Positions 1 through 64,000 of a stretch of DNA of 64,000 nucleotides are shown here, piece after piece; the stretch's first letter is position 1; each line of letters begins with the position of its first letter. This stretch comes from Oceanispirochaeta sp. (GTDB lineage: Bacteria; Spirochaetota; Spirochaetia; DSM-2461), in assembly GCA_963666275.2 (NCBI GenBank), contig CAXXOA010000002.1, positions 1,664,001 through 1,728,000 on the forward strand, in the 5' to 3' direction. Position numbers and translations under genes: made by a program. The notes under the pieces were generated by a model that saw only the letters and a list, made by a program, of their open reading frames with translations, did no database searches and was not told where the DNA came from.

Positions 1-952
1 CAAAAAACAGGGTGTGGCGGTTGTCTATATATCCCACCACCTTCCCGAAGTGTTTGAAGTGGCCGACAGGGTGACTGTTCTCCGGGACGGTCAGAAAATC
101 GCCACCTGCGATATTGAGGATGTCACACAGGCGCAGCTTGTGGAAATGATGGTGGGTCAGAAAGTGGATGATTTCTACAAACAGAACAGCCACAGCAAAG
201 GGGAGAAGGTTCTTCAGGTTAAAAATCTGACCCATTACGGCTTCATCCACAACATATCCTTCGACCTCTGCAGAGGGGAAATCCTGGGGGTTATGGGGCT
301 GGCCGGTTCGGGAAGAACCGAACTGGGACGCTGCCTTGCCGGAGCCGACAGGGTGGATTACGGAGAGGTTATTCTGGAGGGAAAAGAAGTAAAGATCCGG
401 AACATGAACCAGATGATGGAAAAAGGCGTCTCATATCTGAGTGAAAACAGAAAAACCGAGGGGCTTGCCCTGAGGCTTTCCAATAGAGAGAACCTGCTCT
501 CCTCCATTATTGACAGACTCTCGGTGAAGGGAATCTTCAAACCCCGCAAAGGGGATCCCATTGTGAAGGAACTCTACGAAAAACTGAGTATCTATCCGCC
601 GGATCCGACTGTGGGAACTTCCAACCTGTCCGGAGGGAACCAGCAGAAAATCCTTCTGGCAAAGTGGCTTTCGGCCAAGCCGAAAGTTCTGATCCTGGAC
701 GAACCCACCCGGGGTGTGGATGTGGGAGCGAAAAAGCTGATCCACGAAACCATAGTAAAACTGGCCGAAGAGGGAATGGCTGTGCTGCTCCTTTCCTCGG
801 ACCTGCCCGAGCTGGTCTCCCTATCCGACCGTGTGACTGTTCTCAAACAGGGCCATATGATCGGAGATCTCACCAAGGACGACGGATTTGATGAGAATAA
901 AGTCCTTTTGGCCGCCAACGGCGACAGGAGTGTGTTAAGTGTTGAGTACTAA
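1..952 (+). CDS. Sugar (CUT2) ABC transporter ATP-binding protein, 5'-truncated by window edge
   Basis: YISHHL H-loop, GLAGSGRTE degenerate Walker A, LSGGNQQK signature, LILDEPTRGVDVGAK; RbsA/MglA-type tandem ATPase. Confidence 0.93.
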   Translation, partial: KKQGVAVVYISHHLPEVFEVADRVTVLRDGQKIATCDIEDVTQAQLVEMMVGQKVDDFYKQNSHSKGEKVLQVKNLTHYGFIHNISFDLCRGEILGVMGLAGSGRTELGRCLAGADRVDYGEVILEGKEVKIRNMNQMMEKGVSYLSENRKTEGLALRLSNRENLLSSIIDRLSVKGIFKPRKGDPIVKELYEKLSIYPPDPTVGTSNLSGGNQQKILLAKWLSAKPKVLILDEPTRGVDVGAKKLIHETIVKLAEEGMAVLLLSSDLPELVSLSDRVTVLKQGHMIGDLTKDDGFDENKVLLAANGDRSVLSVEY

Positions 953-2027
953 TGCTATCAAAGTAAACGATGTAAGAAAAACAAAGCAGAATTCGGTCAC
1001 TGTTCTGATCAATAAATTCGGTGTTTTCTTCATGATCCTGGTTCTGGCTCTGATCGGGATGATCGTCTCTCCCGGATTTCTGAGCAGTACGAACCTGCTG
1101 AATATTCTGAATGCCGTATCCTATCTTGGAATCGTTGCGGTAGGTATGGGGTTTGTTATCTACTGCGGCCAGTACGGCGACCTCTCCATTCCCATGACCA
1201 TGGCTCTGACCGGGGTCATCAGTGTGGAGTTTATGCGCTACGGTCTGGTTCCGGCTTTCCTTATGGCTATCCTGACGGGTGTGGTGATCGGTATGATCAA
1301 CGGGTACATCATCGGTAAGTTCCGGACCAATGCCATTATCTGGACCCTGGCAATGAACTTCATCCTGGAAGGCCTTGTCAGATGGTCCTACAAGGGAACC
1401 CAGATCTATCCGGATATGGCCACGGCAAAAACCTATGAGACCGGTTTTTTCCTCCCCATCCTCTATAAACTGGACAAGCATATCCTGGATATAGATCTTG
1501 TCTCCCGGGCGGCTGTTTTCAACGGACTGGCCACCTCCTATCCCCTGGGGATCCCCCTGGTGCTCTACATCATGATCATTATGATGATCCTGGGGTATGT
1601 CATCATGGGCAAAACCACCTTCGGTAACCAGCTCAGGGTTGTGGGATCCAGTTTTGACGTGGGTAAAATGTCGGGCATCAATACAACCAGAACAGTTATG
1701 CTGGCCTTTGTCATGTCCTCCTTCTTTGCCTCCATCGCCGGAGTATTCATGACCTCCCTGAACCAGGTAGGAGCTTTCTACATCGGACAGGGCTACGACT
1801 TTCAGGCGGTTACCGCCATTATCCTGGGCGGTATGAGTCTGGCCGGAGGGCGGGGCAGCATGATCGGTGTGTTCGGCGGTGTCTTCACCCTGGGGCTGAT
1901 CAGCAACATTCTTACACTGATCGGGATCGGTACATTCACTCAGAAAATGATTACCGGTCTGATTTTTATCATAGTGGTGGCAGTGAATGCCAGATCACTG
2001 AGAAAGTTAGGACGGGATTATGCTTAA
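939..2027 (+). CDS. Sugar ABC transporter permease (RbsC/BPD_transp_2 family)
   Basis: Hydrophobic; DLSI, TTFGNQLRVVG...SGIN and AVTAIILGG-SLAGGRGS motifs; overlaps the ATPase stop. Confidence 0.9.
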   Translation: MLSTNAIKVNDVRKTKQNSVTVLINKFGVFFMILVLALIGMIVSPGFLSSTNLLNILNAVSYLGIVAVGMGFVIYCGQYGDLSIPMTMALTGVISVEFMRYGLVPAFLMAILTGVVIGMINGYIIGKFRTNAIIWTLAMNFILEGLVRWSYKGTQIYPDMATAKTYETGFFLPILYKLDKHILDIDLVSRAAVFNGLATSYPLGIPLVLYIMIIMMILGYVIMGKTTFGNQLRVVGSSFDVGKMSGINTTRTVMLAFVMSSFFASIAGVFMTSLNQVGAFYIGQGYDFQAVTAIILGGMSLAGGRGSMIGVFGGVFTLGLISNILTLIGIGTFTQKMITGLIFIIVVAVNARSLRKLGRDYA

Positions 2028-3126
2028 TTTGAAAATCAGAGACAAAAACGAGTTGATCAATTCGATCAACCACAACAGGATCTATATTTTTCTGGTTCTT
2101 GTGGTCATTATCATGTCCATCGGTTCCCATGGATTTCTGAAATCCACAAACATTGCTCCCATGATCAAAACCAGTCAGCTCTTTATGATGGTGGGAATTG
2201 GATTTACCTTTGTTATGATCGGAGGGAACTTCGACCTTTCCATCGGATCCATCATCAATGTGGGCGCTGTTATGGTCATGGGTGAGTTCAACCGCTTCTT
2301 CTATCTTTTCGGAGGAGATGCGGGGGGGACCGCCGCGGTGGTGTGGGCCTGGATTTTCGCTTTTATCATTGCCCTGGCCGCGGGATCTCTGGCGGGACTG
2401 ATCAACGGACTGTTTGTAGCCAAAGGGAAGGTTCACTCCTTTATCGTTACCATCGGTATGCTCACAGCCCTGTCGGGGTTTGTCTATACCTACTCCAAGG
2501 GAAACACCATCAGCGCCGACAGCTATCTGCTGGTGGATGTGATTGAAAAGCCATTCCTCAAGCTTCCCTATCTGGAAATCCTTACATGGAGATTTCTGAT
2601 CGTCGCAGTGGCTATAGCCTTTTTTGAGGTCCTTCTTATGAAAACCCGCTGGGGTAAGGATCTTTTTATGGTGGGCAGCAACACGGAAGCCGCCTGGCAG
2701 GCCGGGATCAATACAGACAGAAAAATTATTTGGAGCTTTGTTATTTCCGGTTTTACCGCTGCCTTCGGAGGGATTCTCTTTGCGGTATCCATGAATGCGG
2801 CGGTTCCCAACTACGGAGAGCGGGGAATCAACCCCCTTATGCTTGTCATCGCATCCACCATTATCGGCGGAACCGTTATGACTGGCGGATTCGGCTCTGT
2901 AGTGAAAACTGCTGTGGCGGTGATCACCATACAGGCCATTTTCAACGGTCTGATCGGTATGGGGCTGGGATTCGATTCCCAGGTTCTGGCGGCGGGAATC
3001 CTTCTGGGAGTCGTTGTTCTGGGTGAGGCTTATGCCCTTTACAAACAGGCTCTGAAAAGAGGAGAACGGCCTGCCCTTTTAAAAGAGGCGGAGCTGCTGA
3101 GAGCTGCGGCAAAAGGAGAAGCCTGA
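2020..3126 (+). CDS. Sugar ABC transporter permease
   Basis: FDLSIGS, HSFIVTIG, TRWGKDLFMVGSN.EAA..AGI and IIGGTVMTGGFGS motifs. Confidence 0.9.
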   Translation: MLNLKIRDKNELINSINHNRIYIFLVLVVIIMSIGSHGFLKSTNIAPMIKTSQLFMMVGIGFTFVMIGGNFDLSIGSIINVGAVMVMGEFNRFFYLFGGDAGGTAAVVWAWIFAFIIALAAGSLAGLINGLFVAKGKVHSFIVTIGMLTALSGFVYTYSKGNTISADSYLLVDVIEKPFLKLPYLEILTWRFLIVAVAIAFFEVLLMKTRWGKDLFMVGSNTEAAWQAGINTDRKIIWSFVISGFTAAFGGILFAVSMNAAVPNYGERGINPLMLVIASTIIGGTVMTGGFGSVVKTAVAVITIQAIFNGLIGMGLGFDSQVLAAGILLGVVVLGEAYALYKQALKRGERPALLKEAELLRAAAKGEA

Positions 3127-3449
3127 TGAAACGGTTCGGACAGGTTATTAAAGTCAAACCGGAAGAAAAAGAGAAATATGTCTACCATCATGCCCATGCC
3201 TGGCCGGAAATCAACGCCATGATCAAAGAGTGCCATATTCAAAACTACTCGATCTATCTGAAAGACGATTTTCTCTTTGCCTACATGGAGTATACCGGAT
3301 CAGATTTTGAAGGGGACATGGCCAAAATGGCCGCAGATCCCAAAACGCAGGAGTGGTGGGATCTTGTCAAACCCTTCCAGGAGCCCCTGGAAACCCGGAA
3401 AGAGGGGGAATGGTGGGCCGATATGGAAGAGGTCTATCACCTGGACTGA
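3126..3449 (+). CDS. rhaM: L-rhamnose mutarotase family protein
   Basis: Y..HH...WPE, NYSIYL, LFAYMEY, DPKTQEWW and MEEVYHLD match RhaM/DUF718; coupled via TGATG. Confidence 0.85.
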   Translation: MKRFGQVIKVKPEEKEKYVYHHAHAWPEINAMIKECHIQNYSIYLKDDFLFAYMEYTGSDFEGDMAKMAADPKTQEWWDLVKPFQEPLETRKEGEWWADMEEVYHLD

Positions 3450-3466
3450 GAGCTCCTGCTGTAGTC

Positions 3467-3533
3467 TGTAAGGGCAATTCATGAATTGCCCTTACAACTA
3501 CAGCCTTTACACCTGCAGCCCTTACACCTGCAG
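3467..3533. repeat. Perfect 30-bp REP-like palindrome followed by three 15-bp tandem units
   Basis: TGTAAGGGCAATTCATGAATTGCCCTTACA (3467-3496); CCCTTACAACTACAG / CCTTTACACCTGCAG / CCCTTACACCTGCAG (3489-3533). Confidence 0.85.
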
Positions 3534-3543
3534 CTTGCGGCTC

Positions 3544-3945
3544 CTACTCGCAGCTGCCGTCCTCGCAGTCCTTCAGGAGTATTTCCAGTGCTCCGATGGA
3601 CATCCCTACTTCTTTTATGGACAGTCCCAGAGATATGAGAAGGCAGATCAGGCTCACCGCAAATGTTATCTCTCCCACCCCAAGCAGATCTAAAAAGACA
3701 AGAAGCATGGTTGCCACACAGAGAAAAAAGGCGACAACTCCGAAGATCTGCATCTGCCGGATCAGATAGACCCGGGAGCGCAGATTCTCTATCTGAAGTT
3801 TGAAACTCTCTCTGTGATCCCCCGCATCTTTGGCATGAAGGTCCCGGATCAGTCCGGCAATAGTCAGATACCGGTTCGTATAGGCCAGAAGCAGCAGCGA
3901 TATGGCCGGAAACAGCAGCGCCGGCGTGGTCAGTGTAAATTCCAT
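3544..3945 (-). CDS. DUF2721 family small membrane protein
   Basis: MEFTLTTPALLFPAISLLLLAYTNRYL...QI..LR.RV.LIR.MQ typical of DUF2721; ATG 3945 with AGGAGAG SD; the longer ORF start lies in the repeat. Confidence 0.8.
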   Translation of the reverse strand: MEFTLTTPALLFPAISLLLLAYTNRYLTIAGLIRDLHAKDAGDHRESFKLQIENLRSRVYLIRQMQIFGVVAFFLCVATMLLVFLDLLGVGEITFAVSLICLLISLGLSIKEVGMSIGALEILLKDCEDGSCE

Positions 3946-4003
3946 GGTTCTCTCCTGAATTGGTACAGGTTGACCCTGTATAACCCATAATGTACACAAA
4001 CCG

Positions 4004-4087
4004 CCCTGTAGGGGCAATTCATGATATCCCTGTACGGGCAATTCAGGATATCCCTGTAGGGGTCATTCATGAATGACCCCTACAGGG
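4004..4087. repeat. REP-like cluster: two 24-bp half copies plus a perfect 36-bp palindrome
   Basis: CCCTGTAGGGGCAATTCATGATAT (4004-4027), CCCTGTACGGGCAATTCAGGATAT (4028-4051), CCCTGTAGGGGTCATTCATGAATGACCCCTACAGGG (4052-4087). Confidence 0.85.
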
Positions 4088-4922
4088 AATCCAGATTATC
4101 CCGGCGGTACTGCAGGGGGGATTTCCCCGTGTGCTTTTTGAAAAAACGGGAGAAGTAGTACTGATCCTTGAACTTCATGGCAAAGGCGATCTCTTTGATG
4201 GTTTTGTCCGAGAGGAGCAGATATTCCTGGGCCATCATCACCAGGGTCTTGTCTATATAGCTTTTAATGGAGTAACCCGTATCCTCTTTCAGGCTCCGGT
4301 ACAGGGTGGACTGGGAGTAGTTCACCATTTTTACCACTTCCGAAACCTGCAGTTCGGCTGAACAGTTTTCATTGATATACTTGAACAGGGGTTCGTACTT
4401 GATGACCCGCTCCATATGGGGGCGGATATCCATGCCGTACCGGACGATATACCTGGCAATAATCCCGTAAAGGGCGCTTTTGAACAGAACAATACTCTCA
4501 GGGGATTCCCGGCGGACCACATCCAGCAGGCTGCGGATCGAGTCTTCCGGTTCATCCAGGATCATGCACTCTTTCTTCCCGTCAAATATATCCACGCCCC
4601 TCATGAAATGGACTTTGAAGTGGATAAAAAACTGTATCAGCCGGGGATCGCTGGCGTAGGACCAGGTGGAGTTGGCGGGGATGAGATAGATTTTTCCGGG
4701 AACCAGAGGAACAGTCTTTTCGGAGTTGTAAACCTTCCCCCTTCCGCTGAGGATAAAATAGAGTCTGTGGAAAGGGGAGGTTATCTCTTTATGAATCCAG
4801 TCTTCTTTCAGGTCGCACTGGCCGTGTATCAGGCTTTCAATGGTCAGGTTATTCATTATGAAATCAAAATTCTCTATCTGCGAGATACTCTGATTGTCAT
4901 AACGGGTCAGTCGCATACCCAC
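4080..4922 (-). CDS. AraC family transcriptional regulator (cupin-like + HTH)
   Basis: N-terminal FHRLYFILSGRG...IYLIPAN; C-terminal TIKEIAFAMKFKDQYYFSRFFKKHTGKSPLQYR. Confidence 0.93.
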   Translation of the reverse strand: MGMRLTRYDNQSISQIENFDFIMNNLTIESLIHGQCDLKEDWIHKEITSPFHRLYFILSGRGKVYNSEKTVPLVPGKIYLIPANSTWSYASDPRLIQFFIHFKVHFMRGVDIFDGKKECMILDEPEDSIRSLLDVVRRESPESIVLFKSALYGIIARYIVRYGMDIRPHMERVIKYEPLFKYINENCSAELQVSEVVKMVNYSQSTLYRSLKEDTGYSIKSYIDKTLVMMAQEYLLLSDKTIKEIAFAMKFKDQYYFSRFFKKHTGKSPLQYRRDNLDSL

Positions 4923-4931
4923 ATTTTATTC

Positions 4932-5960
4932 TTAACTGATGCTTTTGAACAGAGCTTCAATATTTTCAGGGGGGATATCCGGCAGGATCGCTTCGTGGCT
5001 GGGAGACAGGACCAGTCCCGTGGGAAAGATCGTTTTCAGTTCTTTCACTTTGGCTGCCACATCCTGGCTTGAACCGTTCACAAGCAGGTACTGGGCGTCC
5101 ACTCCGCCGCAGAAAGCCACTTTATCACCGAACTCCTCTTTCAGGGACTGGGGTTCCATTCCCGCTGCCAGGGCCTGGATGGGATGGATCACATCCACAC
5201 CGGTTTCTATAAGATCCCCGATGATATCCCTGATGGCGCCGCAGGAGTGATGGATCACTTTAAGGCCGTAGCTGTGAGCCTGCTCCACCAGTTTCCGGGT
5301 GCCCGGCAGAACCAGAGTCCGGATCAGTTCGGGTGAAAGCATCAGTCCCTGCTGGCTCCCCAGATCGTTCCCGATAAGGACCGCATCCAGTTTGCCTCTG
5401 GTGGCTTCGTAGAAGATCTCATTGGCTTCCAGGTAGAAGTTAAGGATCCTGTTGATCACAGCTTCAAACATATCCGGTTCCAGGACCATTTTCATAAGGG
5501 CTGTTTCCATTCCGAAGGCGGCGCAGGCATCCTGAAAGTGGGCCGACCAGATCACACCCAGAACGGCTTTGTCTTCCGGAGCGGCTTCCACTGCTTTGCG
5601 GCACTCCTCGGGATCGATGTATTTTTTAGGATCAGGCCAGTCGAAATCATCGATTTTCGAGGGGTCTGAATAGTCTTCGAAAAAGCCGGGAGCCGTCAGG
5701 GTCCTCTCCTGCTCATCCCCTTCGAAATCCTTGGCAAAGTCAAAGGCCGCATAGATGGCGTTGCTTGTGGGGGAGTGGTAGGGCAGTTCAATGGGATAGA
5801 TATCGTCATTGATAGCATAAGTCATTTTCTCAATGTCTTTTATTTTAAAATAGCTTTTCAGGTTTTCCTGAGCGTCAGGCACGGGAAGTCCCAGCCAGCT
5901 GGCGGGATAATCTACCGGTTTTTTCTCGATTGTGGCAAAAAACCTCTCTTTGTGAGTCAT
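4932..5960 (-). CDS. Uroporphyrinogen decarboxylase / MtaA-CmuA methyltransferase family protein
   Basis: FDWPDP, NDLGSQQGLMLSP, HHSCG, HPIQ, FCGGVDAQ and SPSH...PDIPPENIEA motifs; SD AGGAGAG. Confidence 0.85.
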   Translation of the reverse strand: MTHKERFFATIEKKPVDYPASWLGLPVPDAQENLKSYFKIKDIEKMTYAINDDIYPIELPYHSPTSNAIYAAFDFAKDFEGDEQERTLTAPGFFEDYSDPSKIDDFDWPDPKKYIDPEECRKAVEAAPEDKAVLGVIWSAHFQDACAAFGMETALMKMVLEPDMFEAVINRILNFYLEANEIFYEATRGKLDAVLIGNDLGSQQGLMLSPELIRTLVLPGTRKLVEQAHSYGLKVIHHSCGAIRDIIGDLIETGVDVIHPIQALAAGMEPQSLKEEFGDKVAFCGGVDAQYLLVNGSSQDVAAKVKELKTIFPTGLVLSPSHEAILPDIPPENIEALFKSIS

Positions 5961-6056
5961 GTCATCTCTCCTTTGATTGGCATGACTCTATTGTAAGCCG
6001 GACTGGTCAGAACACAATGGACAGAATCTTTCGGGAGATGTACTTATTCGTCAGTC

Positions 6057-7250
6057 CTACCATTGGGCCGGGTAGAAACTCTCCACGTCAGATGCTGTGA
6101 TGATGTGCTTGGGCAGATAGGAAACGGGTTTGAGGCTGACTCCGTTGAGATACTGGGCCGCCGTGTAGGCCGCCAGGGCTCCATCCCCTTCGGCTGACTG
6201 ATAGGTTATGGCCGCCACATCACCGCTTTTGACAGCATCCATACCGATCCGGGAATTCCCGGCTGCGACTATGACAATATCCTCCCTGCCGGCCGCATGA
6301 ACAGCCTCCAGGGCTCCGGTCATGGAAAAACCGTCTCCCGCTAGTATCAGGCCGTTCAGCTCATTCCCGTATTTTGTTATCCAGGAGGAAACAAGCTGCA
6401 TGGTTCCCTCTGCTTCCAGATTGGCCGTATCCATTTCCAGAAGCTTCATATCCGGGGCATACTCGGAAAGCTCCGTAATAGGAGCATAGGACCGGGCAAA
6501 AAACGGCGAAGCTCCGGGCATATGGCGGATAATGGCATAATTCCCCTTCCTGTCCAGCCTGTCCGCCAGGTCCCGGGCCAGCATCCGGAACTGTCCCCAG
6601 TCATCCGGGCCCGTCCAGGCGATACAGAAGCGCATAGCCTCGTCTGTGGGGATTGTATTGGAGGCAATCAGGGGAATCCCGGCTTTGGTGATCTTCCGCA
6701 TCAGAGGGGTACAGGCCGTGGCGTCCACCGGGGCGATCACAATAATATCGGGTCTGTGGTTTATGGCCTGATCTGTCTGCTGGGCCTGGAGATCAATATT
6801 CCAGTTGGAATTGAGGACCTTCACATCCATCTGATAGGCTTCGGCAACCGCCTGGAAACCTCTGATATAGGCCGTCCAGTAGGGATGGTCACCGGCTTTC
6901 AGCAGGATCAGGCTCTTCCCCATGGCTCCTGTCCGGGGAGAAGGAGGGAAGGGGGCCTTTTCGGTATGCCATCCCGCATACTCTATGTCCCACCAGTGAC
7001 CCGCATCGCTCTCGGGCAGGCTCCGGGGATCTTCCGGCCGGGGCGGTATGGGCTTCTCCTCGCCGGGCTGAATCAGGAAGTGTCCGTCCGTTCCCTTCAG
7101 GTCCAGTACATTGACTCCCAGGGACTTCTTCAGATTGTCGGCCTTTACGGACTGACTCTCTTCTCTTCCTCCGCATCCTGTGATCAGCAGCAGGGCGCTC
7201 AGGCACAGCAGGATCATTCCAGTCTGGGCGGGATGTTTCATCTTTTTCAT
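6057..7250 (-). CDS. Sugar ABC transporter substrate-binding lipoprotein
   Basis: Lipobox LITGC; Peripla_BP fold motifs (HPYW, PDIIVIAPVD, AGIPLIASN, ITYQSA). Confidence 0.88.
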   Translation of the reverse strand: MKKMKHPAQTGMILLCLSALLLITGCGGREESQSVKADNLKKSLGVNVLDLKGTDGHFLIQPGEEKPIPPRPEDPRSLPESDAGHWWDIEYAGWHTEKAPFPPSPRTGAMGKSLILLKAGDHPYWTAYIRGFQAVAEAYQMDVKVLNSNWNIDLQAQQTDQAINHRPDIIVIAPVDATACTPLMRKITKAGIPLIASNTIPTDEAMRFCIAWTGPDDWGQFRMLARDLADRLDRKGNYAIIRHMPGASPFFARSYAPITELSEYAPDMKLLEMDTANLEAEGTMQLVSSWITKYGNELNGLILAGDGFSMTGALEAVHAAGREDIVIVAAGNSRIGMDAVKSGDVAAITYQSAEGDGALAAYTAAQYLNGVSLKPVSYLPKHIITASDVESFYPAQW

Positions 7251-8263
7251 GGTCTGTCATCCTTTCTGCCGTACTCTCTCATCAGGTGAATCCTCCGTCC
7301 CTTCTGCCTGTTGAACTGAAAACTGGAGTAGGATTCATAGAGCACCACCATGGCCAGAATCAGGCCGTTGATAAAAATCTGAACCTCGAATCCCAGGCCG
7401 AAGCAGCCCAGTCCATTGTTCAGCACCATAAGGAAAAGCACTCCCAGATAGCTTTTCAGGATGGATCCTCTGCCCCCGGTCATCAGACTCCCTCCTATAA
7501 TGACCGCGGAGATTACCTGCATAAGGGTTTTACTCCCCAGGATGGCATAGGAGGTCATGGAGGATATACTCATGGAGAACACCGCTCCGCCCAGGGCCGC
7601 CAGGGTGCTGCAAAGAACAAAGCCCCCGATGATATACCTGTCCCGGGGCAGTCCCGCCAGCCAGGCGGTTTCGGGGTTTCCGCCGATCATGAAAAAAGCC
7701 CGTCCCCATCTGGTCTGGGTCATAAAGAAACTGAAGAACAGCACCAGGAGGATCGTGAGAATCGAGAGGGGAGTCAGGATCTGAATCACAGGGCTTTCCA
7801 GCCAGTCGGCCAGGCTGAAATCGTCCACATAGAGGGATCCCCCTCCGCTGTAGAGATACATCAGTCCCAGAGTAATCACCTGGGTTCCCAGGGTGACTAT
7901 AAAGGAATTCAGCCCCGCTTTGACAACAAACAGGCCGTTGATCAGACCGATCACCGCACCCGCCAGCAGGGCTGCGGTCAGACTTCCCGCCCATCCCAGT
8001 GCGGGCTGCAGCCCTATGCAGAGCATGCCCGAAAGCATCAGAACTGATCCGATGGAAAGGTCCAGCTGTCCGAGAATCAGGATGATCGTAAGTCCGATGG
8101 CGGCAATCCCCGACAGGCTGGCTCCTTTGATAATGGAGCGGAAGTTGTAAACCGTCAGAAAATTGGGGGCGCTGAGAGAAAACACAATGGTCAGGAGGAT
8201 CAGCAGGATCAGAGCCTTCTGGTCCGCCAGGATTTTAACGGCCTTTTCCCGGGTATCAGACAT
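7247..8263 (-). CDS. Sugar ABC transporter permease
   Basis: LDLSIGS, NSFIVTLG, TRWGRAFFMIGGNPETAWLAG, IIGGSLMTGGRGS. Confidence 0.9.
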   Translation of the reverse strand: MSDTREKAVKILADQKALILLILLTIVFSLSAPNFLTVYNFRSIIKGASLSGIAAIGLTIILILGQLDLSIGSVLMLSGMLCIGLQPALGWAGSLTAALLAGAVIGLINGLFVVKAGLNSFIVTLGTQVITLGLMYLYSGGGSLYVDDFSLADWLESPVIQILTPLSILTILLVLFFSFFMTQTRWGRAFFMIGGNPETAWLAGLPRDRYIIGGFVLCSTLAALGGAVFSMSISSMTSYAILGSKTLMQVISAVIIGGSLMTGGRGSILKSYLGVLFLMVLNNGLGCFGLGFEVQIFINGLILAMVVLYESYSSFQFNRQKGRRIHLMREYGRKDDRP

Positions 8264-9242
8264 GGAGGGTCTCCCGGAGTTTCCTGTTCCTCTGATGGAT
8301 CGTTATCACTGCGATAAAGATCATTCCTGTGATGATATTCTGCTGAAAATAATTCAGCCCTAGAAGGGTGAGGATATTGCTGATCAGACCGATCACCAGT
8401 ACACCTCCCAGGACTCCCCGGACAGATCCGGTGCCTCCGGTCTGCATCATTCCTCCCAGTACCACTGCGGTGACGGCTTTAAAGTCGTATCCCTGCCCCA
8501 GGTAAAAGACGCCCATCTTGTTCATGCTCGTGATGAAAATACCGGCGATGGCACTGAAAAAAGAGGTGAAGAGGAAGGCATAGAGGGTATAGCGGGCCGT
8601 GTCTATGCCTGTAAAATCCGCCACATTCCTGGAGGAGCCCAGAAGGCGGAATTTTTTTCCCATCCCTGTTCTTGTCAGGATCAGATGGGTCAGGATGAAC
8701 AGAAGGATCATTATCAGAACAGAAAGAGGAATCCCTCCCGGGCTGATCCGGAAGATCCCCACAAATTTCTCCGCATCCTCCGTTCCCATGCCTTTCAGTT
8801 CCAGGATCTGGTCCGGATAGAGCTGGGAACTGCTCCAGACAAAGCGCATCAGCCCTTCCATAAAGTAGACCACCGCCAGGGTCCAGAGGATGGGATTGGC
8901 TTTCAGGCGTCCGATCACAAGGCCGTTCATGGCTCCCACAGCCATTCCCGCCAGTATCCCGAGGATCACGGCGGGAACAATCCCCAGAGGGAGGGAGGCA
9001 ACCGTAATGATGCCTGAAAAGGCCATATAGGTGGGAACAGACAGATCGCACATGTATCCCGTATAGACCACAAAGGCCATCCCTATGGAGGCGATTCCCA
9101 GAAGGGACACTCCCCTCAGGATATTCATGAGATTTCCCGGGGAGAGAAAGTGGGGGGAGAGGATCATTCCCAGAAGGAACAGGAGAAGGGCGGTCATGTA
9201 GATTCCCGCTTTTTCTATGAGAGAAGCCAGAGGTCTGTTCAT
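8256..9242 (-). CDS. Sugar ABC transporter permease
   Basis: DLSVP, GQGYDFKAVTAVVLGG motifs; ATG 9242 just downstream of the ATPase stop. Confidence 0.88.
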   Translation of the reverse strand: MNRPLASLIEKAGIYMTALLLFLLGMILSPHFLSPGNLMNILRGVSLLGIASIGMAFVVYTGYMCDLSVPTYMAFSGIITVASLPLGIVPAVILGILAGMAVGAMNGLVIGRLKANPILWTLAVVYFMEGLMRFVWSSSQLYPDQILELKGMGTEDAEKFVGIFRISPGGIPLSVLIMILLFILTHLILTRTGMGKKFRLLGSSRNVADFTGIDTARYTLYAFLFTSFFSAIAGIFITSMNKMGVFYLGQGYDFKAVTAVVLGGMMQTGGTGSVRGVLGGVLVIGLISNILTLLGLNYFQQNIITGMIFIAVITIHQRNRKLRETLHV

Positions 9243-9249
9243 TCGGATT

Positions 9250-10740
9250 TCAGTACACTCCTTCTCCGTTGGCTGCCAGAAGAACCGCTTCTTCCGTGAG
9301 CTGGTAATCGCAGAGCTCCTCAATGATCGCACCGTTCCTCATCACAAGGATCCTGTCGGACAGGGCGACCAGTTCGGTCAGGTCGCTGCTGATAAGTATA
9401 ATGGTCCTGCCCTTCCTGGCAAGCTCTGCAATGGTTTCATGGATCCCCGCCCGGGCTCCCACATCCACCCCTTTGGTGGGTTCGTCCAGCAGGAAAATAT
9501 CCGGATCCGCCGCCAGCCATTTGGCCAGGAATACTTTCTGCTGGTTGCCTCCCGAAAGGGTCCTGACTTCCGCATCCTCCCGGGGAGGGGAGATCTTCAG
9601 TTTGTTCATCAGGGACTGAAGCCGGTCCCTGTAGCTGTTCCTGTTGTATATCCCGGCACGGCAGCTTTTATCAATCACTGTGGAAAGGATATTGTTCCGG
9701 ACCTTGAGACTGGCAAAGAGGCCGTCGGTTTTTCTGTCTTCCGACAGATAGATCATCCCGCTGCGGATGCTTTTCCTGTAGGATCCCCGGGGAACACTCT
9801 TTCCGTTCACAAGGATCTCACCTCTGTCCGAGGGATCCAGTCCGCAGAGGCTCCTTCCCAGTTCGGAGCGTCCCGCTCCGGATAGTCCCGCAATCCCCAG
9901 TATCTCCCCCCGGGCCGCCTCCAGGGATATATCGTGAAAAAAGCCGTTCCGGCTGAACCCGGTGACCTGCAGGGATTTCTCCTCCTGCTTCACCGATGCC
10001 TGCCTGTTGTACTCCTCGGGATCTCTGCCAATCATGACCGCCGCAAGAGTGGAGGATGTCATTTCATGAAGAGGCGCTGTGAGCACCTTTTTTCCGTCCC
10101 GGAGTATGCTGACCCTGTCGGCAATCCGGAAAATCTCAGGCAGCCTGTGGGATATATAGACAATCGAAAGCCCCTGCTGTTTCAGGGTTTCTATGGTCGA
10201 AAAGAGCGTCCGTATCTCCTCCCGGGACAGGGAGGATGTGGGTTCGTCCATCACAAGGATGGATATATCGTTTCCCAGAACCCGGGCAATTTCCACAAGC
10301 TGGGCTTCATGCCGGGAGATCCTGCTCACAGGAAGGAGGGGATCCAGTTCCAGCCCCAGCTGGGCCAGAATCTTCCGGGCTTCCCGGACCATCTCTTTTT
10401 TATCCACCCTGAAACCGCCCTTCAGAGGGAGCCGGTTGATCAGGATATTTTCAGCAATGCTAAGAGGTTCGGCCAGACTCAGTTCCTGATAGATCATACC
10501 GATCCCGCAGCGGATGGCTTTTGCCGGAGAGTCCAGACGGACAGGTTTATCCTGAATGAAGATTTCTCCCGTGTAGTCTTCATAGGATCCTGCCAGGATT
10601 TTCATAAGGGTGGATTTCCCGGCACCGTTCTCACCCACCAGAGCGTGAACTTCTCCGGGGCACAGATCAAAGTCTACCCTGTCGACGGCAAGTGTGCCCG
10701 GAAAGGCTTTACTGATTGACTGCATTTTCAGTGTGTTCAA
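9250..10740 (-). CDS. Sugar ABC transporter ATP-binding protein
   Basis: GENGAGKSTLMKIL, MDEPTSSL, LSGGNQQKV, DEPTKGVDVGAR; TTG start with AGGAGG SD. Confidence 0.95.
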   Translation of the reverse strand: MNTLKMQSISKAFPGTLAVDRVDFDLCPGEVHALVGENGAGKSTLMKILAGSYEDYTGEIFIQDKPVRLDSPAKAIRCGIGMIYQELSLAEPLSIAENILINRLPLKGGFRVDKKEMVREARKILAQLGLELDPLLPVSRISRHEAQLVEIARVLGNDISILVMDEPTSSLSREEIRTLFSTIETLKQQGLSIVYISHRLPEIFRIADRVSILRDGKKVLTAPLHEMTSSTLAAVMIGRDPEEYNRQASVKQEEKSLQVTGFSRNGFFHDISLEAARGEILGIAGLSGAGRSELGRSLCGLDPSDRGEILVNGKSVPRGSYRKSIRSGMIYLSEDRKTDGLFASLKVRNNILSTVIDKSCRAGIYNRNSYRDRLQSLMNKLKISPPREDAEVRTLSGGNQQKVFLAKWLAADPDIFLLDEPTKGVDVGARAGIHETIAELARKGRTIILISSDLTELVALSDRILVMRNGAIIEELCDYQLTEEAVLLAANGEGVY

Positions 10741-10861
10741 TTTCCGGACTCCTCCTTTGATGACTTTTCCCTCCGGGGATGATATACGAAAATTCTAACA
10801 TTGTCCCCGGTGAGTCTGCCATTGTAGAAATTCCGGATTTCTATGGAAAATTTAAGATTTA

Positions 10862-12586
10862 TCAAGACTCCCTGTCCTCCCTGTATTCGGAAGGGTTCTT
10901 TCCCGTCTGTTTTTTAAATATCTTGTAAAAGTAGCTGGCATCTGTGTACCCCACTTCCCGTGCCACTTCGTACTCCTTGAGATTCCTGTTTTCCAGGAGC
11001 CTTTTGGCCTGTTCTATCCTAATCTCATTGAGATAGACCGAAAAACTCTTTCCCGTGGCTTTTTTAAAGAGCTGCCCCAGATAGGCCGCGGTCAGATCAA
11101 ACTGATAGGAAAGTGTTTTTAACGAGAGGGCATTGTTGAAATGGGTGTCCACGTAATCGACAATCTGTTTGATCGGCGTCCTGGCGGGAAGATCCGTATT
11201 CAGAGCGGAACAGTATTCCAGGGAGATCGATTCCAGCCAGTCCAGGGTCTTTTCAAAGGATTTCTGGTGGAACAGGTAGTTGGAGAGCATGGAGGGATCG
11301 GCCGAGCCCAGGATCATCTCCCGGTTCAAACCTTTCTCGGATATGGTACTGATCAGCCTGGATACAATCTCGATGGAAACGCCCCGGCAGAACTCTTCGG
11401 TCACTAGGCTGCAGGAGTGAATCTCCGCATAGAGATCCTGAAAAAACTGATCGATCCCGCTGCTGTCTCCTCCCTTCAGGGCTTTCATGTACCCCGCATA
11501 CTCAATGTAGGGAAACTCATTTCTCTTGTTTAAAAAAGAGTCCACATCTTCACTGGTGATCACATGGACAGGCATGTACCTAACCGGGGGAATCTCAAAA
11601 CCGTTGAACCAGTCCACGGCTGTTTCCATGGAAATGGTCCCGTCGATGATTCCCGACTGGTATGTGGTGGCCTTGAGCTGACCTCTTTTGATAAACTCCA
11701 GGGCCTGGGGCGAACTGGAATGGGAAACGCAGATAATATCACTTCTGTTCAGTTCCGCTACGGCTCTGTTGACACCTCTCTGAACAACCAGGCTGTCCGA
11801 GGAGACAATCCCTTTGACCCTGCCGCCGAAGGTTTTCAGCCACTCCAGGGTCTGTCTGTAGGTCCTCTCTTCATTCATTCCCGTCGAGGCGTGGGCCAGG
11901 CACTCCATCTCGGGGGCGATCTTTTTCAGTTCCGTGATGATCCCCCAGGTCCGGGCCAGATTGCAGGAGGAACCGTCATGATGCTGGATCAGGACATAGG
12001 CTCCCGAGTAGTCCATAAACTCGGCGAACTTCCCCGCCAGAGTCCGGGACATCCCCCAGTCGTTGGGCCCGGTCCAGCTGAGAATGTAGGGGAGATCCTC
12101 TTCAGCGGGGACCATATTGCTGGCAATCACGGGAATTCCCGCTTCGTAAATTTTCCTGTAGACACCCCGTGAGTAGTAGAGCCTGGGATTCATATGGATG
12201 ATCAGGTCGGGATCTTTTTTGATGGCCAGGTCCGTAAAGTGCTCCTGAGAGTCCGTATCCCAGTCCGTATCGTAGACCTCCAGCTGAATATCGTGCAGGT
12301 CCGCCACCTTCTGCAGCCCTTGGCGGAAGGCCAGCTGATAGGGGTGGTTCATAGGCATGTTGCATATGATTTTCTTCCCTTCGGGACCATCGGCCGGGCT
12401 GTCGGGGAACTCTTTTTTGGGGACCCTTATAGGGGCAAATTCAAAATCATACCAGCGGCGGCTGTCATCATCGGGAAAAGACGGGGGGTCTTTCGGCCTC
12501 TGGGGAGGAGAAAAGTTCTGATAGTTCTTTATAAGAATAAGGGGAGATTGTTTTTCCAGGGACTTCCTCCGGTTCCGGGATCGCAT
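10862..12586 (-). CDS. Transcriptional regulator: solute-binding-protein domain fused to C-terminal AraC HTH
   Basis: N-terminal 350 aa align by eye to the SBP at 6057-7250, without a signal peptide; C-terminal AYLGQLFKKATG...EVAREVGYTDASYFYKIFKKQTGKNPSEYR; start uncertain. Confidence 0.85.
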   Translation of the reverse strand: MRSRNRRKSLEKQSPLILIKNYQNFSPPQRPKDPPSFPDDDSRRWYDFEFAPIRVPKKEFPDSPADGPEGKKIICNMPMNHPYQLAFRQGLQKVADLHDIQLEVYDTDWDTDSQEHFTDLAIKKDPDLIIHMNPRLYYSRGVYRKIYEAGIPVIASNMVPAEEDLPYILSWTGPNDWGMSRTLAGKFAEFMDYSGAYVLIQHHDGSSCNLARTWGIITELKKIAPEMECLAHASTGMNEERTYRQTLEWLKTFGGRVKGIVSSDSLVVQRGVNRAVAELNRSDIICVSHSSSPQALEFIKRGQLKATTYQSGIIDGTISMETAVDWFNGFEIPPVRYMPVHVITSEDVDSFLNKRNEFPYIEYAGYMKALKGGDSSGIDQFFQDLYAEIHSCSLVTEEFCRGVSIEIVSRLISTISEKGLNREMILGSADPSMLSNYLFHQKSFEKTLDWLESISLEYCSALNTDLPARTPIKQIVDYVDTHFNNALSLKTLSYQFDLTAAYLGQLFKKATGKSFSVYLNEIRIEQAKRLLENRNLKEYEVAREVGYTDASYFYKIFKKQTGKNPSEYREDRES

Positions 12587-12663
12587 CTATCCTACCATGG
12601 GACAGGGAATAAGCAAACTTTTTTTCTGTCCAGACTCTGCCGGGGAGACCGGTGGATGTTTTC

Positions 12664-12693
12664 TTGACCACCTCCATTCATGTGAACTAGAAT
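12664..12693 (+). promoter_or_regulatory. Sigma70-type promoter of proS, probably leaderless
   Basis: TTGACC-18-TAGAAT, 6 nt before ATG 12700; no SD. Confidence 0.6.
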
Positions 12694-12699
12694 TATCCC

Positions 12700-14403
12700 A
12701 TGAAATACTCCCGACTGATCGGTAAAACCATACGGCACCATGGCGGCTCTTCAATGCTTGAGGGAAACTCCCTTCTTCTTCAGGGAGGTTTTATGCGTAT
12801 CCTGGGCAAAGGCCTGGTTTCGTTTCTCCCTCTGGGTATGAAAGTTATTAATAATTTAAAGGTCCTCATTGCCCGGGAGATGGAGAGTCTGGACGGGGAG
12901 GAGTTCCAGGTTCCCCTTGTGAATCCTCTTTCGCTGTGGCAGAAAAGCGGACGTCATGAGCAGAGGGACAACCCTCTCATCGTGTTTAAAGACGCCGAAG
13001 GCCGCAAGCTTGTGCTGGCACCCACCCATGAGGAAGCGGCGGTGGAAATGGCCAGGTCCGTGGTCAATTCCTATAAGGATTTCCCTCTGTTCCTCTATCA
13101 GTTTCAGACCAAATTCAGGGATGAGACCAAAACCCGGGCCGAACTTATCCGGGCCAAAGAGTTTGTCATGAAGGATGCCTACTCTTTTCACCGCTCCTAT
13201 TCGGAGCTGAACAATTTTTTTCCCCGGGTATTCAATTCCTATCTGAAAATATTCAGTCTCTGCTATATCCCCGTGGTATCCGCCGAATCCGGTGTGGGTA
13301 TGATGGGGGGATCAAAAGCCTATGAGTTCCTCTATCCCCACTCCCTGGGGAAGGACTATGTGATCAGCTGCCCCCGCTGCGGCTACAGAGCCAACCGTTC
13401 GGTAGCGGTGGGGGTCAAGAAATCCCAGCATGAGATGCTCAAGGGGCTGGTACAGATTCCCATGGAGGAGACGGTTCTGAACAAACAGGCCGCGGTTCTG
13501 GGAGTTCCTCTCTCACGGATGGTAAAGCCGAGAGTCTATATCACCGACAAAGGCCCCCTTATGGCTGTGGTCAGAGGGGATTACGACATCAGTGCCGACA
13601 AACTGACAGCCCTGACCGGGGCAAGGGTCAAGAAACTGGCGGGAGAAAAGGTTCTCAAAAGATTCAACCTCCATCCCGGCTATATTTCTCCCGTCCATGC
13701 CCCCGATGGGGTCCGGGTTATTGTGGATGATCTGGTGGTGAATACTCCCAACCTCTCCATGGGGGACAACCAGGTGGGGTCTTTCTACAGGAATGCCAAT
13801 TTCGGCCGGGATTTTGATATCCCCGAAACGGCGGATATCGCCCAGCTGAATGAGGGGGACGTCTGTATGGGATGCGGAGCCCCGCTGGAGTCTTTCAGTG
13901 CCATAGAACTGGGCAATATTTTCAAACTGGATGACTTCTATACAAGAAAAATGAATTTTTCCTATACCGACAGCAAGGGACGGAAACTCTATCCTTTTAT
14001 GGGATCCTACGGGATGGGCCTGGGCCGTCTCCTGAGCTGCCTGGCAGAGGCAAACCGGGATGAGCACGGTCTGAAATGGCCCTATGAGCTGGCACCCTAC
14101 AAGTACTTTCTCATGGGAATCGGTAAATCCTCCCGGATCACCCGGGAGGTGGATGAGATCGCCCGGGAGCTGGGGGAGAGCAATGTGCTCATTGATGACA
14201 GGCGGGAGTCTATCAGTGTCAAACTGAGGGATGCGGATCTTTTGGGCATCCCCCTGCGGATTGTCGTGTCCCGCCGATTCATAGAAAAGGGCGAGATCGA
14301 TCTGAAAGACCGGTATACAGGAAAGAAGTGGAATGTCAAAAGGGAAAACCTGGAAGAGGAGATCAAAACATGGAGGGCCCAATGGCTGAGCCATTTAAAA
14401 TGA
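12700..14403 (+). CDS. proS: Proline--tRNA ligase, bacterial type with INS editing domain, divergent
   Basis: LPLG, PTHEE, QTKFRDE, EFVMKDAYSFH, INS domain (GYISP), IELGNIFKL, MGSYGMGLGR, anticodon domain DADLLGIPLRIVV. Confidence 0.88.
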   Translation: MKYSRLIGKTIRHHGGSSMLEGNSLLLQGGFMRILGKGLVSFLPLGMKVINNLKVLIAREMESLDGEEFQVPLVNPLSLWQKSGRHEQRDNPLIVFKDAEGRKLVLAPTHEEAAVEMARSVVNSYKDFPLFLYQFQTKFRDETKTRAELIRAKEFVMKDAYSFHRSYSELNNFFPRVFNSYLKIFSLCYIPVVSAESGVGMMGGSKAYEFLYPHSLGKDYVISCPRCGYRANRSVAVGVKKSQHEMLKGLVQIPMEETVLNKQAAVLGVPLSRMVKPRVYITDKGPLMAVVRGDYDISADKLTALTGARVKKLAGEKVLKRFNLHPGYISPVHAPDGVRVIVDDLVVNTPNLSMGDNQVGSFYRNANFGRDFDIPETADIAQLNEGDVCMGCGAPLESFSAIELGNIFKLDDFYTRKMNFSYTDSKGRKLYPFMGSYGMGLGRLLSCLAEANRDEHGLKWPYELAPYKYFLMGIGKSSRITREVDEIARELGESNVLIDDRRESISVKLRDADLLGIPLRIVVSRRFIEKGEIDLKDRYTGKKWNVKRENLEEEIKTWRAQWLSHLK

Positions 14404-15302
14404 CTCCGGAACTGATGGATCAGGTCATATTCGGAATGGAGAATCAGAAGGAAAGCATGGTTCTGGATTCAGAAACAGGACTTGTTATTCCCGTCTCCTC
14501 ACTTACCAGGGAGGAACTTGAAGGGGACCGTTACTATCAGCTCCCCTCCTGGGAGCCTGCAGACGGATTTCAGCTGATGGAGGGATTTGCGGGAGCCCTG
14601 CAAAATCCTATCTACAGGGAACGGCTCAGACAGATCCTCAATGCGGGGCGCGGAGTTTTCCGGGGGTTCAAGAATGTGCTGAAAGAGCGTCCGGACCTGG
14701 AGAAAAAATGGTTCCTTTACAAGGAACGCTATATGAAGCAGCGTGTCAAAGAGTGGTACAGTGATCTCTGGGGCTACTGGGATGCCCTCGCTGCGGGAGA
14801 AGAGCCCGTTGAGGTGGAGGACCTTTTTCAGGAGGAGTTCACCCTTGTGAGAGCAGAGAGCAGCGACGACAGAATAGGCGAATACAGAGAGGCCTGTTTT
14901 CTGGAACTCTACAAAGATTATCCGGAAAATCTCCAGGCCCTTCTGATCCGGCAGATGAACTGGAGGAACCGGATGCCCGATTTTATACTCCTTTCACTGA
15001 CCCCCTCCGAGAGGATCAGCGGCATTCTGACTGCCTTTTCCGAAGAGTCGGGGGGAGAGGTTTTTCTGCAGCTGGACTGTCTCTATGTTCTTCCCGATTA
15101 CAGAGGGGCCGGTATTGCATCGGGACTCATCGACAGAGCGTCCCGGGACGCATCCCTTGAGGGTGTGAGCCGTTTTCTTATACCTCTTCCGCCGGAAGGG
15201 GCTGTTCTGAATGAAAATCTTAAAAGGAAGGGATTTTGTCCTGTCAGTACCACCCTCATACAGGATGTACAAAAGTGGTACTATGAATCAGAAGGGTACT
15301 GA
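14382..15302 (+). CDS. UPF0158 domain + C-terminal GNAT acetyltransferase
   Basis: IFGMENQ, LPSWEPADGFQLMEGF, GRGVFRGFKNVL (UPF0158); LYVLPDYRGAGIASGL acetyl-CoA motif A; ATG 14382 with GGAGG. Confidence 0.75.
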   Translation: MAEPFKMTPELMDQVIFGMENQKESMVLDSETGLVIPVSSLTREELEGDRYYQLPSWEPADGFQLMEGFAGALQNPIYRERLRQILNAGRGVFRGFKNVLKERPDLEKKWFLYKERYMKQRVKEWYSDLWGYWDALAAGEEPVEVEDLFQEEFTLVRAESSDDRIGEYREACFLELYKDYPENLQALLIRQMNWRNRMPDFILLSLTPSERISGILTAFSEESGGEVFLQLDCLYVLPDYRGAGIASGLIDRASRDASLEGVSRFLIPLPPEGAVLNENLKRKGFCPVSTTLIQDVQKWYYESEGY

Positions 15303-15308
15303 ATAGGA

Positions 15309-16190
15309 TCAGAGCCTTTTTTCTCTCTCTTCTTCGGACAGGTTGTGAAGTTTTTCGAGTTCTGCCATGACCTGATCCACAACAAACTGTTTGGGATCCT
15401 GCCCTTCGGGGGTCATGGCCGTTCTTTCCTGACGGAAATCTTTTCCTTTGATGGGCTGGGAAACAGTAAAGAGAATCACATCCTCGTTGAGAGTGTCCTT
15501 CTCCATATCATTTTCCTGACAGGGAATCAGCAGATTTCCGTTGATACTGACAAACTCTACATGATCAAAAGCTTTCAGATAGGTATAGATCTCTCTTACC
15601 CCTTTTTTGGATTCCGGATCCCAGGGCCTGTATCGGGTTCCCGCAGGGAAAACCACAATGATATTGCCTTCATGTTTTCTTTTTGTCAGTTCCTTCATGG
15701 CCGCATGGTTGATGGGGTTGCTGACTTTTTTTATCTCCGCAATCTTTTCCGGATCCTGAGCCAGATCGATAGAACGGCTGGGATAGATGACTATCGTATT
15801 ATAGGAGTTGGAAAAAGCAGCGGTGAGGGCACTGGACTCGGAGAGCTTCATGCCCTGTATCGGTAAAAGACAGTTGGCCACTTCCGGGCCAAGCTGAGGA
15901 TCTTTTTCTATCAGTCTGAAAAAGGCGGGGTAGTCAAAGTTGCTGTAGTGTTCAATAAGAAGCAGACAGGATTCCCCGGCTTTTACATATTCGTACAGTT
16001 TTTTAAGGTTTTCAGCCCCGAGGATGCCGCTGCCCTTTTTCATGAGTTGTTCTACAAGGGTTCCGATAATTTCCCGGTTGGCCGCTTCCCCTTCCAGGTA
16101 CACATGATCCGGACGGGCTTTGTAATCTCCGGTAAGATTTTTCTGAAGTTTCCCTACCAGGGATGAAAATTTGTCTATTGATTTATCCAT
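15309..16190 (-). CDS. Glycerol-3-phosphate / lysophospholipid acyltransferase (PlsC-like)
   Basis: HX4D motif (HYSNFD) and FPAGTR motif; alternative TTG start 16211. Confidence 0.8.
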   Translation of the reverse strand: MDKSIDKFSSLVGKLQKNLTGDYKARPDHVYLEGEAANREIIGTLVEQLMKKGSGILGAENLKKLYEYVKAGESCLLLIEHYSNFDYPAFFRLIEKDPQLGPEVANCLLPIQGMKLSESSALTAAFSNSYNTIVIYPSRSIDLAQDPEKIAEIKKVSNPINHAAMKELTKRKHEGNIIVVFPAGTRYRPWDPESKKGVREIYTYLKAFDHVEFVSINGNLLIPCQENDMEKDTLNEDVILFTVSQPIKGKDFRQERTAMTPEGQDPKQFVVDQVMAELEKLHNLSEEEREKRL

Positions 16191-16285
16191 AACAGCTAAT
16201 AATGCCTCCAAAGATATGATTTTGGCAAGACTTGGATTGTATAATTTAGTATGGTATATCCTTACGTAGGAGTGGTGTTTATTTT

Positions 16286-17878
16286 ATGAAGATCCGCATT
16301 TTTCTTTTCATGCTTCTGTTTTCCCCCCTTTTTCTCTTCAGTGCCGGTCAGAAGGATACCTCATCAGACAGGGGTCTCTCTGTTTTTACTCTTCCCTACA
16401 GGAATCACTCCTTCCCTTCCAATCCTCTCCATATTCAGGATACTGATATTCTAAGACTCACCGGCGCCCTCTATCAAGGGTTGACCATGCCGGATCCCGT
16501 AAACGGGGGAGCTGCTGCGGGGCTGGCCCGGGAGTGGCAGGGAGATGAGCAGTCACGGGTCTTCACCTTTATTCTGGGAGAGTCCTTCTGGAGCAATGGC
16601 GAGGCCATAACGGCGGAACAGGTCAGGGCATCCTGGATGCAGGCTCTCAATCCGGCCGACCCGTCTCCCTATGCCTGGATTCTCATGCAGTATATCAAAG
16701 GCGCCCGGGAGTATGTCTCGGGAGAGACTTCCCCGGAGTCTGTTGAAATCCATGCGGAAGCGGAAAATACACTGAAAGTGGTGCTGACAGGTCCGACTCC
16801 CTATTTTCCTCAGGTTCTGACCCATCCGGTTTTTCGCGTATACCCCTTTCAGATGATGGGAGAGAAAGGCCTGGACCCTCTGCACCCGGATCAATGGATT
16901 GTCAGCGGGCCCTATATACCTGTTTCAGGGAGTGTCTCCGAAGGGATCCTTCTCAAGAGGAACAGGGGCTACGGCATCCTTTCTGAAGAAGATGCCCGGG
17001 AGATCCGTTTCCTTCCTGTTCCGGATGCACAGGAGGCTCTGAAGCTCTACAGGGAAGGGACTCTCCACTGGCTGCCCAGAGACTTTTTTCCGCTTGAGGA
17101 GCTCCCGGTTCTTGCCGGAAGGCCCGATTTCTACAACCCCACGGGGCTGACCAGCTATTTCTATCTTATAAATCAGCAACGGCCCGCATTGAAGAATCCC
17201 CTGATCAGAAGAGCCCTTTCCTCGGCTGTGGACAGGGAGGAGCTCATCGGGTATGTCCTTCAGGGCGCACAGGAACCCGCCTGGTCTCCCGTTCCGGCTA
17301 TGGAGGGTTTTTCCACCCGCAATCCGTCTGAGCTTCTCTATCCTCTCAGGCTGGATGAGGCCAGGAAAATGCGAAATGCATCGGGATATTCTGCAGCTGC
17401 CCCTCTGAATCTGCTTATAATGGATTCTCCCGGCCATAAGTCTGTGGCAGAATTTCTCACAGGCCGGTGGGAGGATGACCTGGGAATATCCTTTTCCATT
17501 ACCGCCGTGGATGCTCTGACATTCTATGAACTCAGAAGAGCGGGGCAATACGACCTGGCGCTGGGGGGATGGCACAGCGAAATTCTCGATCCGTTTCCCT
17601 TTCTCTCTCTCTTTCTATCTGGCAATTCTCCACTGGGCGGAACCTACTCCTCCGTTTCATTCGATGCCCTCCTCATTGATTCGGCCCTGGAGCAGGACCG
17701 GGATAAGCGAATGGCGCTTCTGAAAGAGGCTGAAGAGATCCTCTGTGAAACAGACCCGGCAGTGATCCCACTCTATTACTCTACGGTCCCCCAGCTTTTC
17801 AGGAAGGATCTTTGGAGGGGGTTCTATGGCAACCCGGCGGATGTTCACCCCCTTGATTCACTGAAAAATCGACCCTGA
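16286..17878 (+). CDS. Peptide ABC transporter substrate-binding protein (OppA-like, divergent)
   Basis: LYQGLT, WSNGEAITA, VSGPY, IRRALSSAVDRE, PAVIPLYY; signal peptide without lipobox Cys. Confidence 0.85.
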   Translation: MKIRIFLFMLLFSPLFLFSAGQKDTSSDRGLSVFTLPYRNHSFPSNPLHIQDTDILRLTGALYQGLTMPDPVNGGAAAGLAREWQGDEQSRVFTFILGESFWSNGEAITAEQVRASWMQALNPADPSPYAWILMQYIKGAREYVSGETSPESVEIHAEAENTLKVVLTGPTPYFPQVLTHPVFRVYPFQMMGEKGLDPLHPDQWIVSGPYIPVSGSVSEGILLKRNRGYGILSEEDAREIRFLPVPDAQEALKLYREGTLHWLPRDFFPLEELPVLAGRPDFYNPTGLTSYFYLINQQRPALKNPLIRRALSSAVDREELIGYVLQGAQEPAWSPVPAMEGFSTRNPSELLYPLRLDEARKMRNASGYSAAAPLNLLIMDSPGHKSVAEFLTGRWEDDLGISFSITAVDALTFYELRRAGQYDLALGGWHSEILDPFPFLSLFLSGNSPLGGTYSSVSFDALLIDSALEQDRDKRMALLKEAEEILCETDPAVIPLYYSTVPQLFRKDLWRGFYGNPADVHPLDSLKNRP

Positions 17879-18117
17879 GCCGGAGAAAACAGAAAAAATG
17901 ATCTGCAAAGAATTAAAGATTATTAACTTTGTCATGTTTTATTTTCAGGAAAACAATATAAAACATCTGTTTTAAAAACTGAAAAACAGGAAGATTCAGG
18001 ATAGTCTGTAAAGATAAGAGGGCATATCCTTCTATATTCCTTTAAAAACTGGCAGTTTTTTCTAGCCCGTTTCTAATATTCACAAATTAGTCATGTTTTC
18101 ATATCTGCATCTTTACA

Positions 18118-18147
18118 TTGACTTATGCTCATAATGCTGTTTAAACT
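18118..18147 (+). promoter_or_regulatory. Putative sigma70 promoter of the oppA operon
   Basis: TTGACT-18-TAAACT in AT-rich intergenic region. Confidence 0.5.
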
Positions 18148-18234
18148 TGAATTTGCTCTCTAAAGACAGGTTTCCCTGATTCTTAAACCCAAAAGGAAAT
18201 CCCTGTCTCAAATGTCAATTGAAGGAGTCAATTT

Positions 18235-19881
18235 GTGAAAAAAGTTGTGTTTCGTTCTCTGATTCTGGCACTTTTCGCTTCGGCACTGGTTTTAACCGGC
18301 TGCGGTAAGAAAGAGGAAGCCCCCAAAGAAGCCGCCCGGATGGAAAAAGCTCCGGCAGTTATGAACTGGAACCTGGCTGCGGATCCCAAAACCATCGATC
18401 CCGGTCTTAACGGAGCCAATGACGCCGGTCATATCATCGGCAATACTTTTGAAGGGCTTGTCCGCGAAAGAAGCGGTGAAGTTATTCCGGGTATCGCAGA
18501 AAGCTGGGATGTTTCTAACGATGGAAAAACCATTACTTTTCATCTGAGAGAGTCAAACTGGTCCGATGGTTCTCCTCTGACGGCTCATGACTTTGTATAC
18601 TCCTGGAAACGGGCTATTGATCCGGCAACAGCTTCAGAATACGGCTGGATCTGGCATTATACAAATGTGGTTAATGCGGAAGCCGCCAACAATGGCGATG
18701 TTTCCACTGATGAAGTAGGGATCCGCGCTGTGGATGATCTGACTTTTGAAGTTACCCTTTCCGCCCCTACCGATTATTTTGTTTCCCTCACATCATTCTA
18801 TCACTTCCGACCGGTAAAACAGTCTTCTGTAGAAGCCGGCCCCGAAGGCGCCTGGGCAAAAGATCCTGCTCTGGCTGTCAGCAACGGACCTTTCGTTCTG
18901 ACTTCCTATACCATCGGTGACGGTCTGACTCTGGAAAAAAATGCGAATTTCTGGAATGCCGACCAGGTGGGACTTGATATTATCAATGTGAAATTCATTG
19001 ATTCCGCCTCTACAGGTTACAATGCCTATAAAGCAGGGGAATTCGACTTCCTGGATCAGAATTCCATTCCTCCCGCTGAAATTCCCGCTCTTATTGCGGA
19101 AAATCCCGAGTTCTATATCTATCCTCTTCTGGGAACCTACTACTACAATTTCAATATGAACCTGGATCTGTGGAAGGATGTGAGAGTGAGAAAAGCCCTT
19201 TCCTATGGTATCGACAGAGAAAGGATCGTGGAAACCCTGGCCAGAGGAAACGTTCCTGCCGCCGGTTTTGTTCCTCCCGGATTCCCCGACCATGAAGGAA
19301 ACGACTTTTTTGAAACCGCAGGAACCTATGGTGTTTCCACCGATGACGGTTCTGTGGAAGAAGCTAAAAGACTCCTGGCTGAAGCCGGATATCCCGACGG
19401 TGAAGGGTTCCCCTCATTTGTCCTTCTCTATAACACTGCCGAAGGTCATCAGCTGGTAGCGGAAATGGTTCAGGAAATGTGGAAAACCAACCTGGGAATC
19501 GAATGTACCCTGGAAAACCAGGAGTGGGCTGTATTTCAGGATACCAGGAAACAGGGGGACTACGAAGTTTCCCGGGGCGGCTGGATCACAGACTTCCTGG
19601 ATCCCATGGGTCTCCTGGCAATCTTTGTCGAAGGAAACGACTACAACGATCCCAAATACAATAACCCTGCCTACAATGAAGCCATGGCTGTTGCCTCTTC
19701 AACCTATGGTCAGGATCACTATGAAGCCCTGTATAAAGCTCAGGACATTCTTATGAACGATATGCCTGTGATTCCCGTCTATCACTACACAGACTTTTTC
19801 CTCTCTTCCCCCAAAATCAAGGGATGGGACAGAAGTATGCTGGGACAGATGGATTTCAGTACCGCCTATATTCAGGAATAA
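18235..19881 (+). CDS. oppA: Oligopeptide ABC transporter substrate-binding lipoprotein
   Basis: Lipobox LTGC; DPKTIDP, FEGLV, WSDGSPLTAHDFVYSWKR, SNGPF, VRKALS, MPVIPVY. Confidence 0.93.
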   Translation: MKKVVFRSLILALFASALVLTGCGKKEEAPKEAARMEKAPAVMNWNLAADPKTIDPGLNGANDAGHIIGNTFEGLVRERSGEVIPGIAESWDVSNDGKTITFHLRESNWSDGSPLTAHDFVYSWKRAIDPATASEYGWIWHYTNVVNAEAANNGDVSTDEVGIRAVDDLTFEVTLSAPTDYFVSLTSFYHFRPVKQSSVEAGPEGAWAKDPALAVSNGPFVLTSYTIGDGLTLEKNANFWNADQVGLDIINVKFIDSASTGYNAYKAGEFDFLDQNSIPPAEIPALIAENPEFYIYPLLGTYYYNFNMNLDLWKDVRVRKALSYGIDRERIVETLARGNVPAAGFVPPGFPDHEGNDFFETAGTYGVSTDDGSVEEAKRLLAEAGYPDGEGFPSFVLLYNTAEGHQLVAEMVQEMWKTNLGIECTLENQEWAVFQDTRKQGDYEVSRGGWITDFLDPMGLLAIFVEGNDYNDPKYNNPAYNEAMAVASSTYGQDHYEALYKAQDILMNDMPVIPVYHYTDFFLSSPKIKGWDRSMLGQMDFSTAYIQE

Positions 19882-19902
19882 TCTTTATCTGCTTCAAAAA
19901 TC

Positions 19903-19931
19903 GGGCTGCTCCGGAAGGGGCGGCCCTATTT
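19903..19931 (+). terminator. Hairpin after oppA (terminator or mRNA-stabilising stem)
   Basis: GGGCTGCTCC-GGAA-GGGGCGGCCC then TATTT. Confidence 0.6.
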
Positions 19932-20084
19932 AAGAATACAAATCATTAAGAGCATGAAAGTCACTGATTCTTCCTCTCTTTCCGGTTAGCGATATTTTTT
20001 ACATCTTTGCTTTTCCCTGTTTACCTGTTGGATTGCCCTTTAAGCTGAAAAAGACTTTTCTGCCAGACAAATAGGAGTCTGTAT

Positions 20085-21014
20085 ATGAAACATTATATAG
20101 TCCGGCGCCTGATTTATTCTCTGCTGACAATTGTTCTCATAGCTACTGTCACATTCTTTATGATGCACTCCATCCCCGGAGGGCCCTTTACAAGAGAAAG
20201 ACCCGTGCCGCCGGAAATCATGCGCGTTCTCAACGAGAAATATCATCTGGATGATCCTCTGATCGTTCAGTATCTCGATTATATGAAGGGACTGGCCACC
20301 TTTGACCTGGGGCCTTCCTTTTCAAAGATCGGTACTTCAGTCAATGATCTCATTGTCTCAGGGTTTCCCCTGACAGCCCGTGTGGGGTTCCTGGCAGTTC
20401 TTCTGATTGTTGTTCTGGGCGTTCCCGTGGGGATCATTTCCGCATTGAAACAGAATCAGCCGATTGACTATTTTGTCATGTTTATGGCCACCCTCGGTGT
20501 GACCATCCCCAGTTTCGTCATTGCCACGCTGATTATCTTTGTCTTCTCGGGCAAACTGGGATGGATTCCTCCTTTCGGCCTGAAAACCCCGGCCAGTTAT
20601 ATCGGTCCCGTGGTGGCCCTTTCGGGGTACTCTCTCTCGTTTGTTGCCCGGCTGACCCGCTCCAGTATGCTGGAGGTTCTCCGTCAGGATTATATCAGAA
20701 CGGCAAGAGCCAACGGGCTGAGGAATTTCTCTGTCATCGGTAAACATGCCGTCAAGAATGCTCTCATTCCTGTAGTCACCTATATCGGTCCCACAGTGGC
20801 AACCCTAATGACAGGGTCCTTTGTTATTGAGAGAATCTTTGCCATCCCCGGAATCGGCCGGTATTTTGTGGAGAGCGTCTCCAACAGGGATTACACCACC
20901 ATTATGGGGGTTACCGTCCTTTATGCCGCGTTTTATGTGATCATGGTTTTTATAGTGGATATGGTCTATGCCCTGATCGATCCGAGAATACGCTTTGACA
21001 AGGAGACGGGATGA
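20085..21014 (+). CDS. oppB: Oligopeptide ABC permease
   Basis: PGGPF, DLGPS, RLTRSSMLEVL.QDYIRTARA.G EAA loop, GSFVIERIFAIPGIG. Confidence 0.95.
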   Translation: MKHYIVRRLIYSLLTIVLIATVTFFMMHSIPGGPFTRERPVPPEIMRVLNEKYHLDDPLIVQYLDYMKGLATFDLGPSFSKIGTSVNDLIVSGFPLTARVGFLAVLLIVVLGVPVGIISALKQNQPIDYFVMFMATLGVTIPSFVIATLIIFVFSGKLGWIPPFGLKTPASYIGPVVALSGYSLSFVARLTRSSMLEVLRQDYIRTARANGLRNFSVIGKHAVKNALIPVVTYIGPTVATLMTGSFVIERIFAIPGIGRYFVESVSNRDYTTIMGVTVLYAAFYVIMVFIVDMVYALIDPRIRFDKETG

Positions 21015-22204
21015 CCATGGATTCCAGCGAATTTGTCTTTATTGACAGAAATAAGACAGAAATAGAAGAAAAAATGCGTCCCAGCCTGACCTACTGGCAG
21101 GATGCCTGGAGACGTCTGAAAAACCACAAGCTTGCCATGGCCGGGCTGGTGGGTGTCACTCTCATTTTTCTGTTTGCCATTTTCGGCCCCTTTTTCATGT
21201 CTCGAACCTATTCGGACCAGAATCTGGATTTCACAAATATTCCCCCCCGGTTTGATATCTATCAGCTGGAAGAGGATTATTTTATCTATCTGACAAAAGA
21301 CTACAAGCTTCTCAGAATTTCAGAAGAGGGAGAGATCCTCTCCCGGCTGGAAAGGACCAAAACCGATCCCGTTAAGAAGCTTTATACCTATGAAGATGGG
21401 GATCTCAAGGTAGTTCTGGACTTTTCCTACAACCTTCTTCCCGACAAAATGAACAGCCCCTTTGATTACTCTTTCCTTTACAGGGGTAATGAGATCACCG
21501 GATCCTATAAAAGGGTTTTTAACAGAACCTATATTTTCGGCAGCGACAATCTGGGACGGGACCTTCTTGTCCGGATTATGTACGGAGCCCGTATCTCTCT
21601 GACCATCGCCCTGGTGGCAACCCTTGTGAACCTGTTTATCGGAGTCTTCTTCGGAAGTGTCGCCGGATACGAAGGCGGCCGGACCGATATGGCCATGATG
21701 AGGTTTGTGGATATTCTGAACTCGATTCCTCTGGTTCTTTATGTTATCCTCATTATGGTCCTGGTAGGCAACAGGGGATTATGGACCATGACAATCGCTC
21801 TGGGAAGCGTTTACTGGGTGCAGATGGCCCGTCTTGTGCGGGGGCAGATGCTGAGTCTCAAAAATCAGGAGTTTGTCCTGGCAGCCAGGGCTCTGGGCGT
21901 CTCAAGGAATAAGATAATCTCCCGCCATCTGGTTCCCAACGCCATGGGCCCCATCATTGTTTCCATGACCATGCTGATTCCCCAGGCTATCTTTACCGAA
22001 GCTTTTATCGGGTTCATCGGACTGGGAGTTTCCGCCCCCATGGCCTCCTGGGGTACCCTTGCCAATGATGCTCTGGCGGGACTGCTCTCCTATCCCTATC
22101 AGCTGTTTTTCCCCTCCATGGCTATCGCGCTAACCATGCTCTCCTTCAATTTCCTGGGAGACGGACTGCGGGATGCTCTTGATCCCAGACTGAGAAAAGG
22201 ATAA
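21011..22204 (+). CDS. oppC: Oligopeptide ABC permease
   Basis: YWQDAWRRL, FGSDNLGRDL, EFVLAARALG, FNFLGDGLRDALDPR. Confidence 0.95.
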   Translation: MTMDSSEFVFIDRNKTEIEEKMRPSLTYWQDAWRRLKNHKLAMAGLVGVTLIFLFAIFGPFFMSRTYSDQNLDFTNIPPRFDIYQLEEDYFIYLTKDYKLLRISEEGEILSRLERTKTDPVKKLYTYEDGDLKVVLDFSYNLLPDKMNSPFDYSFLYRGNEITGSYKRVFNRTYIFGSDNLGRDLLVRIMYGARISLTIALVATLVNLFIGVFFGSVAGYEGGRTDMAMMRFVDILNSIPLVLYVILIMVLVGNRGLWTMTIALGSVYWVQMARLVRGQMLSLKNQEFVLAARALGVSRNKIISRHLVPNAMGPIIVSMTMLIPQAIFTEAFIGFIGLGVSAPMASWGTLANDALAGLLSYPYQLFFPSMAIALTMLSFNFLGDGLRDALDPRLRKG

Positions 22205-22208
22205 TCCA

Positions 22209-23234
22209 ATGAGTGAAAATATACTGTTAGAACTGAAGGATGTGAAAACCTCTTTCTATACCCATCACGGAGAGGTCCAGGCGGTCAGGGGTTCTTCGTT
22301 TAAACTGAAAAAAGGGGATGTCCTGGGCATCGTGGGCGAGTCCGGCTCGGGGAAAAGCGTCACATCCCTTTCCATTATGGGACTGATTGATGAACCGGGT
22401 AAGATCAAATCCGGAGAGATCCTCTTTGACGGCAGAGATCTGACAAAATTGAGTCAGAAACAGCTGTCTGATATCCGGGGAAATGAGATTGCCATGATTT
22501 TCCAGGATCCCATGACCTCTCTGAACCCTGTTTATACAATCCGGAATCAGATGATTGAAGTCATAAGACGTCACCGGAAAATCAGCGTTAAAGAGGCTCA
22601 CAAAAAGGCTGTGGAGATGCTCCATCTTGTGGGCATCCCCGAACCGGAAAAACGGATAAACAGCTATCCTCATGAGTTTTCCGGAGGTATGCGGCAGAGG
22701 GTTATGATTGCTACAGCTCTTTCCTGCAATCCCCGTCTTCTGATTGCGGATGAGCCCACAACAGCGCTGGACGTGACCATACAGGCTCAGATTCTGGAAC
22801 TGATGAATGAGCTGAAAGAGAAAATTCAGGCTTCTATCATCCTCATTACCCATGATCTGGGTGTGATTGCCGAGGTTTGTGATCATATCGTTGTGATGTA
22901 CGGCGGTACCATCATGGAGAAAGGGACGGAAAAGGACATCTTCTACAATCCCCAGAATCCCTATACCGTGGGACTTCATAAATCAGTGCCCAAGATAAAT
23001 GAAGAAGGGGCGGATGAAAGGCTTGTTCCCATTGAAGGATCTCCCCCTGATCTGCTGCATCCTCCCGAAGGATGTGCTTTTTCTCCCCGCTGTCCTCATG
23101 CCATGGACATCTGTCTGAAAAAGCAGCCCCCCACCTTTACACTCAGTGAGACTCACAGCTCTGCGTGCTGGCTCCTCCATAAGGACGCGCCCCGGGTGGA
23201 AAACTATGAAAAGGCAGGTGATCACGGTGAATAA
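22209..23234 (+). CDS. oppD: Oligopeptide ABC ATP-binding protein
   Basis: [41 protein letters not shown]-terminal Cys cluster. Confidence 0.95.
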
Positions 23235-24216
23235 TGCAGCGCCACTACTGGAAGTTAGAAATCTGAAAAAGTATTTTACCCTGAACAGCGGTATTCTGAA
23301 TCCCAAAAAACAGTATCTCAAAGCTGTCGACGATATCTCCTTTCAGATTCGAAAAGGAGAAACCTTCGGGCTGGTAGGGGAGTCGGGGTGCGGTAAATCC
23401 ACAACCGGACGGACAATTCTCAAACTCTATGAGCCCACGGGAGGGCAGGTCTTTTTTGACGGTGTCGATCTGGCGACAGTTCCCGAGAAACAGATGAAAC
23501 CCTACAGAAAAAAAATTCAGATGATTTTTCAGGATCCCTATGCCTCCCTGAACAGCCGTATGACCGTAACGGATATCATCGGCGAGGGAATTTCCACCCA
23601 TCATTTAGCCGAAGGGGCGGAACGTCAGGAGAGGATCTATCATCTACTCCATCAGGTAGGGTTGAAGAAAGAACATGCCAACCGCTATCCCCATGAGTTT
23701 TCCGGAGGCCAGAGACAGCGGATCGGAATTGCCCGTTCCCTGGCAGTAGAACCGGATCTTGTTGTGTGTGACGAACCGATTTCGGCTCTGGATGTCTCCA
23801 TTCAGGCTCAGGTTGTCAATATGATGCAGGATCTGCAGGATAAGATGGGGCTGACCTATCTGTTCATCGCCCATGACCTTTCCATGGTCAAATATATCTC
23901 CGACAGGATCGGAGTTATGTATCTGGGGCAGCTTATGGAAGTGACCACCAGCGATGAACTCTACAAAAACCCTCTCCATCCCTATACAAAAGCCCTTCTT
24001 TCGGCTATCCCCATTCCGGATCCGGATGTGACAAGGCGAAACAAACGGGTGGTTCTGCAGGGTAGTGTTACAAGCCCCATAGATCCTCCCGAAGGCTGCC
24101 GGTTTGCTACCAGATGCCCTCTGGCACAGGATATCTGCCGGCAGAAGACTCCTGTTCTGGAGGAAGTTGCTCCGGATCATCATGTAGCCTGCCATGTGGT
24201 TCAGGGAAAAACCTGA
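23227..24216 (+). CDS. oppF: Oligopeptide ABC ATP-binding protein
   Basis: GESGCGKST, FQDPYASLN, FSGGQRQRIGIAR, HPYTKALLSA; GTG start overlapping the oppD end. Confidence 0.93.
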   Translation: MNNAAPLLEVRNLKKYFTLNSGILNPKKQYLKAVDDISFQIRKGETFGLVGESGCGKSTTGRTILKLYEPTGGQVFFDGVDLATVPEKQMKPYRKKIQMIFQDPYASLNSRMTVTDIIGEGISTHHLAEGAERQERIYHLLHQVGLKKEHANRYPHEFSGGQRQRIGIARSLAVEPDLVVCDEPISALDVSIQAQVVNMMQDLQDKMGLTYLFIAHDLSMVKYISDRIGVMYLGQLMEVTTSDELYKNPLHPYTKALLSAIPIPDPDVTRRNKRVVLQGSVTSPIDPPEGCRFATRCPLAQDICRQKTPVLEEVAPDHHVACHVVQGKT

Positions 24217-24361
24217 GGAGAAACACAGGTTGCCGTTCCTCTCATTTCTCCCTTGTCTCCGGGGGAGGAGTGAGAAGGGAGCGGAAGATATAAAAAATCC
24301 GCTGTTCCCTGTCAATTGAAAAAGTCGGGGATCAGGGATATCCTGTTCATCAGGATATCAT

Positions 24362-25084
24362 ATGAACCGATCTGAAAATGCATTCCATATAGTCTCTGTG
24401 GAGGATGATCCCTCTGTTGCAAAAGGGATTATTCTCTCTCTCGAAGCTGCCGGGTACAGGGTCTCTCACTATCTCAATGGAGAGGCATTTCTTGCCTGTC
24501 TTGATGAGGTCGACCCCTCCCTGCTCATTCTTGATATCCGGCTTCCCGGAAAAGATGGTTTTACCCTCTGCCGGGAAATCAGAAGCCGGGGCTATCATTT
24601 TCCCGTCCTGATGCTGACTGCCAGGGATGATGAAGAGGACAAGATCCTGGGACTGGATGACGGTGCTGATGACTATATGATCAAACCCTTCAGCCTGAAG
24701 GAACTGCACTCCCGGGTAAAAGCCCTTCTGCGGCGTTCCTACGGGGCCTTCTCCGAGGGACATCCGGGAGAGCGGGAGTACCGGTTCGGTCCCTACGTGC
24801 TGAATCCGGGAAGGATGACTCTTATCAAGGAGGAGGAGCAGGTGGATCTGACTCCTATGGAGTTCAAACTCCTGCTCTTTTTTCTCAGAAACAGCGGAAC
24901 TGTGTTTAACAGAACAGACATCATACACAGGGTCTGGTCTGCTGACAGTGAATATTTCGGCGATGAGAGGACTGTGGACGTTCATATCAGGCATCTGAGA
25001 AAAAAAATTGAACAGGATGCCTCCCGTCCGGAATATCTGAAGACTCTGAGAGGGGAGGGGTACTTTTTTACCCTATCCCCCTGA
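24362..25084 (+). CDS. OmpR/PhoB family response regulator (no adjacent kinase)
   Basis: VEDD, LDIRLP, MLTA, GADDYMIKPF, ERTVDVHIRHLRKKIE. Confidence 0.93.
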   Translation: MNRSENAFHIVSVEDDPSVAKGIILSLEAAGYRVSHYLNGEAFLACLDEVDPSLLILDIRLPGKDGFTLCREIRSRGYHFPVLMLTARDDEEDKILGLDDGADDYMIKPFSLKELHSRVKALLRRSYGAFSEGHPGEREYRFGPYVLNPGRMTLIKEEEQVDLTPMEFKLLLFFLRNSGTVFNRTDIIHRVWSADSEYFGDERTVDVHIRHLRKKIEQDASRPEYLKTLRGEGYFFTLSP

Positions 25085-25118
25085 GTTTCTTCGTGAGATG
25101 GCACTTTTCAGAAAAAGG

Positions 25119-25146
25119 TTGACATATTATTAGTAATCATTATTAT
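25119..25146 (+). promoter_or_regulatory. perR promoter overlapped by 7-1-7 Fur/Per-type box
   Basis: TTGACA-16-TATTAT; TAGTAAT-C-ATTATTA inverted repeat at 25131-25145. Confidence 0.6.
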
Positions 25147-25154
25147 TATTAGTT

Positions 25155-25550
25155 ATGGAAGAATTCAGATTAACCTCTCAGAGGAAATTGATACTCGATG
25201 AGCTGATGAAAACCAGATCTCATCCCCCTGCCGATTTTATCTATGAAAAAGTCAGAAAGAAACTTCCGAATATCAGCCTTGGGACCGTATACCGAAATCT
25301 GGAACTTATGGCCAAAAACGGTATGATTGTCAAAATTGAAACACCTGACGGGCAGAAAAGGTTTGATTACAATACAGCACCGCACCCGCATTTCCGCTGT
25401 GAAAAATGCGGTAAAATTGAAGATATCCCCCTGGATTTAAGCCCTCCGGAACCGGATCCCTCGGACCCCTGGGTTAAAAGCCGTACGATTCAGAGTGCAA
25501 CCCTTCACTATCAGGGAATCTGCTCTGACTGCAGGAATCAGCATCAATAA
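25155..25550 (+). CDS. perR: Fur family repressor, PerR-like
   Basis: RLTSQR, HP.AD, SLGTVYRNL, HPHFRCEKCG, CSDC; directly upstream of rubrerythrin and SOR genes. Confidence 0.8.
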   Translation: MEEFRLTSQRKLILDELMKTRSHPPADFIYEKVRKKLPNISLGTVYRNLELMAKNGMIVKIETPDGQKRFDYNTAPHPHFRCEKCGKIEDIPLDLSPPEPDPSDPWVKSRTIQSATLHYQGICSDCRNQHQ

Positions 25551-25698
25551 TATAGGCTTGATTTTTTATTCATAAGGTTTAGTATTAAGTAGTTGGGCAG
25601 ATGAAGAATCTGCTGTATCCAATTTATATTTCTATGTCATTTTTTTGTAAATCAGCAGGCTCAGGTCTGCAGAAAAAACTGTTGTAAGGAGAGATACT

Positions 25699-26274
25699 AT
25701 GGCTTCATTAAAAGGAACAAAAACTGAAAAGAACATTCTGACAGCTTTTTCCGGTGAATCACAGGCAAGAAACAGATACACCTATTTCACCAGTAAAGCG
25801 AAAAAAGAAGGTTATGTTCAGATTGCGGACATCTTTGAAGAGACAGCTAATCAGGAACGGGAACATGCCAAAAGGCTGTTTAAACTCCTCGAAGGCGGAG
25901 AAGTGGAAATTACAGGAAGTTTTCCCGCCGGTGTGATTGGAACCACCTCTGAAAACCTGGCCGAAGCGGCTGCGGGTGAGCACTATGAATGGACTACCAT
26001 GTATCCCGAATTTGCCGCCACTGCCAGGGAAGAAGGTTTTGATAATATTGCCAATATTTTCGAAGCCATTGCTGTAGCGGAAAAACAGCACGAAAAAAGA
26101 TACATTGAGCTGAAAAAGAATGTTGATGAAGGAACTGTTTTCAAAAAAGATCACGGTGTTGTCTGGAGATGCCGAAACTGCGGATACCTTCATGAAGGAA
26201 CAGAAGCTCCGGCTGTATGTCCCGCCTGTGCTCATCCCAAAGCACACTTTGAACTTTTAGGCGAAAACTGGTAA
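25699..26274 (+). CDS. rbr: Rubrerythrin
   Basis: GESQARNRY, EREHAKR, GEHYE, EKQHEKR di-iron motifs; CRNCG...CPACAHP. Confidence 0.96.
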   Translation: MASLKGTKTEKNILTAFSGESQARNRYTYFTSKAKKEGYVQIADIFEETANQEREHAKRLFKLLEGGEVEITGSFPAGVIGTTSENLAEAAAGEHYEWTTMYPEFAATAREEGFDNIANIFEAIAVAEKQHEKRYIELKKNVDEGTVFKKDHGVVWRCRNCGYLHEGTEAPAVCPACAHPKAHFELLGENW

Positions 26275-26397
26275 TCCATCAGATTCAATTTTTGAAATGG
26301 AATGATAGAAGCGCTGGTCTGACAGATCAGCCGTGATTGTTTTTTTTTTATTTCCGGCACCTGAATGGACCGGAAATATACACAATAGGAGATAAAA

Positions 26398-26778
26398 ATG
26401 GGCGTTAAAGCTGTAAATGAAGTATATAAATGTGAACTCTGTGGTAATATCGTTGAAGTTGTTAATGTAGGCGGAGGAGATCTTGTCTGCTGTGGTAAGG
26501 AAATGACTCTGCTTGAAGAGAAAACGGCTGATTCCTCTACAGAAAAACATGTTCCCCTGATTGAGAAAATCGACGGCGGATACAAAGTAACAGTAGGAAG
26601 CACTCTGCACCCCATGACCGATGAACACTGGATTCAGTGGATTGAACTGCTGGCAGACGGTAAGGTATACAAAAAATATCTCAACCCCGGTGATCAGCCT
26701 GTGGCAGAATTCTGCGTAGACGCTTCTAAAGTTTCTGCCAGAGAATACTGCAATGTTCACGGACTCTGGAAAGCCTGA
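26398..26778 (+). CDS. dfx: Desulfoferrodoxin (2Fe superoxide reductase)
   Basis: CELCGN...CCG centre [22 protein letters not shown] centre II. Confidence 0.96.
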
Positions 26779-26883
26779 GAGAGCCTTCCAGGGTATTTTT
26801 AGAAATAATTCTCCTTGCAATAATGGAGTAATTATATAATAATTTTCTTTAACACCGTATGAACGGTTTGGAGGTATGAACTT

Positions 26884-27042
26884 ATGAAATATGTATGCGA
26901 TGTATGCGGCTATATTTATGATCCGGCAGAAGGCGATCCCGATAACGGAGTACAGGCTGGAACAGAATTCAATGATATTCCTGAAGATTGGGTTTGCCCT
27001 CTCTGCGGCGCTGAGAAATCTGATTTCTCTCCCCAGGACTAA
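26884..27042 (+). CDS. rub: Rubredoxin (52 aa, absent from the ORF track)
   Basis: Manual translation [59 protein letters not shown] at 26870. Confidence 0.96.
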
Positions 27043-27071
27043 GACGTTTACGTATTGAATTATTAAATAAT

Positions 27072-27097
27072 AGGCTGCCCTGCGGGGCAGCCTTTTT
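27072..27097 (+). terminator. Rho-independent terminator after rubredoxin
   Basis: AGGCTGCCC-TGCG-GGGCAGCCT-TTTT. Confidence 0.85.
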
Positions 27098-27121
27098 ATT
27101 TATCACAGATTTCCCGGAGGT

Positions 27122-27841
27122 GTGTTTATGACTTTCTATTCCCTTCTTTCTCACTATTATGAAGAAATTTTCCCCTGCGATCCCGATCTGGTGGAGTTTA
27201 TTCTTTCCCGGACTGAAAAGGGCGATGCAATCCTGGATGCAGGCTGCGGAACGGGTGAGCTTGTCAGGAAACTGAATGAAAAAGGAGTGGATGCCCGGGG
27301 ATTTGACCTGGATCCCGGAATGGTAGCGCTGGCGGAAGAAAAGTCAGGCGGGAAAGGTCTGTTCAAAGAGGAAGATCTTCTCACATTCAGTAAAGCCTAT
27401 GGTCCTTCCTCCTTTTCTATACTCAACTGCGTCGGCAATACTGTGGCCCATATAGACAGGGAGGAGGTGACCAGATTTCTGGAGCAGGCCGGGACTGTTC
27501 TCCGTCCCCGGGGGATTCTGATCCTGCAGACTCTGAATTATGAAAGACTCACATCGGATGGCATTGATTTCCCTGACAGGAAAACAGAACATTGCCTTTT
27601 TCAGCGCTCCTACAGAAAGGGTGAGGAATCAGGTCTCTACTATTTCGAAACCCGCCTGACTGATCTCGACTCGGGAGAGCATTTTCCCAGCAGGGTCAGT
27701 CACTATCCCCTGAAGCCCGATGAGCTGGGAGAGCTGATCGAACAGAGCGGATACAGAAATATCAGATTCATGGGTGACTGGAAGGGGGAGCTGCCCTCTC
27801 CTGGGAAACTCCCTCTTATGGTGATGGCGGAAAGCTTATAG
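27122..27841 (+). CDS. Class I SAM-dependent methyltransferase
   Basis: ILDAGCGTG motif I, GFDLD, LRPRGILIL; start may be ATG 27128. Confidence 0.85.
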   Translation: MFMTFYSLLSHYYEEIFPCDPDLVEFILSRTEKGDAILDAGCGTGELVRKLNEKGVDARGFDLDPGMVALAEEKSGGKGLFKEEDLLTFSKAYGPSSFSILNCVGNTVAHIDREEVTRFLEQAGTVLRPRGILILQTLNYERLTSDGIDFPDRKTEHCLFQRSYRKGEESGLYYFETRLTDLDSGEHFPSRVSHYPLKPDELGELIEQSGYRNIRFMGDWKGELPSPGKLPLMVMAESL

Positions 27842-28903
27842 GGGAGAGAGGCTCCGCATGGTTTCCAGCCGCATCAGATGGTCTACAAGGACCAGAGCGG
27901 CCATGGATTCCATCACAGGGATGATCCGGGGACAGATAATCGGATCATGCCGTCCCTCTGTGCGGATTTCCGTTTCTTTCCCTTCCAGGTTTACCGTATG
28001 CTGCGCAGTTGAAATGGACGCTGTGGGTTTCACAGCCGCACGGAAAATGATCTCCTGACCTGTTGAAATCCCGCCGGTAATGCCTCCGGCATGGTTGGTG
28101 ACAAAGCCGTTTCTGTCCATGTCGTCGTTGTGGTCGGAGCCGAACATTTCAGCACAGGCAAACCCTTCACCGATTTCAAATCCCTTGACCGCGCCGATGG
28201 AAAGGATCGCCTTTCCCAGATCGGCTTCCAGTTTGTCAAAGACAGGCTCACCCAGCCCGGCGGGAACACCGTTTATCCTGCACTCTATGATTCCACCGGC
28301 GCTGTTTCCCTCTTCGATCAGCTTCTCCACAATCTTCTGTATTTTAACAGCCGCATCTGGATCGCAGGCTCTCATGGGGTTGGACTCTATCTGCTCGGGC
28401 ACATACTTTTCGCAGACAACGCCTGCCGCTGCTTTGGTGTAGGCCTGAATGGTTATCCCTCTGGTACTGAGTATCTTTTTGGCAAGAGCACCCGCAGCAA
28501 CACGTCCTGCTGTTTCCCTGCCCGAAGCCCTGCCGCTTCCGCGCCAGTCCCGTATCCCGTACTTCTGCTGATAGGTATAATCCGCATGACCTGGCCTGTA
28601 TTTGTCAAGAACATCATTGTAGTCGCTGGAAATTGTATTTGTATTCTGAAGCATCATCATAATAGGAGTTCCCGTGGTTTTCCCTTCGAATACACCGGAG
28701 GTTATGGTGACGATATCGCTCTCTTTCCGGGGGGTGGTCATATCGGACTGACCGGGTTTCCTTCTGTCCATTTCAGGCTGAATATCCTTTTCGGAAAGAG
28801 GTATTCCCGGAGGAACGCCGTCTACAATGACTCCCACTCCTTTTCCGTGAGACTCACCGAAGGTTGTGATTCTGAAAACTGTTCCAAAGGTATTTCCTGC
28901 CAT
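27836..28903 (-). CDS. aroC: Chorismate synthase
   Basis: TTFGESHG, RPGHAD, RASGRETAGRVAAG, NHAGGITGGIS, GRHDP. Confidence 0.97.
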   Translation of the reverse strand: MAGNTFGTVFRITTFGESHGKGVGVIVDGVPPGIPLSEKDIQPEMDRRKPGQSDMTTPRKESDIVTITSGVFEGKTTGTPIMMMLQNTNTISSDYNDVLDKYRPGHADYTYQQKYGIRDWRGSGRASGRETAGRVAAGALAKKILSTRGITIQAYTKAAAGVVCEKYVPEQIESNPMRACDPDAAVKIQKIVEKLIEEGNSAGGIIECRINGVPAGLGEPVFDKLEADLGKAILSIGAVKGFEIGEGFACAEMFGSDHNDDMDRNGFVTNHAGGITGGISTGQEIIFRAAVKPTASISTAQHTVNLEGKETEIRTEGRHDPIICPRIIPVMESMAALVLVDHLMRLETMRSLSPL

Positions 28904-28920
28904 GATATTCTCCCTTTACT

Positions 28921-29466
28921 CTATATGCCCGTTTTTTTAATAAATGCTCTGAATCCCCGCTCAATGGCTTTCACTGCCTCATCCATGGTGAGGCCATCCA
29001 TGTCGACAAGGATATCACTGCATTCCCTGATGGTTCTGTTCCTCTGTTCATAGAGCCTGTGAAAGGACTCTTCAGGATGGGATGAATCCAGGAAAGGAGG
29101 GATCCCCTTGCGGAGAATCCTTTCCAGAAGGACCTCTTCCCGGTCAATCAAACCGCAGAGGCACAGAGATGACGCTTTCAGCTGTTTCCGGGCGGAGGGG
29201 TTTTCCAGAGTTCCTCCTCCCAGGGCCAGACAGCGGAAGCCGTCTTCCGGTTTGTTCAGATAGTTTTCCAGAGCGGAACTCTCAAGTTCCATAAAGGATT
29301 CCGCTCCTTTTTCCCTGTACCATTCCCTTATGGTGTACCCCCGGGGCAGCATCTCTACTATCAGGTCATCCAGGTCTGTGAAAATTCCTTTGTGAGACTG
29401 AGCCAGTAAACGGCCTTTTGTGGACTTTCCCGTGTGTTTGACACCTGCCAGGGCAATATGATTCAT
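28921..29466 (-). CDS. aroK: Shikimate kinase
   Basis: GVKHTGKST P-loop, DLD, ALGGG; adjacent to aroC. Confidence 0.85.
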   Translation of the reverse strand: MNHIALAGVKHTGKSTKGRLLAQSHKGIFTDLDDLIVEMLPRGYTIREWYREKGAESFMELESSALENYLNKPEDGFRCLALGGGTLENPSARKQLKASSLCLCGLIDREEVLLERILRKGIPPFLDSSHPEESFHRLYEQRNRTIRECSDILVDMDGLTMDEAVKAIERGFRAFIKKTGI

Positions 29467-29587
29467 AGATGCATTTTTTCAGACTGGATGATTTTAGACA
29501 AGCCCCTAAATGATTGCAGAAAAAATCCGATAATAAAGAATATATAAATGGCGGAGATGATCACGGCTCTGCTGCAAGGAGTTCAAA

Positions 29588-29788
29588 ATGAAAGCATACA
29601 AAGTCAAAGGTACCATTGGTAGAACAGAGATACTTGAGGTTCTGAGGGAAAAACCCGAGGGCTTTCAGGTGAAAATCACCAGGAACTACAGTGACTGGAA
29701 AGAGGAAAAACGGGAATTCATGCCCCGGGAACTGTTCGAAACCTGCCTGCGGACCAGCTATCTGACAGAGGTATCCGGAACTCTTTAA
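29588..29788 (+). CDS. Small hypothetical protein
   Basis: AAGGAG SD, own downstream terminator, 66 aa; no family recognised. Confidence 0.7.
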   Translation: MKAYKVKGTIGRTEILEVLREKPEGFQVKITRNYSDWKEEKREFMPRELFETCLRTSYLTEVSGTL

Positions 29789-29823
29789 AAATGTAGATTA
29801 AACCTGTTTTATTTCATAAAGTG

Positions 29824-29858
29824 AAAGATCCACCCGCCATAAGGGAGGATCTTTTTTT
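29824..29858. terminator. Probable bidirectional terminator
   Basis: AAAGATCC...GGATCTTTTTTT between convergent genes. Confidence 0.7.
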
Positions 29859-29867
29859 ATGTCCGGA

Positions 29868-30476
29868 TTATTCCAGCCCCTGATCAAACCAGAATCCCAG
29901 ATGGTCTTTCAGTTCCTTGATTCCCTCTTTTTTGACAGAAGACAGGATCTGAATGCTCCAGGGAATCGGAAGGCCCCGCAGTTTATTGTTCATTTCCATC
30001 AGGGTTTTCTTTCGGGCTCCTGTTTTGAGCTTGTCCCCTTTGCTCAGGACAATATGAACCTCACGGTCACCGTCAACTGCCAGCTGCAGCATGGCTCTGT
30101 CCAGATCTGTGAGGGGATGGCGGATATCCATCAGTAGAACAATGCCCTTCAGGCACTCCCTGTGAAGAATATAATCGGTCATCTCCCTCTGCCAGCGTTC
30201 TTTCTCTTTGGGGGGAACTTTGGCGTATCCGTAACCGGGCAGATCGGCAAAACGGAGGCCGGACTGGACTTCAAAAAGGTTTATATGCTGGGTTTTGCCG
30301 GGCTGACCGCTTGTCTTTGCCAGATTCTTGCGGTTGGCCAGAGCATTGAGGGCACTGGATTTTCCCGCATTGGACCGGCCGGCAAAAGCGATTTCCATCC
30401 CTGTCGGGGCGGGGAGACTCTTCATATAGGGAGCGCTCGTTAAAAAACGGATATTACTGTATTTGATATCTGCCAT
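29868..30476 (-). CDS. engB: Ribosome biogenesis GTPase YihA/YsxC
   Basis: FAGRSNAGKSS, PGKTQ, DLPGYGYAKV, SKGDKL. Confidence 0.96.
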   Translation of the reverse strand: MADIKYSNIRFLTSAPYMKSLPAPTGMEIAFAGRSNAGKSSALNALANRKNLAKTSGQPGKTQHINLFEVQSGLRFADLPGYGYAKVPPKEKERWQREMTDYILHRECLKGIVLLMDIRHPLTDLDRAMLQLAVDGDREVHIVLSKGDKLKTGARKKTLMEMNNKLRGLPIPWSIQILSSVKKEGIKELKDHLGFWFDQGLE

Positions 30477-30587
30477 GGGGCAAATACTACAGGTATTGTG
30501 TCATCCTTTGAAGCCCCGGAAGACAAGTTTCAAATAATAATTCCAAGTGTAGGAAATCTCCGGTTAATATTGTATGATATTTCCCAT

Positions 30588-31664
30588 ATGAATACTAAAC
30601 TTATTACTGTGTTCCTGGGGCTTCTTACCCTTATGGCTCTGGGGGCTGTTCTTCATATTCTGCAGCCGCTTTTTCTGCCCCTTGTGGTGGCCGTGCTGCT
30701 CTCGTTTATTCTGGCACCCATAGTGGGACGGATTAACAGTAAAATTCCCAGGATCCTGGCTGTCTTTATGGTTATTATCCTTCTGATAGTAGCTCTCTAT
30801 GGAATAGGGTGGTTTTTCTATTCCAGTATCACAGCATTTATCTCGGTTTTAGGGTACTATCAGGACCGGTTCAATATCATTGTCCGGGAAATTATCCTCA
30901 GGTATAACCTGCCTTCCAATCTCCTTGAAATCCTTCAGCTCTCCAATGGACTGCGTTCGGGGCTGCTGAGCATTTCCATCTCCTTTGTCTCCTTTGCCGG
31001 GCAGCTTATCATCGTGCTGTTTTTTGTTGTGTTCATGCTTCTGGAAAATCCCCTTTCAGAAAAGAAAATGGAGCTGGCATTTAAAAACAAGGGAAGCGCC
31101 CGGGACCGGATCAGACGGATTATCCAGAAAATCAACAGCCAGATCACCCGCTACCTTTCAGTTAAACTGAGTATCAGTGTCGCCACTGGTGTGCTTGTGG
31201 GCGTTTCCCTCTACTTTATAGGGCTTGATTTCTATCTTATGTGGGGATTCTTTGCGATCCTCTTCAATTTTATTCCCAATATAGGTTCCTCCTTTATTAT
31301 GGCCGCTACGATCCTCATGTCTTTTATTCAGTTTTATCCCGATTGGAATCCCATAATCGCTACGATCATAGCTATGCCTGTGATACAGATGGTTCTGGGA
31401 AATTTTCTGGATCCCAAACTGCAGGGGAATCAGCTGGACCTGAGTCCTGTGGTGATCCTGGTCTCTCTTGTTTTCTGGGGCTGGATCTGGGGCATCGCCG
31501 GAATGTTTCTGGCTGTCCCCCTGACTGAGACAATCAAAATCATCTGCGCCAATGTGGATATACTCAAACCTGTCAGCATTCTTATGAGTTCCGGACGTGC
31601 CCTGGAGCCTCTGGAGCCTTTGGAGGATGGAACGGCAGGCGGGAATCATACAGCAGACAGTTAA
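30588..31664 (+). CDS. AI-2E family transporter
   Basis: LNFIPNIGS-like FNFIPNIGS, GNFLDPK, LSPVVILVSLVFWGWIWGIAGMFLAVP. Confidence 0.9.
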   Translation: MNTKLITVFLGLLTLMALGAVLHILQPLFLPLVVAVLLSFILAPIVGRINSKIPRILAVFMVIILLIVALYGIGWFFYSSITAFISVLGYYQDRFNIIVREIILRYNLPSNLLEILQLSNGLRSGLLSISISFVSFAGQLIIVLFFVVFMLLENPLSEKKMELAFKNKGSARDRIRRIIQKINSQITRYLSVKLSISVATGVLVGVSLYFIGLDFYLMWGFFAILFNFIPNIGSSFIMAATILMSFIQFYPDWNPIIATIIAMPVIQMVLGNFLDPKLQGNQLDLSPVVILVSLVFWGWIWGIAGMFLAVPLTETIKIICANVDILKPVSILMSSGRALEPLEPLEDGTAGGNHTADS

Positions 31665-31835
31665 TCCTAAAGGGGTGGGCTGCTCCTTTCAGGAGGTATC
31701 ATGATCTGCTTGCAAAAGAGGATACATAGTTAATATAAATCAGAATACAATCCAGATTCTCTTATATCATGGGAGGTCTCTCTCTGATGAGTTGGTTTTT
31801 GTGATTGTGAAAAATGAAAGGAAAAGGAAGAGAGA

Positions 31836-32528
31836 GTGTTTAAAGCTGTAATCTTTGATATGGACGGGACCCTGCTGGACAGCGAACCCCTTTATCTGAA
31901 AGCCGACCTTTCGGTTGTGGCGGCCCATGGCGGTTTTATGACCGAAGCGGAGCATGACAAATACATCGGTGTGGGTAATAAGGCCTTTATGATAAGCATC
32001 CGGGAAATTTACGGGATCAATAAGTCTGTGGAAGATCTGATCGCCTTTCAGGAGAGCATCTATATGGAGATGGCCCGGGAAGAAATTGCGGCATTTCCCG
32101 AAATGGAAAAGTTTGCCCGCTGGGCTAAAGACAGGGGCTTGCTCGTCGCCATCGCCTCGGGTTCCAGTAACCGGGTTATTGAAGAATTGACCGAAATAGC
32201 CGGTGTACGGGACCTCTTCGAGCTCCGGATATCCTCAGAAGAGGTGGAGAAGGGGAAGCCCGCACCAGATGTCTTTCTGGAAACTGCAAAACGGCTCCAT
32301 GTTGCACCGGATGAGTGTCTGGTGATAGAAGATTCCCCTTTCGGGGTAGAAGCCGCCAGAAGGGCGGGAATGGCTTGTGTGGCTGTGCCACAGTTTTCCA
32401 CCCCTGATCCCAAAGGCTACTTTGATTACGCCAGCCTCCGGTACCGTCAGGGGATGCAGGAGTTTACCTCATCCAGCCTGGTGGAGTGGATCCGGGATAA
32501 AGTGATTCCTGTATCTGTGAAAGCCTGA
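31836..32528 (+). CDS. HAD family phosphatase (beta-PGM/CbbY-like)
   Basis: FDMDGTLLDSE, ASGS, KPAPDVF, IEDS. Confidence 0.9.
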   Translation: MFKAVIFDMDGTLLDSEPLYLKADLSVVAAHGGFMTEAEHDKYIGVGNKAFMISIREIYGINKSVEDLIAFQESIYMEMAREEIAAFPEMEKFARWAKDRGLLVAIASGSSNRVIEELTEIAGVRDLFELRISSEEVEKGKPAPDVFLETAKRLHVAPDECLVIEDSPFGVEAARRAGMACVAVPQFSTPDPKGYFDYASLRYRQGMQEFTSSSLVEWIRDKVIPVSVKA

Positions 32529-32551
32529 CAGCTCTTTCGGAAAAAATCCTA

Positions 32552-33187
32552 CTACTCAGCAAAAATCCCGGTGTTTTCACTGGGAATGGCTTTGTCTTTC
32601 CCGATATACTTTTCCAAAGTAAAAGGTATCTCTATGACGCCCTCATCTCCCTGGGGGGTCTTGGCCGGTATACGGATTGTACCCTTGGTTGCATCTTTTA
32701 TGGGGATCAGGAATACAAGAAAACCCTTAAAAGGAGCGTCCGGTGAGGCTGAAAATTCCGAAGGTTTCAGAGTTTTGTTTATTCTGTTCCGCATGTGTAG
32801 AGCCTGAGTATCATTATCATAATAGGAATTCCAGTTACTGTTTAATGTGAAATAGTTGGATGCCTTATAGGTACTCTCTCCAATCGAAATCGTTATGGTC
32901 TCCCGTGAGAATTCCACTTCTGAAGTCTCGGTTGTAATAGATGTATCAAATACCAGCAGATACCGGGGAGGAAGTTTTCCCGGGAAATCAATAAAGGGGT
33001 TTTCATCTTTTCCGTACAGTTCGATTAGATTATCTCTGGTCAATGGTGTGAGCCTGAACTGTATATCCGATATTTTGTATTCAATAGTATCCTGTGTCGG
33101 TTGGTAAGTTGTGGTTCTACAGCCTGTAAGAATGGCAAGTGAGAAAAGCAGTACGGGTATGATTGCTCGAAAAATTCTGAAATACAT
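32552..33187 (-). CDS. Hypothetical lipoprotein
   Basis: Signal peptide with lipobox LTGC; no family recognised. Confidence 0.7.
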   Translation of the reverse strand: MYFRIFRAIIPVLLFSLAILTGCRTTTYQPTQDTIEYKISDIQFRLTPLTRDNLIELYGKDENPFIDFPGKLPPRYLLVFDTSITTETSEVEFSRETITISIGESTYKASNYFTLNSNWNSYYDNDTQALHMRNRINKTLKPSEFSASPDAPFKGFLVFLIPIKDATKGTIRIPAKTPQGDEGVIEIPFTLEKYIGKDKAIPSENTGIFAE

Positions 33188-33284
33188 CTAAAAGGCTCCT
33201 GTAAAGTTAGATGAGATAACAATAGCATGGAAGTCTCAGTTGTAAAATACAGCTGAGGAAATATCTTGATGCATTCCAAACTAT

Positions 33285-33315
33285 AAAAAAAGGCTGACCC
33301 GTGCAGGTCAGCCTT
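33285..33315 (-). terminator. Rho-independent terminator of the porin-like gene
   Basis: AAGGCTGACC-loop-GGTCAGCCTT with an A6 tract (U tract on the minus strand). Confidence 0.8.
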
Positions 33316-33342
33316 ATATATTAAGCATATCTGAAAATCAGA

Positions 33343-34491
33343 TTAGAAAGAAGCTCCAACTTTCATGAAGAAGTTTCCTGCTCTGTCAGCTCCATCCATG
33401 AAACCGGCAGCGTAACCTTCGTAGTCAGAAGACAGAGTGTAACCGGCAGTGTAAGATACATTGTCGATAGCCAGTTTAGCACCAGCTTCGTATGCAATTA
33501 CATCTTCCATGTCTGCATCTCCGGCATCCAGGGGCATAGCCATGGCTGCGAAAACAGTTGCCATTTCGCTAACTGCATAGTTTGCATTCAGAGAAACAGT
33601 TGTTGTTTCTGAAAAAGAGGGGCCGTCTTCTACATCAAAGAAAGTAGTATTAGAAGCTGCACCAACAGTCAGAGCATCCATTGTGTAAGCAACAGACAGT
33701 CCGTAAGAAGTTACAGATGAGAGCTCAAGAGCGTCAATTTCTTCGAAAGAAGCATTCTCAAAACCAACACCAACAGTAAGACCATCCATTACAGCATAAG
33801 CACCGTTAATACCGAAAACAGTAGGTTCAACTGCTACGATTGCATCAGTTACAGAAGCAGGGGCACCTTCCGCTTCAGCATAAGCGGTCAGGACGTCAAG
33901 CGCTTTCCAACCAGCAGTTGCTTCACTGAAGTAGTATACAGATACGTCAGCACCTTCTACGATAGTACCGTAAACTTCTGCACCGAAGTTATTTCCTTCA
34001 TACATTGAAAGATCTACAGTTACAGGATCGATTCCGAGGCTTACTTTGGTCATCAGTGTTCCCTGGTCCAGAGCTCCGTCAGAAGCGAAATCACCATATC
34101 CGGCAACTTCATTGTAGTTTACAGGATCTCCACCAAGACCAGCGATACCGAAAGTTACTGCAACAGATACAGGAGATTCGATACCAAGAGCGCCAGTAAG
34201 GTCCTGAGTCAGGGTAGCCTGATTCATGTAGACAACACTGTCTCCGGATTCATCAGCAAGTTCTCCGTCTGTGTCTTCGTATTCAGCTTCGAATTCAGCT
34301 GAAATTGAAGTGTAGTCACCAACAGTTCCGCCAAGATCGAGTACCATATCATTGGTATCAATCTTTTCAGCATAGTCATCTGCATTGAAGGCCCATTCGA
34401 AATCAACTTCACCAGACGCGGTTACTTCAGCAAATACAGGGGCGGCCAGAATGGCCAGGACGATTGTCAGGATAACAAAAGTCTTTTTCAT
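33343..34491 (-). CDS. Acidic outer-membrane beta-barrel (porin-like) protein
   Basis: SPI signal (PVFA/EV), alternating amphipathic strands, C-terminal MKVGASF; AGGAG SD. Confidence 0.7.
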   Translation of the reverse strand: MKKTFVILTIVLAILAAPVFAEVTASGEVDFEWAFNADDYAEKIDTNDMVLDLGGTVGDYTSISAEFEAEYEDTDGELADESGDSVVYMNQATLTQDLTGALGIESPVSVAVTFGIAGLGGDPVNYNEVAGYGDFASDGALDQGTLMTKVSLGIDPVTVDLSMYEGNNFGAEVYGTIVEGADVSVYYFSEATAGWKALDVLTAYAEAEGAPASVTDAIVAVEPTVFGINGAYAVMDGLTVGVGFENASFEEIDALELSSVTSYGLSVAYTMDALTVGAASNTTFFDVEDGPSFSETTTVSLNANYAVSEMATVFAAMAMPLDAGDADMEDVIAYEAGAKLAIDNVSYTAGYTLSSDYEGYAAGFMDGADRAGNFFMKVGASF

Positions 34492-34667
34492 AATTACTTT
34501 CACTCCTACTTGTTTTATTTACAGAACCAGGTTCTGCGTAATTTATACAGTTAACTCGATCTTAGGAGCCGTTTGTGTGCGCATTATGTAGTAAATGTGA
34601 AGAATGTGTGAAGCAAAGAAAAAATAACTGTTTTCTAACAGCAGAATATGGGGAGTAGACAGAACAT

Positions 34668-36020
34668 CTACACATTAAGGCTGGATGAACAGGTTTTCAT
34701 AAGCATTTCAAAGGAAATCCGGTTGTCATTGAGGTTTTCCACCTTCAATTCCGCCCCCAGGATCTCGGAGATTTTACGGGAAATGGTCAGTCCCAGACCG
34801 CTCCCTTTGGTCTTCCGGCTGAAATCGGCTTTATACAGGGGATCGAAGATCCTCTCCAGCTGTTCCCGCTCCAGCTGGCCCCGGGGGATCACACGGAAGT
34901 AGCCTGTTTTATCCAGAACGCCCATGCGGATCTCAATGGTCGATCCGGGCAGGGAGAATTCTATGGCATTTTCAATAAGATGGGTAAAGGCCGTTGTTAT
35001 TAGGGAAAAATCGCAGAGGAAGGAGAAGTCCATAAAATCCCATTCCAGCTCTATCTCCTTCTCTCTGGCCGGTTCTGTCAGTGTTATTACAAGGTGTTCC
35101 TTGATGGCTGGGGTCGAGATAAACTGTCTGGTGAGTTTGAAGTTGGAGGATTCCAGTTTGGAGAGCAGGGCAAAATCCCGGATCATCAGTTCCATCCCTG
35201 CCAGTTCGGATAGGATGGTTTCCCATCTTTCCGGGGTCATGGGAAGAATCCCGTCGCGGCAGGCTATGAACTGGGATTTCAGGGCCGTAATGGGTGTTCT
35301 CAGATCGTGGGTGATATTCTTGTACCAGCTGTTCCTCTGGCCCTCCTGCTGAATCATCTTCTTCTGCAGGAGCAGAGCCGCATCATTAATGGCCATCATT
35401 TCCGTTGTGGATGAGGGCGTTATTTCAAAGTTGTTGTATCCCTCGGAGAGATTCATCAGATTGATGGCTATCTCTTTGGCTTCTCCAGCGAAATGTCCTG
35501 CGATTCTGAAAGCAAGCCAGAGGGATACGAAAAAGGAGAAGATCATCCCTCCCAGAGCCATATGGATGATCCGGGAGATAAACTGCCTGTTTTCATCGAA
35601 ATGGCGGAATTCCACGGGGATCAGTATATAGTAACCTATAATCTCATTATTGAAATAATAGGGTGAAGCCGCGCTGTTGTCCGGTTCTGGCGGGGTATAG
35701 TTGTCAAGGCTGGAATTGAGCCAGTGGCAGACAAGGTTTTTATGTTTATCATAGATAAGCAGCTGTGCCATTCCTATAAGGCGCTGCTGAGCCTTTAGAA
35801 TATTTTTCTGGCAGATCTCCTCTGTTAAGTCTGTGGCTTCTCCTTCTGTAATCGAGGAGAACATGACATCCAGAGTTTCCTGGGCCTTCTTTTCAATTTT
35901 ACCGTTCCAGTCTTTCTGGGAACTCTGATAGGCCAGAAAAAAAGAAGAGCCTACGAAAACGAGATTAAGTCCGATAATGAGAAAAAAAGCCGCCAGAATC
36001 CTGGCGCTCATGGATTTCAC
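34668..36020 (-). CDS. Sensor histidine kinase
   Basis: Two TM segments; ITHDLRTPIT H-box, LIENAIEF, GSGLGLTIS. Confidence 0.92.
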   Translation of the reverse strand: MKSMSARILAAFFLIIGLNLVFVGSSFFLAYQSSQKDWNGKIEKKAQETLDVMFSSITEGEATDLTEEICQKNILKAQQRLIGMAQLLIYDKHKNLVCHWLNSSLDNYTPPEPDNSAASPYYFNNEIIGYYILIPVEFRHFDENRQFISRIIHMALGGMIFSFFVSLWLAFRIAGHFAGEAKEIAINLMNLSEGYNNFEITPSSTTEMMAINDAALLLQKKMIQQEGQRNSWYKNITHDLRTPITALKSQFIACRDGILPMTPERWETILSELAGMELMIRDFALLSKLESSNFKLTRQFISTPAIKEHLVITLTEPAREKEIELEWDFMDFSFLCDFSLITTAFTHLIENAIEFSLPGSTIEIRMGVLDKTGYFRVIPRGQLEREQLERIFDPLYKADFSRKTKGSGLGLTISRKISEILGAELKVENLNDNRISFEMLMKTCSSSLNV

Positions 36021-36703
36021 TTACTGTTTCCTGCGAACCTGTATCCGTAACCCCGAACGGTCTCTATCCAGTCCGGATTCTGAAGCTTGGCTCTGAGATT
36101 CTTTATATGAGTATCCACAGTCCGGTCGTACCCTTCAAAAGAGTATTCAAGGCATCTGTCCAGAATCTGTTCCCGGGAAACAACTGCTCCCCCGTTGGAT
36201 GAAAGATAGAGCAGAATCTTCCACTCCGCAGCGGTGAGCTTCAAAGGCTGGTCGTTAAGAAGCGCTTTGTGAGAATCCTCATCGGTTGTCAGAACCTGAC
36301 CGTCCAGCTCCCATCCTGTCATTTTTTTCTGGGGAATCGTCGTCCCTGTCCTTTTAAGAACAGCCCCCACGCGGAGTACAAGTTCCTTGGGAGAGAAGGG
36401 TTTGACAATATAATCGTCCGCTCCGACTTCAAAACCCGTAATCCTGTCAGATTCGGACTCTCTGGCGGTCATAAATATGATGGGAATTTCGGACTTCTGC
36501 CGTATCTCCTTGGCAAAAACGAAACCGTCCCCGTCGGGAAGCATTGCATCCAGGATCAGAAGATCCGGAGTCCTTGCCATAATGGCTTCCTTGACGCCGC
36601 TGAGGACATCAAATTCCTCCACCTCATAATCGGATAATTTCAGGTACCCTGAAACCGCTTCTCTAATGGAGTTATTATCTTCTATTACAAATATCAGTGC
36701 CAT
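36017..36703 (-). CDS. OmpR family response regulator
   Basis: IEDN, LDAMLP, GADDYIVKPFSPKEL, RTVDTHIKNLRAKL. Confidence 0.95.
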   Translation of the reverse strand: MALIFVIEDNNSIREAVSGYLKLSDYEVEEFDVLSGVKEAIMARTPDLLILDAMLPDGDGFVFAKEIRQKSEIPIIFMTARESESDRITGFEVGADDYIVKPFSPKELVLRVGAVLKRTGTTIPQKKMTGWELDGQVLTTDEDSHKALLNDQPLKLTAAEWKILLYLSSNGGAVVSREQILDRCLEYSFEGYDRTVDTHIKNLRAKLQNPDWIETVRGYGYRFAGNSK

Positions 36704-36981
36704 ATTAATATTCTGTAGTAGAACCGGGATTTTATCCAGTCCTTTTTGTAAACGCCTTGAAGTTTTTCAATGAAACGCCGGAGGAAAAGGAATAAGGTCC
36801 TGAAATGGACAGCTCTTAATCAGCATCGATTCTCTTTTCAGTATTCTCTGTTTGGAGTCAAGGCCTGTTTTCCCTTCTCGTTGAAGAGCCTCAGTAATGG
36901 GGAACAGGGGATCTCCCTTCCTTTTTATAAAAGCCTATGGTATTATCCCAAAAAATGTCCATTTGAAGGGAGATATCTTTC

Positions 36982-37983
36982 ATGAGCAAACAGGTGGCTC
37001 TTACGGGGATAAAGCCTACGGGAATGCCCCATCTCGGAAATTATCTGGGAGCTGTTAAACCGGCCCTTGAGCTGGCGGAAAAATACGAAGCCCGCTACTT
37101 TATAGCAGATTATCATTCACTGAATTCCATAAAAGACCCGGTTGCTCTGAGAGAGTATACCTATGAAATAGCCGCCTGCTGGCTTGCCTGCGGCCTGGAC
37201 CCGGAAAAGGTTCTTATCTACAGGCAGTCTGATGTTCCCGAAACATTTGAACTGACCACCATGATTATGGCTTTTACCCCCAAGGGGCTGATGAACAGGG
37301 CTCATGCCTACAAGGCCCAGCTTGATCAGAACAGGGAGAAGGGGAAACCCGAAGACTATAACATTAATATGGGCCTGTATACCTATCCGGTTCTGATGGC
37401 GGCGGATATCCTTCTTTTCGATACAAATTATGTTCCCGTCGGCAAGGATCAGGTGCAGCATATTGAAATGGCTGTGGATATTGCCCAGGCGGTAAACAGA
37501 AACTATAAAAAGGATCTGCTGACTCTGCCCGAACCGGTTGTTTCCGAATCCACGCAGGTTGTGGTGGGGCTCGACGGAAGAAAGATGAGCAAGAGTTATG
37601 ATAATACAATTCCTCTCTTTGTTCCTGAGAAGAAACTGAAAAAACTCTGCAATAAGATTGTCACAAACTCGCAGAGTGTGGATGAACCGAAGGATCCGGA
37701 AACCTGCAATGTCTTTACCCTTTATAAACTCTTTGCTGCGCCCGAACAGCAGGAGGCTCTGGCTGAGCGGTACCGGGCAGGCGGTATGGGCTGGGGCGAG
37801 GCCAAGGGTGAACTGTTCAATGTGCTGAATGAGCAGATCTCTCCCATGAGAGAAAAATATGAAGAGCTTATGGCTGACAGATCCAGGATCGACCGGATTC
37901 TCCGGGAAGGCTCCGAAAGAGCCCGCGAACTGGCCTCAGAGAAGATCAGGACTCTGAGAAAAGCCATGGGTTTTGATCTCTGA
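36982..37983 (+). CDS. trpS: Tryptophan--tRNA ligase
   Basis: TGIKPTG.PHLGNY (HIGH), YPVLMAADIL, VPVGKDQ, KMSKS. Confidence 0.97.
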   Translation: MSKQVALTGIKPTGMPHLGNYLGAVKPALELAEKYEARYFIADYHSLNSIKDPVALREYTYEIAACWLACGLDPEKVLIYRQSDVPETFELTTMIMAFTPKGLMNRAHAYKAQLDQNREKGKPEDYNINMGLYTYPVLMAADILLFDTNYVPVGKDQVQHIEMAVDIAQAVNRNYKKDLLTLPEPVVSESTQVVVGLDGRKMSKSYDNTIPLFVPEKKLKKLCNKIVTNSQSVDEPKDPETCNVFTLYKLFAAPEQQEALAERYRAGGMGWGEAKGELFNVLNEQISPMREKYEELMADRSRIDRILREGSERARELASEKIRTLRKAMGFDL

Positions 37984-38022
37984 TATTTTTCTTAACAATT
38001 TCTTAACAGATCCGGTTTTTAG

Positions 38023-38051
38023 AGGGAGTCTTCCATAGGCTCCCTTTTTTT
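38023..38051 (+). terminator. Rho-independent terminator of trpS
   Basis: AGGGAGTCT-TCCAT-AGGCTCCCT-TTTTTT. Confidence 0.8.
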
Positions 38052-38059
38052 ATGATTGA

Positions 38060-38074
38060 TGGCACGGTAATTGT
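38060..38074 (+). promoter_or_regulatory. Putative sigma54 (-24/-12) promoter
   Basis: TGGCACGGTAATTGT vs consensus TGGCAC-N5-TTGC; correct spacing, one mismatch at -12. Confidence 0.6.
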
Positions 38075-38100
38075 GATAGTTCCCTCTATAAGGAGGAATT

Positions 38101-38982
38101 ATGCTGGATTATATTACCCATCTTGTCCTGGCCCATCAGCATCATGGAAAATACAGGGATATTCTGCACAGGGAGATTCACTCTCTCATCTATGATTATC
38201 CCCGCAGAAACTACTGCCTGCCTGAAGAGGAGTGGTGTGAGTTTATGCTCTCTCTCCAGACCAGGATCGACTCTCTGATCTCCGGATTTGAATTCAGGGG
38301 GTACTCGTTTGTCGCCTATCTGAACCGGACCCTTTCCTGGCAGGTAAAATCCTACTGGGGTTCCCGGAAGAACAGGCTGAACCGGGAGTGGATTATGGAG
38401 AGAGAGTCTGCCCTTGGCTATGAGGAGATTCAGGAGGAACCCCGGGAACTCTGTTCTCTGAAACAGAAGGTCCTTCAGCTTGTCCTGTTAAAGGGGGATA
38501 CGCCCAATAGAAGACGGGTCCTGAGATTGAGGCTTCTTATCCTTCTTCTTAAAAATATTCAGTTTCTTGAGGAACAGGAATTTCTTGACTGTGCCGCAGA
38601 CTTGCGGTTTGATCCCCGTGAAGCCTCGCTCTGGCGGGTCACACTCCTGAACTGCATTCAGGAGAGGATGGGGCGTCGTAATCTTCTCATCGAGCGGCGC
38701 AACCATCTGTACCATAAAATCACCTACTACCAGAAAAAGAGAATGGAACTGTTCTGCGAATACGAAAGAGCTCTTCTGGACGAGAGGATTGCCCGGTTCC
38801 GGAAAAGGCACGGCCGGATCAATGAGGAGCTAAGCCGGGTCTGTCTTGTCCCTTCCAACAGGGAAATCAGTTCTCTTCTGAATATTCCCAAAGGATCTGT
38901 GGATTCAGGGCTTTTCTACCTGAAGGAAATGATGATGCAGATAAGCCGGGACGCTGAAGAGCCTGCAGATCTTTCCGGATAA
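38101..38982 (+). CDS. Hypothetical sigma70-family-like protein (region 2-like N-terminus, coiled coil, region 4-like HTH)
   Basis: FEFRGYSFVAYLNRTLSW resembles region 2.3-2.4; PSNREISSLLNIPKGSVDSGL resembles region 4.2; AAGGAGG SD. Confidence 0.6.
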   Translation: MLDYITHLVLAHQHHGKYRDILHREIHSLIYDYPRRNYCLPEEEWCEFMLSLQTRIDSLISGFEFRGYSFVAYLNRTLSWQVKSYWGSRKNRLNREWIMERESALGYEEIQEEPRELCSLKQKVLQLVLLKGDTPNRRRVLRLRLLILLLKNIQFLEEQEFLDCAADLRFDPREASLWRVTLLNCIQERMGRRNLLIERRNHLYHKITYYQKKRMELFCEYERALLDERIARFRKRHGRINEELSRVCLVPSNREISSLLNIPKGSVDSGLFYLKEMMMQISRDAEEPADLSG

Positions 38983-39027
38983 AATCCGCGCTTGCCTGGA
39001 GGAGGAGTAATGCATTATCTTCTATGT

Positions 39028-39627
39028 ATGGAAATAATACTGGCAAGCGGAAATATGCATAAAAAGAAAGAACTGGAGAAGATTTTCTCCGGTCATAAAC
39101 TGGTACTGCCCGGGGAACTGGGGATCGATTTTGACTGTGATGAAACAGGCTCTACATTTCTGGAGAATGCCCTTCTCAAAGCGGAAACTCTGTACCGTCT
39201 GGTGAACAAACCTGTTCTGGCTGATGATTCGGGGCTCTGTGTTGACGCCATGGACGGGGCGCCGGGGATCTACTCCGCCCGTTACGGCTCCGAGGAGACT
39301 GGAGTGAAGCTCAGCGATGAAGAGCGGAATGCTCTGCTCCTGTCCCGTCTGGAAGAGGAGGAGAACAGAGCGGCATCCTTTGTCTGCTGTATGGCCCTTA
39401 TGATCTCTCCCGGGAGGGTTTTTACTGTACAGGAATCTTTTCCCGGCTCCATTGCCCGTCAGCCCTTCGGCGGCGGAGGATTCGGTTATGATCCCGTCTT
39501 TATTGAACCTGAAAGCGGAAAAACGGTAGCGGAACTTCCCGAAGAAGAGAAGAACAGAATCTCCCACAGAGGGAGAGCGGGAAGACGGATGAATGCTGTT
39601 CTGGAGGACCTTGATGAGTACAGATAA
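39028..39627 (+). CDS. rdgB: Non-canonical purine NTP pyrophosphatase (RdgB/HAM1)
   Basis: ASGNMHK, ETGSTFLENALLKA, ADDSGL, GFGYDPVF, KNRISHRG. Confidence 0.95.
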   Translation: MEIILASGNMHKKKELEKIFSGHKLVLPGELGIDFDCDETGSTFLENALLKAETLYRLVNKPVLADDSGLCVDAMDGAPGIYSARYGSEETGVKLSDEERNALLLSRLEEEENRAASFVCCMALMISPGRVFTVQESFPGSIARQPFGGGGFGYDPVFIEPESGKTVAELPEEEKNRISHRGRAGRRMNAVLEDLDEYR

Positions 39628-41413
39628 TGCCACGCCCCTGAGGGGAAATGTTCCTGAAAAAGATAAATGGGATCTGGGGTCTCTTTATAATAAGGAAGAA
39701 GACTGGGAAAAAGATCTTAAAATTCTGGAAGAGAGGATCCCCGGACTGGAGGCTTTCAAAGGCACTCTCGGTGAGTCGGTGGAAACGATGAAAGCCTGTC
39801 TGGATTACTATTACGAGACAGAACTTCTGGAGGAGAGACTGGGATACTATGCCATGCTCCGAAAAGAGGAAAATGTCTCGGACAGTGAGGGGACAGGCCG
39901 TTTTTCCCGGTATGTCAGTGTGGCCACCAAAAGCGGAGCTGCCGCGAGTTTTCTGAAACCCGAGATCCAGAGCCTCAGTGAAGAGACTCTGGAGAAGTAC
40001 AGGACCTCTCCGGTCCTGAAAGACTACGGCAATGCTCTGGACAGGCTGATCCGCTACAAGCCCCATATCCTTTCGGAGAAAGAGGAGATCCTTCTGGCCA
40101 GACAGGCCGAATCGGCTCAGACTCCCGGAAAGGCATTTTCAGCACTGACCAATGCGGATATGGATTTTGGAACCCTCAAAGCCGGGGGGGTGGAAAAGCC
40201 TCTGACCAATTCGACTTTCGGTGTTTTCCTTCTGGATCCGGACAGGGAGGTACGGAAATCCGCGTTCTTTCAGTTCTATAAGCAGTTTGAAGGCCACCGG
40301 AACACCCTGGCGGAGCTCTACTCGGGAAGTGTCCTGACCGATATCTACAAAGCCCGGATCAGAGGGTTTGAAACAGCCCGGCAGGCAAGCCTCTTTCCGG
40401 ATGATGTACCCGACAGTGTCTACGATAATCTTATAAACACAGTGGGAAACAACCTGGAGCCTCTTCACAGGTATTATGAGCTCAGACGAAAGGTTTTGGG
40501 GCTGGAAAAGCTTCATCTGTATGATACAAAAGTCTCTCTGGTTTCTGATGTGAAGGTAAAGCATACCTTTGATCAGGCCGTGGAAAAAGTCCTCAGTGCT
40601 CTTTCCCCTCTGGGAGAGGAGTACGTTTCCACTCTGAAACAGGGCCTCACCGGAGGCTGGGTGGACAAGTATGAAAATAAAGGCAAACGGTCGGGAGCAT
40701 TTTCTGCCGGATCCTACAGGGGGGATCCCTATATCCTTATGAACTTTAAAGAGGATGATATCCGGGATGTTTTTACCCTGGCTCACGAAGGGGGGCACTC
40801 CATGCACTCCTGGTACTCTGTGCGGAACAACCTCTTTCAGGATTATAACTATACGATCTTTGAAGCCGAGGTAGCCTCGACTTTCAATGAACAGCTCCTG
40901 GCTGAGTATCTGCAGAATGAGACGGACGACAGGAACCTGAAGCTCTACCTCATCGGAAGGCAGATCGATGATATCCTGGCGACGATCTACAGACAGACCA
41001 TGTTTGCCGAATATGAACTCATATGTCATACCCTGGCCGAGAGCGGCTCGCCTCTGACCGTGGATGTTCTGCGGCGGGAATACAGGTCTCTTCTTGAAAA
41101 ATACTTCGGCGACAATGTGGAGATAGATGAACCTGCTGATCTGGAAGGGTTGAGGATTCCCCATTTCTACAGGGCCTTTTATGTCTATAAATATGCCACA
41201 GGTCTTTCTGCGGCGATGACCCTTTCGCAGATGGTTCTTCAGGGAGGGGATAAGGAAAGGGAGAACTATCTCGGTTTCCTCAAGTCAGGGGGCTCCCGCT
41301 TTCCTCTGGAATCTCTGAAGCTGGCCGGAGTGGATATGTCCAGGAGCGAACCTGTAGAGAAAGCGCTTAAGAAGTTTTCTGAACTGGTGATATTTTTTGA
41401 AAAGTCTTTATAA
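39614..41413 (+). CDS. pepF: Oligoendopeptidase F (M3B)
   Basis: WDL, GKRSGAFS, AHEGGHSMHS (HExxH), AEVAST, RIPHFY, YVYKYATG. Confidence 0.95.
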   Translation: MSTDNATPLRGNVPEKDKWDLGSLYNKEEDWEKDLKILEERIPGLEAFKGTLGESVETMKACLDYYYETELLEERLGYYAMLRKEENVSDSEGTGRFSRYVSVATKSGAAASFLKPEIQSLSEETLEKYRTSPVLKDYGNALDRLIRYKPHILSEKEEILLARQAESAQTPGKAFSALTNADMDFGTLKAGGVEKPLTNSTFGVFLLDPDREVRKSAFFQFYKQFEGHRNTLAELYSGSVLTDIYKARIRGFETARQASLFPDDVPDSVYDNLINTVGNNLEPLHRYYELRRKVLGLEKLHLYDTKVSLVSDVKVKHTFDQAVEKVLSALSPLGEEYVSTLKQGLTGGWVDKYENKGKRSGAFSAGSYRGDPYILMNFKEDDIRDVFTLAHEGGHSMHSWYSVRNNLFQDYNYTIFEAEVASTFNEQLLAEYLQNETDDRNLKLYLIGRQIDDILATIYRQTMFAEYELICHTLAESGSPLTVDVLRREYRSLLEKYFGDNVEIDEPADLEGLRIPHFYRAFYVYKYATGLSAAMTLSQMVLQGGDKERENYLGFLKSGGSRFPLESLKLAGVDMSRSEPVEKALKKFSELVIFFEKSL

Positions 41414-41544
41414 AATTACAACAGGAGATTTTTTTATTCAATTCTATAACTGATAAATATATAAAATAATTCTATTTCTATTCCGTCAAGAACTATATAA
41501 ATGATGTATCTAATTCTCTTGACGGAATATTTTTTTTTGTATAA

Positions 41545-41563
41545 ATTGCACTATAGGTGCAAT
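41545..41563. promoter_or_regulatory. Predicted TetR operator overlapping the MMPL operon promoter
   Basis: ATTGCAC-TATAG-GTGCAAT palindrome overlapping the -10 of TTGACG-17-TAAATT (41519-41547). Confidence 0.6.
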
Positions 41564-41596
41564 AAGTGCACTTTAAATGTATTATTGGAGAAATAA

Positions 41597-44251
41597 TTGA
41601 TACGATTACTAAAAAGACCCAAACTTAATCTTTTCATTATAATTTTATTTACAATTTTTTGGGGATATCAGCTTCCAAACATTCAATTAGATAATGATGT
41701 AACAAAATTTCTGCCCGATGATCATCCTGTTAACAGGCAGCTGGATGAAGAAGAAGCCCTATTCGGCAGCAGCGATATAATGGTTATTGCGCTTGAAAAT
41801 ACCCAGGGGACAATTCTAAAAAAAGATTTGATTGCATTAGTATCCGATCTAACCCGATTTTCAGAAGAACTGAATGGGGTCGATGATGTTGAGAGTCTGA
41901 CAAATGTGGATTATATACAGACAATTCCTGGAGGGATGGATGTATCTCCTCTTGTGGATGATAATTTTTCCGGAACGGAAGCAGAGCTGGCGGAACTAAA
42001 GAAAAAGCTGCTTTCATGGGATGTCTATAGGGATGTTTTATACTCTGAGGATTTCTCTTCGACTCAAATTGCTATAACTCTTGTTCCAGATATAGACCCG
42101 GATCTTCAGGAGGATATTTATTTTTCATTGAAAACATACCTAGAAGGGAATCTTCCTCCAGGTATCAATCATTATATTGCCGGAAATCCCTCAGTACTCT
42201 CACTTATCTCTGTCTATATGAAAGAAGATCTTAAATCTCTGATTCCCATGGTCGTAGCTGTTTTAATTTTCTTTCTGTTTCTGTTTTTTAAAAGACCGGG
42301 AGGAGTTATTCTTCCCTTCTTCTCTGTATTGATCAGTACAGTCTGGACAATTGGGATCATGGCCTTTTTGCATATTCCTCTTTCTATTGTTTCAACTGCT
42401 ATACCTGTTCTGATGGTTGCCGTAGGGAGTGCTTATGGAATTCATGTTGTTTCCCACTATTATGACGATCTGAAGCAAACAGGGTGTATATTGGACCATG
42501 AGGCAAATGTTCAGCTTGTTCATTCAGTTATGAAGAATGTCGGTCTACCTGTTCTTACAGCTTCCCTGACCACTATTGCTGGGTTTGCCTCGCTAGCTGT
42601 CAGTCGTATAGTGCCACTGCGATATTTTGGCATCTTCACTGCTGTCGGTGTTTTTGTCGCTATGATCGTTTCACTTGTTTTGATTCCCTCCATCCTGTTA
42701 CTGAGACATAGAAGCAGTGTTAAAAAAAGTCATGATAGCAAATCAGCAGGAAATCCTTCGGCAACAGAGTACATTTTCAGCAGTGCTTCCCGGTTTCTTG
42801 GGAGCAATACTAGCAGACTTATTGTCATGTTTATTGCTGTAATTGCTCTCTCAATCTATGGGATAAACCATTTAATTGTAGACAATTCATTAATTGAATT
42901 TTTTAAGAAAGAGTCGGAAATCCGCCAGTCTGAACAGTTTATGTCAAAACATTTTGTTGGTACGGAGAGTTTTAGTATAATTCTTGAAGGCCAAGAACCT
43001 GGATCAATGGCTTATCCAGAAGTGTTACAGGGTATAAAGGAACTGGAAAAATATTTATACAAAAAATATGAGGTAGTTACTAAAGTTACCTCTTTCAGTG
43101 ATTTTGTTATGCGAATGAATCAGGTCATGAATGATCCTGATGGCTTTATTCCTCTTGAAGTTGAAGGGGAGTATGATAATGAAGGTAGTGACTGGGATGC
43201 TGGAAGCTGGAACGACGGGTTTAGTAGTTTTTCATCCTTTGTTGAAGATGAGTCCGTCATTGAAGAAGACGTGTCTTCTGTATCTTATACAGTCTCCGAG
43301 GCAAAGGACAGTTACAACCTCGAGGATAAACTCAGCTATTCTGAGTTTTGTAATCTTCTGGAAAAGGTCTGGTATGAATCAGATGCCAGCGAGCTGAACG
43401 CTTCTGAGTTGATACAGGGGGTTTTTAAGGAGCTGAACAGGGGAGGAGCGGATTATTATGAAGTTCCATTAGATCCGGAAAAATATAATTTAAATACACA
43501 GGAAGATCTTCAGAATCTGATCAGCCAATACCTTCTTCTATTTTCTGGAGATCTTGACCGTTTTACAGATGATGGTATCGAACCTTCTAAAATCCGGATC
43601 AATGTGACTCTCAAAACCACAGGATCGCGTCTTCCACATGAAATTATGGAGGATGCCAGCAATTATGCGAATAATCTTTTTCCTAAGAATGTCAAAATCT
43701 GGACGTCCGGATTGGCAAAAGCAAAATTTGCTGTAACAAACCTGATCGTTTCGACTCAGATCCATAGTATTGTTCTATCATTGATTCTGGTTTTCATAAT
43801 TGTGACTATTCAGTTCAGGTCTTTTCCAATTGGCTTTATCAGTATTATCCCTCTCTCTTTCTCTATTCTGATCAACTTCGGTGTCATGGGGTTATTCAAA
43901 ATTAAATTGGATATCGGTACCGCTATTGTCGCTTCGGTGGCAATCGGTATAGGAATTGATTACACCATTCATTTTTTAAGTGGCTATTTTCAGATATGGA
44001 AATCTCAAGAAAATCCGACTCACCGGGTGGTTATGGATAAGTTATGGATGAGTGTCGGCAAAGCTATTGTTTTTAATGCTCTCTCTGTGGCTGCCGGCTT
44101 TTGTGTCCTTGTCTTTTCCAATTTTTATCCACTGATCTACCTGGGGGTTCTTATTGTTCTGACTATGCTGACTTCCAGTCTGGGAGCCCTGACTGTATTA
44201 CCGGCAATCATAAAGATTATAAATCCCGCAAAATTGTATAAGGAGAAATAG
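41597..44251 (+). CDS. MMPL/RND family transporter
   Basis: Two RND-like halves; AVGSAYGIH, LTTIAGFASL, IGIGIDYTIHF; TTG start with GGAG. Confidence 0.9.
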   Translation: MIRLLKRPKLNLFIIILFTIFWGYQLPNIQLDNDVTKFLPDDHPVNRQLDEEEALFGSSDIMVIALENTQGTILKKDLIALVSDLTRFSEELNGVDDVESLTNVDYIQTIPGGMDVSPLVDDNFSGTEAELAELKKKLLSWDVYRDVLYSEDFSSTQIAITLVPDIDPDLQEDIYFSLKTYLEGNLPPGINHYIAGNPSVLSLISVYMKEDLKSLIPMVVAVLIFFLFLFFKRPGGVILPFFSVLISTVWTIGIMAFLHIPLSIVSTAIPVLMVAVGSAYGIHVVSHYYDDLKQTGCILDHEANVQLVHSVMKNVGLPVLTASLTTIAGFASLAVSRIVPLRYFGIFTAVGVFVAMIVSLVLIPSILLLRHRSSVKKSHDSKSAGNPSATEYIFSSASRFLGSNTSRLIVMFIAVIALSIYGINHLIVDNSLIEFFKKESEIRQSEQFMSKHFVGTESFSIILEGQEPGSMAYPEVLQGIKELEKYLYKKYEVVTKVTSFSDFVMRMNQVMNDPDGFIPLEVEGEYDNEGSDWDAGSWNDGFSSFSSFVEDESVIEEDVSSVSYTVSEAKDSYNLEDKLSYSEFCNLLEKVWYESDASELNASELIQGVFKELNRGGADYYEVPLDPEKYNLNTQEDLQNLISQYLLLFSGDLDRFTDDGIEPSKIRINVTLKTTGSRLPHEIMEDASNYANNLFPKNVKIWTSGLAKAKFAVTNLIVSTQIHSIVLSLILVFIIVTIQFRSFPIGFISIIPLSFSILINFGVMGLFKIKLDIGTAIVASVAIGIGIDYTIHFLSGYFQIWKSQENPTHRVVMDKLWMSVGKAIVFNALSVAAGFCVLVFSNFYPLIYLGVLIVLTMLTSSLGALTVLPAIIKIINPAKLYKEK

Positions 44252-44255
44252 AATT

Positions 44256-45035
44256 ATGTCATTAAAAAAAAGAGCAGTCCTGCTGGTTTGCACAATTTTG
44301 GTTCCTTTCAGTCTTTTTGCCCTGACAGGACGAGAAATTGCAGAAAATGTTGAAAACCGCCCTGATGGTTCTTCATCTCACACTTTGGTTCAAATGAAAT
44401 TGATAGACAAAAACGGTTTAGAAAACACAAGAATCATAGAAGAGTACAGTATGGATACTTCTGATGGTCTGGGACGTGTGGTTATGGTTTTTCACTCACC
44501 AGCTTCAGTCAAAAATACCCGTTTTCTTGTTCTGGAGAATCAGGGAAATAAAGATGATGATAAATGGATCTTCCTTCCTGCGCTTCAACGGGTCAGGAGA
44601 ATTGCTGCATCCGAAGGCGATCAGTCGTTTATGGGCACGGATTTCTCGTACGACGATATGTCCAGTCTTGATATTGACGATTATACATACACCTTATTAA
44701 CAGAGGAACGGCTGGGCGATCTTGATTGTTATGTGGTGGAAGCTGTTCCTGTTGATCCGGATGATAACCAGTATAGCAGACTTGTCACCTGGGTAGAAAA
44801 AAACAATTGGGTTAACCGGAAAGTTGAAATGTATGATAAAAAAGGCAGTCTCCTGAAAATTCTGGAGGTCAAGCAGGTTGAATCGGTCCAGGGGTATGAA
44901 ACGCCCATTATGACAAAGATGACCAATGTTCAGGATAATCATTCCACTGAGTTGACTGTACAGAAGGTTCAGTATGATGAATCTTATCCGGACGGCTTAT
45001 TTTCCACACGGTTCCTTCAATCAGGAAGACCATAA
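44256..45035 (+). CDS. Outer-membrane lipoprotein-sorting (LolA-like) protein
   Basis: Signal peptide; F.SPASVKNTRFL, DDKWIFLPAL.RVRRI, SFMGTDFSYDD. Confidence 0.88.
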   Translation: MSLKKRAVLLVCTILVPFSLFALTGREIAENVENRPDGSSSHTLVQMKLIDKNGLENTRIIEEYSMDTSDGLGRVVMVFHSPASVKNTRFLVLENQGNKDDDKWIFLPALQRVRRIAASEGDQSFMGTDFSYDDMSSLDIDDYTYTLLTEERLGDLDCYVVEAVPVDPDDNQYSRLVTWVEKNNWVNRKVEMYDKKGSLLKILEVKQVESVQGYETPIMTKMTNVQDNHSTELTVQKVQYDESYPDGLFSTRFLQSGRP

Positions 45036-45056
45036 AAATTATTGGAGGATCATGTG

Positions 45057-46490
45057 ATGTCAAGACAAGGTTTTTTAAACATTCTCTTTTTTCTCCTGGC
45101 GGGATTGTCATTCCTATTTGCAGAGGAAAACGGAGATGGTTTTACAAGTGACTTTACAAGTGACTTTACAAGTGACTTTACAAGTGAAGGTCTGGAATCT
45201 AATCTGGAGATCTCCGGAGAAGTCAGTTCAGAATACAGGGGATATTTTAAAAATGATTCTTTGACTGATTCGATAACGGAAGGGGAATTAAAATTTCATT
45301 ATAGCAAAGAAGATTCAGAGGCTGTTATGGATATTTCTGTATCATCAGAACAAACCATCTTTCTAAATGAAGCTTCTATCTCATTTTTCGGGGGGACAGG
45401 AACTTTTGAAACGGGATTCCTTAAAAAGGTTTGGGGTAAAGGGGATAAACTTCATATTTTCAATCTGCTCAATCCTATTGACCGTTCCGATTTTATTAAT
45501 CCAGATTATCTGGATACTCTCGAACCAGAGCTTATGGTTTCATATACAATACCAGTCAGACAGATGGGACAACTGGAACTGGTTTATGTACCCAGATTTA
45601 CCCCGGATATAAATCCTTCCTCCGGAATTTGGAGCACTTTTCAAGCCGAAAACCTGAAAGAGTATATAGAATCGGAAGCTAGCTCTGCAGCTCTGGCTGT
45701 TTATGAAGAGGCATACAGTCAAATGAAGGCAAATGGAAGTTCTGATGAAAGTGCAGCAGCTTATGCTTCTATCCAGCAAACAGCTTTTCTCTCGGGACAT
45801 ACTAGTATTGAAGATTTGTCTGAAAATACAGAAAGCTGGGAAAAAAGCCAGTTTGGTTTGTATTATACTGATACATTCGGGATTTTGGATCTGGGATTTT
45901 CTGCTTATTCCGGCTATTACAGGAGCCCCTCACTGGCGGTTGATGATGAAGAGTTACGTTTGATATACAATGCACTAAGGGTTATCGGTAGTGATTTCGG
46001 GGCTGTATTTGGTCGTTTTAATACCAGGGGGGAAATTGCCTATTATTTGACAGATGATTTCAAGGGAGATGATCCGGAGATCTATAATAACAGACTGAAA
46101 TGGGTGGCCGGATTTGATGCGGATTTGCCTCTGGCAAATCTGAATTTCAATATTCAGGAGACCGGTACTTATATTTTTAATGCCAAAAATCTGACTGTAT
46201 CCGATGTGGATTTCAATAAGAATGAACAGGATACAGAGAATCTTCTGGTAGTGAAAATTACTGATAAATTGAACCATGATAGACTGGAATTGGGGATCAG
46301 GGGACTCTTTCATTTTGAAAAAAACGGCTGGATCATTGGTCCCCTGGTTACAGCGGATCTTGGGGATAATCTGAGCCTGGAGGGAGAGTCTAGGTTCTTT
46401 GGAGGAGAAGTTGATGACGAATCTCTCTTTGCACAATTTAAGGATAATGATTATTTTCAGCTGAAAATTATTTATACTTTTGCAAATTAA
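45057..46490 (+). CDS. Putative outer-membrane beta-barrel protein (DUF1302-like position in MMPL module)
   Basis: Signal peptide; G.LKKVWGKGD, aromatic C-terminal strand YFQLKIIYTF. Confidence 0.65.
   Translation: MSRQGFLNILFFLLAGLSFLFAEENGDGFTSDFTSDFTSDFTSEGLESNLEISGEVSSEYRGYFKNDSLTDSITEGELKFHYSKEDSEAVMDISVSSEQTIFLNEASISFFGGTGTFETGFLKKVWGKGDKLHIFNLLNPIDRSDFINPDYLDTLEPELMVSYTIPVRQMGQLELVYVPRFTPDINPSSGIWSTFQAENLKEYIESEASSAALAVYEEAYSQMKANGSSDESAAAYASIQQTAFLSGHTSIEDLSENTESWEKSQFGLYYTDTFGILDLGFSAYSGYYRSPSLAVDDEELRLIYNALRVIGSDFGAVFGRFNTRGEIAYYLTDDFKGDDPEIYNNRLKWVAGFDADLPLANLNFNIQETGTYIFNAKNLTVSDVDFNKNEQDTENLLVVKITDKLNHDRLELGIRGLFHFEKNGWIIGPLVTADLGDNLSLEGESRFFGGEVDDESLFAQFKDNDYFQLKIIYTFAN
45141..45187 (+). 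repeat. In-frame 12-bp tandem repeat, about 4 copies (FTSD)
   Basis: TTTACAAGTGAC x3 plus TTTACAAGTGA. Confidence 0.95.
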
Positions 46491-46691
46491 AATTTAGCCA
46501 CAATATCTGTAAACTATATTTTATTGTAACTAAATATATATAATGTAGATATATAGTCCATAGCATCAGAAATAGTCTATTCATTATATAAAAAAAAGAT
46601 TATTTATAATAGATTTGACAACAAGCCCTTCGATTGGTTAACATTTCAGACAACTGAAATAAACCTTTTAACATTTAAGGAGAAATGGAAA

Positions 46692-47723
46692 ATGAAGAAG
46701 TTGTCAATCGCTCTCTTGATGGCCGCTTTCACAGCCGGTCTGTTTGCAGATGACGCTATTGTAATGCCCGAAGGTGTCTTCCGGGCCAGACTCACTAATT
46801 CCTATGCATTTTATGATGAAGCATATAATGATGACGGGGAAGCTAAAGATTCCACTGAGGTCAGTATGGATCTTTTGGGAGCTGCATTTGAAATGGGGAT
46901 GACGAAAGAACTCACCCTGGGACTCCAGTGGGCTCCTGCAGCAGTCGTCTGGTCTGATGTAGACATTAATGATGCTACTTTAACTGGACAGCTGGATCAG
47001 TTATTTGTCGGAGTAAAGGCTCAAATAGTTGGTGAGCAGGGGTATGTTCCTAACGATAAGATACGTTTTGCAGTCTCTCCTGGAATCAAAATTCCACTTC
47101 AGAAATACGATGTAGAAAGTGAACTTGAAAGTGCATTGGATGGCGATGAGTTTACTGTTACGAGTTTTGATAATGAAGCTTTAGGTTTGGGTGGACGTCT
47201 GAGTCTGGATTATATTGTAAATGATGAATTTTATGTTAACGTCTATTCTGAAATTATTTACAATCTTCCCGTCGAAAAAAACCTTGATGCCCAATCTGCA
47301 GCAGCAATCTATGAATCTGCAATGGGAGATTTAATGCCCTATATTCTGAATGGTACATATACTCTGGAAGAAGCTGAAGCAATTGCTATGAAAGCAGCTA
47401 CTGATGATTATGAGTATGAGTACGGAATGGACTTTCTGATAGAAGTTGATCCTCATTATGAGATGATGGTTTCGGAAAAAGATTCTGTTAAATTCAATCT
47501 TCCTGTAAGATACACTGTCAGCCCGGAAGTACAAGTCGAAGGTGAAAAAGTTGTAGATAGCGGTTACCTTCTTACTATGGCTCCTCAGGTCGCATTTTTC
47601 AGTGCCAGCGGTGTTATGCCCTGGGAAGTATCTTTGGATTATAGTCTTCCTTTAGCGGGACAGAATGCATCAAAGTCTAATAGTGTGACCTTGCAGGTCA
47701 AATTATACGGTAGAATCTTCTAA
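46692..47723 (+). CDS. Putative outer-membrane beta-barrel protein
   Basis: SPI signal (LFA/DD), amphipathic strands, C-terminal LQVKLYGRIF; AAGGAG SD. Confidence 0.65.
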   Translation: MKKLSIALLMAAFTAGLFADDAIVMPEGVFRARLTNSYAFYDEAYNDDGEAKDSTEVSMDLLGAAFEMGMTKELTLGLQWAPAAVVWSDVDINDATLTGQLDQLFVGVKAQIVGEQGYVPNDKIRFAVSPGIKIPLQKYDVESELESALDGDEFTVTSFDNEALGLGGRLSLDYIVNDEFYVNVYSEIIYNLPVEKNLDAQSAAAIYESAMGDLMPYILNGTYTLEEAEAIAMKAATDDYEYEYGMDFLIEVDPHYEMMVSEKDSVKFNLPVRYTVSPEVQVEGEKVVDSGYLLTMAPQVAFFSASGVMPWEVSLDYSLPLAGQNASKSNSVTLQVKLYGRIF

Positions 47724-47777
47724 TTAGATTCGTTCCTGATAATCCGGGAAAATGCTAAAAATATAAAGAGACCAATC

Positions 47778-48437
47778 TTACTCTGAGATGGTCTCTTTTT
47801 TTACTTCTAAAGCTGAAATTAAAAGATTGAACATAGTGTCGATTATACTTTCTGCATTTACAGAAAAACTCTTCTGGACCCAATCCCTTCTAATGTAAAT
47901 TTTTTGCATTGTAGCCTGAATCATGGAAACAATCGTTACAGCAGTTGTTTTGGGATCCCCGATTGTCCTTATCGATTTATCTATATATCCTCTTTCTATT
48001 ATTCCTTCAATATCTTCCATAAGCGAGTTTATTATTGTGAGGCATTGAACAGTATTCTCCGAAGGTGTTCCCAGTATGTTTGCCTCCAGATCAAGCAGGA
48101 GAGTTATGGCAAACTGATCAATGTGATCTTTGTAATAGCTGATAAATACATTTCTGAGAGTACAAAAGCATTCAAAGGCGGAACTTGTTTTTAAAGATAA
48201 AGCCTGATCAAAAACCCACTTAAGAGTTTTGTAAGCCTCAAGGATCATAACATGGGATATATTTTCTTTATAGGGGAAGTAATGATAAAGAGTTCGCCTG
48301 CTTAACTCCGCCCGGTCTGCAATATCCAGCATTGTTGTTTTCTCATAGCCCTTGGAAATGAAAAGTTCCCTGGCAGCTTTGAGAATTTCCTTTTCCCTGC
48401 TCTCTCTTTCTCTTTGTTTCCTTTCTTGAATTCCCAT
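47778..48437 (-). CDS. TetR/AcrR family regulator
   Basis: ILKAARELF.SKGYEKTTMLDIADRAELSRRTLYHYF HTH. Confidence 0.93.
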   Translation of the reverse strand: MGIQERKQRERESREKEILKAARELFISKGYEKTTMLDIADRAELSRRTLYHYFPYKENISHVMILEAYKTLKWVFDQALSLKTSSAFECFCTLRNVFISYYKDHIDQFAITLLLDLEANILGTPSENTVQCLTIINSLMEDIEGIIERGYIDKSIRTIGDPKTTAVTIVSMIQATMQKIYIRRDWVQKSFSVNAESIIDTMFNLLISALEVKKETISE

Positions 48438-48624
48438 TTACATAGTAAAAACTAGGACTGTTTCTTTTGTCAAGTTTAATCAAGGCCTAAAAAAAAAGGT
48501 CAGATATTTCACAACTGAAATAAACCTTATTAACAATAAGGAGAAATATCCGACCATGCTTACACATATTGTACACAAAATGCACATGCAGTGCAATGTT
48601 GTTTTTCAAATATACATCAAAAAA

Positions 48625-49323
48625 TTATTTTTCTATTGTATTCCAGTCCATTTCCTGGCCTATCTGTGCGGCCAGATTTTCCATGTCTCCGTCCGTGTGA
48701 TAGGCCATCTCAGCCTGGCTCATAATCACAGATCCTCCGGATTCACTGATCCTCACCGCATGATGATGGGAGGATTTTACGGGAAGCTCCAGAGTGCCCG
48801 ACGTGTCCTGAAGAGTAATGGATCCGTTACAGAGGCAGAAATAGGTTGTTGTGGGGTCTTCTTTGGTCAGGAAAAAGGATGTCCCCCGGATTCCTGCAAC
48901 CACATTGCCAGATTCCACCTGAAAAAGCCCCATCTCTTTCTTTATAAGGGTCGCTATATTTCTAAGCACTGCCGCGGCGGTACCTCTGTCCAGAGAGACC
49001 ATGGCTTCGGAAAAAGAGACTTTCAGCAGAGAATTTTCAAAAACCCTGATAATATTGCCTCCCAGGAAGGTGACTTCGCAGTAGGAGTCCGGGCCGGTGG
49101 ATATGACAGAACCGTCAGGGATGAGATCTCCTGTTTCGATAAGGCGTCCTCCCACCTTTACCTCTCCCTCCAGGGCAACAGCCCGTCCGTCAATGTTTGT
49201 ACGGGTGATATCTTTTTTTTCCTCTTTGCAGGAGAATAGACCGAGGCTGAGAGGAATTGTAAAAAGGACAATCATTATCCATTTCAGATGAGTAAACATG
49301 AATAGGCTCCTTATATTTTTCAT
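48625..49323 (-). CDS. FecR-domain lipoprotein
   Basis: Lipobox LFSC; ISTGPDSY.EV.F, IRVFENS, VAGIRGTSF. Confidence 0.75.
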   Translation of the reverse strand: MKNIRSLFMFTHLKWIMIVLFTIPLSLGLFSCKEEKKDITRTNIDGRAVALEGEVKVGGRLIETGDLIPDGSVISTGPDSYCEVTFLGGNIIRVFENSLLKVSFSEAMVSLDRGTAAAVLRNIATLIKKEMGLFQVESGNVVAGIRGTSFFLTKEDPTTTYFCLCNGSITLQDTSGTLELPVKSSHHHAVRISESGGSVIMSQAEMAYHTDGDMENLAAQIGQEMDWNTIEK

Positions 49324-49400
49324 TATATGGCCTTTTCCTGTATAATGCCTCAAGAAAACGAATTGAACAATCAAATTCATTCTGATACTATCGAACTACT

Positions 49401-50675
49401 ATGCTGGATTTTAAATTTATCAAAGACAACCTGGATGCCGTCCGGGAAAACATCAAGAACAGAAATGTTACGGCCAACCCCGAAAAGGTTGTTGAACTTT
49501 ACGATAGGCGGAATGAAGTTATCCGTGAGCTGGAGGACCTGCGCCGGCTGCGGAATGAAAATGCCGCCAAAATGAAGGGTAAGCTGGACCAGGATGTCCG
49601 GCAGACTCTCATTGCCGAAGGAAAAGCTCTGAAAGAGAAGATCGCCGGTGTGGAAGAGGCTATGGCTTCTCTGCTGGAGGAACTCAAAGCTGCCGCTCAG
49701 CTGATACCCAATATGGCCCATCCCGATGCCCCTGTGGGAAAAGAGGACAAGGACAATCTGGAGCTTCTGCGCTCGGGAGACGTTCCCTCTTTTGACTTCA
49801 AACCCAAAGATCATGTAGAGCTTGCGGAAGCTATGGATCTTGTGGATTTTGAAACCGCCGGAAGGGTATCGGGAGCCAAATTCTATTACCTTAAAAATGA
49901 AGCGGTTCTTCTGGAGCTGGCTCTGACCCGTTATGCTCTGGATATCCTCAGAGAGAAAGGGTTTATCCTGACAATCACTCCGGATATTGCCAGAGAAGAG
50001 ATCGCCGAAGGCATCGGATTCAATCCCCGGGGAGAAGAGTCCAACATCTATACCCTGGAGGGGACGGGAACCTGTCTGGTCGGTACCGCCGAAATCACTC
50101 TGGGTGGTTATCATGCCGGTCAGATGCTGGATCTTGCATCAGGACCGATCCTGATGGCCGGAGTTTCCCACTGTTTCAGAAGGGAAGCCGGAGCGGCCGG
50201 TCAGTACTCCAAGGGACTCTACAGAGTTCACCAGTTTACCAAAATAGAGATGTTCGCCTACTGTACCGAAGAGGAGTCTGATGATCTTCTTATGAAGCTG
50301 AGAGGCATTGAGGAAGAGATCTTCAGCGGATTGGAAATTCCCTTCCGTGTTGTCGATACTTGTACGGGAGACCTGGGTGGTCCGGCCTACAGGAAATTCG
50401 ACCTGGAAGCCTGGATGCCCGGAAGAGGCGACGAGGGAGACTGGGGCGAAGTGACAAGTACTTCCAACTGTACTGACTATCAGGCTAGAAGACTGGGGAT
50501 CCGATATAAAGGGGAAGATGGTAAAAACCGTTATGCCCATACCCTTAACGGAACAGCTATTGCTGTTTCCAGAGCCATAATCGCCATACTGGAGAATTTT
50601 CAGCAGGCTGACGGCTCCATCCGTATTCCCGAAAAACTGGTTCCCTATATGGGAATGAAAGAGATCCGCCGCTAG
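49401..50675 (+). CDS. serS: Serine--tRNA ligase
   Basis: MLDFKFI, GTAEI, CFRREAG, GLYRVHQFTKIE, SNCTDYQARRL, HTLNGTAIA. Confidence 0.97.
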   Translation: MLDFKFIKDNLDAVRENIKNRNVTANPEKVVELYDRRNEVIRELEDLRRLRNENAAKMKGKLDQDVRQTLIAEGKALKEKIAGVEEAMASLLEELKAAAQLIPNMAHPDAPVGKEDKDNLELLRSGDVPSFDFKPKDHVELAEAMDLVDFETAGRVSGAKFYYLKNEAVLLELALTRYALDILREKGFILTITPDIAREEIAEGIGFNPRGEESNIYTLEGTGTCLVGTAEITLGGYHAGQMLDLASGPILMAGVSHCFRREAGAAGQYSKGLYRVHQFTKIEMFAYCTEEESDDLLMKLRGIEEEIFSGLEIPFRVVDTCTGDLGGPAYRKFDLEAWMPGRGDEGDWGEVTSTSNCTDYQARRLGIRYKGEDGKNRYAHTLNGTAIAVSRAIIAILENFQQADGSIRIPEKLVPYMGMKEIRR

Positions 50676-50834
50676 GAAGGAACTTCGGGCTGAAGCCTTC
50701 CCTTTCGATAAAACTCCTTCCGTCCATTGTCAGATCTGCCGGGGCTGGTCCCCTCAGATAAACCGGGAGGAGTTTTTCTTTGTTTTTCAGACTGAGCTTT
50801 CCCTATCAGGAAGGCCCGGGATGGGAGAGACTGT

Positions 50835-51923
50835 ATGAACAGAAAAAGAATGGAGCTGATCGCCGAAATCGGAACAGCTCACCAGGGTGATCTCGGCCGG
50901 GCGGAAAAACTGATACGCCAGGCCGGCAGAGCCGGAGCGGACTGCCTTAAGTTTCAGATTGTTCTGGCCAGGGAGATCCTTCATCCCGATACGGGGCTGG
51001 TGGAGCTGCCCGGCGGTGCAACTCCTCTCTACGAGGTGTTTCAGTCGCTGGAGCGGGAAGACTCTTTCTATTCGGATCTCAAATCCATGACAGAAGCCGA
51101 GGGCCTAGAGTTCCTGGCAACTCCTTTCGGCCTGGAGAGTGCGGCTCTCCTGCGGGAACTCTCTCCCCGGCGGGTAAAAATCGCCTCTCCCGAGGTAAAT
51201 CATCTTCCCCTTCTGAGGGATGTGTCTTCCTGGGGTGTTCCGGTTCTGCTCTCTTCGGGGGTCTCTCTTCTGGGGGATCTTGAGGAAGCTCTGGATATCC
51301 TGGGGCGGGAGTCCACAACCATTCTTCATTGCGTCACATCCTATCCGGCTCCGGAAGAGGATTATAACCTCAATCTCCTCCCTCATCTCTCAGGATTGAT
51401 GGGAGTGCCCGTGGGGGTTTCAGATCATACTCTTGATCCTCTCCTGATTCCCTCTCTTGCCTTCATGAAGGGCGCCGGAATACTGGAAAAACATTTTACC
51501 CTGGACAGAAAGGATCCCGGACTGGATGATCCCATTGCACTGGATCCGGGAGATTTCCGGAAAATGCGTGACTTTCTGGATAAACTGGCTGATTTTGACT
51601 CTTCCGCTAAAGTTCTGAAGTCTCTGCAGGAGACATTCGGAACAGACAGGATGCAAAGCGCTCTGGGCCGGGGGGTAAAGACTCTGGCCGACAGTGAGCG
51701 GCAGAACTACGGACTGACCAACCGGAGTATACATGTGACCCGGGAGCTTCATCCCGGAATGGTTCTGAAACAGGAGGACCTTGCGGTTCTCCGAACGGAA
51801 AAGATCCTCCATCCGGGACTTCATCCCCGGTATCTGGAGCTTCTGCCCGGTAAAATAGTGAAACGATTCATCCCTTCCGGAGAAGGTCTGGTTTGGGAAG
51901 ATGTACTTGAAAAAGGAGACTGA
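50835..51923 (+). CDS. NeuB/SpsE family nonulosonate synthase with SAF domain
   Basis: IAEIG..H.G, KFQ, KIAS, HCVTSYP, SDHT, EKHFT; C-terminal SAF domain. Confidence 0.85.
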   Translation: MNRKRMELIAEIGTAHQGDLGRAEKLIRQAGRAGADCLKFQIVLAREILHPDTGLVELPGGATPLYEVFQSLEREDSFYSDLKSMTEAEGLEFLATPFGLESAALLRELSPRRVKIASPEVNHLPLLRDVSSWGVPVLLSSGVSLLGDLEEALDILGRESTTILHCVTSYPAPEEDYNLNLLPHLSGLMGVPVGVSDHTLDPLLIPSLAFMKGAGILEKHFTLDRKDPGLDDPIALDPGDFRKMRDFLDKLADFDSSAKVLKSLQETFGTDRMQSALGRGVKTLADSERQNYGLTNRSIHVTRELHPGMVLKQEDLAVLRTEKILHPGLHPRYLELLPGKIVKRFIPSGEGLVWEDVLEKGD

Positions 51924-51930
51924 ATACGCA

Positions 51931-53826
51931 ATGGCTATGATGAAAGATATAAGAACAGGTTTTGATGTGCTGGATCCTGAAACACCCCTGTTTAAAGATT
52001 CCCTGCCGACCTTCGAAGAGGTTCAGGAGGCGCTGAAACCCATGATCCTTTCCGCTTCAGGATGGAGAAAAGTTTTTGCTGCAGACGGTGATGAGGAAAG
52101 TGTCTGTCCCGACCTGACGGCAGCGGATACCTTTCTCTGCGCTGCCATGGCGGAAGTGTTTACTGCCTACCTGAGAGAAGTAGCGGAAAAAGAGAATCCA
52201 CTGGTCATCCTGGGAATGGACGCCCGGTATACAGGGCCTGCCATGGCGGATGCCATGCTCCGGGTTCTGCTGGCCCGTGGGGTTCAGGTCAGATTTCTGT
52301 ATATATCGGCGGCACCCGAGCTGATGGCCTATGCGGGGCAGTGCAGCGGGGTGGACGGATTCATCTACATTTCGGCCAGTCATAATCCCATCGGACACAA
52401 CGGAGTCAAGTTCGGACTGAATACCGGAGGAGTTCTGGAAGGATCTCAGGCCTCCCGACTGATAGAACTATACAGGGATTTTCTTTCAGATCCTCTGAAT
52501 ATAGCCTCATTGACAGAGCTTTGCGATTCGGTTTCCAGCGATGATATAACTCTCTGTGCGACAGAGATTCCCCGCTGGAAAGGCGAGGCGGAGAATGTCT
52601 ACAGGTCTTTTACTTCCCGGGTGATTTCGGGTGAGGAAGAGGAAGAGAAACAGAGGGTTCTGGAAAACCGCCTGAAACAGGGAATCGCGTCCTCTCCTTT
52701 AGGGGTTGTCGCTGAGCTGAACGGCAGTGCCAGAACTCTCAGTATCGACAATGCCTATCTGTCCTCCCTGGGGATCGCTGTTGTTTCGGTCAATGATGAG
52801 CCGCGTCAGATCAGCCATAGAATTGTCCCCGAAGGGGAGTCTCTGAATCTCTGCCGGGATACTCTGGAGAAAGAGTCTCAGAAAGATCCTTCCTTTCAGC
52901 TGGGATATGTTCCCGACAATGACGGAGACAGGGGGAACCTTGTCTATCTGAACAGCCGGACCGGTAAGGCCGAGATTCTGGAAGCCCAGGAGGTTTTTGC
53001 CCTGTCGGTTCTGGCAGAACTGGCTTATCTGGACTGGAGCGGCCTGCTGGACTGTCAAACCGCTGTAGCCGTAAACGGCCCCACCTCGGGCAGGATCGAT
53101 GAGATTGCCAGGTTTTTCGACAGTTCCGTTTTCAGGGCGGAAGTGGGGGAAGCCAATGTGGTGAATCTGGCCAGAGAGAAAAGAGCTGCCGGATGGCAGG
53201 TCAGGATCCTGGGGGAGGGGTCAAACGGAGGAAACATTACCTATCCTGCGGCTGTGAGGGACCCTCTGAATACCCTGGGAGCTCTTCTGAAGCTGCTGAC
53301 CCTGAGAACAGAGGGGGATAAACCGGGACTCTATCATATCTGGTGCATCAGAAGCGGCCAGCCCGGAAAATACAGGGAGGATTTTACCCTGACCCATATT
53401 CTGGAATCCCTGCCTGCCTACACAACGACCAGTGCCTATGAACCCAGGGCTCTTATGCAGATAAAAACCACCGATCATGCCCTTCTGAAGAGTCGGTATG
53501 AAGAGGTTTTTGCCGGAGAGTGGGAGCTGAAAAAGGAAGAACTGGAAAAAAAATTCGGGATCTGTTCCTGGCAGGAGTGGAATCAGGAGGGCACTGTCTC
53601 CCGTCAGGGTGTGGGTCCCTCTTTCCGCTCGGGAGCCGAAAAAGGCGGGCTTACGATCCGATTCCTGGACAGCAGGGAAAGCTGCACAGGGTATATCTGG
53701 ATGAGGGGCAGCGGGACCGAACCGGTGTTCCGGGTGATGGCGGACTGGAAGGGGAAGGACGCTTCCGGTGAGGAGTATTTCCTGGAATGGCATAAAAGTA
53801 TGATACGGAAGGCAGATGAATCGTAA
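51931..53826 (+). CDS. Phosphohexomutase (PGM/PMM family)
   Basis: SASHNP, DNDGDR, GEGSNGG, RGSGTEP. Confidence 0.88.
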   Translation: MAMMKDIRTGFDVLDPETPLFKDSLPTFEEVQEALKPMILSASGWRKVFAADGDEESVCPDLTAADTFLCAAMAEVFTAYLREVAEKENPLVILGMDARYTGPAMADAMLRVLLARGVQVRFLYISAAPELMAYAGQCSGVDGFIYISASHNPIGHNGVKFGLNTGGVLEGSQASRLIELYRDFLSDPLNIASLTELCDSVSSDDITLCATEIPRWKGEAENVYRSFTSRVISGEEEEEKQRVLENRLKQGIASSPLGVVAELNGSARTLSIDNAYLSSLGIAVVSVNDEPRQISHRIVPEGESLNLCRDTLEKESQKDPSFQLGYVPDNDGDRGNLVYLNSRTGKAEILEAQEVFALSVLAELAYLDWSGLLDCQTAVAVNGPTSGRIDEIARFFDSSVFRAEVGEANVVNLAREKRAAGWQVRILGEGSNGGNITYPAAVRDPLNTLGALLKLLTLRTEGDKPGLYHIWCIRSGQPGKYREDFTLTHILESLPAYTTTSAYEPRALMQIKTTDHALLKSRYEEVFAGEWELKKEELEKKFGICSWQEWNQEGTVSRQGVGPSFRSGAEKGGLTIRFLDSRESCTGYIWMRGSGTEPVFRVMADWKGKDASGEEYFLEWHKSMIRKADES

Positions 53827-54454
53827 ATTCCCCGGAATAAGAACTATACTTTTTGATGTGGATAATACTCTCTATGATGCCGAGTGCGGTGTGGAAACCG
53901 AAATGAGCCGCAGGATCGATCTGTTTGTCTGTGAGTTTCTGGGAGTCAGCCAGGCGGAATCCCGGGAACTGAGGGCCCGGTATCTTCCTGTTTACGGGAC
54001 CACCCTCCGATGGCTTCAGGTCTGTCACGGCATGGATGATGTTGACAGGTATATGGATGAGGTTCATCCGAAAAACCTGGAGGACTATATAGAGAAGAAT
54101 CATCAGCTCCGGGAGATGCTGCAGGGGCTGACTCAGGATCTGGTTGTCTTTACGAACGGACCTGAGTTTCATGCCCGCAGAGTGCTTATAACTCTGGGGA
54201 TTGAAGATCTCTTTCCCTACTTTTTTTCACTGGAGCATATGGGGTTTCAGGGGAAACCCTATGAATCGGCCTATCAGCTGGTTCTTGATAAAATGGATAT
54301 CAGAGCGGAGGAAACCCTTTTTCTTGATGATAAAGAGGTGAATCTGGATACCTTTCAGACAATGGGGGGGCACGGTATCCTTGTGGGATCACAGAAGAGT
54401 TCCCGGAAGTATCCGGTTATAGAAACGATACTCGGCTTGAAAGAGTACCTTTAG
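53816..54454 (+). CDS. Pyrimidine 5'-nucleotidase-like HAD hydrolase
   Basis: FDVDNTLY, YGTTL..L, FTNG, GKP, FLDD. Confidence 0.85.
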   Translation: MNRKFPGIRTILFDVDNTLYDAECGVETEMSRRIDLFVCEFLGVSQAESRELRARYLPVYGTTLRWLQVCHGMDDVDRYMDEVHPKNLEDYIEKNHQLREMLQGLTQDLVVFTNGPEFHARRVLITLGIEDLFPYFFSLEHMGFQGKPYESAYQLVLDKMDIRAEETLFLDDKEVNLDTFQTMGGHGILVGSQKSSRKYPVIETILGLKEYL

Positions 54455-54466
54455 AGGGGTTTATAT

Positions 54467-55402
54467 ATGATAAAGAAAGAATTTCCCGGCGAAGATAAGA
54501 AAGAGGCTATGAAGGATTTGACCCGGGACAGACGGTATCATTTTTTCCTTGCCGGAGGAGATGTGCGGGGTGTGCTTATTCACGGCACCCGTATGGTCCG
54601 GGAGATGAAGAATAATCATGAACTGGGCGTCCTTGAGACTATCGTTCTGGGGCAGGCCTATCTCGGTACCGCCCTGATGGCTGCGGGCCTCAAGGAAGAC
54701 GGCGTGGTTCAGCTTAAGGTTGAGTGCGGCGGTCCTCTGCAGGGGCTTTCTGTGGAGGGGGATTCCCATGGAACTGTCAGGGGCTATCTTGTCCAGAATC
54801 CCATTCCCCTTGAGAAGGCTCCCGATACCCTGGATACTTCAGGCCTTTTCGGCCCCGGTTTTCTGTCTGTTACACGGTATACAGTGAAAAGCGGGAAGCC
54901 TTTTACAAGTCAGGTGATGCTGAAGTCGGGCCGCCTGGGAGAGGAACTGGCCGGTTATTATATGGAGTCCGAACAGATTCCCACTGTATTCAATCTGAGT
55001 GTGCAGCTCGACAGAAACGGTGAGGTTGCCGGAGCGGCAGGTCTGTTCCTCCAGGCTATGCCCGGCAGCGATGAGGGCGTTCTGGAAGAGGTTCAGAATG
55101 CGGCGGTTTCCCTGCCTTCCCTGGGCGGTGCCATTGACAGCAGTACGGATATTTCCGTTTTTCTGCAGGAGGCTTTCGGTGATTTTCAGCCTCGTCTGCT
55201 CTCGGATAAACGGGTGGAGTTCTTCTGCAACTGCGAGAGAGACCGGTTCAGACAGTTTCTTATGAATCTCTCGGATGGGGAGAAGACGGAAATCATGGCG
55301 AAAGGGCCCTTTCCTCTGATCACCACCTGTTTCAACTGCAATACCTCCTATGAGTTTGATAAGCAGGAGCTGGATGAGATCTTCAGGGATTCCGTCGAGT
55401 AG
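54467..55402 (+). CDS. hslO: Hsp33 redox-regulated chaperone
   Basis: GPLQGL, YYMESEQIPT, LFLQAMPG; C-terminal CNC...CFNC zinc motif. Confidence 0.92.
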   Translation: MIKKEFPGEDKKEAMKDLTRDRRYHFFLAGGDVRGVLIHGTRMVREMKNNHELGVLETIVLGQAYLGTALMAAGLKEDGVVQLKVECGGPLQGLSVEGDSHGTVRGYLVQNPIPLEKAPDTLDTSGLFGPGFLSVTRYTVKSGKPFTSQVMLKSGRLGEELAGYYMESEQIPTVFNLSVQLDRNGEVAGAAGLFLQAMPGSDEGVLEEVQNAAVSLPSLGGAIDSSTDISVFLQEAFGDFQPRLLSDKRVEFFCNCERDRFRQFLMNLSDGEKTEIMAKGPFPLITTCFNCNTSYEFDKQELDEIFRDSVE

Positions 55403-55554
55403 CTCCCTTTCTCCTCCCGGAGGCAACAGCATCCCTGCCGGAAGGATCATTTTTTTTCTTATTTCTGGAATTATATGATTTTATAGGGATTTCCTTGTGG
55501 AACCGAGCCTGTATAAACTAAAATTTAAATTGAAGTCTATACAGGAGGTTTTGT

Positions 55555-56751
55555 ATGAACGCAAAAGGGTCATTTCCTCTTCTCTTTCCCCTTTTCCTTC
55601 TACTGGCAATACTACTCACTTCCTGTGTCACCAGGGACAGTGAGAATTCTGCAGACGAGACCCTGTGGTCCGATCCCGAACTGGGAGAGAACTATCACGA
55701 TCCCCCCCTGCCTGAAATCCGCCCGGAAGGCCTGACATCCTATGAACTGACCAATATGAAGGTCTATAACCAGAATATCCGTTCGATTGTGAATATTACC
55801 ACTGTGAACCTCTACGGTTCCCGCTACCTGGGCTCCTACTCCATGGAAGGCAGCGGCTCGGGAGTCATCATTTCCGAAAAAGGGTATATCCTGACAAACC
55901 GTCATGTTGTGAACGGGGCTGATCTTGTGGTGGTAACCCTTTATGACGGGACCAACTATCAGGCAAAAAAAATCGGCAGCGATCCCGAAAATGATCTGGC
56001 TATTCTTAAACTGGATCCGAAAGGCAGGGAACTTCACGTTATCAAACCGGGAAAAGCCGGTGATCTTCAGGTGGGACAGGTTGTGCTGGCTCTGGGAAAT
56101 CCTTTCGGTCTGGAAGGAACTCTGACCATAGGAATTGTTTCGGGACTGAACCGCCCCGTTCAGACAGAGGACGGATTTCTGCTGAAAAGCATGATACAGA
56201 CCGATGCGGCCATCAATCCGGGAAACTCCGGAGGAGCTCTGCTCAACTCCCGGGGTGAGCTGGTAGGGATTAATACGATGATTATGGCAAAAGAGGGGTC
56301 GGGAAGTCTCGGCATCGGATTTGCCATTCCCGTGGAGACCGCTTTGAGAGTGGCTCCCGAACTGATCGCCAACGGAAGGGTTCAGAGAGGCTGGATTGAT
56401 ATAGAAGCCCTGTCGCTGACACCGAATCTTGCCAGCCAGCTGGAGATCCCCTTTCTGGATTACGGTGTGATGATTACCACTGTTATCAAGGGAGGCAATG
56501 CCGAGAAGGCCGGTCTGATCGGCGGGACCGAACGGAGAGGGGTCGGGCTGGGCCTCAACAGTGTTCTGGTGGGAGGAGACATAATTGTGAGTCTCAATGG
56601 CAATCCCATCAAGAATGTTCTGGATTACTTCTACGTTCTGGAGAGTTCCCGGCCGGGTGATCAATATCTGATTGAATTTATACGGGAGGGGAAAAAGCTG
56701 GAAGCGGAACTGATCCTGTCAGAGCGTCCCGCCCATTACAGGCACCAGTAG
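55555..56751 (+). CDS. HtrA/DegP-like serine protease lipoprotein with PDZ domain
   Basis: Lipobox LTSC; GSGVI, TNRHV, DLA, QTDAAINPGNSGG. Confidence 0.93.
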   Translation: MNAKGSFPLLFPLFLLLAILLTSCVTRDSENSADETLWSDPELGENYHDPPLPEIRPEGLTSYELTNMKVYNQNIRSIVNITTVNLYGSRYLGSYSMEGSGSGVIISEKGYILTNRHVVNGADLVVVTLYDGTNYQAKKIGSDPENDLAILKLDPKGRELHVIKPGKAGDLQVGQVVLALGNPFGLEGTLTIGIVSGLNRPVQTEDGFLLKSMIQTDAAINPGNSGGALLNSRGELVGINTMIMAKEGSGSLGIGFAIPVETALRVAPELIANGRVQRGWIDIEALSLTPNLASQLEIPFLDYGVMITTVIKGGNAEKAGLIGGTERRGVGLGLNSVLVGGDIIVSLNGNPIKNVLDYFYVLESSRPGDQYLIEFIREGKKLEAELILSERPAHYRHQ

Positions 56752-56755
56752 GACT

Positions 56756-58072
56756 TTAATAGAAGAGACTGGTAGAGAGGAGAAACTCGAATCGGTCATC
56801 CGCTTCTTTTGTCAGGAGGTCCCAGCCGAAGGTTGTCCTGACCTGAATGCTTGTGAGTTTGTCAAAGAAGAACAGGAAACTGAATCCCGATGAAAGGCGG
56901 AGATCCTGATCTGCCGAGAAGGAGCTCTTCTCCCGCAGGGTTATTCCTCCGTCCAGAAAGGGCTCTGTCTGCAGTTCCATAACCCCTTCCCAGTCCAGAC
57001 TTTTCACAGAGAATCCGCTGTTCAGGAAGTAGGCGCCCCGTCCGTAGAGATTTTCATCAGCCACTCCCCGCATAAAGATCCCCAGATCGTTCTGTTCATA
57101 TCCCAGAGTTCCCAGGCAGACCTCTCTGAGTGAGACTCCGTATCTGTCCCCGAACGTTTTAAACCAGCGGCTGTCCAGATAGCCCAGCCCTTTGACGCCG
57201 TTATCGGCACTGAAGCTGTAGCGGCCCGAAAGCCCCAGGTCTATGATCACTCCCTCCCGGAAGTTGCCCACCCAGTCCATCCTGTTGAAAACAAGATTCT
57301 GATTGACCCCCAGGGCAAAGGGTTCCTCCCGCATGGGGCCCCCGTCCAGCCTGTTCTGATAGGAGTAGCGCATTGTAAAGACCGGAGCCAGCTGGTAGGT
57401 AAACTCCTCGTTCAGGGAAAAGGCTGTTTCCGTAAGAATCCGGGTTTCATGAAAGGTGTAGTCTTCTATCACATTGCCCGAGTTGTTTTTTCGAATTCTG
57501 TCGTATCTCTGAAGCCACTGGAACTGATAGGTTCTGGGGCCCCAGTGAATATTCCCCAGCGAGGTTTCCACTTCCCACTGCCCTGTGTTCATCCCTTCCA
57601 GCTCTGTTTCCTCGGGAGGAGAGACTTCCACATAGCTGTCCACTTCAAAATCCATAAGAGTGCCGAAAAAGTTGGAATAGAGTATTTTCGATTCCAGGGT
57701 CGGCCCTGTGTTTGTATCGTATTTGGGATACACCAGAGGGATAAAGGTCCAGGCATCCTCAAGGGTTATCTCCAGGGTATAGGTGCTTCCGTTCTGAAGA
57801 GCGGGATCTGGAATGAGACGGGTTTCTATCTCCGAGAATAGGCGGAGGTTATAGAGTCTCTGTTCCAGTCTGGCCACATAAGTGCTGAGTTCCTCCCGGG
57901 TGGAGAAACTCACCTGTTCCGGCAGTCTGAGCTCTTTTTCAAGGGCCCGGGGATTTGTCATCCCATGGATCACATAAGTCCTTTTCCGGATTGTGAAGGC
58001 CGGGGCGGAGGAGTCCTGAGCTGATAGGGAAACTGTGAAAAGTATCAGTGCCATGAAAAGGGCCGGAAACAA
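56756..58072 (-). CDS. Omp85/TamA-like outer-membrane protein (POTRA-like N-terminus + barrel)
   Basis: Signal peptide; EQRLYNLRLFSEI POTRA-like segment, MRGVAD (cf. VRGY lid motif), C-terminal LSTSLFY; start uncertain. Confidence 0.6.
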   Translation of the reverse strand: MFPALFMALILFTVSLSAQDSSAPAFTIRKRTYVIHGMTNPRALEKELRLPEQVSFSTREELSTYVARLEQRLYNLRLFSEIETRLIPDPALQNGSTYTLEITLEDAWTFIPLVYPKYDTNTGPTLESKILYSNFFGTLMDFEVDSYVEVSPPEETELEGMNTGQWEVETSLGNIHWGPRTYQFQWLQRYDRIRKNNSGNVIEDYTFHETRILTETAFSLNEEFTYQLAPVFTMRYSYQNRLDGGPMREEPFALGVNQNLVFNRMDWVGNFREGVIIDLGLSGRYSFSADNGVKGLGYLDSRWFKTFGDRYGVSLREVCLGTLGYEQNDLGIFMRGVADENLYGRGAYFLNSGFSVKSLDWEGVMELQTEPFLDGGITLREKSSFSADQDLRLSSGFSFLFFFDKLTSIQVRTTFGWDLLTKEADDRFEFLLSTSLFY

Positions 58073-58271
58073 CCTGACTGCAGGGAGTCCGCCGGAGGAG
58101 GCATCATAGGAAAAGGGACGTGAAATCAGAAAAAACCGCCTTGTCTGGGAAAACTGTGAGCTGCCTATTATTGTATCGCCTGATCACAAAAAATCAATCA
58201 ATCCGGGGATTTTCAAACGAAAAATTCATATACCCCGGGACGCTTTCCTTCGGGTTTACCTTTTCACTTTT

Positions 58272-59009
58272 TCAGGAGGAGCTTACAATACTGTCCCAGT
58301 CGTAAAGGGGGACAATCTGCTGACCCGGAGGGACCACAAGATAGTCCTCCGTCCAGCTGCCATCCAGCAGTCCAGCAATGAGTTCTATGCTTCCCTTATG
58401 AAGGGATACTCTGTAGTTTTCCTTTTCCGCCTGTTCGACGACGGTGTCCCGGAGCGGGGAAAGGCTTGTTTCGGGAATTTCAATGTAGTAGAGTTCCCGG
58501 CAGCTGTTCTCATCAGCCCCTTCAATAGTCTCCATAATGTATCGGGCATTCTCTTCGCCGTAGAGTTCCACATACTCTTCATAGCTTTTGTTCAGTCCCA
58601 GAGAGACCCCGACCGAAGATTCATGCAGATAGGAATCCCCCCTTTCGGCATAGCCGATGGAACTGAAGGGGCGGCTGGGATTGTCCTGAAAGAGCTCTTT
58701 GAACCGGCTGCGGGAGCCCAGAAAGAGGGTGCAGCAGTCATGGGCCCGGGGGATCACAAGAGGATAGCGGCGGGAGCTCAGACCGGAGGTTCCGTTGCCG
58801 CAGAGGCCGTAACCCAGAAGGATCGCATCATAATCGATCCCGGACTGCTCTGTTTTATCAATTTCCTCCTGAATGGTTTTTCTCAGGAGATCTCCCGATT
58901 CATGAGCCCCTTTGGGGGTAAAGACCATATCTACCGTATGGGGAGTGCGGGCCACACTCCATCCTATCTCTCTGCTGAGAACTTCGCAGCCAATCAGTTT
59001 CAGTTTCAT
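58272..59009 (-). CDS. DUF1638 family protein
   Basis: IGCEVL.RE, GAH, LLGYGLCGNG, PRAHDCC.LFLGS. Confidence 0.85.
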   Translation of the reverse strand: MKLKLIGCEVLSREIGWSVARTPHTVDMVFTPKGAHESGDLLRKTIQEEIDKTEQSGIDYDAILLGYGLCGNGTSGLSSRRYPLVIPRAHDCCTLFLGSRSRFKELFQDNPSRPFSSIGYAERGDSYLHESSVGVSLGLNKSYEEYVELYGEENARYIMETIEGADENSCRELYYIEIPETSLSPLRDTVVEQAEKENYRVSLHKGSIELIAGLLDGSWTEDYLVVPPGQQIVPLYDWDSIVSSS

Positions 59010-59128
59010 AATTTCAGATTATACGCGGTTTCTCCCTTTTTTAATGGTATTTTTTTAAGATTTTCGGGACTTCCTTCACCTGTTTCAGGGGTTCCCTATT
59101 CCGGGGGGGATGCATTAGTATTAACCCT

Positions 59129-59782
59129 ATGAAACTCACTGTAATACAGCCGGGGAGGGTTCCCTATCAGGAAGCTCTGGACTGGCAGTACCAACTGGTG
59201 GAAAAACGGCGGGCCCATGAGATCTCAGACACTCTGATTCTTCTGGAACATCCCCCTGTTCTGACCACAGGAAGGCGGGATCAGAGCCACAATATTCTGA
59301 TTGATACAGACTCTCTGGGCGTTGAGGTGGTCAGGACAAACCGGGGCGGGGAAGTCACCTATCACGGACCCGGTCAGATGGTGGGGTATATGATCGTGGA
59401 TCTCTCCCAGTTTTCCCGCAGGGTAAAGCAGTTTGTCCATAACCTTGAAGAGGTCTTTGTCCGGGTTCTGGACAGGGATTTTGGAATTCAGGCTCAGCGG
59501 CATGACAGGCACCGGGGCGTCTGGGTGGGCCAGGACAAAATCACCGCCATCGGTCTGGCAATCGAAAAAGAGATCACCATGCATGGATTTGCCTTCAATA
59601 TAAATACCGACCTGAGCCATTTCGACTGGATTGTCCCCTGTGGGATTCAGGACAGGGGAGTGACCTCCCTTGAGAAACTGACAGGAAAAACCTGGCCTCT
59701 GGAGGATCTGAACACACTTGTGTATACCGCCTATGCGGAAGTCTACGGCTATGATGAAGTGGAGGTGAGGCTTGGCCGATAA
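59129..59782 (+). CDS. lipB: Octanoyltransferase
   Basis: [39 protein letters not shown]. Confidence 0.96.
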
Positions 59783-60644
59783 AAGCTATCTGAGAAAACC
59801 CGAATGGCTGAAAATCCCCGTCCGAAAGGGAGATAATCTCCATTTTGTGGAGGACCTGCTCAAAGACAGCTCCCTTCATACGGTCTGTAAAGAGGCAAAC
59901 TGCCCCAACCGGATGGAGTGCTACAGTAAAAAAACCGCCACTTTTATGATCCTGGGCAGTGTCTGCACCAGGAACTGCCGGTTCTGTGATGTCACAGAGG
60001 GTAAACCGGGGCATCCGGATCCGGAGGAACCTGCCAAGGTGGCAAGGGCTGTTCAGGAACTGGGGCTCAAATTCGCCGTGATCACATCGGTGACCCGGGA
60101 TGATCTGGCAGACGGCGGTTCCGGGATCTTTGCCGAAGTGGTGAGGCAGATACACCTTCTGGATCCTCCTGTTCAGGTGGAAGTCCTTATCCCCGACTTC
60201 AAGGGGGACCTTTCGTGTCTGAAAATCGTGGCGGATGCGTCTCCTGAGATCATCAACCACAATGTGGAGACAGTCCCCCGGCTCTATCATCAGGTCAGGC
60301 CCCAGGCTGTATACAGCCGTTCGGTGGAACTTTTGGCCCGGGTAAAAGAACTGGATCCTTCTGTAAAAACCAAATCGGGCATGATGCTGGGGCTGGGAGA
60401 GACAAGAGATGAAGTGCTGGCGGTCATGAAGGATTTAAGAGCGGCGGAGGTGGACTTCCTTACAATCGGCCAGTATCTGGCCCCTTCAAAAGAGCACCTC
60501 AGTGTGAAAGAGTATGTTCATCCCGATGTGTTTAAAGGGTATGAAGAAGAGGCCCTGGCCATGGGGTTCAAAGGAGCCGCCTGCGCTCCCTTTGTGAGAA
60601 GCTCCTACAATGCGGCTTCCATGCTCCAGGCCCTGGGAGAGTAG
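59772..60644 (+). CDS. lipA: Lipoyl synthase
   Basis: [37 protein letters not shown]. Confidence 0.97.
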
Positions 60645-60670
60645 ACTCCCGGGAAATTGATCCGGAAATA

Positions 60671-62278
60671 TCAGGCCTCTGTACTTAGGGGGAGCTCCAG
60701 AATAAAACAGGCTCCTCCCCCGGGTCTGTTGACTCCTCTGATACACCCTCCGTAACTTTCAGCAATAGAGCGTACAATCGAGAGGCCCAGTCCGCTGTGG
60801 CCACACCTGCCGCTCTCCTCCCTGTCCGAATAAAAACGGTTGAAGATTTTCTCCTCCGAACCCGGAGACAGTCCGGGACCCCTGTCTTCCACGCATATCA
60901 CCGCCCGGTTCCTGCGGGTACTCAGGGACAGTTCTATGGTTTCCTCCCGGGGGGAGAAGCTGTCGGCATTGCTCAGCAGATTGCTCAGGCACTGGTAGAG
61001 CCTGTTCTCCGCCATCAGGATCTTTGCCGTTTCAGTCGTCCTGCTCTGCCTGAAATCATAGTTTCCGGCTGAGGGGCGTTTCTTCCACTCCTCCAGGAAG
61101 CCTTCCAGATAGGGGGAGAGCTCTATGCTCTGCTTCTCTTCCTCCTCCAGGGAGACATCCATCCGGGAGAGGTCTTTCAGGTCATCCAGGAGATTCTGAA
61201 TCCTGTCGGATTCCCTCCGTATGATCCCGATCAGGGGGCGCAGGGTTTCAGGGGAATCCTGATCGGCCAGTTCGGCGGCACTCCGGATCGAAGCCAGAGG
61301 ATTTTTCATCTCATGGGTAATATCCGCTGAAAATCCCCCTATGAAATTCATCTGTTTTTCCAGTTTCCCCGAAAGGGTGTGGAGAGAGCGTGAGAGTTCT
61401 CCGATCTCATCTTCCGATTTGACCGGGCGGAACTCTCCGGCGACTCTGCCCCTGTGATCCAGGAATTTTTCGGCCTGTTTTGTCAGGTTTCTGACAGGGA
61501 TGGTAATGGTCCGGGCCAGGAGTATGGACAGCAGAACCGCCGCTCCCAGGGAGTAGAGGAAAATCCGGAGCATATCCAGCCTCAGGCTGTAAAGGTCGGT
61601 CAGTATTCTGTAGGTTGATTTGGAGATCAGTACCGCTCCGGCAATGGACTCTCCCTCCCTGATGGGGATCGCCGAATAGAGGGTGACCGATCTCTGGCCG
61701 CCCGAAGAGTAGCGGGTCCTGGCGCCGTACCTGCCCTGAAGGGCCTGGCGGATTTCGGGGCCCTCCAGCCTGTCTGTGCTGTTGTAGAACTCCGCCGATC
61801 CCAGAGGGGGCGAGGGAGGGAGAAACAGACGGCGCACTACATTGATGGGGTAGACCGCTGTTTTATAGAGCCAGTTTTCTCTGATATCTTCGGAAACCGT
61901 GGCATCCAGCGACTCATAGAGATCCTGCGACCGGGAACTCCGGAGTTTTGTATTTTCTTCTGCAGATGGGGGAGTCTCCAGGTTGTCGTAGAGAGCGGGA
62001 TCGCTGGAGTCGGCCAGGAGATTCCCTTCAGAATCCACAATCCTGATCCGGGAGTCGGTCCTTTCCCTGAGATTCCTGAGGATCCTGGGGGCTTCCTCCT
62101 CCAGGGATGTCTCTTCCAGAGCGGCACTGAGGATCCTTCCCTGCTGGACCATGGCATTTTCCATGCTTATAAGGAGCTGCCTTTCGTAGGTATCCAGCAC
62201 AAACATCCCCCCCAGAGGGAAGAACACAAGGAGCACATTGAAAATCATAAGACGAAGAGTCAGGCTCCGAAGCTTCAC
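60671..62278 (-). CDS. Sensor histidine kinase (CreC/ChvG-like)
   Basis: Two TM segments, HAMP (DEIGELS), ADITHEMKNPLASIR, NLLSNA.SFSP, GHSGLGLSI. Confidence 0.92.
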   Translation of the reverse strand: MKLRSLTLRLMIFNVLLVFFPLGGMFVLDTYERQLLISMENAMVQQGRILSAALEETSLEEEAPRILRNLRERTDSRIRIVDSEGNLLADSSDPALYDNLETPPSAEENTKLRSSRSQDLYESLDATVSEDIRENWLYKTAVYPINVVRRLFLPPSPPLGSAEFYNSTDRLEGPEIRQALQGRYGARTRYSSGGQRSVTLYSAIPIREGESIAGAVLISKSTYRILTDLYSLRLDMLRIFLYSLGAAVLLSILLARTITIPVRNLTKQAEKFLDHRGRVAGEFRPVKSEDEIGELSRSLHTLSGKLEKQMNFIGGFSADITHEMKNPLASIRSAAELADQDSPETLRPLIGIIRRESDRIQNLLDDLKDLSRMDVSLEEEEKQSIELSPYLEGFLEEWKKRPSAGNYDFRQSRTTETAKILMAENRLYQCLSNLLSNADSFSPREETIELSLSTRRNRAVICVEDRGPGLSPGSEEKIFNRFYSDREESGRCGHSGLGLSIVRSIAESYGGCIRGVNRPGGGACFILELPLSTEA

Positions 62279-62961
62279 TGGCGGTACCTGTATCCTGCGC
62301 CGTAAACTGTTTCTATCGAGTCGAAACTCTCATCCCTCAGGTGAAACTTTTTCCTCAGCCTCTTGATATGACTGTCTACGGATCGGTCGGAAACATAATT
62401 GTCCAGGGGAAAGGCCGCATCGGTGAGCTGCTGCCGGGAGCAGACCGTTCCGGGGTTTTCCGTAAGGGCTTCGAGCATTCTGAACTCTGTAATGGTTAAA
62501 GGAAGAACCTCTCCCTTCCAGAGCGCTTCGTACCGGCTGGGAAAGATCGTGAGGTTTCCCGTTGACCGGGAGTCGGAGGAATCCTCAGAGGGGTTCTGCA
62601 GGCTCCGTTTGAACAGGACCTTCACCCGGGCAATGAGCTCTCGCACAGAAAAGGGTTTGCACAGGTAGTCGTCTCCTCCTATCTCCAGGCCCAGGACCCT
62701 GTCTATCTCCTCATCCCGGGAGGAGAGAAACATAAGGGGGATCGCTTCGTTTATACTCCGGATCTTCCGGCAGAGCTCCAGCCCGTCCATCCGGGGCATC
62801 ATAATATCCAGAATCATAAGATCCGCAGGGTTCTGACGGAAACTCTCCCATGCCTCCTGACCGTTCCTGTGGGTTTCCACGAGATATCCCTCTCTTTTCA
62901 GGGCATAGCTGAGGGTCTCTCTGATTCCCTCTTCGTCATCTACCAGAGCAATCCGTTTCAT
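62275..62961 (-). CDS. OmpR family response regulator (CreB/ChvI-like)
   Basis: LVDDE, LDIMMP, GGDDYLCKPFS, DRSVDSHIKRLRKK. Confidence 0.93.
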   Translation of the reverse strand: MKRIALVDDEEGIRETLSYALKREGYLVETHRNGQEAWESFRQNPADLMILDIMMPRMDGLELCRKIRSINEAIPLMFLSSRDEEIDRVLGLEIGGDDYLCKPFSVRELIARVKVLFKRSLQNPSEDSSDSRSTGNLTIFPSRYEALWKGEVLPLTITEFRMLEALTENPGTVCSRQQLTDAAFPLDNYVSDRSVDSHIKRLRKKFHLRDESFDSIETVYGAGYRYRQ

Positions 62962-63129
62962 AGGGCCAGTGTACCATGGATTTACTTTCCTCTCACAGAG
63001 GGATAACCCTTTCGGGGGCAATGCCATATATTTGCCACATTTCCGACTCATTCAGGGCGTATTTATCTTTCATACTCAGCTCATATCAAAGAAACCCGGG
63101 CGGATAGAGCCTGAAAGGATGTGTACCCT

Positions 63130-64000
63130 ATGAGTGAAATGGAAAAAAACGGTATGGAAAAGAGGAAAGGTCCCGATCTGGGGCGGCTCAGGAACCTGGG
63201 CTCATCGGCTTACGGCGTAAAGGTTCTGATTATTGTGATCCTCCTTCTCTGTTTTCAGCTCCCCCTGGAAATGATCCGATCCACTGTCTCGGAACGTCAG
63301 TGGCGCCGGGTGGAGGTGGAAGGGGAGATCCTGGAGACCCGGGGGGGGAGTGTCGTGGTGGGAGGGCCTGTGATGGTGGTGCCCCGGCTGAAGGAAGTCG
63401 CTGTTTCGGATGAGCAGGGAAAGCGCATTGCCACAAGAAAGGTCAGGAGTTCCATCTATATCCTTCCCGAGAGCCTGCAGATCCGGGGGGTCTCAGATTC
63501 CTCGGTGAAGGAACGGGGGATCTATTCGGTTCCCGTCTACTCTCTCCTTGTGGAAGGTCAGGGAAACTTTCTGCCCGGAGAGATTCTGAAAGAGTATGAT
63601 CCCCGTGAGATCCTCTGGGATGAAATCACAATCCAGTTCAGCTATCCCCAGCTGAAGGGGATGCAGAATATACAGCCCCTGCTCTGGAACGGCCGGGAGA
63701 GTTCTTTCCGACCCGGGTCCAGGGGAAAGGGGATCTATCCCGGGGTCATCTCCGCCTCTGTGGCTCTGAATGAACATACCGGGGCGTCCTATCCTTTTCA
63801 GTTTTCCCAGCTGATCCAGGGAGGGGAGTCTCTCTCCTTTCTCCCCCTGGCAGGGAATACTCAGGTGACCCTTCAGTCCGATTGGGCCAGCCCCTCATTC
63901 AACGGCTATTATCTTCCCGGTGACAGCCGGATTGGCGAGGACGGATTTACAGCCGAGTGGCAGATCAATGCACTGAGCCGGAGCATTCCCCGGAGCTGGG
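63130..64000 (+). CDS. creD: Cell envelope integrity protein CreD, 3'-truncated (absent from the ORF track)
   Basis: Manual translation: VKVLIIVILLLCFQLPL...SER, GGPVMVVP, ILPESL, RGIYSVPVY, SDWASPSFNGYYLP. Confidence 0.88.
   Translation, partial: MSEMEKNGMEKRKGPDLGRLRNLGSSAYGVKVLIIVILLLCFQLPLEMIRSTVSERQWRRVEVEGEILETRGGSVVVGGPVMVVPRLKEVAVSDEQGKRIATRKVRSSIYILPESLQIRGVSDSSVKERGIYSVPVYSLLVEGQGNFLPGEILKEYDPREILWDEITIQFSYPQLKGMQNIQPLLWNGRESSFRPGSRGKGIYPGVISASVALNEHTGASYPFQFSQLIQGGESLSFLPLAGNTQVTLQSDWASPSFNGYYLPGDSRIGEDGFTAEWQINALSRSIPRSW

What the first reader, a model, noticed from the sequence alone, without database searches (positions are those of the whole stretch)
38060..38982. Sigma54-type promoter driving an atypical sigma-factor-like protein: candidate RpoN-to-alternative-sigma cascade
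Seen: the trpS terminator isolates this gene, which is preceded by TGGCACGGTAATTGT (-24/-12 spacing correct, GC to GT at -12) and a strong SD. The 293-aa product has a region-2-like segment (...FEFRGYSFVAYLNRTLSWQVKSY) and a region-4-like HTH (SNREISSLLNIPKGSVDSGL), separated by roughly 150 aa including a long basic coiled coil, unlike ordinary ECF or group-3 sigmas. No anti-sigma gene is adjacent. Established: Borrelia rpoS is transcribed from a sigma54 promoter. Inference: an analogous cascade using a poorly described sigma family.
Basis: partly seen in the sequence, partly recalled or inferred. Interest (0 to 1): 0.72.

Follow-up and report, generated by a model that had tools for sequence, protein, structure and literature searches.

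The report
Spirochete sigma factor under RpoN control
This gene belongs to a widespread, mostly unannotated spirochete family of probable RNA-polymerase sigma factors that carry a long coiled coil inside their DNA-reading domain and sit behind a conserved RpoN-type promoter, which suggests that the sigma cascade known from the Lyme disease bacterium is one branch of an older and wider spirochete circuit.

Summary
The ORF (38101-38982, 293 aa) has no Pfam or NCBIfam hit itself, but it belongs to a mostly single-copy spirochete family (53 of 62 same-class genomes) that includes L. interrogans LIC_10225, an 'unclassified ECF'. The model and family profile give a sigma2 domain and a sigma4. The linker is short, and the ~95-aa insert with the coiled coil lies inside sigma4, between 4.1 and the HTH (coevolution). 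A -24/-12 motif lies upstream of 39 of 56 dereplicated Spirochaetia orthologs, against 5 of 361 neighbouring ORFs. It was found in 0 of 13 loci from other classes. The genome has rpoN, 17 full enhancer-binding ATPase domains and an Rrp2-like ortholog. Two RpoS-like sigma genes carry the same motif (29 of 30 and 30 of 30), so RpoN appears to head a three-sigma tier. Nothing was shown experimentally: no TSS and no targets, and the predicted RNAP binding is weak support only. The recognition helix has lost basic residues, so an RNAP-binding modulator remains a rival. Verdict: new variant of a known kind.

The parts
36982..37983 (+). trpS, upstream neighbour in this lineage (most orthologs have an nrnA/DHH gene here instead)
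   Evidence: Pfam tRNA-synt_1b; synteny
37990..38008 (.). 11-bp-period direct repeat TCTTAACA-N3-TCTTAACA, starting about 68 nt upstream of the -24 element; candidate site for an unknown regulator
   Evidence: Sequence; shared by L002 and L004; exact TTAACA-N5-TTAACA occurs twice in the whole genome. Function inferred.
38021..38054 (+). intrinsic-terminator-like hairpin and U-tract closing trpS
   Evidence: GC hairpins with T tails at the same place in L002-L004
38060..38074 (+). sigma54 (-24/-12) promoter motif, GT variant at -12; predicted +1 near 38086
   Evidence: conserved in 39 of 56 orthologs against 5 of 361 neighbours; the GT variant also occurs before L004 and before the RpoS-like gene of two same-genus genomes (L189, L190)
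38090..38096 (+). Shine-Dalgarno AAGGAGG
38101..38385 (+). sigma2 domain (aa 1-95)
   Evidence: VIA-align to SigC region 2 (Z 9.5, rmsd 2.3, 84 aligned) and to sigmaE (Z 10.0, rmsd 2.5, 88 aligned); Pfam r2 weak hits in 8 of 147 members
38386..38502 (+). variable sigma2-sigma4 linker (aa 96-134)
   Evidence: lowest conservation and pLDDT of the internal regions
38503..38556 (+). sigma4.1 helix (aa 135-152; conserved R144, L148, L150, K151)
   Evidence: coevolving pairs I147-I262, K151-N253 and L146-L260 with the C-terminal HTH; split-sigma4 profile test
38557..38847 (+). ~95-aa insert inside sigma4: two short helices and an antiparallel basic coiled-coil hairpin (about aa 187-246; conserved R192, R200, N201)
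   Evidence: AF2 helices 158-167, 172-216 and 220-246; pairs I207-I230 and L203-I240; conservation
38848..38952 (+). sigma4.2 helix-turn-helix (aa 250-284; P-T/S-H/N..IA..L.IPKG(S/T)VDSGL)
   Evidence: Pfam Sigma70_r4_2 in 49 of 147 members at E<=0.1, below the cut-off in the members viewed; weak PDB hits to ECF sigma4
38101..38982 (+). gene for the putative sigma70-family factor, 293 aa
38992..39627 (+). rdgB/HAM1 ITP/XTP pyrophosphatase, conserved downstream neighbour, probably co-transcribed (inferred)
   Evidence: Pfam Ham1p_like; downstream in 43 of 55 testable ortholog loci

Best explanation
The gene encodes an ECF-related sigma70-family factor (sigma2, short linker, sigma4) of an old spirochete lineage whose sigma4 is split by a ~95-aa insert ending in a basic coiled-coil hairpin. 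In class Spirochaetia it is the first gene of a unit (usually with rdgB) that is transcribed from a -24/-12 promoter by RpoN holoenzyme. The activator is most likely the conserved Rrp2-like enhancer-binding protein. Once made, the protein binds core RNA polymerase through sigma2 and redirects it to its own, still unknown, promoters. Control at the level of synthesis would replace an anti-sigma, as with HrpL. Together with two RpoS-like sigma genes that carry the same motif, it forms a second tier of sigma factors under RpoN. Shown by computation: ORF, family, fold of sigma2 and the HTH, motif conservation, presence of rpoN and activators. Inferred: RpoN dependence, identity of the activator, core binding, promoter-specific transcription, role of the insert.
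For: TIGR02937 (sigma70 family) hits 115 of 147 family members at E<=0.1, best 1.6e-11. The model has pLDDT 94. The top of 48,161 chains is RNAP-bound SigB (Z 10.3, rmsd 4.1, 156 aligned over residues 2-284), and sigmaE, sigma32 and sigmaS in initiation complexes align end to end (166-179 residues, rmsd 4.5-6.0). The family profile aligns over 258 columns to LIC_10225 (probability 98.6, E 8.5e-16; accession match). The motif (8 or more of 10 positions, GG and G fixed, -25 to -100) is present in 39 of 56 dereplicated orthologs, against 5 of 361 neighbouring ORFs, 56 of 3957 ORFs of this genome and 1.0% of shuffles. It does not depend on rdgB: 31 of 43 loci with rdgB and 8 of 12 without. The same consensus finds the site before the RpoS-like gene in 2 of 2 small f5 genomes tested. 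rpoN is in this genome and in 79 of 80 others. One activator of this genome is the best match (56-64%) of an activator in each of 5 genomes tested. Predicted beta-prime (327-aa N-terminal domain) complex: score 0.59 against a best control of 0.02, rated weak support. The mark was reached by 116 of 157 solved complexes and 2 of 215 mismatches, but at 0.60 or under by only 18 of the solved ones and by both mismatches; the runs agree in at least 69% of contacts and partner pLDDT is at least 71. This is a textbook pair that can pass from memory.
Against: The query itself hits no Pfam or NCBIfam model, and Foldseek found nothing at E<=0.001. Z 9-10 is within the range of unrelated helical hairpins. 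The recognition helix reads KG(S/T)VDSGL(F/Y)Y, where ECFs usually have basic DNA-contacting residues (recalled), and it differs between lineages. The site here has GT, not GC, at -12. 17 of 56 orthologs lack the motif under the rule, six T. denticola-like loci have TTGCAC and one has TAGCAC in place of TGGCAC, and 0 of 13 loci from other classes carry it. The motif threshold was set after upstream sequences had been seen, start codons were picked by heuristic, and kin are not independent. The lic10225 transposon mutant is viable, with median fitness 1.22 and 0.87 in the two of three tissue rows seen (PMC5100919 supplement).
Confidence: 0.66

Rival explanations
1. The promoter is RpoN-dependent, but the protein is a sigma-derived modulator and not a promoter-selecting sigma. 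It binds core through sigma2 and competes with other sigmas, or needs a partner docked on the coiled coil to reach DNA (as T4 gp55 does).
For: The recognition helix has D268 (99%), G270 (72%) and Y273 (76%) in the 147-member alignment. T4 gp55 is among the top structural matches (7d7d_F, Z 9.6, rmsd 6.1, 127 aligned). Weak couplings link sigma2 and the hairpin (Y73-R200, Y31-R200, Y73-L196; z 4.1-4.7). The Treponema HTHs are much diverged.
Against: The HTH is the most conserved part of the family, as expected if it reads a fixed sequence. The Leptospira member has an ordinary ECF-type sigma2 (FRTWFYSVLRN) and is named a sigma70-family factor in most records listed.
Confidence: 0.2
2. The protein is a working sigma factor, but this particular site (GT at -12) is weak or decayed, and the gene here is expressed by read-through or from another promoter.
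For: GT at -12. About 30% of orthologs have lost the motif although their genomes keep rpoN and, in seven genomes checked, the motif before an RpoS-like gene. Orthologs from other classes lack it.
Against: The closest orthologs keep it at the same offset (L002 10 of 10, L003 9 of 10, L004 8 of 10 with GT). Two same-genus genomes have GT before their RpoS-like gene. A strong hairpin lies just upstream. No sigma70-type site was found.
Confidence: 0.09
3. The motif is kept for rdgB or for another DNA-binding protein and has nothing to do with this gene's expression by RpoN.
For: rdgB follows in 43 of 55 loci. A second conserved element (a direct repeat) shows that other regulators act here.
Against: The motif is present in 8 of 12 loci without rdgB. 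The per-position profile is that of a sigma54 promoter, with a free 5-nt spacer.
Confidence: 0.05

Closest known systems
Borrelia Rrp2-RpoN-RpoS cascade (PMC1976401 abstract; PMC3037356 passages)
   Same: RpoN -24/-12 promoter in front of an alternative sigma gene in a spirochete; an Rrp2-like activator is present in this genome; short upstream region, as Rrp2 is reported to act without an enhancer.
   Different: The product is not RpoS: the genome has separate RpoS-like genes, and the family's sub-profiles score at most about 2 bits on them. The family was not found in 7 of 7 small f5 genomes, inferred from size and gene order to be Borrelia-like.
HrpL of Pseudomonas syringae and Erwinia (PMC3105312 passages)
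   Same: An ECF sigma whose gene is transcribed from a sigma54 promoter; control through synthesis.
   Different: HrpL is a compact ECF tied to a secretion gene cluster (size recalled). This family sits among housekeeping genes (nrnA, rdgB), is about 290-340 aa with an insert in sigma4, and spans a phylum.
L. interrogans LIC_10225 (AAS68853; PMC12655853 Table 2, PMC6941012 Table 2)
   Same: Full-length homolog, 301 aa, with the same insert and terminal HTH; single copy in most Leptospira genomes searched (61 of 61 have a match).
   Different: Listed as an 'unclassified' ECF with no function. No -24/-12 motif in 6 Leptospira loci tested, and a different neighbourhood (divergent M23 peptidase). 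Its kinship to the unannotated Spirochaetia proteins was not found in print.
Group 4 (ECF) sigma factors, including those with fused regulatory extensions such as ECF41 and ECF42 (PMC7826278, PMC7671368 passages)
   Same: Only sigma2 and sigma4 are recognisable; the best profile matches among this genome's ten sigmas are ECFs; no adjacent anti-sigma, with a fused extra part.
   Different: The extra part is an internal insert between regions 4.1 and 4.2, not a terminal extension; the family was left out of the ECF reclassification (stated for LIC_10225 in PMC12655853).

Membership tests
sigma70 family | sigma2 domain fold | tested here: met
   Residues 1-95 align to SigC r2 (Z 9.5, rmsd 2.3, 84 aligned), sigmaE (Z 10.0, rmsd 2.5, 88 aligned) and SigK (Z 9.1, rmsd 3.1, 85 aligned); TIGR02937 in 115 of 147 members at E<=0.1.
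sigma70 family | sigma4 with region 4.1 helices and the 4.2 HTH | tested here: met
   Pfam r4_2 weak hits in 49 of 147 members; 4.1-to-HTH couplings; the profile with the insert removed scores 16.1 and 15.8 bits on 2 of 5 ECFs, against 11.8 and 12.7 for the HTH alone and -0.8 and 2.7 for 4.1 plus the insert's helices. Met only as a split domain.
sigma70 family | binds core RNAP through sigma2 and the beta-prime coiled coil | tested here: inconclusive
   Predicted complex 0.59 against control 0.02, weak support, textbook pair.
sigma70 family | directs promoter-specific initiation | not testable with these tools
   Needs in vitro transcription or ChIP-seq.
group 4 (ECF) sigma | only sigma2 and sigma4, no sigma1.1 or sigma3 | tested here: inconclusive
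   sigma2 starts at residue 1. The six Pfam r3 hits all map to the C-terminal HTH, not the middle. The fold search of residues 111-187 used a weak model (pLDDT 60) and gave nothing clear.
group 4 (ECF) sigma | compact (~20 kDa) core with a contiguous sigma4 | tested here: not met
   293 aa with a ~95-aa insert inside sigma4; size norm from PMC4598750.
group 4 (ECF) sigma | cognate anti-sigma encoded next to it (common, not universal) | tested here: not met
   Adjacent genes are rdgB (43 of 55) and a DHH gene (35 of 53). 110 of 128 called neighbours were scanned against NCBIfam at E<=1e-10 and none was named an anti-sigma, though many had no hit. An unlinked anti-sigma was not looked for.
group 3 sigma (FliA, SigB) | sigma3 domain between sigma2 and sigma4 | tested here: inconclusive
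   The top structural match is SigB, but no r3 hit lies in the middle region and sub-profiles favour ECFs over FliA.
Borrelia-type RpoS | group 2 architecture and sequence similarity to RpoS | tested here: not met
   Separate RpoS-like genes exist in this genome; family sub-profiles score at most about 2 bits on them.
sigma54-dependent promoter | GG-N10-GC spacing in a TGGCAC-N5-TTGC context | tested here: met
   9 of 10 consensus positions, GT at -12; 38 of 39 ortholog sites have GC. Consensus recalled.
sigma54-dependent promoter | host encodes RpoN and an enhancer-binding protein | tested here: met
   rpoN; 17 full-length Sigma54_activat matches; Rrp2-like ortholog at G000:C1:2050627-2052006.
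sigma54-dependent promoter | TSS about 12 nt downstream and RpoN/activator dependence | not testable with these tools
   No RNA run was listed for this stretch.

The most novel reading that the evidence does not exclude
RpoN and one conserved Rrp2-like activator head an ancestral three-sigma tier across class Spirochaetia: two RpoS-like factors plus this fifth-architecture sigma70 protein, whose coiled-coil insert in sigma4 is a built-in regulatory or partner-docking arm that replaces an anti-sigma. Borrelia's RpoN-RpoS pathway would be the one branch kept after genome reduction, and a helically phased direct repeat would mark a dedicated co-regulator of this gene.
Probability: 0.45. Interest if true: 0.85.

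Novelty: new variant of a known kind. Interest (0 to 1): 0.72.

Why it matters
RpoN was found in 79 of 80 spirochete genomes tested, yet the papers read name few targets outside Borrelia rpoS. If the reading holds, it supplies a conserved, testable core regulon for RpoN in Treponema and free-living spirochetes, places the Borrelia cascade in an evolutionary frame, and adds a sigma70 architecture (split sigma4 with a coiled-coil arm) that standard ECF screens miss. It also corrects annotation: the T. denticola ortholog AAS12791.1 is named 'nucleoside-triphosphatase', apparently after its rdgB neighbour, and the Spirochaetia members listed are otherwise mostly 'hypothetical'.

Tried and rejected
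Single-sequence Pfam and NCBIfam scans: no hit. PDB sequence searches with both profiles: nothing better than E 0.025. Foldseek: no match at E<=0.001. A sigma3 domain in the middle: my first reading, dropped because the r3 hits map to the terminal HTH; the 77-residue single-sequence model was too weak to decide. Origin of the insert by duplication of the HTH: hhalign probability 1.8, not supported. Motif presence against rpoN presence: no contrast, since rpoN is in 79 of 80 genomes. TDE0070 as the T. denticola ortholog (recalled guess): not supported; the ortholog is AAS12791.1, and its TDE number was not established. Hbb as the binder of the direct repeat: the paper read gave no consensus. 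The BosR repeat TAAATTAAAT does not match it. A known GT-at-minus-12 precedent (glnHp2, recalled) was not confirmed in the passages read. RNA evidence: no RNA holder listed. Earlier scan notes: nothing in four look-ups. Members outside spirochetes were not searched; the Atlas lists look-alike clusters in Candidatus Binatota as a lead only. Matches at E 1e-4 to 1e-10 in distant families may be ordinary ECFs and were not checked. No target promoters could be inferred.

Full report
Observation. The motif on its own is modest: one match in the window against 0.15 expected, and 14 of 100 shuffles had one.

The family. The protein hits no Pfam or NCBIfam model. A word-indexed search gave 15 homologs. 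Their profile matched 1438 representatives of 50%-identity clusters at E<=0.001 and 967 at 1e-10. A 147-sequence alignment found a match in 221 of 301 phylum genomes, mostly as a single copy: 53 of 62 in the window's class, 61 of 61 in family f19 and 34 of 34 in f24. Identity look-up named f19 members as Leptospira and an f24 member as Brachyspira. It was not found in 7 of 7 genomes of f5 (1.0-1.8 Mb), in the 1.1-Mb genome G088 or in G190. In G088, G140 and G190 no such gene lies next to rdgB. I infer from size and gene order that f5 is Borrelia-like and G088 T. pallidum-like. Weak matches in distant families were not checked and may be ordinary ECFs. The Leptospira cluster contains AAS68853.1, which PMC6941012 Table 2 gives as LIC_10225. 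PMC12655853 lists it as an 'unclassified' ECF of 301 aa that was left out of the reclassification. It aligns to the family over 258 columns (probability 98.6). The T. denticola ortholog AAS12791.1 is named 'nucleoside-triphosphatase' or 'hypothetical', and rdgB starts at its 3' end. In Spirochaetia the gene order is usually DHH/nrnA, this gene, rdgB: rdgB in 43 of 55 and DHH in 35 of 53 testable loci.

Protein anatomy. 115 of 147 members hit TIGR02937 at E<=0.1; 49 hit Pfam r4_2 and 8 hit r2, weakly. The AF2 model has pLDDT 94 and pTM 0.76. Foldseek gave nothing at E<=0.001, although sigma factors fill the upper ranks. VIA-align ranked RNAP-bound SigB first of 48,161 chains (Z 10.3, rmsd 4.1, 156 aligned) and matched residues 1-87 to SigC region 2 (Z 9.5, rmsd 2.3), but unrelated hairpins reach Z 9.9. 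SigmaE, sigma32 and sigmaS from initiation complexes align from end to end. I first took the middle for sigma3, but all six r3 hits lie on the terminal HTH. Mean-field coupling on 353 sequences (effective 244, shallow for 293 columns, so only the top pairs count) gave I207-I230, I147-I262, I26-I56, L203-I240 and K151-N253 as the five best pairs, with L146-L260 twelfth. These put helix 135-152 against the terminal HTH, as region 4.1 packs on 4.2 (sigma4 layout: PMC4598750; residue-level contacts recalled). A profile with the insert cut out aligned across the junction to 2 of the genome's 5 ECFs at 16.1 and 15.8 bits, 3-4 bits above the HTH alone; region 4.1 with the insert's own helices scored 2.7 at best. 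So the layout is sigma2, a ~40-aa linker, and a sigma4 split by about 95 aa that include a basic hairpin. The gain is modest, so the split is likely and not proven. A predicted complex of residues 1-190 with this genome's beta-prime N-terminal domain scored 0.59 against a best control of 0.02, which is weak support. The mark was reached by 116 of 157 solved complexes and 2 of 215 mismatches, but at 0.60 or under by only 18 solved ones and both mismatches; contact agreement was at least 69% and partner pLDDT at least 71. It is a textbook pair and may pass from memory. Against a plain sigma: the recognition helix carries D268, G270 and Y273 where ECFs usually have basic residues (comparison recalled), and it varies by lineage.

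Promoter. I scored the recalled consensus TGGCAC-N5-TTGC (8 or more of 10, GG and G fixed, 25-100 nt before the start). It is present in 54 of 83 Spirochaetia loci with enough upstream DNA, the window's own included, and in 39 of 56 after dereplication (28 of 56 at 9 or more). Controls: 5 of 361 neighbouring ORFs, 56 of 3957 ORFs of this genome (41 of 2161 with free upstream DNA) and 1.0% of shuffles. It was found in 0 of 13 loci from other classes. Three loci were dropped for lack of a start or of upstream DNA. The threshold was set after I had seen upstream sequences, starts were picked by heuristic, and the loci came from a pattern scan, top hits and chosen regions. The motif follows this gene and not rdgB (31 of 43 with rdgB, 8 of 12 without). 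Seventeen of 56 lack it. Six T. denticola-like loci have TTGCAC and one has TAGCAC, while a close relative (L074) keeps TGGCAC. This genome has rpoN and 17 full activator domains; 79 of 80 other genomes have rpoN. One activator (G000:C1:2050627-2052006) is the best match, at 56-64%, of an activator in each of five genomes, including the only one of G140 and of G120. I take it as the Rrp2 ortholog and the likeliest activator. This is inferred; Borrelia Rrp2 acts on rpoS without an enhancer (PMC1976401 abstract), which suits the short intergenic region.

A wider tier. Of the ten sigma70-family genes over the cut-off in this genome, eight were checked and two RpoS-like genes carry the motif. Their orthologs carry it in 29 of 30 and 30 of 30 top-scoring loci, own genome included (window 0 to -130). 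A further 15 of 16 loci of the second gene and 3 of 4 of the first carry it (window 0 to -160), among them both f5 genomes tested and G088. The f5 sites serve as the positive control, since Borrelia rpoS has a proven sigma54 promoter. Seven genomes whose family gene lacks the motif keep it before the second RpoS-like gene, so loss is gene-specific. Two same-genus genomes have GT at -12 there, which makes the GT variant in the window less worrying.

A second element. TGTAA(A/C)-N4-TGTAA(A/C) with up to one mismatch lies upstream of 17 of 55 family genes, against 13 of 3566 other windows and 0 of 30 and 2 of 30 RpoS-like promoters (pattern derived from the same sequences). With the stricter TGTAAA pattern it starts 31-33, 42-43, 52-54 or 80-81 nt before the -24 element; the first three sets are one helical turn apart. 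The window and its closest relatives have an 11-bp-period TTAACA repeat instead. The binder is unknown.

Mechanism and rivals. Best reading (0.66): an RpoN-controlled alternative sigma, regulated by synthesis and with no linked anti-sigma. Rivals: an RNAP-binding modulator or partner-dependent sigma (0.20), a decayed site in this copy (0.09), or a motif kept for another reason (0.05). The only functional datum found is a viable lic10225 transposon mutant with near-neutral fitness in the two of three tissue rows seen (PMC5100919).

What is known. RpoN-to-sigma cascades are known: Borrelia RpoS and HrpL, an ECF under a sigma54 promoter (PMC3105312). I found no paper that describes this family, its split sigma4, its promoter, or RpoN promoters at RpoS-like genes of other spirochetes (searches; open-access library only, most subscription papers are missing). 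What I saw of each paper: PMC12655853, parts 1-3 of 5; PMC5100919, passages and supplement rows; PMC1976401, abstract and outline; PMC6941012, PMC2965109, PMC3914990, PMC2811001, PMC3037356, PMC4758666, PMC7826278, PMC7671368, PMC3105312, PMC4598750 and PMC1865078, passages only. The supplementary sigma tables of PMC4758666 and PMC7826278 were not opened and may list members.

Verdict. It works like HrpL or Borrelia RpoS in its control, is probably a sigma70-family member, and is not a standard ECF, group 3 or RpoS protein. New variant of a known kind; interest 0.72.

Noticed in passing
G000:C1:1419315-1420154 (L142/L158) and G000:C1:1840138-1840989 (L140/L188): Two RpoS-like sigma genes of this genome, one just upstream of a tsaD/gcp-like gene (name recalled from the sequence), have -24/-12 motifs that are conserved in 29 of 30 and 30 of 30 orthologs. 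That the second is the ortholog of TDE0937/TP1012 is recalled and not tested.
   Followed up: partly
L158-L217, about 30-55 nt upstream of the -24 element: An AT-rich near-palindrome (TAAWT-N15-AWTTA-like) precedes both RpoS-like genes: 28 of 30 and 25 of 30, against 31% and 23% in shuffles and 18 of 55 in the family (pattern post hoc). Candidate site for a DNA-bending protein such as Hbb/IHF; not tested.
   Followed up: partly
window 37990-38008; L007, L009, L012, L014, L018-L020, L023, L025, L038, L039, L055, L058: Direct repeat upstream of the promoter, helically phased in most loci: TTAACA at 11-bp period here, TGTAAA at 10-bp period elsewhere. It resembles OmpR-family boxes (recalled).
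   Followed up: partly
L069-L075, L099, L221, L222: In T. denticola-like genomes the -24 GG has decayed before this gene (TTGCAC, TAGCAC) and, in one of two genomes, before the RpoS-like gene (TAGCAT). This suggests ongoing loss or changed RpoN specificity in that genus.
   Followed up: no
G000, 17 sites listed: Genome-wide candidates for RpoN promoters at 9 or more of 10 include, by their N-termini (names inferred), several solute-binding or ABC transporter genes, a small heat-shock-like gene (C1:903536) and a Dps-like gene (C3:103655).
   Followed up: no
window 34668-36703 (-): An OmpR-type response regulator and histidine kinase pair lies divergent from trpS, about 1.4 kb from the direct repeat; no link was tested.
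   Followed up: no
L142:185-970: A transposase-like ORF lies just upstream of one RpoS-like gene in this genome (identity inferred from the sequence).
   Followed up: no
L092:1438-2421: In one genome of another class the family gene follows a flagellin gene.
   Followed up: no
ESM Atlas rows 2-3 for P0231: Look-alike clusters of 295 and 342 aa, commonest in Candidatus Binatota, hint at the same architecture outside spirochetes (lead only).
   Followed up: no
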